Source of the DNA: Dicyema japonicum
Taxonomy: Eukaryota > Animalia > Dicyemida
NCBI GenBank assembly: GCA_011109175.1
Contig: RDEW01000032.1
Location: forward strand, 92,404-156,403
Direction of reading: 5' to 3'
DNA length: 64,000 nucleotides
Shown here: in pieces, positions 1 through 64,000 of the stretch
How the letters are laid out: each line of letters starts with the position of its first letter
Numbering within the stretch: the first letter of the stretch is position 1
Program-made: the position numbers and the translations under genes
Notes under the pieces: generated by a model
Told to the model about the DNA's origin: nothing
Databases searched by the model: none
Seen by the model: only the letters and a program-made list of their open reading frames with translations

Positions 1-460
1 CGTGTTCTAATCTTCCATTAGGATCTTGTAAGGATAAAGGTTTTTCTTAGGTATTTTATTTCTTTTCTCACAAGAGTGAGTAGACCCGATCCTTGGCAAG
101 ATGTACGGTCGGATCTAATTTTGTTGTATCTATTAAATAGATAACTAGGAGTGTTATTTGAAAGCTTCGTTTTCTGGAGAAAGCAAATATCTACTCTGTT
201 TTTTCTCAAAAAAATAAGCAAAGTTCGGAAATTTGTCCTCTGACTTCGTTTATGTCTACGCTCTGGATTGTTAACATCTTTGGACCTGGATTTTGTTACA
301 GGCTCCTGAGGTCAACAGTTTCAATCGATAGAATGTTCCAACATTGAGAGAGTGCCGTCCAATGGAAGTCCTTTGTTTGGTAGCAAGCAAATGATTCTTT
401 TTAGATATAGTTTAGGACTTAATCCAACGGCACCAGAAACGGTGAACAACATGACGCACG
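1..460 (-). mobile_element. Degraded LINE 5' ORF2 fragment (AP-endonuclease/EEP domain)
   Basis: ORF 18-221 'IFLRKNRVDICFLQKTKL...YNKIRSDR...G.GLLTLVRK.IKY' is the EEP N-terminus (D-I-x-x-L-Q-E-T motif); near-identical to the copy at 16975-17410. Confidence 0.75.
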
Positions 461-1168
461 CTAAATTAATTAACTTTTTTTATTATGACATCCGCTTATA
501 ATTATAATTATTTTGTCAAGATAGACAATTTTATTAATAATATAATTTCAATAAAATTGGTTTATTATTAAGAAGATAAACTCCTCGAAAATATAATCTA
601 ACTTTTAGACAACATTTGTTAAGATTTACTACTCAACTTATATAAATTTTTATATAAAACTTTAAATACTTGTGTAGTAATATCATATATTCGCAATAAT
701 TCGTCTCCTATAAGTTCCATTAGGACAGTCCATGCAAATGAAAGAGTATCAATGATTAAAACGTGGTTATGGCAAACACGTCGTTATAAGATAAAAATTT
801 TATGATTTCGCCTGTTTTCAAGAGATACCGAAAATGTTAAGTAGCTAATTTGTTAGGTATTCCAATGGGCCTGGGTTAGGTGACTCCAATTATTCTTAGT
901 TAATACATCTTAATTCTAACATGAGAACGTCATGAGAGAGTCGAATGTGATCCAAGGATCTTCTGGTTTCGCGTATATGGAATCGGGATATTTCAGAATA
1001 ATACTTGGAATTTACCTTTAAATCTCCTTTCCGTAGTAAACATGGTGAACTGGTAATTATGCAGACATAGACAGATAGTGCATGTTATGGTAAAATATAA
1101 ATAAATATATCTTATGTTTTTTTCTACATTAAGGTTGTCGATCCTTTTCACACGTTGAATTAGATGAT
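1..1168. repeat. ~1.17-kb dispersed duplication, copy 1 (partner 16959-18135)
   Basis: Colinear match from 'gtgttcta.tctt..attaggatcttgtaa' to 'cacacgttgaattagat'; the AT-rich middle is nearly identical between copies. Confidence 0.9.
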
Positions 1169-1489
1169 CGACTATAAAACTGAATTTTTTTTGATATCTG
1201 TTTTGGCATATAAAGAATATTTCCCTACAAGACTTCCACAATTTTTTTCTTAAAGAGTCTTTTTTGAAAATTTATTTACTTTATGTTTTATCGTTCTCCA
1301 TGATTTTTGTAACTTAATGACCAAGTTAGTTTACTTAACTCAAATTGAAGATCGGTAAATAATAGATTTTCTTAGATAGGTGGGAATATTATTGAAATAT
1401 CGACGTTACCTTTAACAGCTGAAATCAATATCATTCATTCTCAAAAAAAAAATAATCAATTTTTTCAAAGCAAACATTAAGTAAATATT

Positions 1490-1980
1490 GATAATTATCT
1501 TTTTAAGGCGATTAGAATGCACTTTCTCACAATACCCTCACAATCTTCAACATTGACATAATTGTGGGTCAATTTTCCAAAAATAGTGACAGCAGCTCCG
1601 TAGGGATAATCAAACCATTGCAGACGTAGTGAAGGATTTGTCCCATAGACTTTCTGAATACGAACCTTTTAAGTAATTATAAATTGAATACACTATCTCC
1701 ACTGTTGAATTCATATTTCGATCGATTCACTCTATCTTTTTATTCATCCTTTTATAATAAAGAGAATTCTAGTCTACCTGAAGAAAATCCAATTTTTAAT
1801 CACCTTTTGTAAAATTATAGACAAAAAACCTTTACTATATGTCTCGGGGCTGTCTTTACCGTCTGGCTCTGTTAGTTCAGCAATATTATCCACACTTTAA
1901 AGTTTTTCTTCACCGTCTGTCTCCGTTACAGTATTTTTCACAATGGTGTTGTAGCCCGGAATCCCTCGAAATCTCTGAAA
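1490..1980 (-). pseudogene. Unidentified exon-like coding remnant
   Basis: Open frame VRIQKVYGTNPSLRLQWFDYPYGAAVTIFGKLTHNYVNVEDCEGIVRKCILIALKR* preceded by GT..AG micro-intron-like segments; upstream frames carry in-frame TAA; family not recognised. Confidence 0.3.
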
Positions 1981-2730
1981 AGGACTAACACCTACAAATA
2001 AATAAAAGCACAAATCTACCTGTGGATGAGTAAGGCGTTTGATTGTATAAAAACAAAGCTTTTCGAATGTGATTTATCCACTTTGTCATCCGAAACCTGT
2101 GCTTATCCGAATGTGATTTATCCACTCTTGTCATAGTTAGTTAACTTGGTTAGATAGGTATAAAATGAATGCTTGACGCGGAAGCAGTGATAAGAGAAGA
2201 ATGCCTAATTATTCATTTGCTCACGGATAACGCGGGAGTGCAATCAACTAATTCTCTAAATTATTAAAAATAAGACAATAATGAAACCAAACAGTTAACA
2301 ACGAATTCTTCCTAACAATCTGTAAGGAATCAACTCAATGAGTCCGCTACTTTCTCTTTTTTTTTTTTCATTTTTGGGATAAGTGATCCTATTCGGTTCA
2401 GCAGGTTCAGTGTTCTGCTTCCTATGAGTCCTGTTGTTTACAAACCGAATGCTTAAAAATGAAATTACACCGAGACTACTGAGGTATTCTTAGAAGAAAT
2501 TAGTAAACCTTGAATCGACTGTAAATAAAAATTAAGAGATTTCTTAGTAAAATAAAACAACTTGGTCTCTCACAATAAGATGCAACAAGTAACTTTATTT
2601 CAAATGAGGTCAACTAAGTATGTCAGTAAAGCACATAAAGAATTGTCAACTTAGATTCTCAGATTAGGCTTTTAAAATAAAAAATATCTATCAAGAGTAA
2701 AATATGTCAAAAATATCAATTTTAACAAAT

Positions 2731-4352
2731 TCAGGTTTCTTCGAATAAGTGGGCAAAAATGTTGAATTCCTTGCGTTTTCGATTAGTATTCTCTTTCTTT
2801 TCAACATTTTCAGATTTTGCGGGCATCAAATGAGCAAAGATTATATGCTCTCTGAACATTTTCGCCTCACTTGCTGCTTGACTAGAAATACAAACTACGA
2901 CGAACTCTGGGTAAGGATTTGGCACGTTGAACCGCTCGCAGAACACATTATCAGGCACCCACCTAATAACCGTCCGTTGAGCGTCCTTCCACCGATTTGA
3001 AGCGATTTCTGAAATGAATAGATTAACGTACTTTCATCAGAGTTATCTTCTTTAGACTCGGCCTCGATTATATCAGTGAGAAGCTTACTCGCCCCAAATT
3101 TAATGGACCTACCATCAGTAATCTCAGTCAGTTTCTCTCCTGGAAGTTAATATTAAAAGAAAAACCAAATATATTGGCTCTGCAGACAGGGTTTTGTGAA
3201 AACCGAGATTTTTTGGTTTCAGATTTACTTTTTTCCGACTCAAAACGACTCGCTCTTGAAGGTCGGTAGATTTTGGTTGCCAAAACAAAAGGTTGATATA
3301 TTCTTATGCTTACCAGATGGACAGCTTCCTCAAATCCCTCTATATCTCCTTCAAATTTCTTAAAATCTTGGAATAATCACAAAATTAACTTAATGGGGCG
3401 TTCTAGCCATCCAATTTGTCTTTTTCCTAGTCTTCCTCATCTCTGACATCAAAATTGTAGTTATTCATGTCAATCGAAGAAGAAATGTTATTTTCGTCAC
3501 GTTCGAATGCTCCCACTCCAAAAGCCTACAATAACGTGTCCACGAATAATGAAAGCTGGCCCTTTGAAGACAAATGTTTCTCACGATCGAGGCCTAGACG
3601 GAATTGGGCAGTTGTAACGTCAGGATCCTTACTTTTTCTGCCAGAAATTGAAATTCCGCTATATCCGAGGCCAAACAGATTGTCCTTTATTTCAAAATCG
3701 ATGACTGGCACATCAGGGGGGTCAAAATCGCTAAATGATGGAAGAGGATCAGGTCGAGGACAGCAGCCATATATCCCCAAAGAAGATTGATTTTTATTGG
3801 CGTCAGATTCATATTTTGAACTTTTTTGACCACCAAAGTTAATTTCACGTTTAATTTTGGCTCCAACTCCCTTGCCTTCTCTCCAACCGAGGGATTTTAG
3901 CAATTTTATACCCATAGCATCACTCCCATCAGCAGGACTAAGTAAAACAACAAAATATACCAAAGAGTAGTGAGTTGAGTCATCAGACAGTCGCCAGAAT
4001 TTTTCTTCGCAAATTTTGCCTGATTGTATTCTTTTTTGGTTTGAACTCTTCTTGGAGCTATCCCAAATTCTCCTAGATCCTCTTCATCTATAAACGCTTC
4101 TGGGGCATGCTCACGCAAATCAGCTTTCTTTGATCTCGAAGAAATAAAGGAAGACGAAGCCCAACCTTCCTTACACCCGACGGTGTTGAAGTATCCAGCA
4201 GAAAAACCGCCTGTGAATGCACCATGGAATCGTTGTCGTCCTTCTTTGTCTGTGACTTTTTGGTGGTAAACTGCTGTAGGGTTTAGTATAAGTTCCTCAT
4301 CTTCTTTTTCTGAAAGAGTAGTTCCGTAAACGATGTATCTGGTATCAGACAT
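2731..4352 (-). pseudogene. GPATCH1: G-patch domain-containing protein 1 homolog with two in-frame TAG codons (pseudogene or rescued gene)
   Basis: N-terminal motif RFHGAFTGGFSAGYFNTVG.KEGW, G-patch MGIKLLKSLGWREGKGVG, AFGVGAF, and C-terminal W.PD..FCERFNVPNPYP. Micro-introns (e.g. 3960-3938, 23 nt) join the exons. In-frame TAGs at 3427-3429 and 3403-3405. Alternative ATG at 4367. Confidence 0.85.
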
Positions 4353-4499
4353 AATTTTGTGACTCATGACACACAGTGAATAAATGAGGTTATTATTTAA
4401 ATTTTTTAATTTAAATCTTAACAAATAACTTAATTCATTTAATAGTTTGAAAGTATTTGTTTTATGTTGAATATTTAATTAATTACTGCTGTTTACCAA

Positions 4500-4640
4500 A
4501 TACGGGGGACGATCTGGACGAATTAAGATCACTCGCATTCGACAGAGGAAGATGGAATAGACTAACTAAGAACACTTAGCAGGAAAGTGATGGCTACTCG
4601 AGGCGGCAGAAATCACCTGACGGCTATGTAGTTATTTAAT
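4500..4640 (+). mobile_element. RTE-like LINE 3' end fragment
   Basis: Translates DDLDELRSLAFDRGRWNRLT, matching the C-terminus (DDLDNMRALARNRGAWKRMT) of the element at 61066-63255. Confidence 0.65.
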
Positions 4641-6041
4641 TTGTCGGTGATTTTTGGTTTATAATAATAATTGTTTATTTCGATTCTCGCGTCGTACCAA
4701 GCTGGTCTGTTTACTCGTTTAAAGTAAACTACCATGCTTGATCGCTAAACCCCAAAAGATTTAAACCACCAAATTTCGTTGTGAAATTTGATGATCTCTT
4801 AGAGAGACTTAGCTAGAATTTTCGTTTTCTAATGCTCATCAGTTTGCTATATGTTATCCAAGTTTTGTTCAACGATTTAATTTAATTCACTCTAATGAAA
4901 GACTATTAGTTAAAAGATCAAATAAAATCGTTAATCTATAAATTTAAGAACCATTCAGCCGCCGTCTTAACTCCTTGGCTATTTTTCTCACGACTGCGAG
5001 TGAGATTCGCGCAAAAAGCAAGCAGAATTAATTATATGTTAATAATATTTCTCATTTCGCAGTTGATCTTACATGATTCTGCTATGAAAAATTATCCTAG
5101 GATTTTAATATGTCGCGTGCGCGAAACGCAAATAATATTTAGATAAAACCTAAGTACAAAGAGAAAAGAAGCCCAATTTTAATAGCAAGTGCAATTCAGT
5201 AATTTGGAATCGATTCAATTCGTAGTTACATGAAAAGCTACGTATCAAATGTAAAATGAATCCAATTTTATTTGACGATTCTTTTAGAGCAAGCTTGATC
5301 GAGAAATTAGTCTTCTATTACTAGCAACAGTACAGTTTTTAAGTGGAATCTTCTATCAAAAAGACTTCAATTAACCAATTTTTTCAGTTTAAAAGAAGTG
5401 GTGGTTTCAGTAAAAATGAGTCCAATTTTTGACACAAGCCATCTGTATTGTTCTACGAATTAATTGAGACAGACTCATATTTAAAAATGTTTCATTATGA
5501 TTACATATTTTATTTTATCTGTTTATTTTATTTACCATTTACGATTCTTTATGATTAACTAGAATATGGTAGTTTTTGACTGAACGTAACGCCTGATGAA
5601 ATCAGATCTGACATTCGTGTGTTCCCATTCAAAAGATAGACTTTTCAAACGAAGATCAATTCTCGTAAAATAAATTCCACCCGTTAAGTTATAAGTATTT
5701 CTGATACGACACAGTTGTTGAATGTGGCCATTATGGTAACATAAAAATAATAGTTACAGATTAGATTGTTTTCTTATTTTATTAAGCACATTCAAAAAAG
5801 GGTTAATTCGTTTTAATCTTTACTAAGTTAGATTCAAAAAAAGGGTTAATTCGTTTTAATCTTTATTAAGCTTCATAGCAAAAGAGAAAATTATGGCTGA
5901 AATTAATTTTTTGGTAATTGAAGAGTTCTTAGTCAACTTAGATAGTCACCAATATAATTTATATTTGAATATGACATATATAATACCATTTTCAATATTT
6001 TTGTTAGCAACAATCAATATCAATTCTTCGCTAAAAAAACC

Positions 6042-9000
6042 NCACGCGGACTCGATTTATATTAAAAGTTACTAATATCATAAGTACGTAATTCAATTTC
6101 TCCAGAGACATTACTTTTTGAAGAAAATTCTATTTTTCCTTCTACTTTTTGTTCGATGATTTCATATTTTTTATTACTATCTAGAGGAATGCCATTTACT
6201 GGATCAAAGATAGCTTTTCTTGCTATAGACGCTGTTTCATTTGATAGATTATCTATTGATTCAAGTAATTCAAAAAAATCTTTAACATTTTGACCGTTCT
6301 AATATTATTATTTAAAATCAAAAACCTCATCGGTGTGATTACTTATCAATTTATCTTAGAATTAAAAAAATGACAAACCTGCTAATTTTTCTAATTTATA
6401 ATTAGGTTCGATTATTTTAACAAAGATTTTGAAGTTTGATGAATTTCCTCCATTTAGCAAGTTATTTAAATATTCATTTAGGAAATCATCTCTCGACTTT
6501 AATAAAATATAGGTAGAATTTTCATTTGGTCTTTCACTTTGTAAATATTCAATCATCATTTGAAAATTTATAAACATATTATTTTCATTGATACAATTAT
6601 TTGAGGCAAAATTCTCCACAAAACTTATTTTTTGTGAATCGTTATTAATATTATTAGTTATGATGTTTTGTAATTTGATCATCAATTCTTCTTTTAAGGA
6701 ACCGATCAAAAAGTTCCTAAAATAGACATCAGTAGAATTGAAGGATATTATTAATTCGCAAATAGATGTATGTGAACTTAATAAAAGTTTTGATTTTATA
6801 CCGTCAAAGAAAATATCTCTATCTTCATCATGATTCTATACATTATTAGAATTTTACTTTTTTGTTAAATAAGTATTTTAAATTTCGCAAATAATTTTGT
6901 TCCTCACTAAGTGAAATGATTAATTCTTTGAGACCTATGAATTATTTATATACATACAATAATTAAATTCTTTTATACCTGCACACCAGTTTAAAGTTTC
7001 ATCAATATTTGTATAATTATTTGAAATAGATGCTAATTTTTTAAATTTATACTCGAATTCATTAATTTTAATAAATAATTGAAAGTTTGATTCACTTCCC
7101 CCATTAATCAAAATATTAATATATTCATTAACAAAATAATTATTTGAAATAGATGCTAATTTTTTAAATTTATACTCGAATTCATTAATTTTAATAAATA
7201 ATTGAAAGTTTGATTCACTTCCCCCATTAATCAAAATATTAATATATTCATTAACAAAATCATCAAACGATTTAAATAAAACATCTGTAATATTTTCATT
7301 TGGTTCTTCGTTTCGTAAATGCTCAATTATCATATCAAAATTTATAAACTTATTATTTTCATTTACACAATTTGTATTATATTCTGAATTACCAACAAAA
7401 ATTATTTCTGCTGAATTTATATTTTTTAAATAATTTTCGAAAATAATTTGTAATCTGTTTTTTAATTCCATATTTATGGTATCGTATACAAACTGTTTAA
7501 ATTGGAAATCATTAAAATTAAAGGACATTATTTGGCAAATAGACATTAAGCTCAAAAAAGGTATTGATTTTACATTTTCAAAGATATTATCTCTATTAGC
7601 ATCATTATTCTAAAAATTATGAAAAATTTACTTTTTTGTCATATAAAAATTGTAAATTTTGCAAATAATTTTGTTCCTCACTAAATAAAATGATTAAGCA
7701 TCATTAACCTAAAAATTATGAAAAATTTACTTTTTTGTCATATAAAAATTGTAAATTTTGCAAATAATTTTGTTCCTCACTAAATAAAATGATTAATTCT
7801 TTAAGACCTATAAATTATTTATATACATACATTCATTTAACTTTTTAATACTTACACACCAGTCTAACCCTCCATCAATATCTGTATTATTATTTGAGAT
7901 AAATACTATTTTTTTTAAATTATATCGATAATCAATAACTTTAAGGAAAATATCATGATTTGATTCAGTTCCACCATTAATTATATTATTTAAATACTCG
8001 TCGACAAAATAATTAGTCCATTCAGAAGTTACTAATCTTCTTGATAAATGATAAAATATCATTTTAAAATTTATAAACCTATTATCTTCATCTATACAAT
8101 CAGGATCATAGAAAGAATTATCAACAAAAATTTCAGAATCTTTTCCATTTTCATAATATTTTTCTAATATATATTGCAATCTATTTCTTAATTCTTCTTT
8201 AATGGTATCTTTTAAAAATTTTTTAAAAAAATGATCAGTTATTCTGAAGGCCATTATTTGGCAAATAGACATTTTTAAACTCAAAAAAGGTATTGATTTT
8301 ACAATTTCAAAGAAATTATCTCTATTTGTAGAAGTTATCTAAAATTATTAAAATAAGACTTTGAGGATATATAAGTGATACATATTTGCAAAATAATGTT
8401 GTTCCTGACTAAGTAAAATAATTATTTGATTAAGACCTATGAATAAATTATATACATACAGTAATTAAATTCTCTTATGCCAAGACACCAGTTTAATGTC
8501 TCAATTTGTGTAATATCATTCGAGATAGATGCCATTTTTTTCAATTTATACTCGAAATTAGTAATTTTGACAAAGATTTGGAAGTTTGATTCATTTCCAC
8601 GAATAATTAAATTTTGTATATATTCATTAACAAAATCATATCTTGAATCCAGTAAAATTTCTCTCACATTTTCATTTGGTCTTTCGGATTTCCACGAATA
8701 ATTAAATTTTGTATATATTCATTAACAAAATCATATCTTGAATCCAGTAAAATTTCTCTCACATTTTCATTTGGTCTTTCGATAGTTAAGTGTTTTAGCA
8801 TAATTTCAAAATTTATAAACTTATTATCTTCATTTATACAATCAGGATCATTAGTATAATCATTAACATAAATTAATTTTGTAGAATATGAATTAAAATA
8901 AGTTATTATACTAAATTTAAAATCGTTTCTTAATTCTTCTTTTAGTGTCTCGATTACAACACTCTTCAATCCCATAGTAGTAAAATTGAAAGCAATTATT

Positions 9001-9941
9001 TGGCAAATAGATATCTCTAAACCCAAAAAAGTATTTGATCTTAAAGCGTCATAGAAAATATTTAAATTGGTACTACTTATCTAAAAATAAGGAAAATTTA
9101 ACATGTGTGAATAAGTTATTAATATTTGGCAAATAATTTGGTTCCTGACTAAGTAAAATAATTATCTGATTAAGACCTATAAATAATTTATGTACATACA
9201 GTAATTCAATTTTCTTATGCCAAGACACCAGTTTAGTGTCTCAATATGTGCAACATCATTCGAAGTAGATGCCATTTTTTTCAATTTATACTCGAATTCA
9301 GTAATTCTGACAAAAATTTGGAAGTTTGATTCATCTCCACTAATAATAATATTTTGTATATATTCATTAACAAAATCATATCTCGAATCCAGTAAAATAT
9401 CTGTCATATTTTCATTTGGTCTTTCAATAAGTAAATGCTCAATTATCTCTTGAAAATTTATAATCATATTATTTTCATCTATACAATTAGCATTATTAGC
9501 AATATTAAAATCAAATATTTTGGAATTATTTGGAGATTTAAAACAAATTATTATATAGAATTCTAATTTGTTTCTTAATTCTTCTTTTAGTGTCTCGAAA
9601 AAAAATTTCTTCAATTTTATAGTAGTAAAATTGAAGTTAAGTATTTGGCAAGTAGATATCTCTAAATCCAAAACAGTATATGATTTTATAGTGTCATAGA
9701 AAATATTTGTATTGGTACTACCCATCTAAAAATAAGAAAAATTTAACCTGTATGAATAAGTAATTAATATTTGGCAAATAATTTGGTTCCTGACTTAGTG
9801 AATAGATTAATTGTCTAAAACCTAAGAATAATTTATATATATACATTCATTAAAATTATTTCCTAAACAATTGTGCAATCTCTCATCAATTCTATCATGA
9901 TTTGAAACTTTTATAATATGCAAACAGCAGAAAAAAAGCAT
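6042..9941 (-). CDS. Adhesion-GPCR-family ectodomain gene A: signal peptide + 5 tandem ~195-aa repeats + start of GAIN region (3' part lost at N junction)
   Basis: ATG 9941 (MLFFCCLHIIKVS). Introns 9844-9822, 9747-9726, 9199-9177, 9102-9081, 8459-8437, 8359-8339, 7830-7808, 6957-6935 and 6857-6836 (21-23 nt, GT..AG) link the ORFs in frame. Post-repeat exons (SIARK.IFDPVNGIP.DS) match locus B. Duplications near 7610-7730 and 8593-8781 interrupt the frame as assembled. Confidence 0.8.
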
Positions 9942-9949
9942 TATCGTTA

Positions 9950-10300
9950 ATAATTAATGCGATTGCTTTTTATATAAATGTGAATTATATCGTGGAATTA
10001 TGTTAATTTTTTAGACATAATTTAGCTAGAATATACGAATTGATGATCTAAGAGATCATTACGAGAATTGCAATCCTTGCAATGGATTAACCATGGCGTT
10101 CTTTTTACTCTGAGACCTCATTTTGCTATTAATGAATGACAATCTTAATTGCTGTTATTCTAAATTATCCAATAATTTTTTTCTGAGAGAAAACGCATCT
10201 ATTAAGTTTAAACCTGTTAGATTAATGTATTGATGTGACATCAACCGAAAAAGATAGAAGAAATTATATATGTAGACTATGTTGACCTAATTTCCAAATA
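9950..10300. promoter_or_regulatory. Conserved upstream block shared by both repeat-aGPCR genes (partner 31445-31745)
   Basis: Shared strings such as 'tatatatgtagactatgttgacctaatttccaa' and 'gaatgacaatc.taattgctg.tattct' at equivalent distance 5' of both ATGs. Confidence 0.55.
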
Positions 10301-11049
10301 GAGCGTTTTTGCACTAAAAAGTAACCAGATAATTCATAAAGGTCCTTATAAGATGTTCGATCTGTTTTGGATGCTTCTATATTTAGTTATTTGAAAATAA
10401 ATGATTTTATGACAATTAATAAAAATCAAGAAGTAGGTTGACCCAATTCTTTAATCTGCAATTCAGCAATCATAAATTTCTTGATAAATACTTTTATACT
10501 GTTACTTCGGAAACCAAATTTTCTACCAGAAAATGTAAAATATAATCTAATTGTGTGTCTAAAACATAACAATTTAACCAACTGTTCATTTTTAGGTCAA
10601 CTTTATATAAATATAAGATAAACAATTTAATTGATTTAAAATAATTTTTTTTAGTTTTTTTTTGATTCCCCTAATGATGAAGTTTGTGTGTTCCAGATTC
10701 GTCGGAGGTCGCATGTATTTGTTTCACTTGCTACGATGGTTTAGACGTAAAATAAACTCACTTAACCTTAACTTTTTGTTTTGGATGATCTGGTAAGAGA
10801 CCGTTCGGTTAATATTGAGTAATCTGAATGCTGAGTTGGTGTCCCGGATGACACATTTTTAAATTCACGCTTCTCTATTAAGGTAAGTGATCTTTTTGGT
10901 AAAGAGTGATTTTGTGCAAGGGATGCATCTATTTGGAAATATTTTCAATAAAACAAGTACGAATTTGTTAGAGTATTTAATTTCGACATCAACCAAGTGG
11001 AGATTTTTGAATGCAAAGTCAGAAAAGAACTGTTAAATTTCTTGTTCTA

Positions 11050-11600
11050 AGTTTGACCTCAATCCGTGTTCTAATTGATGAATGTCTCTTTAGCGGATTA
11101 ACTTTGATTGAATCTTTTGACCTTCAGTAATATTTTGTTGTGCTCCAAATGTAGCTCATCACCACCATCCATAACGTCGGAAAAGCGATATTTGGGAGAA
11201 AATGAGATATCAAAAAGCTGTACGTTTCTGCTGGAGAGATTCATTTAGGACGACTAGACTTTCAATCTGATTTAAAATATACTCCCCGTTCATCTAGTTT
11301 CCCGTCGACAGACCATAATAGAATTATTACATTAAAATCCTCGCACACAATTAATTTCAAAGTCTCATTATCCAATAGAAATTAGGTTGATATCCTTTAG
11401 AGCAACTTGGGAGAGGAGGAATATATAGGTATATGATTGTGTGCCCCACGTAGTTGATTGTGTTCAGGTTCGAGATGAACTCCAAATAGAGATCAGATAG
11501 AAATGTTGCGCTTTGATTTAGTTGTGTTTTGAAAGGGATCTGTCATGTATTAGTATGATAACTATGGAGATTTTTGTAGACTTTATATATCCTGAATTGT
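11050..11600 (-). mobile_element. Degraded LINE endonuclease fragment
   Basis: Minus-strand IVCEDFNVIILLWSVDGKLDERG resembles the EEP 'GDFN...W.....RG' motif; multiple stops. Confidence 0.5.
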
Positions 11601-11899
11601 GTCCTAAAATATTGACTTTATTGACTTTAAAATACATTCTTTGAATCTGCTAACTGCGTCTTCTACGGTGAATTAAGTTTTTCCTGTCATCTTTATCAAT
11701 TAAAATATTATATTTTTAGTAAATCAAATAAAAAAGGACAAAACATCAGTTAGCATTAGTCTTTATCAATTACAAACCAATATTGGCATATTATAAACGA
11801 ATTGGGTTTAGTGTCAACGTTATGAATTCGGAACTGATCAATATTTCCTGCTCATTTCCAAACTTTTCCACTGCCTGCCAAGAATTCAGATCCCTACAT

Positions 11900-13160
11900 C
11901 TAGGTTTCAGCATATCCTCCTTGGACAAGGTACACTTCCTTGGCTGCCTTCTCGGAAACGACAAGTTAAAAATTGCCTTACCAGTAAGAATAATGAAGTT
12001 GAAGCCTTCACAAGGAGAGTATCATCTTTAGATTCACATGTGTCTTTCTTGCTCAAGAAATGTATTTCCGTGTAGAAGAGGATGTATATTTGAGATCTTC
12101 ACCATGTTTTGAACACCGGAATGCACTATTGTCGTCTGTGATGGGATTCTAAGACGATCGACGGAGTCATTACTGAATGTCAAATTCGATGATCTGGGCT
12201 GGAGTATATGCAAACAACCTGCAAGAAATGGGGATATTGGGTTGAGATCCCACTTGAAGCCGCCCTGCCTGCCTACTTTTGATCCCTTGCAAGCTGCATT
12301 TGCTTGGCCCAAGCAGTCCTACGTAACGCAACCGGACATACCTTGGACTCGGAGCTTGACAGTGTTTTCAAGCAGTGGGGTGAGTTGGACTTGGAATTCC
12401 CGTAGACTTCACTTGCCAGAAGAGTTCGGACTCAATCGCATGTATGAGAACTCTGGAGGCCGCGAAAAAAAGCGCCAACCAAAACCGAATAGCAAGCATT
12501 AAGTCGGCCGCACATCGCGGAAATGGAGTCTGGCTCGAGGTCCTACCTTGCCCACATCAGATGACCCTCCTTGACAAAAACAGCTTGAGGATCGGGGTGG
12601 CACTGCGCTTAGGACTGGACATATGCCAAAGACACAAATGCCGTTGCGGCGGGGACGTTGATACGAAAGGATTACATCCACTCTTTTGCCGACGGAGTGC
12701 TGGTCGAGCCCCGCACCACGCAGCCCTCAATGACATCATCTTTCGAGCCCTCAAGGGTGCGGGATTTCCGGCCCAATTAAAACTATTGGGCTTAGACAGA
12801 GGCGACGGGAAGATGTCGGATGGAATGACGTTATTCCCATACTCCCACTTAAAATCACTTTTCTGGGACGCAAAGTGTGTGGATACCTTCTAAAAAACCA
12901 GATTGCTGACGGCGACGCACTCTCCTAGAGACGCAGTCGACCAGGCGGAAGTCAAGAAGATCCATAAGTACGAATCCCTCGGAGACCATTACCATTTGCT
13001 GTGGAGACAACTGGAACTGTAGGCTCGAAGACGGAAGCCTCCACAGCATTGGAAGCAAACTCGCATCAAAAAGGTGCGAGCCACGGGAGGGATTCTGGTT
13101 GAGGCAGAGGCTCGAAATGGCGATTATTAGAGGTAACGCCTTCCCCATTCTGTCGTCCTA
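11900..13160 (+). mobile_element. CRE/SLACS-like non-LTR retrotransposon fragment (CCHC + restriction-like endonuclease)
   Basis: LRIGVALRLGLDICQRHKCRCGGDVDTKGLHPLFCRR..GR..HH.ALNDII.RAL..AG......GLDRGDGK.SDGMTLFP.....L.WD.KCVDTF; ends RQRLEMAIIRGNA followed by A/T-rich tail. Confidence 0.85.
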
Positions 13161-13269
13161 ATTATTTCCTAATTTTTTCCAATTTTTATAAAAATAAATT
13201 AATTAAATTAAAAAAATTATTTTTTATAGTAAATCAAAAATTTATTAACAATAAAATATTATTTTTAAC

Positions 13270-14060
13270 TATGGGGGAGAGCGGCTGAAGTAATCACTGA
13301 GTAAGCGTTTCCGCGAACAACTGCGATTCAAATTCTTTGCCTCAGTTAGACCGCTTCTCCGCACGTCTTTTTCGCGATGGGCCAATTTTCCCCCGATTTC
13401 CTATAGGAAAGAGGCTGTAATACTTCCGGCAGGACCAGACGTCTCGATTGCTACCGGTACAAAACGGTAGCGATTTCCAATTTCGCCATATTTCTTAATC
13501 TTGATTTTCTCGGCCAGATCGGCTGCCGATCCAGCAGACTGCACCGAGCTGATCATCATCGAGTTCGAGAAAGAGTCCACAACAGTGCAGTCCCATACGA
13601 GCGATTTTCCCTCAGTGAACGGAAAGATAGTTAACCCATCCGGTCTTTTCCCATCTCCGCGTTCCAATCCCACAGGCTCCAGTACTGCCGGGAAGCCTAC
13701 CGCTTCAAGAGCTCGCAAGACAATGTTGTTCATAGCAGCATAGCGGGGTGCTCTGCCTGCTCCTTTTGCACGAGAGCGCGTGTAGCCCTTTGGCATCGAC
13801 GATCCCTCGACAGCGACTTTNCGGGGTGCTCTGCCCGCTCCTTTTGCACGAGAGCGGGTGTAGCCGTTTGGCATCGACGATCCCTTGACAGCTACATTGA
13901 TGTTCGACGCAAACATCAGCTCCCAGGCGTTGTGCGATCCCAATTCTAATACAGTCATCGTCCAATAGGGTCCCCAGGGAGGAACACGGGACTGCATCCA
14001 GCCACGCTCCGCTCCCATTAATAAATTGGTCCGTAGATTGCTTCCAATCATCTTTTATAT
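13270..14060 (-). mobile_element. CRE/SLACS-like non-LTR retrotransposon fragment
   Basis: EPVGLERGDGKRPDGLTIFPFTEGKSLVWDCTVVDSF and RFVPVAIETSGPAG (PD..D..E-type RLE); CxC/H..C knuckle in the overlapping frame. Confidence 0.85.
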
Positions 14061-14199
14061 TAAAATTTCATTTCCATTAAAACTATTAGAACTTTTTACT
14101 TCAAAAAAGTTTTACAGTAATATTCTACTACTTCATCATTATTATTATTTAAGCCAAAGATACATCGTCTTAACAAATAGCTAATATTCAGGTGATCCC

Positions 14200-15470
14200 G
14201 GCATCTCTCAATAATCGGGCCTTGATGCTCCGACCGCGACCCCACACAATTTCTATACGGACGGAGATTTTTCACACCTCTTATGAAAATGCTTACAACT
14301 CTCTCCCTTTGAATTTTTATTAGGTTCGTTGCCGCCAGATTAGATCCTCACGCAGCACTTGTATCGCCTATTGTTGGCTCGATTTATTGCTTGTAGAGGG
14401 TCCCGATATCTGGTGCATAAATTCTTCGAAAGTTCCTAAAAAAGCCTTTAACAAAATTGATCTTCTTTTTACAAGTTGATATGATGGATTCCATATGGGC
14501 CGAAAAGCAGAGGAAAGTATCAAAAGTTACTCCCAGTATCTTCTTCAATTTTTTTTGTACATAGGAACTCCATTGAAAGTTACATAAATTGTTTGCGTTC
14601 CCATCTTTCTATTCTTAGTGAATAGAGTGACTGCTGACATTTCGGAACATGCATTTAATCGATTTTCGCACAACCATCCATATATGTTATTTAGTATCCC
14701 TTGTAATCATTCTTGAGCATGTTCGACATTTACGTCCCTAGATGCGACAACTATGTCATTAGCATAGGAAAGTAACATGTCATTATTATTCATCAGAACG
14801 GAGAGATCACTAAGAATCAAATTAAAGATAATTGGTGGCAAAAGAGATCCTTGGAGTACACCATTGGATAACAATCTCGATCTGGAACTTTTGTTTTCGA
14901 GGCACAATTTCCCTCGGCGTCCACTTCTGAAATTTGCTATCCAAACTTTAGTGGTGCAGCAATTTCTGTCAAAAAAATTTTTGTTTGAGGATTTTCCTTG
15001 TGACAGAGTCTAATCTTTTTGAATGTCGATTCTAAACTATGACCGATTTTTCCTGTTTTGGCTTGTTCTTGTGTCCTTCAGTAATGAACTTAATTAGTGT
15101 TGTTAAAAAAAAGGTTGTTGATAATGCTTCCTTGAAGACTTGCTGGAATGTAGGTTGTGGGAGAGAAGAGTAAATAAGTTTTAAGACCAGTTTCTCCAGG
15201 ATTCTCGACAAAGCACATATAAGGGAGACTGGTCTGTAAAAGCCAAGATCGTTCTTCGGTCTTCTTGGTTTCAATATTGTACAAATTTTTAATAGTTTCC
15301 ATTGAGTCGTTATGGTATTTATAATTAGCGAGGTGTTGTAGATGATTTCAATGCATTTATTGATGTTTGTCCCAAGTGTTTCAGCAGAATAAAAGCAATT
15401 CCATCTGGGCCACATGAGTTTGATTTTTCTGAATCGATGTTGCTTTGTATACATCTTTAGGAAGAAAATA
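14200..15470 (-). mobile_element. Degraded LINE reverse transcriptase
   Basis: ILKPRRP..DLGFYRPVSL...LSRILEKLV, NGVLQGSLLPPIIFN and SYANDI (degenerate YADD); frameshifts and stops. Confidence 0.85.
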
Positions 15471-15679
15471 AGTCAGCGGGGCCATTTTGATTAACTTTAT
15501 GTTTATTTTTGGTTGTGTGTTAATTTTTTAATAAAAAATGTTGAATCGGATATTATGATTCATAAGTTTATTCAGATTGAGCTGACATTATTTTTTGTTA
15601 TCTCGTTTTCTGGTTTCTTAAGACGTCTCAACACTTTCCACATGTTGGATATTGAGGTCTGATTATTCGCATGAGTTTA

Positions 15680-16152
15680 ATAATAAATAATTAAGCACTA
15701 CCGCGTTGCCATAAGCATGTAAGATGACTAGGGATTGCTCGTGCAGAACACACACTTTATTTAAGTAAAGAATAGTTATTAAAACTAAGCGTAGAGGGAG
15801 AACCAAAGAATGCTCTTCACTTATTTGTTTTTTATTTTTCTTGTGTGTATGTCCTATTGCCTAGGGTTTCGCTCGTGCAGAACACACACTTTATTTAAGT
15901 AAAGAACAGTTATTAAAACTAAGCGTAGAGGGAGAACCAACGAATGCTCTTCACTTATTTGTTTTTTATTTTTCTTGTGTGTATGTCCTATTGACTATCC
16001 AATTGGGCAGTGAATCTCCACTGATGACAGCGTCACTCGTCAGTCCTTTCTGCATCGTAGATGGGTGGAAACATCCACCAGATGAACAACAACAACAATC
16101 AAACCCGTGACCTAAGCAACTTTAGCCCATCACCTAACCACTATGCCACCCT
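15680..16152 (-). mobile_element. tRNA-derived SINE, family 1 (with internal 134-nt tandem duplication)
   Basis: Head GGGTGGCATAGTGGTTAG (A box) ... GGGTTTGATT (B box); body and tail match 32181-32510. Confidence 0.8.
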
Positions 16153-16619
16153 GCATGAGTTTCTTCCTTCAAATTTTATTTGTGCTTTTCGTGATCAATG
16201 TTTAGTCCCCTGATTCGATTAATAACCTCTCGTGATCGATGTGTCATTTTCTTAAGGGTATTTCTTTCCATAATTAATTTTTGTTTTTGAGCCGTATTTT
16301 AATTTTTCGTCTTTTATTTATGCTTTTCGGTAAAATTTTTTTCAATGATTGCTATGTTGAAAGTATACAGCTCTGTCTATGCAGAAGAAATTATGCAGTC
16401 TTGAATCAACAAAATTTGCACTTCTGTAATCATAGAAATGAATAGGCTCGGTACAAAACGTGGCTCGTTCGGTAAAATTTTTTTCAATGATTGCTATGTT
16501 GAAAGTATACAGCTCTGTCTATGCAGAAGAAATTATGCAGTCTTGAATCAACAAAATTTGCACTTCTGTAATCATAGAAATGAATAGGCTCGGTACAAAA
16601 CGTGGCTCGCAGTTCAGCT

Positions 16620-17410
16620 TCATTATCATTGAATGGTGGTACTCCGGAGGTCATAACGGACCATCCAATTAATGATCAGGGAAAGACGAGGCGAGCAGAT
16701 TGATAAGTTCAGAGATGTCACCATGTCCTTCGTGTTGTATGGTGTCCTAGTGATCTTTTTCGGATTGTTGATGATTATTAAGTTTTGTATTTGGGATGAT
16801 AGCAGGTTAGCTCTTTTGTCAGCGACCTGGTAGAGGAAGCAAGAAGGCTGCTTCATTTCTGGTCTCCACATAAAAACATGTTCTCCAAATTGTTTAAGGT
16901 CGATAGGTCAAAGCAGAAATTTTTCCCTCAGGAGCCCGGAAGAATTCCAATTAGCTCGGTGTTCTAGTCTTCTATTAGGATCTTGTAAAAAGAAGAGTTC
17001 TCCTTAGGTATTTTATTCCTTTTCTCACAAGAGTCAGTAGATCCACTCCTTGGCCAAATAGATGGTCAGATCTTATTTTGTTGTATCCATTAAAGAGAGG
17101 AGTAGGAATGTTATTTGAAAGCTTCGTTTCCTGGGGAAGGCAGATATCTACTCTGTTCCTCTCCAAGAATAAGGACAGTTCGGCAATCTTTCCTCTGATC
17201 CCGTTTATGTCTACGCTCTGGATTGTTAACATCTTTGGACCTGGATTTTGTTACAGTCTCCTGAAGTCAACAGTCTCAATCGATAGAATGTTCCAACATT
17301 GAGAGAGTGCCGTCCAGTGGGAAGTCCTTTGGTTGGTAGTGAGCAAATGATTCTTTTTAGATATAGTTTAGGACTAAATCCAACGCCACCAGAAACGGTA
17401 AACCACATGA
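16620..17410 (-). mobile_element. Degraded LINE AP-endonuclease fragment
   Basis: MLTIQSVDINGIRGKIAELSLFLERNRVDICLPQETKL (N-x-N-G ... QET EEP motif). Confidence 0.8.
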
Positions 17411-18135
17411 CGCACGCTAAATTAATTAACTTTTTTTATTATGACATCCGCTTATAATTATAATTATTTTGGCAAGATAGACAATTTTATTAATATTACA
17501 ATTTTAATATAATTTGTTTATTATTAAGAAGATAAACTCCTTGAAAATATAATCTAACTTTTAGACAACATTTGTTAAGATTTACTACTCAACTTATATA
17601 AATTTTTATATAAAACTTTAAATACTTGTGTAGTAATATCATATATTTGCAATAATTCGTCTCCTATAAGTTCCATTAGGACAGTCCATGCGAATGGAAG
17701 AGTATCAATGATTAAAACGTGGGTATGGCAAACACGTCGTTATAAGATAAAAATTTTATGATTTCGTCTGTTTTCAAGAGATACCGTAATTGTTTAGTTA
17801 CAAATTTGTTAGGTATTCCAATGGGCCTGGGTTAGGTGACGACAATTATTCTTAGTTAATACTTCTTCATTCTAACTGGAGAACGTCATAAGAGAGTCGA
17901 ATGTGATCCAAGGATCTTCTGGTTTCGCGTATATGGAATCGGGATATTTCAGAATAATACTTAAAATTCACCTTTAAATTTACTTTCCGTAGTAGACATG
18001 GTGAACTGGTATTTGTATGCAGACACATTGAGAAAGTGCACGTTGTGGTAAAAAAATAAATAAAAGATAGCTGTGAATGTTAGTGATTTTTCTACATTAA
18101 GGTTGTCGATCCATTTCACACGTTGAATTAGATCA
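16959..18135. repeat. ~1.17-kb dispersed duplication, copy 2 (partner 1-1168)
   Basis: Colinear sequence match to window positions 1-1168. Confidence 0.9.
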
Positions 18136-18439
18136 GGGCTTTTCTAAAAATAATCCACGGCACACATTAAAAAATTAAATTTTTAAGATGTGTAAAACTA
18201 AGTACAAAAATTGGTAATTTAATGCCCAATTTTTTATTAATAAAAAATGAAATCTTAATTATTATTGTTTTTGCATATATCATCAAGATCAGATCGAATG
18301 GTTGACATAGCGACCCGCATTTCAGCATCAATGTTTCTCAAACATTCACGTTTTTAATATTGTTCTGTAATTTTCCCAGAATAAACAAATGTATATAGGC
18401 CAACAAATGTTACATTTCAGAAAAATACGTGGATTCTTC

Positions 18440-18900
18440 AAATTGTAATGAAAACCGAGTTTCTTTAATAGAAAATGAGATATTATTTTCAATATTCTCC
18501 GAAAAAGCACAATTCCGAAGAGAAACAGTGTTATCTGACAAAGGTTTCTGTGAAGAGGCCTTGTCTGAACCCGTGTTGAAAAAGTGCGTCAGGAAGGTAT
18601 GGTTTGATTAGTTCAAGAATCAGATTTTCCAAAATTTTTGATGTAACACATAGTAGAGATATTTGTCTGTATGAGGCTGGTGATCCCTTTGGTCGCCCGG
18701 GTTTCGGAATTGGTCGTATGTTTGATAGCTTTCATATGAAAGGAATACAATTTTCGTTGATTGTTAAAACCTTAGCAGCCCAGGTTTCATAACCCTTGAA
18801 GTAAAGATATCATGGATAGGCATACCCAAATGATTAAAATATTGTTTGAAAACATGTTGGACTATGCACATCAAGAAAGCTGTCTATTTTCGTAATTTTT
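18440..18900 (-). mobile_element. Degraded LINE RT N-terminal fragment
   Basis: Minus frame IRPIPKPGRPKGSPASYRQISLLCVTSKILENLIL...LFQHGFRQG. Confidence 0.8.
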
Positions 18901-20639
18901 CGAAACACAAAGAACTGGTAATTTTTATTAAGAAAATTTAAAAAAATAAAAATATTTTGATTTTTTAAATGAAAATATTACGGATCATTTATCTGAGTGG
19001 TTATGATTATTCAGTGAACATTCTTACTTCGGCCCGTTATTAATCTTCCTTGAAACAATATGAACTCCCTGTGGATCAAATAAAAGAGAACTGTTCCAAA
19101 TATCTCTGCTTATTTTGAATGAAGTTGTTTAATCTTTGCATGTGAGTTCGAATTCTTTTAATTACAACCCTTTCCTGGATTTTAGACATGGGTCATCTTA
19201 TGGTTTTCAAGATTCAGCATTGGTCAAATACATGCATGTCTCCAGATTAACTGTATCACATTTTGATTAATCGAATTGTTGAAGATCGATATTAGAATTG
19301 TTACTTACACATCCAAGATTCTTTAATAGGATGACTGGAATATTATTAGGTCCATGAGAGTACTCTATCTCGTGAAACGTAGTGTATATTTCACATCCTT
19401 CTCTGAGAAATCTACGTTCCAGCAACGGGTTCTTGCACGTAGGGCTATGTTATGCCAAACCTTTAAAGACTACTTGCTTCTCTGAGATACTAATCTGCAG
19501 GGATCTGAATGCAAAACACCCCTTATGAGTGTCACTTCAACTTGCCGACGTGAGAGGGAAAATATTGTTATCGTAAACGGACTTACTATCGATATTGAAA
19601 AATCCATCGTAAAAGACATGGACATCATTCAAAGACGCGGATTAACAAACCACCCCAAACGAAACACTCCTCAACACTTTTATCCAAAATTACCTGCTCA
19701 GTCTTCTATGAAACAAAAAGTGATCATAATCAGTTTGTGAAAATCGAGAAGAGAATTCACAGAAGTTACAATTATAAAAGGACTAAATGGACATCGACCT
19801 ACATAGCTCACATAATAATTGCAGGATATAACAGGACTTAATATATCATTTTTGGATTCATGTATTTCTTCATCAATTTAATTGCACTAGAAATTATCAA
19901 ATTAAGTACCATTTACCAATTTTTAAGGTTTGATGGAATATAATTCATAAAATAAATTCTTGATGACCCAAAAAAGTGACTTTATCCTTATTTGCCTAAG
20001 ATAACTCGAGTGTTACTATACTGTTGATTTAATTGATATTTAATTGAAAGCAGCATTTTTATGCGTCTATTCAAAACTTCACATTGTGGAAAAGTCCAAA
20101 TGTATCTCAGTATTTATCAACAAGGAATTGTATTAATTACTCTGTTTGATGACGAATTCAATATTCCATATTAATATTTATTGCTGGTAATAGATACTTG
20201 AGATGTGCGGCAGATACATTTATAGAAGAGACGATGGAGACGACTGACTAAATTATTTATCTGGGACACAACATTTATGCATCCAACACAGGGACAAATA
20301 ATGCCGATGCTACGTCTATCAGTTCCACTTGTTTTGCATAGCCTAACAAAAATGCATTAATAATAACGCCAAGGTCTAGAAGAATTCTTGAACTTAGACC
20401 TGTTTTCTGAAATACCATAGTAAGAAGAAATTAATTTTGTGAGGCTAAAGGAAATTCCTTTAAAATTCTTAAATGGGAGGTGTGGAACTTTAATTTATCT
20501 CCAGAATGTTTTAATTTCAAGTAATTTAACAATTTATAGAAGAATTTGTATGGTGTGTCAATAAATTCGAAAACAATCAGCAAGACTTTACAGTTCGACG
20601 CATTCGATTTTTAGTAGTACTCAATGCGACCCCCAAAAT

Positions 20640-20760
20640 TTTTGAGTCGTCTAAGAATTTTCCTTTCTAATTGATCAGGTGATCCCCTGTTGGTTATTTC
20701 AGCGAATCTCGCTCGCCATCCCGAGAAAAAACAGCTCCGCAGTCATGGCGGCCGCTAAAT
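20640..20760 (+). mobile_element. CRE-like 3' terminal fragment (related piece at ~4940-5030, minus strand)
   Basis: RISLAIPRKNSSAVMAAAK* resembles the CRE C-terminal 'QRISLAIQRGNA' motif. Confidence 0.5.
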
Positions 20761-20794
20761 GACTTTTTGACACTTAAAATTAAAATCAAGATTA

Positions 20795-20960
20795 ACCAAA
20801 CTAACTAACTCCTTAATTGTCCCCCGGGGAATGTATAGAGGATCTTCTTGATGCCGGCAAGGCAGTGGGCGTCTCCACAGTAAGGTGTATCCAATGATGA
20901 CATTGGAGGGGAGAAAAATAATTTTGGACAAAAAAGCCACATTGAACCACACGGGTCCAC
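20795..20960 (-). repeat. Short interspersed repeat family 2 (copy at 23225-23440, + strand)
   Basis: Shared 'ggagacgccca.tgcct.gccggcatca.aa.atcc' core and 'gttagtttggtt' 3' end; the same tail occurs at ~26925-26940. Confidence 0.7.
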
Positions 20961-22899
20961 GCGGCCAGTATATACTTTATTTTGTCATTAATAAATTTAT
21001 TATTTTAAAAAAAAACTTAAAATAAATAATTGAGTTATATTGTTAAGAGATAGTTAACCAAGTGGAACCACGTGCTCTCTTCTGCGGAAATAGATCCACT
21101 GCAGAAGTTTGGGAGACTATTCGAGACGTCTCAAGAGAAGATGAAGGATCATCTGAGGACGATCTCAGCCAAAAAAATTTGAATAACTTCATAAAATATT
21201 AAGTGAAAATATCCCCCAAGGACGTAATCATATTCTAAAAAATGGTTGCAAAAAACATTACTTGGAAATAAAAAAATGATCCCATCATCTGGAAACAACT
21301 GTCTACAATTATATTACAACGATCCAAACAGACATTAGAATCTAGCCACTTATAAAATTTTTTTAAACCGAGGATATAATACATCATTATTAATGATGAT
21401 AATGAAATCAAAAATGAAGATGATGATTCTGGAAAAAAATATTTTGGAAGAATGAAAAAAATCAAATTTTAATAGTGGGAGATAGAATTCGGTATAGTGT
21501 TCATCACCTGGTATTGGATTATCTCAAAGTTTTTAAAGGTCTCCTGGATGCCCGCAAGGTAGAGGAAACGGTGATAGCAAATTTACAAACGTTTGTACTG
21601 CAAAAGACTCTGGAGAGCATTCAGGCTTAGGAGAGGCATTGAGAATAGCTGCCCGGTGAGAAATATGGTGTAGAATATCAACCCAGGATAGCTTCTGAAT
21701 TTGTGGTACGGATAGACGTGAACACACTTATAAGTTCAATATATGTTTTCAAAAAGAAGAGGAGATCTAGACGGTTGTTATAAATCAATTACTTTTACTT
21801 GTGATTCATTGATTCATTCAAGCATATTTAAAAGTTTTGACAAGTATCTGTGTCATCAAGGTCAAGTTCTGAAACGTTGATTTTAGTGTAACTGTAGTGG
21901 TATGCGACATCAATAATAACGATATTCAACAAAGAATATATAATCGAGGAAATTGTCAATAAGGCAGCATAATTTCTTGAATTGATGAATCACACATTTA
22001 TTTTATAAAAATTTGATGAATATTGTACTTTCAATAATGAAGTAATATCAATACAAATAGCAATATGCAGAAATAACACAACCACGAATATGAACTACAG
22101 CGTTTATATATTATTTATTTTATTTATTCATATTTATTAAATTTTTGTTTTATTTAGAATTATATAATATCAGTCATCGTTTGAAAAATATTGATGTGAC
22201 AAGATATTGTTTCAAAATATTTAAAGGATTGTATCTGCTCAATATTTCTCCTATTACTCGACAACGCAGCAATCCGGAAAAATATTTCCGACTTCATCAC
22301 TCTGTGGCTTGGACTCTGATCGCTTTAAATTTAACCAAAAGAAGTTTCAACTACACGTAAATTGAGAAAAAAAGCCCACGCCTCTCCAAAATCTCATGAA
22401 AGAGAATCGTCGTGGATTCAGAAAAGCTGTACGTAGGAGTTCAGCAAAAAGCTCTCAAACTGTTGATGTCTACTGAGATCACCTAATTAGTTAGTTTAAC
22501 TCCTTTTTTATTCCCTTTTAGAATTTGGATAAAATACAGTCCGATCTCGAAAAATCAATTAAATTTAGCACCTCTATTTGAGCATTAATTTTTTATTACA
22601 TAAAATTAATTATAGATTTAAAAAAATGAATATTTTAAAAGTCAAGTTTCATTTCAAATTTTTTGTGCTGATTATAATGCTTTTGAATAGTGAAACAAAA
22701 AATGAGACTGAAGATCATCTCTTAAATAGAAACATTCTGAAAGGATCTTATCTATCATGCACAATACAAGAAAGGAACTATTTTTCATATAAAAAATATT
22801 CTAACATTGATCGAAAGAGAATTCCTCTATTCAAGTTCAAATATTTGGTAAATATTATTTATCTCTATTTAAAAGTGAAAATAAAATGAATTGATAGAA

Positions 22900-23900
22900 A
22901 AAGTCATGAATATTTTTAGCGTTTAAGGAAGCAGAATTCTCAAGTTTCTGGAACTCAAAAAAATTCACTAACTTTTTCTTCGAGAATGGGCTTAAATAAA
23001 TTTAAATCTTAAAATGGATGGTTGGAGAATTTCAGATGCATAAATTAAAATTCAAAGCATTTTCTGGTGAATCTACCTTTTATTATCAGGAGGTGCTACC
23101 GATTTTTTTTATTAGAATTAAATATTAAATTTGAACAATATGCAAATGAGAACATTTTTAATTGTGATGAAGCTGATTTTTTATTAAACTTTCATCATTC
23201 AAATTATTTGCACATAAATGGCCTCGTGGAGCCATGTAGTGCTATGTGACTATTTTGTCAAAAATTATTTTCTTTCCTTCCGATGGCGTCACTTGATCCA
23301 TCTTACTAAGGAGACGCCCAATGCCTAGCCGGCATCACAAAAATCCGACTGTTCTTCCACGGGGACAATGTCGTTATCTGGAGACAAGTTCTGGAATACT
23401 GAATCGAATCAGGATCAAGGAGTCAGTTAGTTTGGTTGCTTTTGTTATTTGTAATAATTTTTAAAATTTGTTAAACAAGTGAATCAACATGCGAGTTTAA
23501 ACCGACTAAAGATAGAGTATCTCTCCAGTTTAGCTGTAGCTAATTAATAATCGGAAAATAAATCCTGGATATTTCAAAAATTTGAATTTTATAGTCTTCG
23601 CGTAATGCGTAAATGACAGGAGACATTTTTGTATCCTGGCTTCATAAATTAATGAAATAAATGATTTTTTATAAAAAAAAAATCTTAATGTTATTGGATA
23701 ACGCTGCCTGCCACAAAATATCAACGTTTAGTAATTTCGATTTTTTTATTTGTTCCTAAAATACGACGACATTTCTTCAACCATCAATATCAAAAACTTT
23801 ATGTTTGCTGGAAACATAAAGGCTTACATTTTTGATTCCAGACAATCTTCATGATTTTTATGAATTCAGAAAGAAAGTGACGTTAGGAATAAATATAAAT
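22900..23900 (+). mobile_element. Tigger/pogo-like DNA transposase relic, interrupted by a family-2 repeat
   Basis: GW..F..R..I...SGES region, EQYANENIFNCDEAD (NxDETG motif), LLDNAACH and TTTFLQP (NTTS.LQP motif); many stops and frameshifts. Confidence 0.7.
23225..23440 (+). repeat. Short interspersed repeat family 2
   Basis: Matches the reverse complement of 20795-20960. Confidence 0.7.
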
Positions 23901-24550
23901 ATGAAAAGAAAATAACTGATCACTTTAAAAAATAATGTTAATTTTGTTTATTTATCGATCTAATATGGAAAAACTATTTTTGGGGGAACCTCTGATTTTA
24001 GGCATTACGTGCCCCAATTAGAGGTCAAAGGACTAACAGTTTTTTGTATGCAAAATGGCCCTTGACTACTGAGACTAAGGTATTATTGTTTTTTTATTGA
24101 ATACATTTGTAGCTAAGTCCGAAGGAAATAATCCGCTATGATCACCAAAAACAAGTGTCCATCTATTCATTCCATTGAAAGTGAATTTCATCTCCTTACG
24201 ATGAGTTCTGGAATCGACCTCATTCCCCAGACAACATTTTCTGGATCACTGATCTATGGTAAGAATTCTTTCTAGAAACAACATAAATTTGCCCCTGTTT
24301 ATCTTGTCGAAGGTTATCAATAGGTTTATAATAAAATATTAATGTACGCCATGAACTATCTGTACATCCAAATGACGTCTCCAGTAGATCCTCCGGTGCG
24401 ACATTCGCTGTGGTTAGGGAGAAATATTCGTCGACCTTGCTCCTAATTCTATTAAAGATCGACAGTACTTTTCGAAGTAAGAAGAATTATTGAAAAAATC
24501 CGTTTTTATAATTTTCAATTTCGTTCACCAGTGTAACGATTTGAATTATT

Positions 24551-24725
24551 TGGCTTGGTGGAGCAATGTAACAAGTGCTGGGGAAAATACCTGGAGGTCC
24601 CTAGTTCGAATCTCGATAGTGTACATTCTGGCTGAAGGTTCCACACCTCCACGATGCTTTGGCTTGACGAGTGACATCATCAGTGAACATTTCACTGCCA
24701 TATCAGATCGTCTATAGAGCACTTA
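24551..24725 (+). mobile_element. tRNA-derived SINE sharing the family-1 core but with a different tRNA-like head
   Basis: A-box-like TGGTGGAGCAATG, B-box AGTTCGAATCT, then 'gaaggttccac..c.tc.acgatgc...gcttgacgagtgac..tcatcagtg.a.attcactgc' shared with 32255-32328. Confidence 0.65.
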
Positions 24726-25151
24726 CCAAGATTACGAATGTTTTTAGTTCTTTCGAATTTGTGAAGGTTTGTTGAACGTTCTGCTTAGCCGAACATTCTG
24801 TTCCATTTGTAGATGTGAAAACATTAAAATTTTTTCATTATGTTGAGCTCTTGTTGTAGGAAGAACTGATTCCTTCCATTATTCTGTCGTTGATACATTT
24901 TCCAGTGGTTTGATGTATCCAATCAAAGTGACTTCTAATCTGGATTCTGTTATTATGCATCGTCTACACCGATGAGAATCCATCATATTTTAGTGTGTTC
25001 TTTTTTTCCAGAGATACCCAAAGCATGTTTACAAGAAACGATCAACGTCTTTTCTTCAATCAGTGTAAGTCACGAAAGTGACCATGTACCAAAGTGGAAA
25101 ACAAACGTATAATCGTCAGATAAAATAATTTATTGATTCGAAATAATAAAA

Positions 25152-25604
25152 TCAATTATTAACGAAAGCTTTGGCGAACTGTATGAAGAATCTAAGAATG
25201 ATAGCAAAATCATACTCTGATTCTCCAAAAGATGTAAAGAAAGGGTCCTTTTTAGCGTCCACGTAAGCCTGTTGAAGCTGTTTGAACTAAGAATAACAGT
25301 TAAATTTTACATTCTCATTTATATCATGATCCTCTTGGTGATCGATTTCTGGAATAGCGAGGACGAATTTGACGCGCGTACAAGTCACGTAGGCGTACAT
25401 TTTATAGCCCTCAAGTGTAAGCACATTGCCGAAATAATTTTCTTTATGGGTAAGTAAATAATGGTCGATCAAGTCAAGACTGCAGTGAACCAGTGAATCG
25501 ATTTTAATGCTCTGAGGATCTGTCTTGTAAATAAATAATAAATTATTCTAAAGTTTATTTTTACAAAAAACCGAATTTGAAATAACAGCAACACCTCGTT
25601 GCAT
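25152..25604 (-). CDS. TRAPPC2L: Trafficking protein particle complex subunit 2-like (sedlin family), intact, three 24-nt introns
   Basis: Spliced product MQRGVAVISNS-NNLLFIY...VHCSLDLID...ENYFGNVLTLEGYKMYAYVTCTRVKFVL...-FKQLQQAYVDAKKDPFF...* matches TRAPPC2L motifs (VHTSLD, YKVYGYVTN.KVKFV, LHNSY.DVMCNPFY); all junctions GT..AG and in frame. Confidence 0.85.
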
Positions 25605-27046
25605 TTTAAAATAATTTATTTATAAATTAAAAAAATCTTTTATTAATAAAATTATATTTTTTGAAAAAAATGTATTTTATATTTACGTATTAGTGAATTT
25701 CCTAAAACACTTGCCACTTTGTGAACCACAAAAAGAACTGCCGTATGATAATCCCTACCATATCTATACTGCTTGGCGAACTGTTAGAGATTCCTGAGCC
25801 ACCACCAGATAAATCCAATCATCATCACAAAAGTAATCAGAAGACTTGTTCGGAACGACCTATTGGACAGTCTTCCTTTCTGCTGGATGAGTAGTGACTA
25901 CTATAGACAGAGAAACTGTGAGGACCATATCACAATTACGCTTTGGACACTTCCCCCTAAAATATAAATCGGGCTCTTGGCTTCCTCCACCGAACCAGTT
26001 TTAATTGATTCTTCAAGAAGTTTTCTTCTGCCCAGGACCTCCGGTGAATATCAGATACTTGTGGAAGCTTCCGAATTTGCTACTGGACGCTTGTGGACAG
26101 CCGACCTCTTACAAGTTGGGAGTTCTGGGTCAATAACTAACTATTAGTGATATTCAACATTCTAATTTTGAATGGAACAATTCTCATTTTGAATGTGAAA
26201 TGGTATAGTGACAACGCACTTCCCTCGACGATTTGCAATTAAATACTCTCAATTAGACAACTCCTTTCTCTTCTATCATTTTTCCTCTTCGCGATGAGCG
26301 ATTCGATTCTGTTTAACAGGGTCAGTGAACTTTACTATCTCCATTAATAATACAAAATAAATAGTTAATACAGTTGCATTGCTTGATCTTATTTACCTCT
26401 GTAACCGTCATGTCATGCTTAACCGTAATGGCATGCGACATTTAACATCGAATAGTTCTTTTAATCTTAGGTGGGATTAGAACTTAAACCACTGGCGTAC
26501 CAATCGCTTTTTAGTTCCAAAAGTTTGTGTATTTGATGTCTTCTGAGTAATACGAGTTTCCTTAAGAAAAGAAAAATGGCGAGACTTTTATTTGCCATTA
26601 CAAGTGAGGTACGTCACAACTCAGCCTTCCGGTCAATTAACTGCAATACGACTTAACCCTTAGTCGTAAATAATCTGTAGAGTAACTAAGACAAATAAAT
26701 ATAAGTTAATCCTATAATACTTAAAATTATTTACTTTTTAAATTTTACGAAAAATCCAATATTTAATTAATCACATTCATGCATGTGATTGGACTTGTGG
26801 GAGACACATAACCGGACCGACTACTCTGGAGGCCTCATAAAACTAAATGCGGCAAGTGGCCCTGCAAATACAGTCAGCCGCCTAGTACGAACTTGTGTTG
26901 TCACGAAGGAGAAGCACCGGAAAGGTAGTTAGTTTGGTTTTTACCGTGGTCTTGGGTGTTAAATAAATAAATACATAAGAGCTTTCACTTTTGATTATTC
27001 TTCCCTATTTCACTAGAGGGGTCTCAATAAGTGCAGAATGGATATC

Positions 27047-27130
27047 TTCAACCTTTTATGCTGCTTCTGGATGGACTTCTAATTAAAAGGACACCAGAGA
27101 AACTGGATACACTTAATTAGTTGTTGATTA
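27047..27130 (+). repeat. Short interspersed repeat family 3 (copies at 35040-35200 and 53885-53990, minus strand)
   Basis: Shared core 'accttttatgctg.ttc.ggatggactt'. Confidence 0.65.
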
Positions 27131-27322
27131 TTAACTTTCTCCATGCATCCAGAGTTAATAATAATCTCGGTTGATTACTGTTTAAATAATTGAGTTTTTA
27201 TCGATCATTACTTACTCTACTGCTATTTTACTGTTCAACATAGCAGACTTTAGTATAAGTTTTAAATTTCTATCCAAAATCACTGTTAATGTAGTTTTAG
27301 ATACGCAAAGACATTCATGTCT

Positions 27323-27823
27323 NNNNNNNNNNNNNNNNNNNNNNNNNNNNNNNNNNNNNNNNNNNNNNNNNNNNNNNNNNNNNNNNNNNNNNNNNNNNNN
27401 NNNNNNNNNNNNNNNNNNNNNNNNNNNNNNNNNNNNNNNNNNNNNNNNNNNNNNNNNNNNNNNNNNNNNNNNNNNNNNNNNNNNNNNNNNNNNNNNNNNN
27501 NNNNNNNNNNNNNNNNNNNNNNNNNNNNNNNNNNNNNNNNNNNNNNNNNNNNNNNNNNNNNNNNNNNNNNNNNNNNNNNNNNNNNNNNNNNNNNNNNNNN
27601 NNNNNNNNNNNNNNNNNNNNNNNNNNNNNNNNNNNNNNNNNNNNNNNNNNNNNNNNNNNNNNNNNNNNNNNNNNNNNNNNNNNNNNNNNNNNNNNNNNNN
27701 NNNNNNNNNNNNNNNNNNNNNNNNNNNNNNNNNNNNNNNNNNNNNNNNNNNNNNNNNNNNNNNNNNNNNNNNNNNNNNNNNNNNNNNNNNNNNNNNNNNN
27801 NNNNNNNNNNNNNNNNNNNNNNN
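27323..27823. other. Assembly gap (501 N)
   Basis: Run of N; single Ns also at 6042 and 13821. Confidence 0.99.
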
Positions 27824-28392
27824 GCAACTTTAATATACGTTTCGTTTAGAATCCAAGCAATAATCCGCTATAAGTTCTGCAATTTCTTGTTGGTTAGCAA
27901 TATGTTTTTCTTTTTCATCTCGTAAAGTCAGTTTTTCTTTGGTAGTTTTCTGATTTGTCCGACAGCTTCATAAAACTTCGCATTGTCCCGTTCCTATCCA
28001 TTTGATTGAAGGTTCAACTCATCTACGAAGAATTGGGTTTGACGATTTATATCGTCATCAGTGTTTTTCACTGTGGAACAATATTGTCATCAATAAGTTA
28101 CTCAAAATAAAAAGTAAATAACTAGAACTCAAAAACAAAAGCTGTTTTTTATTTATCAGCTAACAGAAATGGAAATCATCGGAAAATACAAGATCTGAAC
28201 AAAGAAAGTATCGATGCTTGTGAGATAAGAATACAAATCAAGTCTAAAAAGAAATTAAAAGAACTTAGAAAATCAACTGAAAATAAGTACATGTATATGA
28301 AGATATTTTTATGATTATGTTTAAATGTCAATATATGAACATAGTTAGCAAATAAAAATAAATAAACAAGAATTTTAATAACATTAGTAACA

Positions 28393-31300
28393 TTAATTTG
28401 TGTGAATTGGTCGTCTTGTAAAATTTTGTCTTTTATTGGAAATAAAATTTTTGTAGAAAATATATTTATAAGCTTGAATAAAATAATTTGATTCAGTTAA
28501 GAGTAAATTTCCATTATCATTTTCTAAGGTAAGATCTAGGGCGTTTGTTTGTTGTGCGTTATCATTTATTGGATTTACTTTTTTAGCTAACGTTTGTTTT
28601 AAATTCATAGTATTTAAAAGGAGAATGAACAAACCTTGAAAACTAACGAAGATAATAAAAAAATATTCTAACACCGTGCTAAATCTAACAAAAAATAATA
28701 AAATCCATGGAAGTCCTAAAATATTTTATAAATTTACCTGAAAAAAAAAAAACTGAAAATAAAATTTTGTTTTTAATTGATTTTGTATTTATTGGTGTTT
28801 TAATTTTTATAAATCCACACATCAAAATAATGTATAATATAAAATTTAGAAGCAGACATATTATAATAGGACCAAGCAATCCCAAATAAAAGCCAAGTCC
28901 GGTTATCAAGCATTTCCCTTCGGAATAATAAACATTTTTATTTATCATTAAAATTAAACTGACAATAAAGAGTGGAATACCTAATTACAAATAAAACTAA
29001 TATTAAACCCCAACTAATAACAAATGCTTTGACCTTCAAATATTTGATGTTGACTCCAATTACTTTGTTAAATTTTAAATAATGTACAAATGATATTATG
29101 AACATCCACAAAAATTGAGTCAAAATTCCATAGTGGAGTAAAACTCCAACTATTACGCATTCTATAAAACTTTTCTGTGAAGAATAAATGATTCCAAAAA
29201 TAAACACCATGTTCAACATCAAAATTGATGTTTTCAAATTAAGTAAAAGAATTTGAAAAATAGAATTCTTCAAAAGTCTCAATTAAATAAATAATAGCAA
29301 CCTAAATTTGATTATAAATATAATAAATGAAAATATTATAGCGACTGTGGAGAAAGAAATTCCAATTATTGTAATCACTGTAGTTTCATCATTTTTAATT
29401 TCGGAGTTAGTTATAGGACCCTAACGTGAAAATGATAATTACAAATAGAATTGCAAAACTTGTCAAATGCAGAGATTTACAGATATAAAACAAATCAGCA
29501 ATTTCTATTCTACCCGCATTTTCCCAAAGGCCAGTTTCGTTGTTGTAAAATACACACTTTGGAGTAAACCCCTGTAATTAATATGTTTTGCTACTTTATT
29601 AGTATATTCACTATAATTTGAATGTATTGGAAATTTTAATGATAAAGATTTTATTTCAAACTGAGCGACAATCGAAACTTGAAGCGATTGTGGAGATGTT
29701 CCATTTGTAGGAGTTAATTTGCTTTCATTATGAACAACCACGCGAACTCGATTTATTTATAAAATTACTTTCGGTAGGATCTTCAGTAAGTAATTCGATT
29801 TCTCCAGTAACATTATTTTTTGAAGAAAATTTTGAATTTCTTACCACTATTTTATCGATGACTTCATATTTTAGAATACTATCTGGAGGAATGCCATTCA
29901 CTGGATCAAAAATAACTTTTCTTGCTATAGACGCAGTATCATTTGATAGTTTACTAGTAGATTCAAGTAGTTTATTAAATTTTGCAACAACTTCTTTTTT
30001 CTAAAATTTCATTTAAAATCAAATAACCTCATCGCTGTTATCCGTTTTTATCAAATTATCTTAAAATTAAAAAAAATTTTCCAACCTGCTAAATTTTTGA
30101 ATTCATACTCATATTCGGCAATTTTAACGAAGATTAGAAAGTTTGATTCATTTCCTCCATTAATCAAATTATTTAAATATTCATCCACGAAATAATCTAT
30201 CGACTCAAATAAAATATCTGTAGTATTTTCATTTGGTCTTTTGTTTCGTAAATGCTCAATTAACACTTCAAAATTTATAAACTTATTATTTTCATTTGTA
30301 CAATTAGTATCATTAGCAGAATTACCAACATAACTTAATTCAGAAGAATTTCTATTATTAAAATAATTTTCGATGATATATTGTAATTTTTTTCTTAATT
30401 CTTCTTTAAGGGTCTCGTGTACAATATTCTTTAACTGGATATCAAGAAAATTGAAGGTCATTATTTGGCAAATAGAAACCTGTGAACTCAAAAAAGGTAT
30501 TGATTTTAAATTATCATAGAAAATATCTCTATTTTTATCATTAGTCTAAAAATTATGAAAATCTGACTTTTGTTGCATACAAGTAATTTAAATTTTGCAA
30601 ATAATTTTGTTCCTGACTAAGTGAACTAAGTAATTCTCTAAGACCTATGAATAACTTATATCCATACAATAATTAATTTCTTTAGATCTACACCAGTCAA
30701 ATGCTCCATCGATATTTATGTTATTATTTGAACTACTCGCTATTTTTTTTAATTGATACTTAAATTGAGTAACTTTAACAATGATTTGAAAGTTTGATTC
30801 ACTTCCTTTATTAATCAAATTATTTAAATATTCAATGACAATTTCATATTTCGAATCAATTAACACTGAGTCAAAATAAAAAATTTCATTCGGTCTTTCT
30901 TTACGTACATAATCATTTATCTTTTTAAAATTTATAAAAATATTATTTTCTTTAATACAATTATCATCATTGTTTGAAGATGAATTATCAACAAAAATTA
31001 TTTCAGGAGAATTCCTTTTATTATTATAATAATCTTCCATGACATGTAGTAATCTGTTTTGTAAATCTTTTTTTAAGGTATCGCTTACAATCTTCTTCAA
31101 ATTATTATCAGTAAAATTGAAGGCCATTATTTGGCAAATAGAAACCTGTGAACTCAAAAATGGTATTGTTTTTAAATTATCATGGAAAGTATCTCTATTT
31201 TCATCATTAACCTAAAAATTATGAACTATGAACTTTTGTTTCATACAAGTAATTTAAATTTTGCAAATAATTTGGTTCCTGACTAAGTGAACTAAGTAAT

Positions 31301-31436
31301 TCTTTAAGACCTATGAATAACTTATACACATACAATTATTAAATTCACTTCCAATTGAGCACGATGCAAATTTCTTATCAATTATTTCATCACCATTTGA
31401 AATTTTTAAAATAAGCAACCAACAGAAAAGAATCAT
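28393..31436 (-). CDS. Adhesion GPCR B: signal peptide + 2 novel ~195-aa repeats + GAIN/GPS + 7TM, apparently intact
   Basis: ATG 31436 MILFCWLLILKISNG|DE; 22-28-nt GT..AG introns keep one frame throughout. GPS CVFYNNETGLWENAG...YICKSLHLTSFAILF (29556-29443); secretin-type TM motifs (C..VGVLLHYGILTQFLWMFI, SWGIP, GLPW, SFQGLFI); stop at 28393. Confidence 0.88.
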
Positions 31437-32180
31437 TATCGTTAATAATTTATGGTTTTGTTTTTATATGTAAATGTAAATTATATGCTAATTTTCGTTT
31501 CAAGCATAATTTTAGTAGAAAATACGAATAGAAGGTCAGAGATTTCTTTGCTAAAATTGCGATCCGTGCAATCGATTGATCGGCAGTTCTTTTTTTCGCT
31601 CAGACCTCTTTCTGCTATTTCTGAATGACAATCATAATTGCTGCTATTCTTAATTTCCTCATTAGAGAAGTGATGAAATAAGCGAGAATACTAAAAAAAT
31701 AGAATAATTTATATATGTAGACTATGTTGACCTAATTTCCAATACAGAGCTTCTAACACTCTCATTAAACTCTCTTGCGTTCTCAATAATCAAATTAATG
31801 AAAAGATTACAGATATTTACTTCTAGCTTTACTATACAAAAAACTCTCTAAGGAAATTATGAATTGTCTACTATGTTTGTTATTGACCCTTTAATTACTA
31901 TGTGACCTATTAATTTGCAAAAGTGACGATGATTCTGAATTTCTCAATTTATAATTTTCATTAATTAATGAAAAGATTACAGATATTTAGTTCTTGCTTT
32001 ACTATACAAAAAACTCTCTAAGGAAATTATGAATTGTCTACTATGTTTGTTATTGACCCTTTAATTACTATGTGACATATTAATTTGCAAAAATGACGAT
32101 GATACTGAATTTCTTAATTTATAATTTTCAAGAAAAAACTTCCACGTTTGTGAAATTATTCAACTCTAATCTTTCAATAG

Positions 32181-32510
32181 CTGGGTGGCATAGTGGTTAA
32201 GTGTCGGGCTAATGTGGCTTAGGTCACGGGTTCGATTTTCGCTGATGTTCACCTGGTGGAAGGTTCCACGCATCTACGATGCGGAAAAAGCTTGATGAGT
32301 GACGCTGTCATCACTGGAGATTCACTGCGGAACTGAATAGTCAAAAGGACATTCACACAAGAAAAAGAAAAAACAAAGAAGTGAAGAGTATTCATTGGTT
32401 CTCCCTCTACGATTATATATAATAACTCTTCTTTACTTAAATAAAGTGTGTGTTCTGCACGAGCTAAACCCTAGGCAGCTTATGGCAACGCGGTAGTGCA
32501 CAATTATTAT
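32181..32510 (+). mobile_element. tRNA-derived SINE, family 1 (full length ~330 bp)
   Basis: A box TGGCATAGTGG, B box GGTTCGATT, hairpin-rich core, 3' tail TATGGC-N8-AGTGC then AT-rich end; second copy at 15680-16152. Confidence 0.85.
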
Positions 32511-32759
32511 TTAAATTATCTTCCACTTTTTTCCTACTCCCGTAATATTCGAATCTTATCTGTAATGGGGATTCGCACGTTTTCCTAATTTGTGGTTTGA
32601 ATTATATCTATAGATGACGCAAAGGATTTAGGGGAATCATTTTTGCAACATAGGATATCTTAAGTAATTAAGTTATTTCTTTGGTTTATATACAAATGCA
32701 ATTTATTTAAACTATGCAAGTTTATGATATTAAATCCACATAGTTACAGCCATCTCACC

Positions 32760-33830
32760 ACATCCTCTCATAAGAATCCATAGAGAACCATGACCGCGGT
32801 TTTCTAGAGAGAACCAGTAAACCCATAGGGTGATGCGAATGCCCACGCTGAGGAACGCTGATTGTTCCTAAAGAATATTGCGCATATGCTGTTTATTAGC
32901 AGAAATTCGGGGCGGATCCGCTTTTCTAGAGTTGGGGTTTGTTGCTGCTTTTTCTATAGGGTATCCACCATGGCTTAAAGCATGTCCAGAAGTGCCTCAG
33001 TTTGTGAAAATCCCACGTCGGTTTTGTTCTACATGCTGTCTTCAGTTTTTGAGGTCCAACACATTTGAGATATTTCTGGTTCAGCAAAACATGCCACATG
33101 TCCAAAAAGGTTGATATCTATAGCAGGTCCTAGCAGATTGAGAGTATACTATCAAAGGCAATCGAGTAGTTTATCCGACAAGCGTAGTTGCTTCTGCTTT
33201 GACAGGATGGTCAGTCTGACAGTTCAGAGTTTTTTCATTTGTTCGTTCAACAAAGTGTGCGTCATCAACTTAATCATCGACCAAGTAACTAATAAAGTTT
33301 CTGGACAACTTTTTGGATAAAATTTTAATTTGAGTGCAGGACAATTCACAAGGCATAAGGCGATCAACCGAAATGTCAAGCAAGCTATGGAGTCTGTGGG
33401 ATACCCCGCCATACTTGAACCTGTTGGCTTGGACAGAGGAGACGGAATCACAATATTCCAATTCGAGGAGGAGAAACTTTTGGTCAGGGATGTTACTTGT
33501 GTCGACTCCCTTTGCCCATCCAACATTGTTGGGAGCGCTGTGGATACACTGCATGCCTCGGAAAAAATATGAGGGCAAAGGAGAAATACTAAGCGCTACG
33601 CGACCGATTCGCGTTTTTCCCATTGTGGTCGAGACAACCGGAGGAATAAGTGGGAAATCGCTTCCTAAAGAAACTTGGACGCTTAGATACACTAAAAGCC
33701 ACGACGCATGTGAGACCCGGTGGCTTCCCCAGTTGATCTCTGTTGCAATCGTGAGAAGCAACGCAACGTCGATAATGTCAGCGGGAACCACACGGATAAA
33801 TTTAGTTTAAATACAAAAATGATCAAAATT
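32760..33830 (+). mobile_element. CRE-like non-LTR retrotransposon fragment
   Basis: HKAINRNVKQAMESVGYPAILEPVGLDRGDGITIF...RDVTCVDSL, PIVVETTGG, LISVAIVRSNATSI; frameshifted. Confidence 0.8.
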
Positions 33831-33860
33831 TAATATCAATTTTATAATTAAAATTTAAAG

Positions 33861-34910
33861 TTAAATAAAAATCGCTTTCGAGCTTTTATTCGATTTATTT
33901 GAATATCTGCTATTTCGTCGCCCAGTAATCAAGTTGACAAACTTAATGGAAATCGTTTTTAATCTGCCAACAAATAAATTCCACATATTTCTGTTATTAA
34001 TCAACACAAGGTAGAATTTTGCAGCAAAATGGGACGAATAAACGGCATAAAAATAAATCGATTTAATATGGTGGACAAAAAGCGAATATTTTATGGCCTC
34101 AAAATTCACATTAATACTTTTAGTCTTATATTCCTTTGTAACACTAATGTCGATAACGTAGATTATTGAGTAAGACAAGGCACACGTGACAAAGAATAGC
34201 GAAGTCACACACAGGTTAATCGTCAACCGAGAGAATAGGGGATTTTCTACATCGGTTATTTTGCAGAAACGAATCAATATCATGTTCAATATTATGACAG
34301 CCAAAGGAATGACCATAACCATGATTATCTGAACTACAATGAAATAATATTTCAGAAAATTCTTGAATTTTTCGTCGATGAGGATCTTACAGGAATACAC
34401 GCCAAATATGTCTCGCTCACTCTTGTAGGAAACTCCGGAAGGGATGCTTAGCAATAAGCAAACACAAATCACGACTAGAATTGCTATCCTTGCTGTCCTC
34501 CGCGAGCAGTAAATCCTTCGTAGTAACGGCTTTCTGATCGAAATGAATCTCTCAACACTGAAACAGAGGATCAGCATAGGCGAACAGTATTGACAAAAAT
34601 TGAAGAGTAATGCATTCAGTTTGCACATGAAATCACTTGAATCTAGACGATTACTTCCCAGCACAACGACTGATCGCAATCCACAGTTCGAAATGAAAAA
34701 CAGCAACTCAACAAATCCCAACGAAAACATATACAGCCCCGAAGAAAATTTCCACAGTTCAGGATTACTCCAGGTTACAATTGAAAAAATGTTTCCAGGA
34801 ATTCCCAATAAAGACCAAAATATAAGAAAAAATTTTTCCACTTGTATCACATAAGGCGGAATAATCTGTAACCTTCTTATTTCATAAATCAAGTCTGTTA
34901 GATTAGTCAT
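33861..34910 (-). CDS. Intronless class A (rhodopsin-like) GPCR, peptide-receptor-like, 349 aa
   Basis: TM1 LGIPGN, ECL1 Cys (FMCK), TM3 SVERFISI.KPL, ECL2 Cys, seven hydrophobic segments, N-terminal NLT sequon. Confidence 0.85.
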   Translation of the reverse strand: MTNLTDLIYEIRRLQIIPPYVIQVEKFFLIFWSLLGIPGNIFSIVTWSNPELWKFSSGLYMFSLGFVELLFFISNCGLRSVVVLGSNRLDSSDFMCKLNALLFNFCQYCSPMLILCFSVERFISIRKPLLRRIYCSRRTARIAILVVICVCLLLSIPSGVSYKSERDIFGVYSCKILIDEKFKNFLKYYFIVVQIIMVMVIPLAVIILNMILIRFCKITDVENPLFSRLTINLCVTSLFFVTCALSYSIIYVIDISVTKEYKTKSINVNFEAIKYSLFVHHIKSIYFYAVYSSHFAAKFYLVLINNRNMWNLFVGRLKTISIKFVNLITGRRNSRYSNKSNKSSKAIFI

Positions 34911-36253
34911 GTCGATATATAATCAAAATTTTATTGTTTTTTTTAATTTAAATTATATTTTGAAATATGTTTTATTATTATTTATTTACACCGAGAAAGA
35001 AGTTAACAGTTAAAAACTAATTAAGTTTAAAAAAATTAAGTTATCGAGTTCCCCTGTCACAGAAAGAATCCTTCAGATGACACACAAGTCCATCCAGAAC
35101 CAGCATAAAAGGTAAAAGACGTCTATTCCTAGCAGTTGTGGAAACCCCTCCAGTGGAGTGGGGGAGAGAGAATGATCCAATAACAGTCAATCTGGTCCCC
35201 ACATCGACATGGATGCGGCACACAAACTCTCAATCCGAGTCGTAATGAGATCCTAATACGAACGCATTCATTATCTAGAAAGATATTCAAAACCACAATG
35301 GCCTGCTTCTACGAGGCTTCTTCAAACCGTTAATTGAAGATACGTTCTGCTGTTGAACAAAAAATCCCGCCGATATGTTCGAGTTGGTCACATTGGGTGA
35401 AGTTTCATCATATGGTTAAATTATGATTTTTTAATTAATACATTTAAAAAAATACATTTAATAACCACAATTAGTTAAAAGTCAATTTTCACAACAAGAT
35501 CTCTGTTGGAGAGGAAGAGAGCCTATAATACCACGATCGCTTATCCAGGATCTCGATCATTAGGTGTAATCCTATTGCGTGCTCAATGCCTGTGGGATAT
35601 AATGGAAACCGCAATTTGTACGTCAATTAAAACATAAAAAACAGTCCAAAAGTTATATTTTTGATCAATTTTCTTTTTAATTGAATCATTGCTAATGGTT
35701 TCATACATTTGGTTAGTAATCTACGTATTTTCTAAACTTGGTATATACACAACTTTATTTTGTTTATTGGTGGTAATTTTATTAAATGGGAATATTCATT
35801 TAACAAGATTGATAAGTATTCAAAAACGTAGTGATACCACTTGCCCTATGAATCATCTGATTTGTTGATAGTACATAGAAGAGACAGTAGAGAAGAGGGA
35901 TGGCTGATTGAACGTATTATAAAAAATTTTCCCCGAATCATAGGACCGAACCGGAAATAATAGTTTATCTTCATTTTTTAAATAGTTTTTTTGTTTATTA
36001 AATTAACTCATTAATTTAAATTTTTAGAATTTTGTGGTCAGTATTATAACAATACTTTAGAATTTTAACGATTATTAATAAATTGAAAATCAATTAATAA
36101 ATTAAATAGTGCTCCAGCCCCTAAGAGACACATTCCCATGGACAATGCCACAATTAAGAGAACTAAAGCCACTTAATTTGTTTTGCCACTAAAATATTCA
36201 CTTAATACTAAGAATGACTGAACAGCTATATTTAAAATTCTAACAATAATCAA

Positions 36254-39200
36254 CTAAACTGAATCTGAAAAGAAGAAAGCGGCTCCTGAAAGACTCAGCA
36301 TCTTCCTGTCTTCTTTAGAACATTCGAATGGGATGGTGCAAACAACTTCATTCCTCGATCTATCCGAATAAAGCGGTATCCCGACTTCATTATCTTCCTT
36401 TAAACTAATTTTCTAATATATTTGTCACAATGGTCAACCTCCCAGTACATATAACAATCGGGGACTCTAGTCAAAATGGGCGACCCAGCTGAACACGTGG
36501 CAAAATTATTCCCCTCAAATAGACATCCTTCTAACTCCAGTCCAGTCACTCTAACGCTCAGATTTCTCCTATTATCCTTCCAATCACATCTGAAGTCCAG
36601 TAACTCCATGTCGATATTTTGAGCGCTAAAGTTAAATTCAAGGCAAACTTGGCCGTAAGCTGTCTCAACGAATTTATGAATGTTTTGGGGCGGAGAAGGT
36701 CACCCAAATTGATTGTAGTGGAAAGCAAAGTTCCACCGGCAGCTAATTTTAGCCAATTCTCTATTTTATAGGCTTTGTGCGATAGCGACGAAATGTACTT
36801 CAGAGGACCAATCGGTCCCTCCCACTGAGAGGACCATTTTTCAGGGACCTAAGCCTTAAGACTAACTGGAACAAACCACGTGGTTAATCAGTTCTAAGGC
36901 AATTTCCAAGGTTTCATTAGAAAGGACATTCTTGCCCTTTAAATATCCACTTAAAGAAGCAAAGTCCTCCTGAATATTCTGAACCAATTTGACCGCCTTG
37001 AAAAACTCAAACTCAATAAAATTATGAATCGGGGACTTTTCCGAGTTATATTCGATTATTTTAGTATCTCTGAGAAGCAGTCGTTTGTCCTAAACACGTG
37101 AACACAACAAGACTTTATGGCAGGCCTTCCACTGATTAAGAATTGGACCGATACTTGTATTGAGGATTTCTTTGTCGAAAATAACAGATTTTGTGTCAAG
37201 TCTAAACAACAGCTTCATTCTGGAGAGGAGATCCGTGTTTTTAAAGTTCTGCATTACTTTATCCATGTTGGCCGCCAAACCAAGCACTTGAGGAGTTTCA
37301 ACGTCGGGTAAGTTGTCTATGGCTTTAACAAATTCCTAGATTATAATACTAATAGAGCAACCCTATAGGAGCATTGGTTCGGAATCGTTAGAGGACCCAA
37401 CTTTTTGCCTCCACCGGAAGACAAGACACGTGGGTCAAAATATGTAAGGATACAATGCTTCAACGTCTTCAAATCGAACAAATTGTCAATTCTACCACCG
37501 TAAACGGCTACTTCTAATATTCCGTGAATAAACTCCCACGGAATAGTACCGGAATCTGAAAATGTAAAAAACTACGACCCTGGGCATAGCAGGTCATTCG
37601 TTCAATAACATCACAGCTAATTTTAAAGTCAGAATATGAGAATTCGTAGAATTTGCTCCATCCCTGGGGAATGAATCTCCGCCTTTCTTGGAGAACAGTG
37701 TGCAAGGTTATCAAAGCTAAGAGAGCAAACGAACGAGCGGGAGTTATTTGTGAGATACAACCCTGTGGAAGAGAGCTGATACACCGCATCATGTTATTCC
37801 TCATTCCTGGCGGAGCCTACGAATAATCGCCACGTGGACCTCGTAAGTAATTTTGAGACACAACTGCAGTAAGGAACTGGGGAAGTTATGATGTTGTTCC
37901 GTGGTCATAAAAAGACGGAAATCTGAATGTACATTCTTCAAAGATGTGAGGTCCTTTAATTCTCAAAAATGTAATACCTTTTCTAAAGAAGGCAACCATT
38001 GAGTCACAAGATGAAGATTCTTAAGGCAGACCCAATCTCCGCTTTCAGCCGCCTTGTGTAAGCAAGCCACTGCAATCTCACACTGCCCTTGTCCCAACGG
38101 AATCTGGTCAATTAGTACACCACAGAAAAACCTGGTGGTATTTCTCAGAGCCAATAACGCCTTCTGCCAATTCCAAGAGTTCCTCAGAAGGATCCGAGCC
38201 CGGGGATATTATAAATAATGTATGACTGGTCGACGTGGTCACCTGCTTGTATATTTCGCTAACATTCATAATGCCGGACGATAAATCAGGGATCCCTGGA
38301 ATATTTTGTAAGCTAAACCTATGGAAGTACTGACAAATTCACTGAGAGCAGTTTGAAGACGATCAGGTCTGAGTGCTTGAATTAGTAAGCATTTTTGAAA
38401 GGATGAGATTTTCTCGAGGTTGGGGAACTCCTTCTCACATTGTGGACTTGTATAAAATCGTCTCCACAGTCCTTCATCCTCCAATTTCAAGCAGGAGTAA
38501 AATTCAGGCAAAGTATCCTATTATTGCTTATTTCAGAGTACTTTCAATGTTCGAATCGACGGCCACCTATCTTTCTCAATCCAACTTGGACATTCACAGT
38601 CTTCGGAGATCTTAAAACTATCCACAATCTGATTGAACATCTCCCATTCCTTAAACGCTTAAAACACGCGTTTTACCGATTTCCCGAAAAATTCCGGATG
38701 AAGTGAGTGCACGTAATATAATCCAATGTCAAACGGTCTTCATTAAAGATAGAGCGGCACACGTGTTCATAAACGCTTCTCTTCAATGTCTCCGACAATA
38801 ATTCCTGATATGGCTTATAAAGCTGATTATATCCCCCAGAGCCTTTGTAGTTTCTCTAGAAGTTGGTTAGTAAACAGTACAGAACACTGCGAGAGAGATT
38901 TCTGAAATATTGAAAGGAATGCGTTTAAACTGAAATAATACATATTATTCAGTTTATAAAGGTCGTCCAGTAGGAAATATACCGAAACGCTAAATTCCGC
39001 AAATTCCGTGAAAATCGACCTCTCCTTTGAGTAGACTTGATGAAGTTGCTTGGACTCGCTCAATGCTTTGCTAATGACTTGACTGCTGCTCTTGATTTTA
39101 TTCAAGGACTCCAGTAGATCCAAATCCTCGAGGATATTTCCCTTGGATTTTGTTAAATTCTAATTCTAATCAATCTCTACCCCAATTAAAGAATCTTCGA

Positions 39201-42200
39201 GTTGGATCAACTCCAAAGACAAATGATTCTCAGATTCTACCAATTCTGCCAATTTCAGTCCAAGTTCTGGTTTTTCGTGTTTAATAGTAAGTTCCAGAAG
39301 CTAAGATATAATTTAACCAGTCACGTGGTTTGCAAGGCCTGCCTTGGAAGTAGAAAAATTAATAATCGACATGAAATCCTTCATATCAGGGTGGACTTTC
39401 AACTCGATACTCCTCGTGATGAAGAAGATTCTAAAGTTCTCATTATAGTCCAATATTTTGTCCCCCAGTTCAATGGTCTGGTGGAGACCTACAATCAATA
39501 ATTATTAGAAACCCTGGATTTTTACTTCCCGCCTTATAATTGGGTATAAAATCGGTCCAATTTCATCGGCTTCCAACACTGCCAACGTTTTGCCAAATCG
39601 TACGGCCAATTCAAGGGAAGTGATAAAATTAGAGTCCTTTCAGTGAGGAATTCAAATACCTGTTGTTGTATGAACTCTATCTTTGGATGAATGCCCTTTA
39701 ACCAAGAAATCGAACGCTGTGATGGATCAATCAAGTAAGGGATCAAAATAGCCTTGGAATAAATAGATCATCAACCTGAGATAGCATCAGTCCATTCTCA
39801 TCTAAAGACGTTTCTTGCAAAATTTTGTCACTCTCAGTTCCAATAAAAGAAGAAAAGTTAAACTCTTCAACATCTAAAGAGTCCATCCATGAGTTCAGGC
39901 ATGTTTTTCTCAGTTTTTCATTAGCTGGGGGCAAATAAGTCATATAAGCAGCAGCTAGAAGGGAGTGCATCTCCAACTTCGTAATTTCCTTGTTAATGTC
40001 GTCTATCTGAGTGATCCAACGATCGTTTTCTCCCTGTAATTTATCCATCAGAGTCATAGAAGCCTTGATGACTTTGTCTGACTTTTCGAGCTCTTCTTTT
40101 AGCTTAGAAGTTTCGTGGGTGAATGATTCAAAATTTCGACGAAGACTCAGGATTTTATCATCAACTGTCTCCAATTCTCCCTTGAGAGACTTTAATCTTC
40201 TTTGAGAGGCGTCAATATTCCTGAAATATAGCCCCTGAAATTACCGCTGAAGCTCTTTTTGCTCCTTCATCATGTCTATGATTGATTCGTAGACCTTAGC
40301 GTACTGAATAACCGCCTTCGTCCACTGTGCTAAGGGAGCAGCTGCTAGTGATGCTCGCTTGGCATTCTAGTAAGATTTGATAGGATAAATACATTTTCCG
40401 TGAAGGATTCTGAGCGTTGAGCTACAATCTTTTCGACATTCTTCCAATTTTCAGGGAGGATTTTAGAAATATCAGTCGATATCAAGTCTTCTTTTATCCC
40501 ACGTGTCCCAAGTACTCTAAATTTAGATTACTAATGTATTTACTTCTTCATACTATTCCACGATACATCCTGGATTCCGAGAAGTCGAAGAACACACTCC
40601 AAAATATCTCTAACAACATCAGGAGGGACACGTAAGGATTTTATCTCCGATAAGGAATCACTAGTTATCCCCTTTATTGAGGCGTTAGCCGCTTCAATTG
40701 TAGGCTGTACAGACGCCAGCTTTCTGTCGATTGGTTTTTTCTTTTCCTCAATTTTTTTAGTCTCGTCGACTATAAGGCGTTGTAATTCGGCAATTTCTTC
40801 CCTTTGCTTAGAGGTTTCCTTAGAATTAATCACCCATTCACCTGCATCGTCTGCGTGATGCTATTCAAGGCTTCGTCGGCATTTTTCTGTTTAATAGGAA
40901 GGAGCTTTGACTTTTCAGCAGCTTCTTTCTTCAACTGTTCAACTAATATTTTGGATTCCGAAAGTTTATTCAATCCACTCTAGCAATGAGAGAGAGGAAC
41001 ACCTGTAAACGAGCCAGCTTAGAAGACAAAATATCCTTCTTTTGGTTCAATATCTTATAGTAGGCTTTTATGAAGGTTATATATTTAAAAGGGAATATCT
41101 CAATCCCGTTAGACTGACATAAAAGATGGACATCGTAAAAATTGCCAGTCTCTTTGAAATCCTTAATTTTTGGAAGCACATAGGGCGGTTGAGTTGGGTT
41201 GTTAAGCTGATGAAGCAGATAAGCAGGGATCTGAGGTAAATAAAACTAAGACCTTTCTCATAGTTTCTGTTTTCCAAGATTGTTGCCAGATTACGTTGCA
41301 ATCCGTGAAGAATACGGGATTGTTTTTCAAAATATCCGAGAAATTATCGGCCTTGTCATTCAAAAGTAGAATCACGTGCAAATTCATTCGGACCCCTTAA
41401 AATTAAATGGCAGCAGACTAGTAACGAAGAATTCATGCAGTGAGCCTTCAAAGTTTGCGTCAGAACACGTGTCTTTTAGTGAAGAGATCAACGATTCGAG
41501 TTCTCCCTTTTTATACAAATCAGGAATTTCTCCACAGGCGAGAAAATTGTTGACCATCTCATAAAAGGAGAGACTTTTCAACTGATGGTCCTTCAGTAAG
41601 AGTACTACCTCCTCTCCATCCACACCAGCACATTGTATAGCCTGGAATATCCACAAAGTCAAACCGTTTTTAAATAATCTTTAAAATGCTTCATTCGATA
41701 GTCCCTGTTTATTTTGGGAGTGATAACCTTCATTTGTTGTAGGAAAGAAGTCAAAAGAACTGCAGAAGTTCTTCCAAGTCCACTGCTTCCAATAAAAATT
41801 GCTGACCCACGTGGCTGAGTTAATATACGGTCTAGTCTGACTACATTTTCGATAAAATCATCAATGGGAATAATCCTTATGTCAGTTACCTCACGTGCTG
41901 AGATAACTAAACAAAATACCGTAGTTTTTAAGACCAGTAGAAATTATCAACGATATGTCCTCACTAGTGACTTCTGTGAGACCCTTCAAGTTGTTTGGTG
42001 ACTGGCTTAGAGAAGTGAAGATTACTAAAAATAAAAAGCTCAGCAACCATCAGTCAAGTCAGTCAAAGAATAATCCCAGTTGGATTTTATTTTCGCGCTT
42101 AAAATTCCGTTAAATTTTAATAGCAAATCAGAATCGCCTATTCGGTCCCGGAATGATCTCAAAATTTCGTTCACCAAGATTTTCAAAATCTAAGTTCAAA

Positions 42201-45200
42201 TCGGGTTCATTACATATTTCTGGTTTGATTTGCCGTCAAAATAATATTTTTCTAACCCGCAGATAATTGACTGATATTTTTAGAATTTATCGCAAATCGA
42301 GAAACTTCAACGTTAAAAGTGTTTTTCAGCTACAATTAACTTAAACTCAACTTCAAAGAAAAATTCAACCAAAAAATCGGTCAATTGGAAAATTTTGCTT
42401 TCAGAAACTTCAGTAGGACTAACAGATTTACTTTTCAGGACCGAAGACAAAAGGATAGAAAATATCTTTTTCATTTCGTGCTCATCAAGAGGCCTTGGAG
42501 TAAACAAGACAATTCTTACTCAATGTAGCAAATAGGGATCTCCGAAGTGAACCTGTCTGACAGCTGGTATCTCCCAGGCGCTGATTCTCCCGTAATCGCA
42601 CAGACAAACTGAATTCCTTCCAATAAGACAAATTCAAGGTTGGAATCATAAAATCCATTATAAGTGAAGACCTTGAATAAATATTAAATAGACTTGTTGA
42701 AGAAATGATATCAGTTGGGTGGTACCCCATTTATCAGGCTTACAAAAGTCGACATTTTTAAGATAGAAAACAATCCTCTCGCAATCCTTTGGCTTATACA
42801 CCCTTCCAGTTGTCGTCGTCATTATAATACAAAACTGGGAAAGACGTTGTATTATGTGCTCCGGGCTGGTTTGAGTACTGCAGTATAGAGTAGTCATGAA
42901 AACAGATCTCAGATCACTACAACACTTATTTAGCATTAATCTGCAGGTTTTATTAAAAATTACGTTTTTCCGCTCCCAGAAGGCCCTACCAGTATAAAGT
43001 TGTGTAAATTATAAGAATTCAGGTATTTTTTGAAGAATCCTATCTTTCGCTGTGCGGATGCAGTGTTTATAAAAGGAACAGTTAATGTACCGACGAAGTC
43101 TTCATCGATCTAAAATATATTTGGAGAAGACTAACATTATCTATGTATGGTTTAAGGTTTTTCCCATCAAAGTAATAATTGGTTGGATCCCCTGAAGGTT
43201 CTGGCTCTCCAATCAGCTCGTAAACCTTAAATAGGCTGAAATTAACATACATGTTTGGCAAGACGTTGACGGTAAATTTTATCGCCGTTACTACCGAATC
43301 CGTGAATCAAGGCAATTCCGAACTCAGTCAAAGCGTCAACTCCTTTCAAATTGGATAAGCCGTTGTTAACAAATCCCACTGTACTGACCTCAATAACTAA
43401 CTTCCTCTTAAAATCCCATAAAATGAACTTACATGTTCAAAAGACCACTGAAGGACTTTATAAAAATAATCTTTTATCCATTCTGACAAATTTTCATTAT
43501 CAGAAGAGAACCGTCTGATCCATGAAGTCAGAGAGAATCAACATTGACGGATTCATCACTAAATAAAAAAAGTTTAAAACCTAATATAAACAACCCCCAA
43601 ACGTGAGATTGTTGCTGGTGAAGCATTTCCAAGGTGATGAGTCTCGAAAATGAAATTTACGTTGTTCCCAAATTTTAGTCTTTCTCCAGAAGGTAAGGTT
43701 AGCAGATGATTGTCATCAAGTACCGAATTCAACGATTCAATCCATTCAGGATCAATATCGCCGTCACAGACAACAAAGGAAAAGACATCGGCTGATTCCT
43801 TAACGACCTGACGTGCAGCATATGTTATGATCCCATCAGTCCATTCCCTTGTGTCATAATCTATACTTCCCAACAGCTACAAAGTTAATCATTTTCTTAC
43901 CTGTGCCTTCGATATAGCTTTTGGGTTCATCGTATAAAGTCTTACTGTCTTGTTAGCTTTAATTAGAGCACTTCTCAGTATTTTCCATAAGGTTGATTTC
44001 CCTGATCCACTGGGACCGAATATGACCACTCCGATTCGTTGTTGAATTTGTTCATAAAGCTCAAATACTTTCTGAATCTAAATACGTGTTTCTTAGGAAC
44101 GACCTGTTTGGGGGACTCTGTAAGGTTCATTTCTCTGTAGCTTTGCTTAATAAAGTCATAGAGATAATTTTCGAATGTGTTTGATAACTGAATATCCTGG
44201 AAAACACTTTTGATTAAGTCGTCGAATATTAGCGAGTCGTAATGAGTTAGCTTTGAAAGAGTATTGATCCTTAAAGCCTTTACTACAATATCAAATTCAT
44301 CGGTTTTTTTATTTTCTAAATAAATTTATATTTTGAACCACTTTGGATCATTCTACCCGAGCTTTTCAAAACAGTCTTTAATGCTCGAAGTCCCCAGTCA
44401 TAGTGTTGTTGGGAGGTTAGTAAATCCCTAAAAATTAGGCTTCTAGTACTTGGCTGCTGAAAAAATTGAGACGAGCTTTTTTCCTATGGCCTTTGCTTCA
44501 GTAAATCCCTCGGAGAATAAAATAACTTCTGCAATAAGTTCATTGTCTGGTTTAGACATGACGACCGGACGGAATAGCTGCTTCAAATTATCAGGCAGTT
44601 TCTGACGACCTCCATATCCTTTACAGGCAGGATTCAGCGTGATAAAAATATTGGAGTTGAAATTTACACTAATCTGTTAGATAAATTATTCGACTGACAT
44701 TTCTTCCGAGAAGTTGGACGGTTTTATGTCGAAATTTAACCGCCTGCTGGATGATTTGAATGTGCATAGAAAGGATTGAAAGAACAGACTCTTCCAGGCG
44801 GTTAAATTCATCAAAGCATCCCCAAGCACCGCATTTTAAGAGACCGACGAAAATCCTCTCCATTGACTTTACATCGATTCCCTAATCATTATAAAAAGCT
44901 AAGTGACCTCATCACAGTTAAAGACAAGAACTTGTCTTCCTAAAATAGCGCCGAGAGCTTTAACCGACTCCGTTTTGCCCGTTCCGGCAGGTCCATACGG
45001 ATTTCCTCCCAATCCAGATACCATGGCTATGATTTATACAAAATAATGTGAACCCTGAGTTAGAGTGAGAAAGCATTTGTCCGTGAGTGGGGTATGAACC
45101 AGTTTCGGGGTATTTCCCTGATATTCGTATGAGTAATTTATATTAGAGTCCACCATCTTATAAAATATATCGCCCTTGTCAGAATAAGCTCTATTTGTGT

Positions 45201-48200
45201 TTAACACTGAGCATACCGAATTTGCTTCTGCCAATTCCAGTCGTTAATTCCACGGACTTTATCACTAATCAGCTGAGTGACCAGATTCATATTATGAACA
45301 CTGTCGAGAATGCAGTCTTTCAATTTTAGAATCAGGACTTGATCTTTGATCTTAGTTTTCTGCGCATCGCAGTAGTTTTTCAGTTGATTCTGAACTTCCC
45401 TTTTGAGCCCTTCTAGTGATCCTCCCATTATAGCCTTCTCACATTTCGCAGTAAACTGGATTGCCTCAACAAGGGAGAGGATCTTGGCTACAATCACTGA
45501 TTTACCTGCGCCGGGTAGTCATTCGGATTTATTTGACGAGTCTTATACTGCTTAATAGCATCATTCGCGAGATTTGATAGAGTTTTTACCATTTCTTTGG
45601 ATAATTTCATTAGCCAGTCCTTTAGTCAGAAACAGACAAACTTCAATTGAGTTTGTGATAGTAATTGGACAGGTCAAAGTGACTCGTTCACCTTCCAATG
45701 ATTGGATGGCAGTAATCATGTCTTGTTTTTCGTTAAATTCCACGGAATAAATTCCAGCAAATAACTTGTTGAGGTGATCTTGGATGACTGAGGGTTTTGT
45801 CGATTGGCCAATGATCTCTAGTAAATTTTCATCCCCAATAAAATAAAATCTTGGAAAATTTAATCGTTTCTCCTTAGAATTAAAGACTAAATAAACTTCG
45901 AGGTAATCATTCAAGGCTTTTTGACAGCGATAAAGCTGATCAGAAGCATTCTCTAGCTGAGTTTGGATGCCGGATCTGTTTAATAAAGAAACAACTCGAT
46001 TATCCCCATATATATCGCCCAAAATAACCCTAAAGTCAATTAGCGTAAAAACTTGAAGTCGTTGTTTGTTTTATTGAATCTTGACTGCTGAGGGAGACAA
46101 CCCTTCCCAAATATGGGCTCTAAGTGAACCCATTTTCTTTGAACAGTATTGAGCACATGCAGCAAAATATCCAACTGTCCCAGTTTTTGCTCCCAAACTG
46201 AGATTTTGTCTTCAAATAGATTATAATAAAGGAGTTCTTTGAGTGATTGGACCATCAGCTGGTTGTCTCCAATCTGAAATTAGATAAAAATCTTACGCAT
46301 GTCAGCAGTTCCTTCCACTCTTTTATGATAGATACGATTGAGTTGTCTGTTGTGGTGTAATTTGTCAAAAAAAGCGTGCAACTCAATCTCCAAATGTCAA
46401 GTTACCTCAAAGCTATTCTTATGGTAACCTCTCCTTTGGCTTTTTTGCTGAGTTCCTGTAAAATGAATGTTTTCAGAACCTTCAAATTCTCAATTTGGTA
46501 CAAAATTTAATTTGTGCTGTTTATATGGTCTCCGAGTAAAGGTTTTTGAATTGTCATGTCTTTCGTGAGTTTTATGAGGGTAAACAGCTCAATCCATAGA
46601 TCAATGTCATGTCTTCTCCAACAAACCATTTAAAGTATGGAATCGATTACTAAAATCCTAGAAAATACTACAAACTTTTAATTTGTCAATTTTCTTGGTT
46701 AATTTGATATTTACTGCCGACTTCTTCTCTTTAGCTTGTCGTTTACTCCACGAGTCGATTAGATCGGCAAATTCATCAGGATTTGTCCTATATATTAATT
46801 CGACAACCAAACCTGAATGAAATTCAATCTTCAGATTCCAATTTCTCCATTTCGAAAGATAATTCCAGTACTGTCTTCCAATTTAACTGTTTTTTACTAA
46901 TTCTTGCAACGGTAGTATCGATTTCTGGTCGAAGCGAATCCTTCATGTCATGAGATTTAAAATTTCGTTTTTGTATCGAAATTGAAAGAATTACATCAAA
47001 GATTTTAATTCCGCTAATATTTCGTTAAAATCTCTTTTCTGGTTGATTATTTGAACAGCCTTTGCTCTGAGTTGTGCGAGATCACAGTCCAAATGGAAAT
47101 CCTTAGGCATTAAATGCTTCCATCTGGATTTCAATTTTAGATTTTTTGTTATTAAGGATAATATCGGTCGACCAATTTTTTTAATAATTTTGAATGTTGA
47201 TTTAAATGTGTCAAATTTACTTGATTTTTCAACATTTTATCAAAGTTTGTTAACGTCTCATCAAATTTTTCAAATTTACTCCTTGCCGTGGTCACTGCTG
47301 ATATTCCCTTTCCGGCAACAATTTTCAACAGTTTATTCTTTCTTTCAACAAAATTTATCTCATTTCGCAACTGCGGCTAAGTATTACAGAATCTTACCGA
47401 ATCGCACTCTTTAATCCATTCCTTATGTTTCTTCGAATATTGAGCAACCTCGTCTGAATTTTGTGGCTTCTTTTCTAGCGAGGCTCGAGCCGGCTGAAAG
47501 ATTGTCACTAAATTTTTTATTTGTCGCGTGAATTGACTGCGACAAGGAAGAAACCAAAGCTTCAAAATATCTCTCCAGCAAGTCATCAATGCTTGCCTTC
47601 ATTAAAATTGTATTTATAAGAATACAGTCCACTTTAATCTCACTTGAATTAAAAACTGATAAACTTTTGAATTCTTTCAGCTTCCCGCCCTTTAGTTTTC
47701 AATTCGCGGAAATTTTCTTCAAATTCTGAAATTTCTGAGACGTTTTGATTCACAAATTCTTGCAGATCGACAGTGCTGAGTACAAACCAAGGCTGGGAAT
47801 TAATAAATCTCAGACTCTAAAATCTTGAATAATCTCCCCAAGTTTAGCGAAAATAACTTGTACTTTGTAATATACGTATTTTAATCTCTCAACGTTTAAA
47901 TATATCATTTTTAGAAAAATTTGGTTTGGCTTTCCCCCACTGACTCCCCAAAAATGTTTTGGGAGCATTATAAATTTCTTTATCTCATTTATAAAAGCCA
48001 CTCTAATTTCTTCTTAAGACAGTTTGAATTGAAGCTTATTTTGTCTAAAGTAAGTCAGTTCGCAGCCGGAAGATCAAATCCGCTTTAACAGTGGGAAAAT
48101 CATTATGGAACATTTCAAGCCCAGTCTGAAACTGAAATTCAAAAGCTTTGTATAACTGAGGGTCCCAGTGGTTCCTCCAACCTCTCATATCTTCGGGGGA

Positions 48201-50585
48201 GTATCCCTGGATATATATTTGATTCTACCTGAGCTTCTACTGAGGAAAATATCTGACGAATAATGACCATCTCACTCTTCCACTTCTCTTGGCTTCTTAG
48301 TAAATCCACATTAAATAAGTTGACCACCTATTAGTGAGTGGAATTGAGATCAACCTTATCAATTAGTTGCACGTGGATGGACCTGAGGTGTCTATTTTCC
48401 TGCGAGAGGCGTTCAGAAATATCCTTCAGTTTCTTTACGTAAGTATCGAGGTCTCTTGTGTTTTCCCACGTTAGTTCCACGTGTCCACCTATTTGTTAGC
48501 CTTAATTACACCTTGACTTTGATTGCGGACTATTTTTTCAAACGCATGTGCAGTACAAATCATTAGTGGTTTCTGACTGGCAATCATTTGGCGGTCAATA
48601 GAATTGTAGAAATGGGCGACTTTCCTCAGGGATATTCCGTAGTTGTAGTATTTATTGCCTTCGTTGACAATATCCACTATTTTTGAAGGAATTTCAAATC
48701 CCAAAGCCGAAAGATGCCGGACCTCTTCTATGAGAACCACCAGTTCATCGCTGTAGCTTACAGTTAATTTATCATTTTTATAATCCATCGTCATTATTTT
48801 ACCAGTAATGATCAATCTGGTAATTAAGGCAAAAATCACTTGCTGTCGTACAAATTGGCTCGATTTATCACGTCCTCGCACCAGTCGTTGTACTGGTCAA
48901 GTTTCAAGGTGCTTAGTTGAGATTGTAAGTCATTCAACGTCGTAATAAACTCAGAAAAGCCGTTAATTTCCCTCAAAATAGAATTTCCAATACTGATATA
49001 TTCGTTGACCTAAAATTAATACATATTCTTGCTTTATGTTGCTTCTGAATAATCCACGTAATGTAGTTGATAAACTGGGATCTATGAATTATCTGAGGAG
49101 GATCTTTTCTATTGGCGATGACGTCATAAAATTCTTCCTTTAGCTGCCTCACATGAATTTTGAGCTGAGCAAATAGACTTTCTCTAAGAACGTTAATCAT
49201 TCCAAACCTTTCGTCAATCAACCTATCCTTGATTTGGGGCTTAGCGAGCAGATCTCTAAATTGTACGATGTGGCTCAAAAACTTATGTTAGAACATAACA
49301 ACAAACCTGGTTCGGATTTTTGTTGAATTTTGTAAAATATTTCTTCAAATTTTCAACACAATCAGGAAGCAATTTCTCAATAATCTTATTGTACTGAACT
49401 AGAGCTTTTTTCCATTCAGAAAGAGAATATAAATTCGACTGAAAAGCGTTAACATCTTTAATTAACTACTTGCATACGTTTAAATGATTTGAAAATATCT
49501 TCATCACCACAAAAACCTGAACTGTTATTCCCGGCAATTTTTATTAATTGTTCGCCACATATTTTAATATTTTTAATCTAATTAAATTAACAATAATTTA
49601 CCTCTTCAATTCTTTTAGTTAATTCTATCATCATATAAGGTTTAAATTCAGTGCCTTTCCATGTATGAGAGGCTAATCTTGGCCAAAAGTTTTTAGTCTG
49701 GGATGTGCACAATTCTCCAAACCGTCCAGTGATTTTTTCGGTTTCTACAAGAATTTCAATTGCTTTGGAAAACGGGAGATCCCAAATGTTTTCTTTTGCC
49801 AATAATACTTGCAGTTGAGTAGAAATTGAGCTGTCAAATACAAGCAAAAAATGCTCCATTCGCTCTTCGGGATAAGGTTGGGTCTCATTTTGTTTCCACA
49901 AATCATCAAGGACGTCAAAACATACTTCAATAACTTCTTCAAAGTCCGAGATCTCTAATCCTTCCATTTCACTCAATTGCCTTCTCAGAGGCTCAAATAA
50001 TCGTCCGTAAACTTTTCCTTTGAGAGATTCAGATTTGTCCGATTTTGAAATCACGAGACTCCAATATTCGAATTCATCATTTGGAGTTAAAATATCTTAA
50101 TATTGAAAAAAAAGTACAGCTGTAGTTATGACCCCCTGAAGTTGATCTCTTAAGCCAATTTTGAAGTCCGGAATCAAGTTGGGTTAAAATATTTTGAAGA
50201 GTCGAATCGATTTTTATTTTGTTCGAATTTAATAAAGGACCGTATAACTGATGAATTGCATAGTAGAAAGACTTCTCGGGAGAAGACGTCAATGATGTCA
50301 TCAAAATTTTATTTCGCACGTTCTTATCCTCAAATACTGGAATTTTAAAAAAGGCCAAAGTATTTTTAGCTGATTTTTCTTCGCTAAGCTAAATTATACA
50401 ATCAAATGTTGTTTTACTTTGAGACTCATCGCTACTGTATTCGATTCTTTCTGGCAATACAAAATAGCACTTGTCTCGCTCAAAAATTGTAATATAACAT
50501 TCAGGTTTTCTTGATTTAGTGAATTTTCTGGACAATTGAAATAATTTGTTGCTGTGGAAAATATAGAGTCCTTATTTTCTTCCAT
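36254..50585 (-). pseudogene. DYNC2H1: Cytoplasmic dynein-2 heavy chain (retrograde IFT motor), full length, disrupted
   Basis: ATG 50585 to TAG 36254. Dynein-2-type segments ([77 protein letters not shown]) joined by dozens of 21-29-nt introns. In-frame stops at 48014-16, 46824-26, 46507-09, 46402-04; frameshifts near 47490, 46600, 43530, 42253, 38725. Confidence 0.88.
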
Positions 50586-50959
50586 TTAGTCTGAAAGGTC
50601 ACAAATTTTTAAAAATTCGTTTCCTTGGATACTATATTATTTGATTTTGGTTTTTTTTCAAATATTAACCAACGGGAGCATTTATTAAGTTTTAAAGATT
50701 ACCCACCGTCGACATAATTGACGCGGCGTTTTCTTCTCATAAACCGAAACCAGAACTTATTCCGATCAACTTGAGATGCCGTTGGGTTTCACGGACGTCA
50801 TGGATTTTAATTGTGATCAGAGTCGTCGAATCTTGAAAAAAACGAAGACTTCCGCTTTTCCCTACAGTTGTCTTACAACAATTAACAGAATATTAGATAA
50901 AGTTATTAAAAATTAACAAAAACGTAACAGCCGAAAGCGGGAATCAGTCATTTGGATCT

Positions 50960-51500
50960 GGCGCGATGAGGAATGCGGACCGTCTTGTTGCCAAATATTT
51001 TCTAAATGGAAGACGTGAACAAGTCCTATGCGACGGTATACAGTCAAAACCGAGATTCCTGTCGAATGTAGTTCTCAAAGGATCCCCATTAACACGAGTG
51101 CTGGTCAATTTGTGAATAAATCTGTCTCAAAAAATTGTCTTCTATCATACATGATGACATTCTCCATGCTTCCAGACATCAGGACTATCTACTTCCATCT
51201 AGAGTTCTGCAGGACAAGCTCACTAGCTAACCCCTTGGATTGCTCAATTACGGCTCGATGTATCGCCTTCCAGATTGTTCACGAAGTTTTGTTATGTGCA
51301 AAAGACTTAAGGACAAATCACGGCGCTTTGCCTCAGTTTATGAACAATTTATCCGACACACGATGACTTATGCAAGTCCATCGTGGGAAATGTCATTTCC
51401 CGGTCCTCAGCTCTGAAACAATACTCGGTACAAGAAGCTACAATAAGGATGATAGGACCAAAACACAGATCCAGTCTAATGAAAATATTCCAATTGAATT
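50960..51500 (+). mobile_element. Highly degraded LINE RT fragment
   Basis: FLNGRREQVLCDGIQS......V.KGSPL, IHDDI and VYEQFIRHTMTYASPSW mirror RT 'YL..R.Q.V...G.PQGS', 'YADD' and 'Y...IRP.LEYA..VW' motifs. Confidence 0.7.
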
Positions 51501-52695
51501 ATAACAAAAACTCTAGAAGATGGCCAGTCTACCGAACTCTTTCTGTCTCCTTCATGAAAGTCATATATATCATTTAGTTTTGTTCAGATGCCATGTCAGA
51601 TGAGAAGAAGAGTACAAGACTCTCAACCCTGTCGAACTCGTCCTCTCCCTTGCCAGGTCTGGAATTACTTACTTTGTTGAGAACTTTCATTTTTTTCATG
51701 TATCCCCGAGATCCTTTGGTAATAATGATAAACTCTTATGCGTAAAACCACAGGGTTCATGAAGCCGACAGCTCATCCTTCTCCAGTGTCCTTTCTGGCC
51801 ATGTCAAGATTCCTACGTTTCTACAAGGTGCTAGGAAATCAATTCAAAGAATGGGTGGCTCATGCGAGGAATTCTGACGAGCATAAAGAAATAGAATTCT
51901 TCTACAGACACAAAAAGGGCATTTCAGGCGGTCTCTGGCAGAATAATCAAAGAAGGATCACCTAATTAGTATTTTAACCTTTCTTTCGCAGTGGTCTTGG
52001 AGTTCAAATAAAAACATCTGTTTTGAACTCAGAGCAAATGAAGAACCAGCACAAGTGTTTCGTATAGACTGACTCCTGTATCCACATCGAGCCCTTTACA
52101 GGCAAACCATGTTTTATTGAGCTTTTACAATGCGGATTTTGCTAAAGTATTCCTTCTTGTTATGTCTTCTTTGTCTTCGAGGAGGGAGTCATGCTTTTTC
52201 GTTTTGCGCCAGTACTCATCCGTCCTCTCTTCGATTCCACATTTGACTCGTAAAATAAACATCAACTAAAAAATTCGCATTCCACTGAATTTTCATTACT
52301 CAGTATTTATTATTAGCAAAATACATAGAATCACATAAACTATCATCCTGTGCAGCTTCTAACAGATGATCCTCTGAGCTCTATCAATTTCAGTCTAAAC
52401 TAGATTCGAATGCTTATTCTTTCTGAATTCTAACGTCTCCTAAGCCTATCACATTTCCCACGCTCAAGTAGACATTTATCGCAGTCGTATTCCAGCCAAT
52501 TAGTGACTTAGCTTACTGGTCTTCTTCTTATCTCTTATTTTTATACCATTGGTCTCACATTATCGAAATATAAAAGCAAGAAAATTATCATAAGTCGACC
52601 TAATCGACATGTATCATTTGCATAAGTCAATTTTTGATATATCTGGGTCAAATAAAAGTTGAAGTATAAAATAATTGACAAATTTAAATTTAAAG

Positions 52696-53478
52696 TTATT
52701 TACAAAACTTAAATTTTTTCTGCCTTCTGTTAGAGAACCAAATCCTTACACTACACTCCGGCAAATCCAAGTTTTTTGCAACTTCTCGAATCTCTAATTT
52801 GGAAGGATAAATGTCGTGATTGAACATTTTTTCTAACTTTTCTTTCATATTCCTGTTGAAACACCTTCTTTTCTTGGCACTCTGAAACGTGGACGACCTG
52901 ATCTCGGATTTAGAGGGAGAGTCCTTCATTATTAGTACCAAAATATTAGCAAAAATATTTCTGAATCTTTTCATGCTTATAAAAGAAAGTTTTCCACACT
53001 CAAAACGGCAGACCGTCGATTGACAAACGGGGTACCCATTCTTCTCAAGTAGCGAGGCAATGTCTGATTGCGCATAACCAAGTTTGCTACGTTCTCTCTT
53101 AAAAAAATTAGCAAAACAATATATGTCCGACTGTGGATTTTTTACTTCACAAAAACTGTCGGCCTGGAGTAGTGATCCATTCGGTTGAGGGACGTAACTC
53201 AAGGCTGAATCATTACTATTTTGTCTGGCTAAATAGTCGGTTCCTCGATGGTAATCAGGTTCACTTGAATTCAAATTGCACAGAGAGGTGTAGTTCAGGT
53301 AATTATTTGGATTCTGAACGTTAACTGCATATAAGGCATCTGTAAATGTCAAATGAGACGAGTTGCAGGAAATAATCTGGTTTCCATGGGAATAATCGTA
53401 GTAGTTTAGCCCAGGGTCATTATTGGAAGTTGTATAAGTTTCGAAATCTTTTTGTAGCCCGTTGAACTGATAACCCAT
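52696..53478 (-). CDS. Divergent intronless POU-domain transcription factor (260 aa)
   Basis: POU-specific FA..FKRER.KLGY.Q.DI...CQSTVCRFE and homeodomain KKRR.F...LE..F...YPS..EI..VA..L.L....VRIWFSNRRQK. Confidence 0.9.
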   Translation of the reverse strand: MGYQFNGLQKDFETYTTSNNDPGLNYYDYSHGNQIISCNSSHLTFTDALYAVNVQNPNNYLNYTSLCNLNSSEPDYHRGTDYLARQNSNDSALSYVPQPNGSLLQADSFCEVKNPQSDIYCFANFFKRERSKLGYAQSDIASLLEKNGYPVCQSTVCRFECGKLSFISMKRFRNIFANILVLIMKDSPSKSEIRSSTFQSAKKRRCFNRNMKEKLEKMFNHDIYPSKLEIREVAKNLDLPECSVRIWFSNRRQKKFKFCK

Positions 53479-53507
53479 AAAGTCAATGCAAACACACGTG
53501 AACGGGA

Positions 53508-53515
53508 ATTTGCAT
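53508..53515 (-). promoter_or_regulatory. Octamer motif ATGCAAAT 30 nt upstream of the POU start codon
   Basis: + strand ATTTGCAT; identical sites at 52616-52623 and 54217-54224. Confidence 0.45.
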
Positions 53516-55569
53516 GATATATTCGCAACGTTACGAAACCACGTTGAACCGATATAAACTAAAAATAAAACCTGGTTTCTCTGTCAAATCAAGCGACCAC
53601 GTGTTACTGGGTTTCTTGCTGATTGAATATCCAGCATTTAAGTCAATTGTGAAAAATGCTAATCAATTTATAAGCAAACAGCCATGACGCTCTTAAAATA
53701 GAAGTTGCTAAAATTATGTAAATTAAATAAACTCTTAGCCTGCTTAATTTCAATTTTAATTTTTGCGAATTTAAAATTTTTAAAATATTATTATAATTAA
53801 CCCATAACACGAGAAACGAGTTAACAGTTAACAACTAATCATGCGCATGCAGTTTCACTGCCACAACAAGAGTTTTTCAAACGTCATACAAGTCCATCCT
53901 GAACCAGCATAAAAGGTAGATGATGTCAATTCCTCGCAGTTGTGGGAACTCATCCAGTGGATGGGGAAGAAAATGATCCTTTACATTCCACCCAGGCACA
54001 GGGCGCCACCTGAGACAGGTAGATCACATAACGGCACTCTATTCGAAAAGGGAAGAGGAGGAACAGAAGAAACAAACAAAATTTTCAATCAAATGGCAAG
54101 ATATTGAAGACAGGACGTTTTGAGCTAATTTAACCGTTAATGTGCAATAATTAGTATATTTTTATATTCATTTCTGAAATTAAGATATCAATATATTTTC
54201 GTTAATACGTCAAGTTATTTGCATAAACTATGTTAATCTTTTAGCAATTTATTTGGAGTTTTTTTGCAAACAATTAATTCTTGTTTTTAAAAACAAAAAA
54301 TAAACGAGAGGGTGGAACTCTATAACGTTTCTTATATTTATTTACTTTCTAGTGAAAGAAACAAGTGGCTATCAAGAACGTCACAGACAAGTGCGGACGC
54401 TCCCATTGATTCGACAGGTGTATTAGGTTTAGTGCAAAACTCGTATGTGGATCGGGGCCAAGAAAAGGCGACCGTTTTCTGGTCGTCAAGAAAGAATGGG
54501 TGGCATAGTGGAGAGGACGATTATCCAATCCTGTACAGATATTAATGTAAATCCGCAACGTAGGCACGCCTATAGGACACGAACTTCTCGCGGTGGGGAA
54601 ACTTCGCTTTCGTGAATAATTGGTGGAATACGTCTCAGAAGCTTGTTGATACCAATGCTTCTAGTGGCTGTATCATGGATTGTTTTCTGTTGTGACTGAA
54701 AATGCTCTGTTTATCAGTCTCGTTTCTTATATTGAAGATATAACCTCCTAACCACAGTTCAATGACAGATAGTAACAGCTGGGAGGGATACAACGGAAAG
54801 TCCAGATTACCGAGATAGGAATCTTTTTCTTTAATTACCCTTGAAATTTCCAAACTTATTTTTCCCTCTTAATAAAAATTATGTTGTATTGGAAGTAAGA
54901 TATTTTTTGTAACTTTAGTATACCTTCCCAACTTTAACGATATCTCCATCTTTGATTGTCATTTTATGAGCATTATTGTAATGATTTTTCAGAATAACTA
55001 AAAATCACCCCCACAAAATAAGTTATCTCTTAAATTATTTTTATTCCTTCTCTCACACATGAGTCAGACATCTCTCCTCTTTTGGCAATCAATGAGATGT
55101 GCTTGTAATCTTAGATGGTCTTCAGGTTGATCGGAGGCAGAGATGATCCCATCATCAGACATTTTAATTCAATGCCTATGCTCAATTATCATACTCTCCA
55201 GAATTTTCTTTAGAACGAATGATTGAATGGATATCCTATAGGCAATTTGTCCACATACTTTTTGAAGCACTAGATAACTCCATCATAGATAAACAGAAGT
55301 TAAAAGGAAGAAGGCTAAAAGGAAGATGAACTCAGTCATATATGCTAGTTCTATGCTTATGCTCAATTATCATTCCTTTCAAAGTTTTCTTCAGTACAAG
55401 TGAGAATACGGTTCGTAGTGAGGTATTTACCGATTACGTTGTCACTAGTAAAACTCGTAATACTGTAAACAAGAAGATGAATTTTTCTTACTTTAACTTT
55501 TAGATCCAAACAAATTTAAATTAAAAGTTAAGATTAATAATTTAAAAATAATTAATTTTAAAAATTCAA

Positions 55570-56505
55570 ATGGATGATTTGTATGGTGCTGTGAAGACGA
55601 AAAGATTGAGATTCAAAGGAGACAAGTAATAAATAAAATATAAGTAAATAGGCCGATAGTTAAAGAAAAATATAGCAAAAAACGTAGAAAGACATTCGAA
55701 GAGGCACCACAAGAACCAGACACAGTGGCGCATGGTATATCTTCTTGCATATGACCACAGGCGGGTGGAGACTGATCAAGAGCGTAAATGCAATCCAGTC
55801 ATCCTTCAACGTCACTTTAGAACTCCGACCAAACCAATATCTCCGTGCAATCGACAACGGAAAAACTGTTCCTGGCAAAATTCATGAGCTTGGTCTTTAA
55901 AATCCTTTACATATTAGGAGAAGAACCTGATCAAGAAGAGATATTTGCATGTGTGAGGATCGACCATAAAATTGCGCTGAAAACTGGATATGGCAAATAT
56001 TTGGGAGTCGATCTAAAAGATCAGAGCGTTGTGGGGATTGCTGATATTTACACTGAAAATGAGATGTGGTGTCCTGTATTTGAGAATGTAATAAGTTTTT
56101 TGACTTTTTAGCACAAAATGGCTTTGTTTGGTAATAATGGGATGTTTGTGACCTGGTCGGGAATAGAAAATGACCCCATTGCCTGCACCAGCCCCGCTGT
56201 GAGCGAAAATGAGGTCATTAATGTTGGGGATCTTTGTTATCTGTAGATGAGGACTAATGCGTTAGAATTCTCGAACTTTGAGGATGAAAAGTTTTATGGA
56301 ACCACATTGAGGGGGACAGAATTTAAATTTGTGTATGTCGTTAGTGTGGATTGTAGGCAACAATATCAGAGTTTCTTGAATAGGAAGATCAAGCTGAGTG
56401 AAGAAGATCAGACGGCACTTGCCCTAGCTGATGAAAAGGGGAAGTTGCACGAGGAAATGCTTAATCGTCGGTGTAAAGTTAAAATCTGACAAATTCTGTA
56501 GTTGA
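55570..56505 (+). CDS. FRG1: FRG1 homolog, six micro-introns, 1-nt insertion near the C-terminus
   Basis: KIALKTGYGKYLG, EMWCPVFEN-HKMAL, YQSF...KIKLS, GKLHEEMLNRR. Introns 24-33 nt. Removing one A from 56481-56484 restores K-S-D-K-F-C-S* (FRG1-like end); as assembled it stops at 56489. Confidence 0.9.
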
Positions 56506-57399
56506 TTTTTTAACTTTATTGATTTTCATGTGAAAGTTGGCTTTAGGTAATAATTTGCTGATTTTTTTCCTAAAAATTTGTAGCTGTTTTATTAATAAAA
56601 ATCAAAGAGTCACAAGTAAAAGGTATTATTTTACAACAGCATCTAGCTCAATCTCCTCTTCTTGGGATCAGCCTCTATTGCCCGTTTAGGTTGTTCACGT
56701 GACCCCACCCCGCATTCAGAGGCTACCCTGGGTTGACATTTCCGTGCCATGTTTCTCCTCGCCAGGCATTGATATTACAATCTCCAGCTTGCATACTCCC
56801 CATAGTCTTACGCACTACTAACGTTTGTGTATATGCTTTCACCATTTCCTCAACCTTGAGGGCATCAGGTGAACCTTGATGAATCTTGAGACTATTCTCG
56901 AATAGTGATATAATAATGAAATAGACAAGGCGTTGACAAATTGATGAAGGCATGTAGTAAAATCTTTAGTATTACTATTAACCCCGTATACTCCCATAAA
57001 GAAGTTGACAGCTAAGTGCATCCCGTCACAGAACGTAAAAAGTTTATAGCCGCGTGGGGCCAACGTCAATGTGGTGCTATGTAGCTACTTGATTGGAGAT
57101 TTTTTTGTTTCGTCTGTTTCTCTTCTTCCCCTCTTTCATAGAGTGGCTCCCAGTACCAAGGTGACACGAAAAAGGATCATTTACATTCCTACTCCACTAA
57201 AAGGGTTTTCATAACTGCAAGGTCTTTTATCAAAAATTTTATTTTACAAATTAATTGTTTAATAAAAAAATTTATTACTTAAAAAATTAACCAATAACTG
57301 ATCAGTTACTTAGGAATATAATTTTATTTAAATTTTTATGGGATATTGGTTTAATTATCGATTTAATAAACTTTATTTAACAAACAATAAAAAAGTTAA

Positions 57400-58250
57400 T
57401 ATATTTAATAATCAACAACCTTCCTCGCCAGCCTCCTCAGGCAGGTTCGATTCTGGTTGCTGAAACAACTCCGAGAGCGCCTTGTCCAATTGAACCTCTG
57501 CCCATATGGCATCTCAGGGATCTGCCTCCTATACTCCAGTGTCAGGCTCTCTAGGGTCCGCTTTAACACAGTGGACTGTAGATAGGCCTGGAGAATCCTA
57601 TCTACCCTAACTGCTTCAGATAACCCTTGTCGTACTTTGTTGCAATTCCTTCCCACGTCATTACTATAGGAATAACGAGGACCTTGCAACCAAGCATCTG
57701 CCCCATCTCGTTTGCAAGAAAGTCATACTTCCTTTTTTTCTCCACCTACACAGTCTGCAAACGGTCTTGAGACGTGATGCCATCTTCTATGATAAGGACT
57801 TGGCCAGACTCCTTATCGTGTACCACAATGTCCGGTTAATTGTGCTTGACTAGCACCGAGGTACGGATAACATTGTCTACCTTAATTTGTACCCTGGTGT
57901 TCTTTACTACAGATTGCACCTTATGAGTCCGCAACTTTCTGGTGTGGCGAATGCCATACTTATTGCATAGTAGAAGATGAAGACTCCTTACTACCTCGTT
58001 ATGCCTCCACACATAATCGTGGCAGAGCATGGATCCACATCAAGTAGCTAAATGATCAACCGACATGCTCCTTGAGTTACAGTGGGGACATGTATTTGTT
58101 GATCGACCCCAAAAAATATTGCGGTCTTGCATATACGTGTACAGCGCCTCCGATCGAGGTGAGTTGTCACTGTATTTTAGCCATATTGTCGACGACTTAA
58201 GGTCGACATGTGATTTGTTTAATGCTCTGAAGAGGACCTTATGATTATGA
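57400..58250 (-). mobile_element. R4/NeSL-like RLE non-LTR retrotransposon 3' fragment with poly(A)-like tail
   Basis: CPHCNS..MSVDHLAT.CGSMLCHDYVWRHNEVV (CCHC), N.PDIVV.D....VLIIE.GIT, EK.RKYD.LA, IPIVMTWEG. Confidence 0.8.
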
Positions 58251-58499
58251 TTATCGATTTATATAATCAATTAAAATTTCTATATACAATTAACAATTAA
58301 GTAAAATAGCTGATTGGCTAGAAGTCAATTAGTGAGCAATAGTTGTAAACTCATAGTCAAAAAAGGAGAAGGCTATTTAGAGTGTCCCATAAAGGAAAAA
58401 GGGATTTTTTTATCAATAAAAAATTATTTTTTATAAAGAATAAGGCGCATAAACTAATCAAAACGCACTTTCCTCTGCTTGCCATCACTGCATTTTGAC

Positions 58500-58850
58500 G
58501 TGGACTAATCTCACTCGAGAGGCTAGCAAACACCCCGAAGGAATAACAACTTTCCTTTTTGCTAATGGTCGGAACCTAGTTTGGGAGGCTACGTGTATTG
58601 ATATGCTATAAAGCATTTCTAACGATGATAATGATCTAAAAGCTATAAACCCTAATAATGTAAATTTCCCTAAACATTTCCAACTATGATCGAATTCTAA
58701 AGATGCTTTATTAAAAGTCTTCAGTAAAACGTATATGATTGTCGGCGTATGTACGCACGTTTGTCGCGGAAAATTTGTCTCTTCAGTCGTGGACCCAGGT
58801 CATGCTTCTAAGCAAGCCGAGTTTCAGAATAGAAGAATGTCAAAAAATAA
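58500..58850 (+). mobile_element. CRE-like RLE fragment, interrupted
   Basis: PEGITTFLFANGRNLVWEATCID; DPGHASKQAE. Confidence 0.6.
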
Positions 58851-59009
58851 AATAATAAACGTTACTTAATATATAATTTATGAGATTCTTCTAAAATATA
58901 ATTTAATCAGATTTTGAGCTAACGGATCAATTACAAAATTGGATGAAGTTACCATATAATAGGGGTCACCAAAGATTTTAAATCGATGGTTGGATCTGTG
59001 TGGAGCAAA

Positions 59010-59240
59010 AAAATATAAGAGAATTAGTTAGCTTGCTCCAAGCTCTTCTGTTCTTAGCTAGACCTCTCAGTGAGTCCAGATCGTCACCAGATATCAATGC
59101 TTTCTACACGACTTTCAGATCGTTTTGTAAAACGACCGGAGGGTTGTTCTCGGTCTTCCATGAAAGTTTTTACATTGGAGGAGGAGTTTAATCTTCCATT
59201 GCGATATTCGGGAGGGAGTGGAAACATCGGACACCACTTG
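59010..59240 (-). mobile_element. RTE-like LINE 3' fragment
   Basis: GRPRTTLPVVLQNDL...GDDLDSLRGLAR matches the C-terminus of the 61066 element. Confidence 0.75.
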
Positions 59241-59749
59241 TGTCTACAAAAAAATTATTTTATTTTATTTATGTACATTTATTTTTTTGAAATAACGCTT
59301 GTGAGTTATAATTTGGTTACCAATTGTTTAGCGCTCAAAAACCGATGGCCAAAGTGAAAAGGCACAAATTTCCGGAGTATGGAAGCTTCACTTCATCAAC
59401 GTCTAGTGGTATACGTATTTGAAGCTCGTTGATACCGAGGCTTTTACGGCTTTGATTACAATTCAGTCGTCGATCGTTTGAAGGACAGAGACGAAAAAAT
59501 AGCGTCCTCAATTTTTGAATGGTTCAAAGAATGCGAACTTGGTCACTAAGGGTAAATGTGGCTCTCATTTTATTTTTGAAAGTCAAAGGCAGCGTGTGTT
59601 TTTTTTATTTAAATTGAATTTATTAACAAAAAAGCCACCTTCATAGCCATAATGAGAAAATTCAGGTAATCCCGTCTTCCCTTAGCAGTCTTCGCATCTT
59701 TTCGTTGTGTTCAGACCGTGTTCCAGCACTTGATTATTAAATTTAATTT

Positions 59750-60120
59750 TGAGTTTGAGGTGGTAGTGTATTAGTACTTCTGTTGTATTAAATCTCTACT
59801 TACCATCATGTTGGATGAAATGTTTTATAATCTAATGCTCGAGAGCATGGAATGTTAGCGTACTTAGAAGACACTGGATCACAAGACGACAAGGTTAAGG
59901 TCAAAACAGACAGGGACCGGAATTTTGAACCGCTAACGGACTCGGAGACTTCACGTAACTCGGGTATTTTTGATGCATTTGATAAGATTTTGTTGAGGGG
60001 AATGTTTGGTATGTTGGTCACTCTTATGAATACGATTTTATCCATGTCCCTAAACTTAGCTTTATTTCACCACAAAATAGTTTCATCTCCAGTGTTCGCT
60101 TTAAAACAGTATACTGTAGG
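59750..60120. repeat. ~370-bp direct repeat (partner 63630-64000)
   Basis: Near-identical 'gtattaaatctctactta.catcatgttggatgaaa...tccatgtccctaaact.agctttattt'; a short upstream tag 'gaaagtcaaaggcagcg' is also duplicated (~59578 and ~63263). Confidence 0.85.
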
Positions 60121-61029
60121 TACGTCTGCAGCTTCATATCTACTCCTCACTATCCTAGTAACCCTTGCGGTACTTTGTTTGCAACTCATTATTATTATTA
60201 GTTGCAACTTTTTCATATATTGTTACTAATAATAGTTAAAAAAATATTTATTAAAAAAAATAAAAATATTTATTCTTTAATTAAATTTTAGGAAGACAAT
60301 ATATATTAGTCAGATTGATCTGATGTAGAAGTGAAATTATCTGGAACCTTCGGTAAAATAATACGATCATTTTCACCGAATCTACATATTATATAAATTA
60401 AAACGTTAATAAATCTCTTCTTCTTAAATACTTACTGTTCTTATTAGCGAAATCTATTTGTAAAACGTCCATCATTATCTAACATTTTAAAACAGAGAAT
60501 GCTACCCTTCAAAAAATAGATTATAGTAATACGGTGAAGCATCTTTGTAGAGGTTACAATAATTTTTCATATAATTTTTAATTACTTTAAATGCGTTGTG
60601 GACAGTAAAAATTCTATCGTATTGAATTTCGCTGAATCCCCACTTTTCATATTTTAGGTTTTTCTTAATATAATACATGAATCTCTAGGAATTCATGGAT
60701 ATACATTACTTCATTGGAAATAGAGTAGTGGAAAGAATTTTCAACGACTAGACAACCATTTACTGTTTCACCATTCATTTTAAAAAATTAACGAATAATT
60801 TCTTTTATAGTTGCCGGTTGCCCGTTCGACATGGAAGGCGGTCTTCAATTAACAACTTCCTGCATTTCCTTCATCGATTTAATTAAATTCATACTACTCT
60901 TGATATTAAAATTAATTAACCCCCTCAACCGAATTCTAATTATTTCCTTAATAAACTTGAACTTCCTTAGTGAGCGGCAAAAAAAGTATCAATTTACCCA
61001 GTGGCCTTCCGAATATTAGCTTGTCTATT

Positions 61030-63255
61030 ATTTATTATTTAAGCACTTCACGAGAGCCATACTAATTATAGCCCCGCATGTGCAGCAAAAGAAACAAGGT
61101 TAGATGTCATCCTTTTCCATGCTCCCCTGTTCCTAGCCAAGGCTCTCATGTTGTCCAGGTCGTCGGCATTTTTTAGATTTCTTTTGATATTGACCAGGTC
61201 TTTTTGTAAGACTATTGGCAGTGTTGTTCTAGGTCTTCCACGATAGCGGCCTTCTTGACTAACATAGTATGTTTTTATAGATATGTTAGGTGGGGATGTT
61301 AATTCTATCCTCAGCACGTGTCCGAAGAGCTTCCATCGGGATTCCAGTACTTCTAAGCTGATAGGTCTAGAGCTGCATCTCTTATATAAAGCATTCCTCG
61401 ATATTCTCGTTGGCCAAGTAATTCCTGTTATTTTTCTCAGCTGACCTCTGTGGAACGAGTCTAGTTTTTCCATATCCGCTGATGAGGTCGCCCAAATTCC
61501 AGCGTTATATAAAAGTACGGGTTTTATGAATGAGTCGTATAATAGGATTCTCATTTTCGTGTCGATACCTTTTTGATTGAGCCATGGATTCTTCAGTTTA
61601 TATAACGCAGCATTGGCTAGAGTTTTCCTACTTAAAATATCTTCGCTATCTCCCAGCAGTGAACCAAGTTTCTTTACTTGTCGCCACTTCTCTTCTAGGA
61701 CGTTACTTATCATTTTTATCTCTGTGAGTTCTGTTTTCTCTCTGTTCACAGTAAGAAACCATTTCCCTAGTACATCTGGTGCTTTTTCTAATAGGTTTTC
61801 CAGGACCTCTTTGTCTTCAGGAATTAGGTCTACATCGTCCGCGTAGATTACTTCTTCCATCTTTCCTTGGTATAACGGTCTAAGTTCCCTCATAGCGGCT
61901 TCCAAATAAATTGTGAATAGTTGAGGAGAACGAGATTCTCCTTGTGGAGTGCTCGTATTTGTTTCAAATTTTCTTGAATAGGTCTTTCCGACTCTCACAA
62001 GGAGCTCAGTGTTTAAAGTAAAATTCGAGTCATCCTTAGACTCGACTCATCAAGAAATCCGCTTAGTACCCCCATTAATACGTTCCTGTTAACCGTATCA
62101 AAAGCTTTGATAGGTCAATTCCCAGAATATTGGTGGCGTTACGGTATCTTTGATATGTTGCACACCTCCATCTGTGACTCCAGACCGCATCAGCTGTGGA
62201 TCTCCCTTCTCGAAAACCACTTTGACTATCTGGTAGGTATTTGTAAGCAGATCCTTTTATTTGTTCAAGCACACTGTTTGCCAAGACTTTGCATAATTAA
62301 TTTAGTGATATGATGGGTCGCAAATTTTCGAGCGGTCCTTTGGTTTTGTTGATTTTTTGTATGGGGATTAGTAGTCCCGTACCCAGAGGTATAGTTGAGT
62401 TAGTCGAAAACATTTCGTTTAGTAGTGTAGCGGTTTTTCCAAAAAGGGCGCCAAGGCCGTATTTCAGTAATTCTGGGTTTATCGCATCTGGTCCAAGACT
62501 TCTGTTATTCTTGAGTTTACGGCAGGCCATTTTGATTTCCTCGACCGTGATTGGTATCTCCAGGGGGTTTTAGCCTTCCAACAAATGGGTAGATTTCCAT
62601 GGTTTTGATGTTGAAAAGCTTCTCAAAGTGAGCCGCGATAGCTTCAGTTTGTTCTTCGGTGTTCAGTATCAGCTTACCGTTCTTGTCTTTTATGGTTAGT
62701 CGACTTCTGTTTGTTCGCCGCAGCAAACGGGCAGCGACGTACACCTGTGAGTTGTCTTTCACTTTGTTTACTTCTATACAGGAAGCTATTTCTTCTATGA
62801 AAAGCTTCTTGTTCAGACCCTTTATTTTTTATTTTCTTCTGACACGTTGCCTTTCGCCTTGAAGGGCTTTTATCGTATTAGTGTCAGTGGCATTTGATTT
62901 TTTCATATTTATTTCTTTTAGACTTTTCGCAAGCTCAGGAACATCTGGATGAATAGCCTTCAGGTGCATTTTACTATTCTCCCTTTTGCCAAGACATGCT
63001 TAAGCAGCTTCGTTGATGGTGTTTTTTGTGCGTTTCTTCTAACGTGGGATCCACCAATACGTCCTGCATATGAGTCTGAATGTATTGTTGATATCTCTCA
63101 GTAGTCTCCGGTTGGGAAATCAGACTTTCAGTCGCATAGTCACCTCTGATTTTCTCAAATTCGTGATTTTTGGAATTCCTTGTATTTGATGGCATGTTTT
63201 TTCAGGGTGAAGGTCGCAATAACCATCTTGTGGTCGCTGACAGTCGTCGAGCCTT
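61030..63255 (-). mobile_element. 5'-truncated RTE-like LINE (ORF2 RT), frameshifted
   Basis: LKNNRSLGPDAI.PELLKYG, IPIQK...ENLRPI, SQSGFREGRST.DAV, PQGES.SPQLF.IYLE, YADD, KKLGS.L, PVLLYNA.IW, WKLFGHVLR. Confidence 0.9.
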
Positions 63256-64000
63256 TATTTTGGAAAGTCAAAGGCAGCGGACCGGATATCAGGCGTTTTA
63301 AATTTGTGTAAAAATTAAAGACCGAATATCAACTAGTCCTGATTGAAAATTCGATTTATTTCATAATTAAAGATAAAAAATAATTTATTGACAAATTAAC
63401 TGTTTTTTAATTATAATATAAAAATTCTCGAAACGAGTAAGCCACGTTTCTGTGGACGCTCACAAGTCACACTTTCTGGGATACATGATGCTAATCTCAA
63501 GTATGTCAAAAGAAAACTGAGATGTAAAGAACATCCAGACGACTTTAGAGAAGTTGCACTCGATTGTGGAAATTAAATCAATCACCTCGATGTTTCGAAG
63601 CCCCAAAGTAAAACTATAGCTATTATGAGTTAGAAGTGGTGATGTAGTAGTTCCTCTATTGTATTAAATCTCTACTTAGCATCATGTTGGATGAAAGGTT
63701 TTATCTTCTAATGCTCGTGAGCATAGAATGTTGGCGTACTCAGGAGACACTGGATCACAAAACGACAAGGTTAAGGTCAAAACAGACAGGGATCGGAATA
63801 TTGAACCGCTAACGGACTCGGAGACTTCACGTATCTCGGTATTTTCGATGCATTTGATAAGATATCGTTGAGGGGAATGTTTGTTAGGTTGGTCACTCTC
63901 ATGAATACGATTTTATCCATGTCCCTAAACTCAGCTTTATTTTAAAAGTTATCATCTCCAGTGTTTAAAACAGCATACTGTCGTTTTAAGACAGCATACT

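Follow-up and report, generated by a model that had tools for sequence, protein, structure and literature searches.

A row of ORFs in Dicyema japonicum as the probable 5' part of one micro-intron adhesion GPCR gene with five copies of an unassigned, predicted helical repeat

The minus strand at 9941-6043 of the window, a 64,000-nucleotide stretch of contig RDEW01000032.1 of Dicyema japonicum, carries a row of ORFs that raises the question whether they are separate small genes or the parts of one gene, and what such a gene would encode. The organism is a dicyemid, for which a receptor repertoire of exceptionally small size is reported (PMC6543705). The sequence-only reading of this DNA joined five ORFs into a single polyprotein gene; six ORFs are listed, not five, whereas the view that they belong to one gene, as its exons, held. 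The region is probably the 5' two-thirds of one micro-intron adhesion GPCR gene with five repeat units, a tandem paralogue of the gene at 31436-28393. Scanning the window for tRNA genes and Rfam families gave no matches.

When 13 introns of 21–27 nt, GT..AG in 13 of 13 cases, are removed from 9941 to 6043, a signal-peptide exon, five units and three tail exons follow each other in a single frame. A unit was defined as a mini-exon of 74–77 nt plus a long exon of 457–652 nt. The signal peptide was assessed by eye only. The layout is as follows.

9845..9941 (minus): exon 1; holds the ATG, a putative signal peptide (short hydrophobic N-terminus) and the first C-x7-C loop
9844-9822 (minus): intron before unit 1, 23 nt
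9200..9821 (minus): unit 1; mini-exon 9821-9748 (74 nt), intron 9747-9726 (22 nt), long exon 9725-9200
9199-9177 (minus): intron before unit 2, 23 nt
8460..9176 (minus): unit 2; mini-exon 9176-9103 (74 nt), intron 9102-9081 (22 nt), long exon 9080-8460
8459-8437 (minus): intron before unit 3, 23 nt
7831..8436 (minus): unit 3; mini-exon 8436-8360 (77 nt), intron 8359-8339 (21 nt), long exon 8338-7831
7830-7808 (minus): intron before unit 4, 23 nt
6958..7807 (minus): unit 4; mini-exon 7807-7731 (77 nt), long exon 7609-6958 (with a 123-nt duplication)
7730-7709 (22 nt), or 7730-7610 across a 99-nt duplicate (minus): inner intron of unit 4
6957-6935 (minus): intron before unit 5, 23 nt
6379..6934 (minus): unit 5; mini-exon 6934-6858 (77 nt), intron 6857-6836 (22 nt), long exon 6835-6379
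6043..6378 (minus): tail (stalk, start of a GAIN-like region); exons 6354-6326 (29 nt) and 6298-6073 (226 nt), fragment 6050-6043
6378-6355 (24 nt, ending in AAG), 6325-6299 (27 nt) and 6072-6051 (22 nt) (minus): tail introns

The ORF ends of the form (Y/E)C-M-Y-I-x-x-x-TAG proved, as had been proposed, to be a GTAT..TAG segment of 23 nt that interrupts a Cys codon between T and GT. Downstream of each such segment come a 74- or 77-nt mini-exon and, after it, a 21–22-nt GT..TAG segment. All junctions, the ten in the units and the three in the tail, restore the frame, although the claim of in-frame joining needs one correction: the frame of unit 2 is broken by a 95-nt duplication. Four Cys were claimed for each domain and are present in most units, but the last unit of each gene has only three or two; the C-terminal Cys loop is absent from unit 5 and likewise from the last unit of the paralogue. 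The N-glycosylation sequons were found as described, with 1–5 N-x-S/T per unit.

The coding character of the joined frame is seen in its lack of stops and in its indels. In-frame stops were zero in all seven units of the two genes, mini-exons included, compared with 15–45 in the other frames. Neutral-drift simulation at the observed divergence resulted in 7–10 stops per unit, and less than 0.1% of the simulated units were free of stops. Mini-exon lengths differ by 3 nt (74 vs 77), exon indels of the tail against the paralogue are 3 and 6 nt, and genomic reads carry a 3-nt in-frame insertion at 7545. The intron indel of the tail is 2 nt and intron lengths vary by 1–2 nt. The frame is lost if a mini-exon is skipped or read through (119–122 nt). 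The idea that every ORF is a small gene of its own, five (or six) in all, ended by its TAG, draws on the fact that mechanical ORF calling separates the ORFs. It is extremely improbable: no ATG occurs near the start of units 2-5, the 74–77-nt spacers show conservation at the protein level (0 stops, indels of 3 nt), and the paralogue with the same layout runs into a GPS motif and a 7TM. The joined frame, the missing starts and the shared layout all speak for one multi-exon gene, as the earlier interpretation had it.

Introns of this size have precedents, the median intron published for Dicyema japonicum and myxobolids being ~22–27 nt (PMC13644364). The introns of the locus are similar in length (21–27 nt), in their number per gene, in the reduced 'GTa' 5' signal and in a bare 3' AG that is A-rich upstream. 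Unlike the published set (PMC13644364), the 23-nt intron is nearly identical in all seven copies here, one intron has an AAG and one a GAG end instead of TAG, and splicing at the locus is deduced from its sequence. A neighbouring GPATCH1-like gene contains a 23-nt intron that joins its DUF1604 and G-patch exons. The runs that matched the locus were genomic DNA only and none was RNA; their genomic nature is evident from contigs that retain the introns and extend with even coverage over intergenic DNA. Splicing in vivo and expression of the 9941-6043 gene are therefore presumed here.

The nature of the product was approached through the complete paralogue in the window.

28393..31436 (minus): the comparator gene, a complete paralogue with signal peptide, 2 units, stalk, GPS motif (..CKSLHL/TSFAILF) and 7TM, with 9 micro-introns

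Its spliced product matched Pfam GPS with E=5.7e-8 (33.6 bits vs cut-off 22.5) and, adjoining it, 7tm_2 with 24.1 bits (cut-off 20.6). Exon 1 of the paralogue (31436-31334) is homologous to that at 9845..9941, and the homology extends upstream of it, as far as 10297 against 31742 in the paralogue. Intron positions and phases are common to the two genes. The homology of the tail exons to the adhesion GPCR at 28.4-31.4 kb, proposed earlier, was substantiated by the 77% nucleotide identity of 6043-7134 with 29739-30841; homologous stalk exons are thus present in the 9941-6043 copy up to a break at 6042. The term polyprotein was not upheld. A sign of cleavage between units, whether a protease domain or a conserved inter-unit cleavage motif, was not seen in the locus; what lies between the units is a conserved Cys loop and a helix. 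The spliced model gives a long N-terminal fragment with a hydrophobic start, five repeated modules, sequons and paired Cys, which is the architecture of an adhesion-GPCR N-terminal fragment.

The 3' side of the gene is cut by the following feature.

6042..6042 (no strand): single N, an assembly break cutting the gene

Homology to the paralogue stops abruptly at 6043. The GPS motif and 7TM of the 9941-6043 copy were not found in the window, as tblastn with the TM exons of the paralogue returned only the paralogue itself, and a TAG stands in frame shortly past the N. Both observations would fit a secreted non-receptor repeat protein whose gene truly ends near 6040 and has no 7TM. This alternative is improbable, since the N is an assembly join at which the contigs on either side diverge from the letters of the window: contigs of the genomic run X2 extend past 6043 with letters matching the next exon of the paralogue (exon 8), and contigs coming from the 6041 side continue with unrelated letters. 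That the window shows no 7TM for this copy is due to the assembly break and does not demonstrate absence from the gene. The GPS and 7tm_2 matches of the paralogue, together with the contigs that continue past the N, make it most likely that the locus is an adhesion GPCR in its 5' part and not a polyprotein.

Three duplications bear on how the copy itself is to be regarded.

8593..8782 (no strand): 95-nt x 2.0 tandem duplication, 94/95 identical, inside unit 2; shifts the frame to TGA
7598..7796 (no strand): 99-nt x 2.0 duplication, 97/99 identical; most of mini-exon 4, its intron of 22 nt and 11 nt of the exon that follows
7013-7260 (minus, in the unit 4 long exon): 123-nt perfect duplication; adds 41 in-frame residues

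From the ATG, the spliced frame runs for 395 codons before it meets the TGA in unit 2; a further open stretch of 779 codons begins in the second copy of the 95-nt duplicate and reaches the N at 6042. Since the 95-nt duplication shifts the frame of unit 2, the five-unit frame is continuous only with one of its copies omitted, and it is then open from end to end. The 99-nt duplicate yields a stop unless donor 7730 joins acceptor 7610. Were the duplications real, the copy would be a pseudogene, or its product would have only ~390 residues. Such a young pseudogene or truncated copy, in which the gene structure is right but the 95- and 99-nt duplications are real and no five-unit protein is made, is the less likely reading, albeit one with appreciable weight. 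The assembled frame does end in TGA after 395 codons, no RNA run is found among those matching the locus, a 'skips 95' joint was absent among the contig joints listed, and the dN/dS between units, 0.5–1.2 and near 1 in some pairs, is compatible with relaxed constraint. Against it, the duplications aside, there is no stop or frameshift across ~1,170 codons at 22% GC. The read depth over the 95- and 123-nt duplicates was single-copy and not doubled in the genomic runs X2 and X4, which at 8593..8782 weakly favours an assembly artefact. The copies of the duplicates differ by 1–2 nt, as expected of alleles, and exact 2.0-copy duplications of 95–170 nt occur seven times in the 64-kb window. The published D. 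japonicum draft was obtained by merging Platanus and Falcon assemblies with the use of GapCloser, from a pooled sample with 1.24% heterozygosity (PMC6736024), and this is the likely source pipeline of the assembly studied. One genomic contig joins 7697 to 8326, which shows that a paralogue or an allele is arranged differently there. Overall, the 95-, 99- and 123-nt duplications are somewhat more likely to be assembly artefacts than real lesions, and the adhesion GPCR gene is presumably intact.

The repeat could not be assigned to any known module, in agreement with the sequence-only reading: the Pfam, sequence and fold libraries all lacked a significant match. With Pfam, no match of the repeat to GAIN, EGF, Ig, LRR, cadherin or CUB was obtained at E<=1; the best match had E=0.013 and everything was below the cut-off. 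The weak matches (ATP10, DUF1340, RepB_C, SapB_2 and others) were rejected because they were below the cut-off and inconsistent between units. The best E in the PDB sequence search was 0.035. A profile search of 1.84 billion representative proteins (~15 billion predicted) gave no credible relative; the one match, to a 3,282-residue repeat protein, was a chance similarity to a short N/S-rich motif. For the exact product of the ATG-started ORF 9180-9725, no record was found. HormR and saposin, among the known extracellular domains, had no significant profile or fold match to the repeat.

AlphaFold2 modelling of the repeat without the mini-exon reproducibly gave a helical domain that includes a small hairpin (pLDDT 71), so the helical ectodomain repeat that had been suggested is also what the prediction favours. 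All Foldseek matches to PDB, AFDB and Swiss-Prot had E>0.5 and TM<0.35, the ESM Atlas structure search reached TM<=0.34, and the wide fold search with VIA-align gave a best Z of 5.0. The ESM Atlas feature search resulted in a best value of 0.89 with unnamed bacterial/viral clusters, under the lead threshold. A duplicated GAIN subdomain A was also considered for the repeat and is not supported, there being no Pfam GAIN match and no GAIN structure among the Foldseek and VIA matches; the last unit, however, may be such a counterpart of GAIN subdomain A.

The locus resembles known adhesion GPCRs (class B2; GPS PF01825 plus 7tm_2 PF00002; e.g. latrophilin/ADGRL-type) in the long ectodomain of tandem modules after a signal peptide, and in a stalk homologous to that of a neighbour whose GPS (HL/T) and 7tm_2 are above the Pfam cut-offs. 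It differs from them in that the ectodomain module is a predicted helical one with 4 Cys and no Pfam, sequence or fold match, that a helical GAIN subdomain A is not recognisable and the last repeat occupies its place, and that no GPS motif or 7TM of the copy's own is present in the window. As modelled, three elements would make up a unit of ~200 residues: a short Cys loop, the amphipathic helix that the 74–77-nt mini-exon encodes, and, from the long exon, a helical core bearing a small beta-hairpin. The glycosylated N-terminal fragment would be built of lineage-specific binding modules and borne on the GAIN/GPS stalk, through which it may be anchored in the membrane; the stalk would control a secretin-family 7TM, as in adhesion GPCRs. 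This last step is read off the paralogue, since the break at 6042 separates the copy from its 3' part. The unit borders are phase-1 introns, with five units at 9941-6043 and two in the paralogue, and phase-1 borders allow whole units to be gained or lost with the frame intact.

The DBL domains of Plasmodium PfEMP1 are helical, Cys-containing tandem ectodomain modules of a parasite surface family. By analogy, the locus would share with them tandem helical extracellular modules in a parasite with fast protein evolution and a module copy number that varies between paralogues. In contrast to the DBL domains, the repeat has no sequence or fold similarity to them and its anchoring would be via a GPCR.

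The locus illustrates the failure of naive ORF reading where a genome has micro-introns: one receptor gene looks like a row of small orphan ORFs. The draft assembly contains near-perfect 95–170-nt tandem duplications and single-N mis-joins that are able to mimic pseudogenes, which bears on other 'pseudogene' readings in the same genome. If the model is true, a new helical, disulfide-bonded module joins the catalogue of adhesion-GPCR ectodomains. It is a speculative and rather doubtful extension that the repeat is a new extracellular fold of one reduced parasite lineage (probably dicyemids), present in variable copy number in a small, fast-diversifying adhesion GPCR family that serves as the main sensors of host or cell contact, the phase-symmetric, micro-intron-bounded units acting as a copy-number cassette. 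As very few membrane receptors have been reported in the animal hosting this locus, the repeat receptor, if the model is true, may be a large part of its sensing of the host or of its own cells.

The GC content of 6040-9941 was 22%, compared with 32-39% in the surroundings, and the segment contained a series of minus-strand ORFs with closely similar products, each ending in ..N-(Y/E)-C-M-Y-I-x-x-x-TAG. When the region was scanned for short, AT-rich stretches of the form GT..TAG, a 23-nt intron candidate came out precisely at every ORF end and a second candidate of 21-22 nt 74 or 77 nt beyond it. Seven junctions were aligned, five from this gene and two from its paralogue at 28.4-31.4 kb. The 23-nt segment was near-invariant (GTATGTATATAAATTATTCATAG), the mini-exon between the short segments differed by 3 nt only (74 vs 77 nt) and the second segment by 1 nt (21 or 22 nt). 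Both the interpretation of the ORF tails as 23-nt introns and the proposed 74-77-nt mini-exon followed by a 21-22-nt intron were borne out at the sequence level. With the 95-nt duplication in unit 2 set aside, a single frame starting at ATG 9941 was obtained after removal of 13 introns:

9844-9822, 9747-9726, 9199-9177, 9102-9081, 8459-8437, minus strand, introns 1-5
8359-8339, 7830-7808, 7730-7709, 6957-6935, 6857-6836, minus strand, introns 6-10
6378-6355, 6325-6299, 6072-6051, minus strand, introns 11-13

In the predicted product, a short hydrophobic stretch at the N-terminus precedes five units, each 178-202 residues long, and a tail (..KLADKLISNHTDENGQNV..GEIELRTYDIIRV). At the sequence level, one spliced frame with five units was shown. 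The 23-nt intron is in phase 1 and splits a Cys codon (T|GT), the second intron is in phase 0, and therefore mini-exon skipping or read-through of the 119-122-nt interval would break the frame. The unit start was defined at the Cys loop (WC-x7/8-C). Since the first loop comes from the signal-peptide exon and the last unit of each gene has no following loop, there are five whole units in this gene and two in the paralogue.

In the case of the paralogue (31436-28393, minus strand), removal of nine introns of 22-27 nt from 31436-29421 resulted in a signal peptide and two units, then a stalk and ..CVFYNNETGLWENAGRIEIADLFYICKSLHLTSFAILF, with TM1 next. The Pfam matches to GPS (E=5.7e-8) and 7tm_2 (24.1 bits) both passed the curated cut-offs. 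Between the two genes the tail exons, already noted as homologous in the sequence-only reading, aligned with identical intron positions and with indels of 3 and 6 nt in exons and 2 nt in an intron. The predicted stalk of the five-unit gene was thereby shown to be homologous to that of a bona fide adhesion GPCR, and the former label "polyprotein" was wrong. A scaffold gap, a run of about 500 N, is located at 27320-27820, just downstream of the complete paralogue. Micro-introns were found also in a neighbouring gene:

3526-4424, minus strand, GPATCH1-like gene with a DUF1604 exon (E=8.7e-34) and a G-patch exon

Between these two exons lies a 23-nt GT..AG intron (~3959-3937). The intron patterns of this gene and the paralogue indicate that micro-introns are the rule in the genome. 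Among animals, introns below 30 nt are known only in myxobolid myxozoans and D. japonicum, with reduced 'GTa' and 'AG' signals (PMC13644364).

The protein identity among the seven units was 41-65%. No in-frame stops were detected in any of them, compared with 15-45 in the other frames; under simulated neutral substitution (p=0.18-0.28) each unit acquired 7-10 stops and practically none stayed stop-free. The eight mini-exon copies, the displaced duplicate excepted, were stop-free solely in the frame set by splicing. The dN/dS between units was 0.5-1.2 (Nei-Gojobori, a crude estimate with a composition like this one). Clearly, the frame is kept open, but the protein sequence changes fast. The highest similarity was observed within one gene (A1-A2, B1-B2), indicating recent unit duplication or gene conversion.

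The homology between the two genes began ~350 nt before the ATG (10297 vs 31742), extended to exactly 6043 and stopped at a single N, 6042. None of the genomic contigs of the same sample crossed this N. Contigs coming from 6041 continued with unrelated letters, and the reverse complement of the continuation of one contig coming from 6043 matched the next exon of the paralogue (..CATAATGAAAGCAAATTAACTCCT). A mis-join has therefore truncated the five-unit gene. A second copy of the paralogue's later exons (GPS, 7TM part) was not found by tblastn of the window; the predicted GPS and 7TM part of the five-unit gene is not within it.

The run searches for the locus resulted in four matching runs, all genomic, and no RNA runs. 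The genomic origin follows from the retained introns (record 10 of run X2, covering 6524-7025, includes both introns and is identical to the window) and from the intergenic flanks, which had the same depth as the locus. The genomic runs from 2019 are heavily mixed with other DNA. X5, dating from 2015 and carrying the label of another organism, contained two low-depth contigs with 99% identity to the locus (6186-6436 and 9262-9476), consistent with parasite traces in a host-labelled sample.

Three duplications of exactly 2.0 copies, overlooked in the sequence-only reading, were detected in the five-unit gene with Tandem Repeats Finder:

8593-8782, 95-nt duplication, 94/95 identical, unit 2
7598-7796, 99-nt duplication, 97/99 identical, mini-exon 4 region
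7013-7260, 123-nt duplication, 123/123 identical, in frame

The 95-nt duplication shifts the frame in unit 2 and leads to TGA after 395 codons, and from its second copy to the gene end 779 codons are free of stops. End-to-end reading is possible only if one copy is omitted; the single gene stood, and the claimed continuity of its frame was over-confident. The 99-nt duplication takes in the greater part of mini-exon 4, the intron behind it and 11 nt of the exon after that. With ordinary splicing a stop is met here; donor 7730 with acceptor 7610 is predicted to give an mRNA identical to that of the unduplicated gene.

We lean slightly towards assembly artefacts rather than real duplications. Seven 2.0-copy duplications of 95-170 nt were present in the 64-kb window, the copies in the five-unit gene differed by 0-2 nt and were allele-like in this, and reads covered the 95- and 123-nt duplicates at single-copy rather than doubled depth (~150 in run X2, 15-17 in X4). 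The draft was obtained by merging assemblies of short and of long reads; the sample was pooled and had 1.24% heterozygosity, and GapCloser was used (PMC6736024). However, a joint skipping the 95-nt copy was absent among the contigs listed. The recurrent duplications look like an assembly signature, stemming either from alleles that were set one after the other or from gap closing, and could produce false frameshifts and 'pseudogenes' at other places in the D. japonicum genome. Further tandem examples are located at 15725-15997, 16326-16609 and 31793-32130, with 95-100% identity across the seven. All genomic contigs contradicted four bases of the window at 8355-8383 (mini-exon 3/intron 6) and carried a 3-nt in-frame insertion at 7545; one joined 7697 to 8326. 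These disagreements indicate paralogues or alleles, plus local consensus errors in a repeat-rich locus.

The units had no Pfam match above cut-off (best E=0.013). The 7-unit profile found no genuine relative in 1.84 billion cluster representatives; its one match was shown to be spurious. The best values in the PDB sequence search and the ESM Atlas feature search were E=0.035 and a score of 0.89 (unnamed clusters), respectively. AlphaFold2 predicted the same topology for two different units: three helices, a small beta-hairpin holding the invariant NC-x-NENN-x-FINF motif, and four helices (pLDDT 71, pTM 0.67-0.68). The low-confidence part of the first model was the C-terminal segment, here assigned to the next unit. 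No Foldseek match in PDB, AFDB clusters or Swiss-Prot had E<0.5 or TM>0.35. The ESM Atlas shape search gave TM<=0.34, and VIA-align against 48,161 chains a top Z of 5.0, far under what is quoted as noise for helical models. The repeat thus has no detectable relative, in agreement with the earlier view that it could not be assigned to a known module and is probably helical. A new fold is not established by the models, due to their medium confidence and the seven sequences only. The earlier observation was mostly right, and its interpretation as a single gene with an orphan helical repeat was right in substance.

The metazoan genes in the window were POU homeobox, rhodopsin-type GPCR, dynein heavy chain and GPATCH1. 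Other features were:

33861-34910, minus strand, rhodopsin-family GPCR, 349 aa, without introns (7tm_1 E=2e-18)
52696-53478, minus strand, POU-class homeobox exon (Pou E=1.7e-10, Homeodomain E=2.9e-16)
61066-61998, minus strand, reverse-transcriptase fragment (RVT_1 E=2.3e-11)
18-221, minus strand, endonuclease-like ORF at the start of the window
12001-14000, GC-rich island (48.6% GC vs ~35%)
13744-13892, 78-nt tandem repeat inside the island

The reverse-transcriptase and endonuclease-like segments are probably LINE remnants. The island ORFs 12444-12893 and 13401-14051 had no Pfam match.

Of the secretin and rhodopsin families, only four and two receptors, respectively, have been reported from Dicyema sp. 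(PMC6543705), and the rhodopsin-family GPCR at 33861-34910 would be notable if dicyemid. The literature search found no paper tying dicyemids to adhesion GPCRs. What is new here is the ectodomain module of the probable adhesion GPCR, which could not be recognised; the receptor class itself is known. Judged by the paralogue and the receptor family, the units would form the extracellular N-terminal fragment, autoproteolysis would take place at HL/T, and TSFAILF.., the segment behind the cleavage site, may act as the tethered agonist for the 7TM part. Speculatively, the fast-evolving units of variable copy number may bind host or self surface ligands.

Follow-up and report, generated by a model that had tools for sequence, protein, structure and literature searches.

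Does the minus-strand locus at 31436-28393 of a 64,000-nucleotide stretch of the Dicyema japonicum genome (contig RDEW01000032.1, positions 92,404 to 156,403; the whole stretch is hereafter referred to as the window) encode a complete adhesion GPCR, and is the ectodomain of this receptor assembled from a module peculiar to its lineage? The question is of interest for animals such as dicyemids, which consist of about 30 cells and have no nervous system. The analysis presented here leads us to regard the locus as, most likely, an intact and lineage-specific adhesion GPCR gene (class B2), with a proposed cleavage and tethered-agonist mechanism and an ectodomain that appears, from sequence comparison, to evolve fast.

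Gene structure

A shortest-path search over GT..AG introns resolved the locus (28393-31436) into a single frame of 919 codons plus stop, distributed over 13 exons and obtained by the removal of 12 predicted GT-AG introns of 22-28 nt, which runs from an ATG at 31436 to a stop codon at 28395-28393. The frame opens with a signal-peptide-like N-terminus (31392-31436, aa 1-15), read by eye from its core (ILFCWLLILKI), the small residues at positions -3 and -1 and the sequence S-N-G↓D (arrows denote cleavage), and it closes with a cytoplasmic tail of ~70-73 aa and the stop codon (28393-28614). The elements that the original prediction had placed in one spliced frame, namely a signal peptide, two repeats, a GPS, a 7TM domain and a short tail, were all recovered at their predicted positions. 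The exon-intron details of that prediction stood as far as the frame is concerned and needed small corrections elsewhere: intron 1 is better read as 23 nt (31333-31311), and reading intron 11 as 28 nt (29008-28981) regains the conserved SWG-IP of TM4. Intron 1, a GT-AG intron, is 91% identical to intron 3 (30645-30667, 23 nt); the same gene model yields introns 2 (31212-31233, 22 nt), 4 (30546-30567, 22 nt) and 8 (29572-29594, 23 nt). Micro-introns are confined to D. japonicum and to myxobolid myxozoans (PMC13644364).

GC content is ~34% in the window and ~25% in the DNA of the receptor locus. A random frame of 181 codons at ~25% GC is expected to contain ~16 stops, and hence the open frame is beyond chance. 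Elsewhere in the window there are dynein heavy-chain exons, and N gaps occur in its sequence.

Four sequencing runs from one 2019 sample, all listed as RNA, include the locus. When aligned to the window, their contigs cross the introns unspliced, cover intergenic DNA and show a joint at no intron. These data thus look genomic in type.

Receptor identity and the proteolysis site

The 7TM domain (28615-29378, aa 617-846) was delimited by Pfam 7tm_2, PDB matches and hydropathy, and contains introns 10 (29301-29278), 11 and 12 (28737-28716). Against a 7tm_2 cut-off of 20.6 bits, two of its exons score 21.8 and 23.1 bits, their matches following each other in collinear order on the profile (positions 37-116 and 127-196), and hydropathy analysis detects seven membrane-spanning stretches within aa 614-851. 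In a PDB comparison, the TM2-TM4 exon can be aligned over its full length with TM2-TM4 of adhesion GPCRs, with ADGRG4 in first place (7e-6) and a range that extends to 7e-4. The best matches of the TM exons are ADGRG4/G6/G5/G2, L2/L3, D1 and G1; those of TM4-6 and TM7 are ADGRL2, ADGRG1 and ADGRL3, and for the TM7 exon no matches other than ADGRG1, L2 and L3 were found. Matches with E < 0.05 are exclusively ADGR receptors, B1 receptors being absent from the matches listed. The domain also retains a set of hallmark residues: the TM3-ECL2 Cys pair, LHY in TM3, WG-P in TM4, GLPW (W6.53) in TM6 and FQG in TM7.

Directly N-terminal to TM1, the GPS exon (29443-29571, aa 560-602) matches Pfam GPS along its entire length (profile positions 1-45 of 45) with 33.6 bits (E 5.7e-8), 11 bits over the cut-off of 22.5. 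The H-L↓T-S-F sequence predicted at 29469-29455 is encoded exactly there, with the cleavage triad H594-L595↓T596 at 29469-29461 and the putative cleavage site 20 residues ahead of TM1. The putative tethered agonist and its linker to TM1 (29379-29463, aa 596-616), which are interrupted by intron 9 (29421-29442, 22 nt), begin with TSFAILF. This peptide fits the TxFxxLM agonist consensus at six of seven positions; T, F and L agree, and a hydrophobic F is found where M is expected. Both the consensus and the definition of the HL↓T site are taken from PMC13197933. A phmmer search of the PDB with the GPS exon (43 aa) returned designed PPR repeats as its top, spurious match, and ADGRD1 with an E-value of 0.63. 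Taken together, the GPS with its HL↓T site, the TSFAILF peptide resembling a Stachel and a 7tm_2 domain that is closest, among solved structures, to ADGRG/L/D receptors bear out, at the level of sequence, the claim of a complete adhesion GPCR.

The segment between the last repeat and the GPS is less clear-cut. This GAIN-like spacer (29595-30000, aa 432-559), interrupted by intron 7 (29747-29768, 22 nt), is named by position and size only. In both respects it agrees with the ~140-aa GAIN-like segment that had been proposed, but a Pfam scan of single exons recognized nothing as GAIN upstream of the GPS, that is, outside the last 45 residues. Over its first 77 aa it shares 64% identity with a paralogous exon at 6298-6068, and an ESM Atlas query with these 77 aa (the GAIN-N exon) retrieved composition-driven neighbors alone.

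The canonical GPS comprises four Cys and two aromatic residues (CxC-x-HL↓T); the full set is typical, but family membership is possible without it, and its completeness bears on cleavage. Two of the four Cys are present here (C565 and C590), Y stands for the first W and the second W is kept, and cleavage is therefore not assured. The same receptor could thus have a degenerate GPS and rely on allosteric, 'non-dissociative' Stachel signaling, or act chiefly as an adhesion molecule, and in this regard the lack of a Pfam GAIN match and the fact that some family members, B2 and B3 among them, remain uncleaved although their fold is intact (PMC13197933) are to be considered. Nonetheless, neither the catalytic H-L-T triad nor the hydrophobic core of the Stachel is disrupted, and the GPS model clears its cut-off comfortably, so that we deem a receptor unable to cleave itself unlikely.

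For the self-cleaving receptor that we favor, analogy with the known family suggests the following mechanism. The membrane-proximal region, which spans four exons, would fold as a GAIN domain in which subdomain A is short or absent, and self-cleavage would take place in the ER, at the L595-T596 bond, leaving an N-terminal fragment with two orphan domains held on non-covalently. A ligand or a mechanical pull acting on the orphan domains might then expose the tethered agonist, which would dock in the 7TM core and switch on a G protein.

The ectodomain repeat and its paralogs

The putative N-terminal fragment carries two repeat units. Unit 1 (30705-31373, aa 22-229), established by tblastn and alignments, consists of a Cys loop, a 77-nt mini-exon and a 544-nt main exon, and contains four Cys; unit 2 (30087-30704, aa 230-420) was delimited by alignment to unit 1. 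Every unit is split by two micro-introns that flank the mini-exon. Identity amounts to 54-56% between the two units and to 42-63% between either of them and five further copies located at 6.4-9.8 kb. AlphaFold models the main exon of unit 1 as all-alpha (pLDDT 67) and unit 2 as eight helices with a small hairpin (pLDDT 81, pTM 0.80).

A profile built from the seven copies found a single, spurious match (26 residues, E 8.5e-4) among 1.84 billion (1.84e9) representative proteins, and a Pfam scan of the repeat revealed no family above noise. Fold searches with both models in the PDB, AFDB and the ESM Atlas produced no match: the best Foldseek hits in the PDB have E-values of 0.64-1.0 and TM scores of ~0.2, the best VIA-align hits (Z 5.2-5.5) are unrelated proteins, and an ESM Atlas query with the repeat exon yielded feature scores of at most 0.89, for bacterial and phage proteins of similar composition. 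Hence, the repeat is a Cys-containing, predicted helical bundle with no detectable relative outside this genome, either in sequence or in predicted fold. The lineage-specific character originally attributed to it is supported by these searches, as neither the 1.84e9-protein profile search nor Pfam brought to light a widespread or already described version of the same repeat.

A possible identity considered for the repeat was GAIN subdomain A, which is the sole all-helical module usual in adhesion-GPCR ectodomains. Both are helical and extracellular, and the last repeat, like subdomain A, adjoins the N-terminal side of the beta-rich segment that bears the GPS. The repeat is nevertheless larger (~200 aa, eight helices and a hairpin, four Cys) and occurs in tandem two to five times. 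The identification was rejected, given that Foldseek and VIA-align listed no GAIN entry for either model and that Pfam reports no GAIN match.

The five further copies belong to a second gene on the minus strand (5946-9941), in agreement with the prediction that the same repeat would recur in the window. This paralogous locus has the same signal-peptide-like start as the receptor, at 9941, followed by the repeats, a linker micro-exon and a GAIN-N-like exon, and its homology to the receptor ends near 6040. It contains internal duplications, and neither a GPS nor a 7TM domain was found when both were looked for in it.

Whether the two loci represent a variable surface-receptor family, as had been proposed, is a more delicate matter. 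In favor of variability are the different numbers of repeats (two and five), an omega of ~0.6, a preponderance of protein-changing read variants (21 of 30) and contigs whose repeat variants do not occur in the window; against it, the second locus lacks GPS and 7TM, and omega, being below 1, gives no sign of positive selection. The sequence data thus point only weakly to such a family, and a role of it in host recognition is hypothetical. The ends of read contigs encode repeat variants not found in the window, which hints at further variants elsewhere in the genome. Along with these variants, three other leads suggest a bolder reading: in each of the four runs, summed contig depth is 8-12 times higher for the 7TM than for the repeats; some sequences look like mosaics of the two loci; and a 5' block has been homogenized between units 1 and 2. 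According to this reading, dicyemids may possess a multigene or hyper-allelic receptor system that binds through the orphan helical Cys-domain, and in which many copies with near-identical GPS and 7TM would carry ectodomains that vary in repeat number and sequence and whose segments recombine. We hold this reading to be doubtful, but, if it were true, such a system would amount to a diversified sensor of host or partner surfaces in an animal with almost no other GPCRs.

Selection and gene integrity

Pairwise NG86 estimates of dN/dS range from 0.5 to 1.5, and the GAIN-N exon gives about 1-1.2 between receptor and paralog. Since NG86 is distorted by the extreme AT bias, its values near 1 were treated with caution; the maximum-likelihood estimate for the repeats under a GY+F3X4 codon model is 0.58. 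In simulations of neutral evolution, 10% substitution introduces 3-5 stops per repeat exon, with a probability of remaining open of 0.01-0.03 for each. All seven repeat copies are open at pairwise divergences of 18-35%, and this is indicative of selection for coding. The 30 read variants in the coding sequence comprise 21 non-synonymous and 9 synonymous changes, and no stops. The ectodomain evolves fast under weak constraint, with its frame held open by selection, a pattern consistent with a binding surface that faces a changing partner, be it host tissue, other parasite cells or matrix.

High omega values and a truncated neighboring paralog also leave room for relaxed constraint in a decaying family, and the receptor gene could in that case be silent or recently dead, its first stop codon yet to arise. 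The NG86 estimates (about 1.2 for the GAIN-N exon between loci), the excess of non-synonymous read variants, the internally duplicated paralog devoid of GPS and 7TM and the absence of any transcript among the genomic-type contigs are all in line with this scenario. Conversely, 919 codons are open at ~25% GC, 12 GT-AG introns are intact, the 7TM signature residues are all kept, the maximum-likelihood omega is below 1, and neutral drift simulated at the observed divergence closes every repeat exon. A dead gene is thus quite improbable. A mis-joined model, in which the repeat exons would form a separate gene for a secreted protein and the GPS and 7TM exons the next gene downstream, is scarcely credible: the paralog demonstrates that a repeat-only product without 7TM can exist, and exon joining is read here from genomic sequence, but between the two parts there is neither a stop nor a gap nor a restart led by an ATG, a GPS/7TM gene beginning at 30000 would have no signal peptide, and the frame runs through a 32-nt linker micro-exon (30028-30059) and two introns that are kept in the paralog, which itself continues into the GAIN-N exon. 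Indeed, the whole junction from last repeat through micro-exon to GAIN-N exon, with its three introns, is preserved in the paralog (6.0-6.9 kb), where intron 5 (30060-30085, 26 nt) has a counterpart at the same position (6378-6355) and intron 6 (30001-30027, 27 nt) one of 89% identity (6325-6299), and this argues for repeats and GAIN on one transcript.

Discussion

An intact adhesion GPCR with an orphan ectodomain, the reading that we favor, acquires significance from the small GPCR repertoire of dicyemids. Dicyema sp. has been credited with four secretin-family (PF00002) proteins and two rhodopsin-type GPCRs (Zverkov et al. 2019, PMC6543705), and the gene analyzed here probably belongs to that PF00002 set or is an ortholog of one of its members. 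In so nearly empty a repertoire, the retained receptors naturally suggest themselves as candidate sensors of the cephalopod kidney and mediators of signaling between stages. The published work gives a Pfam count only, in which architecture, GPS, repeats and paralogs are undescribed; a literature search found no paper pairing Dicyema with adhesion GPCRs, and the supplements of two D. japonicum papers have no 7tm_2 or GPS entries as text. The receptor gene thus supplies a concrete architecture for one dicyemid PF00002-type receptor, together with a putative cleavage site and agonist peptide. What is new, as judged from sequence and predicted fold, is an undescribed ectodomain module on an adhesion GPCR; small and well defined, this orphan domain lends itself to structure determination and ligand fishing. 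Adhesion-GPCR research gains a further case of a conserved GAIN/7TM chassis joined to a module invented within one lineage, in which the GAIN may be very short.

Among known systems, the closest are the solved CTF structures of ADGRG4/G6/G5/G2, followed by ADGRL3 and ADGRD1, with which the Dicyema receptor shares HL↓T within its GPS, a Stachel of the TxFxxLM type, W6.53 and the QG motif of TM7. Sequence identity to these receptors is low, and a subfamily is not assignable from it. As to differences, the ectodomain has none of the ADGRG/L/D modules (PTX/LamG, CUB, SEA, HormR, RBL, OLF), the GPS has two Cys whereas the solved adhesion GPCRs have four, and the pre-GPS region spans ~175 aa, as compared with ~320 aa for a full GAIN. 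A parallel is offered by those invertebrate adhesion GPCRs that belong to none of the nine vertebrate subfamilies (Scholz et al. 2019, PMC6900090), which also combine the GPS and 7TM chassis with ectodomains that have no vertebrate counterpart. With respect to these receptors, the Dicyema module stands out as one with no detectable relative, rather than as a known domain reshuffled.

Gene structure and family membership of the receptor

The region holding the receptor gene, on the minus strand at 31436-28393, is AT-rich (25-26% GC, vs ~34% in the whole window), and its minus strand contains long open stretches in alternating frames. A shortest-path search with introns restricted to GT..AG and 17-44 nt yielded a single path. 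It starts with the ATG at 31436, ends with the stop codon at 28395-28393 and remains open once 12 GT..AG introns are removed, which bears out the original prediction of a single continuous spliced frame. Two introns were subsequently refined by hand: intron 1 was set to 23 nt, matching its counterpart in repeat 2, and intron 11 to 28 nt, which regained the 'SWG-IP' of TM4. In the final model, 919 codons are distributed over 13 exons and the introns measure 22-28 nt, a size range known from no animals other than Dicyema japonicum and myxobolid myxozoans (PMC13644364); published values for the D. japonicum genome are 36.7% GC and a mean intron of 38 bp (PMC6736024). A 501-N assembly gap lies at 27323-27823, 570 nt downstream of the stop codon, and very high contig depth at 27850-27985 probably marks a repeat element there. 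Elsewhere in the window, dynein heavy chain exons occupy 39743-50054 on the minus strand (Pfam DHC_N1, DHC_N2 and MT stalk).

Membership of the predicted protein in the adhesion GPCR family is well supported by several converging features. Pfam GPS aligns along its full length with the exon at 29571-29443 (33.6 bits, cut-off 22.5), which encodes H-L-T-S-F at 29469-29455, exactly where it had been placed. This GPS is non-canonical, retaining only two of the four cysteines typical of the motif and carrying Y in place of the first conserved aromatic. Directly after the predicted L595/T596 cut comes TSFAILF, which is consistent with the TxFxxLM core of the tethered agonist (2026 IUPHAR review, PMC13197933), and TM1 starts 20 residues past the cut site. 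The predicted 7TM region was likewise recovered. Two TM exons separately pass the Pfam cut-off for 7tm_2 at consecutive profile positions, and comparison with all PDB sequences yields collinear matches for the TM2-4 exon (ADGRG4, G6, G5, G2, L3 and D1; best E 7e-6), the TM4-6 exon (ADGRL2) and the TM7 exon (ADGRG1, L2 and L3). Direct reading identifies the usual landmarks, namely one cysteine in ECL2 and one at the top of TM3, LHY in TM3, GLPW in TM6 (W6.53) and FQG in TM7, and hydropathy delineates seven segments.

The segment proposed ahead of the GPS is GAIN-like in position and size. The stretch from the last repeat to the cut site, spread over four exons, departs from the canon in measuring ~175 aa, roughly what GAIN subdomain B would occupy by itself, and a Pfam scan of the pre-GPS stretch did not recognise GAIN.

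An orphan repeat in the ectodomain

The receptor ectodomain, with 13 N-glycosylation sequons in total, carries two units of the repeat (31373-30705 and 30704-30087), each composed of a short Cys loop, a mini-exon of 77 nt between introns of 23 and 22 nt, and a main exon of 460-544 nt, with four cysteines per unit. Within the window, tblastn locates seven copies that are 42-63% identical, two in the receptor gene and five at 9.8-6.4 kb. AlphaFold models, which rest on these seven paralogous sequences from one genome only, are all-helical at moderate confidence for repeat 1 (pLDDT 67) and show eight helices plus a small hairpin at good confidence for repeat 2 (pLDDT 81, pTM 0.80), the helix order being alike in both.

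Searches for relatives in sequence and fold returned none, in keeping with the earlier proposal that the repeat is lineage-specific and novel. A HMMER profile built from the seven main exons had a sole match among 1.84 billion representative proteins, spanning 26 residues (E 8.5e-4) and unrelated on inspection, and Pfam returned only noise. For both repeat models, Foldseek gave E >= 0.64 and TM ~0.2 on PDB; AFDB clusters gave E >= 0.17, and the ESM Atlas TM <= 0.50 with partial overlaps only. The Foldseek-independent VIA-align reached a best Z of 5.2-5.5 across 48,161 chains, which is less than the background usually seen with helical proteins. No structure-match list contains a GAIN domain, so these searches lend no support to reading the repeat as a multiplied GAIN subdomain A.

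A five-repeat paralog and possible further family members

The five additional copies belong to a paralog at 9941-5946 on the minus strand, comprising a putative signal peptide similar to that of the receptor, the five repeats, a linker micro-exon and the first GAIN-like exon, which is 64% identical to its counterpart in the receptor gene. Three introns and the 32-nt linker micro-exon of the receptor gene are kept in position and sequence, and this conservation argues that repeats and GAIN part would lie on one transcript. Similarity ends ~15 nt past the next intron (near 6040, next to an isolated N at 6042) and the frame runs on for another 33 codons before it closes; no further GPS or 7TM lies in the window. 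The paralog also harbors an in-frame tandem duplication of 41 aa (~7230-7036), an out-of-frame duplication of ~30 aa (~8790-8600) and a duplicated mini-exon (7814-7620), all on the minus strand. Either it encodes a secreted protein made of repeats only, or it is a truncated copy.

Contigs from four sequencing runs cross the receptor introns unspliced and cover the flanks, and hence are genomic data. In all four runs the summed contig depth of the GPS/7TM part (28530-29480) is 8-12x that of the repeats (30026-31385), a measure not equal to copy number, and at several GPS/7TM sites the entire depth (100%) disagrees with the assembly. Both observations suggest many genomic copies or alleles with 7TM regions within 5% and ectodomains diverging more. 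Other contigs match the receptor gene to 30011, 30349 and 30681 and then run into repeat-like or GAIN-like coding sequence absent from the window (one end encodes D-F-Q-I-F-V-N-N-S, another A-L-N-W-C-L-S-T). Logan contigs can be chimeric where words are shared, and the depth and the contig ends are leads only to further family members or divergent alleles, and to variants beyond those in the window. Two other contig ends match the paralog locus. One of them leaves the upstream region of the receptor gene at 31742 and matches the paralog upstream at 10298-10327 with one mismatch, which points either to paralogous promoters or to the existence of mosaic copies.

Evidence of function and rapid change

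Indirect evidence favours a functional receptor gene. Pairwise nucleotide divergence between repeats is 18-35%, and neutral simulation at only 10% substitution introduces 3-5 stops per repeat exon, with only 1-3% of trials keeping an exon open. All seven repeat exons are nevertheless open, the 30 read variants inside the receptor coding sequence include no stop, and GT-AG is kept at 12 of 12 introns, three of which are the ones conserved in the paralog along with the linker micro-exon. For the repeats, NG86 dN/dS is 0.5-1.5 and a maximum likelihood codon model allowing for AT bias gives an omega of 0.58 (kappa 1.7). Together with 21 non-synonymous vs 9 synonymous read variants in the coding sequence, we take these values to show weak average constraint and fast amino-acid change, and not as a demonstration of positive selection. 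The intron/mini-exon/intron block is 93% identical in DNA between units 1 (31333-31212) and 2 (30667-30546), as opposed to 73-82% in the adjoining main exons, which suggests local gene conversion between both units.

Comparison with known adhesion GPCRs

A link between Dicyema and adhesion GPCRs was not found in our literature search, and host recognition by the receptor is put forward as a candidate reading. Ectodomains unrelated to vertebrate subfamilies are common among invertebrate adhesion GPCRs (PMC6900090), and a published Pfam count lists four PF00002 proteins in Dicyema sp. (PMC6543705). Hence the receptor has an ordinary chassis, and its novelty is the ectodomain module and the behaviour of that module.
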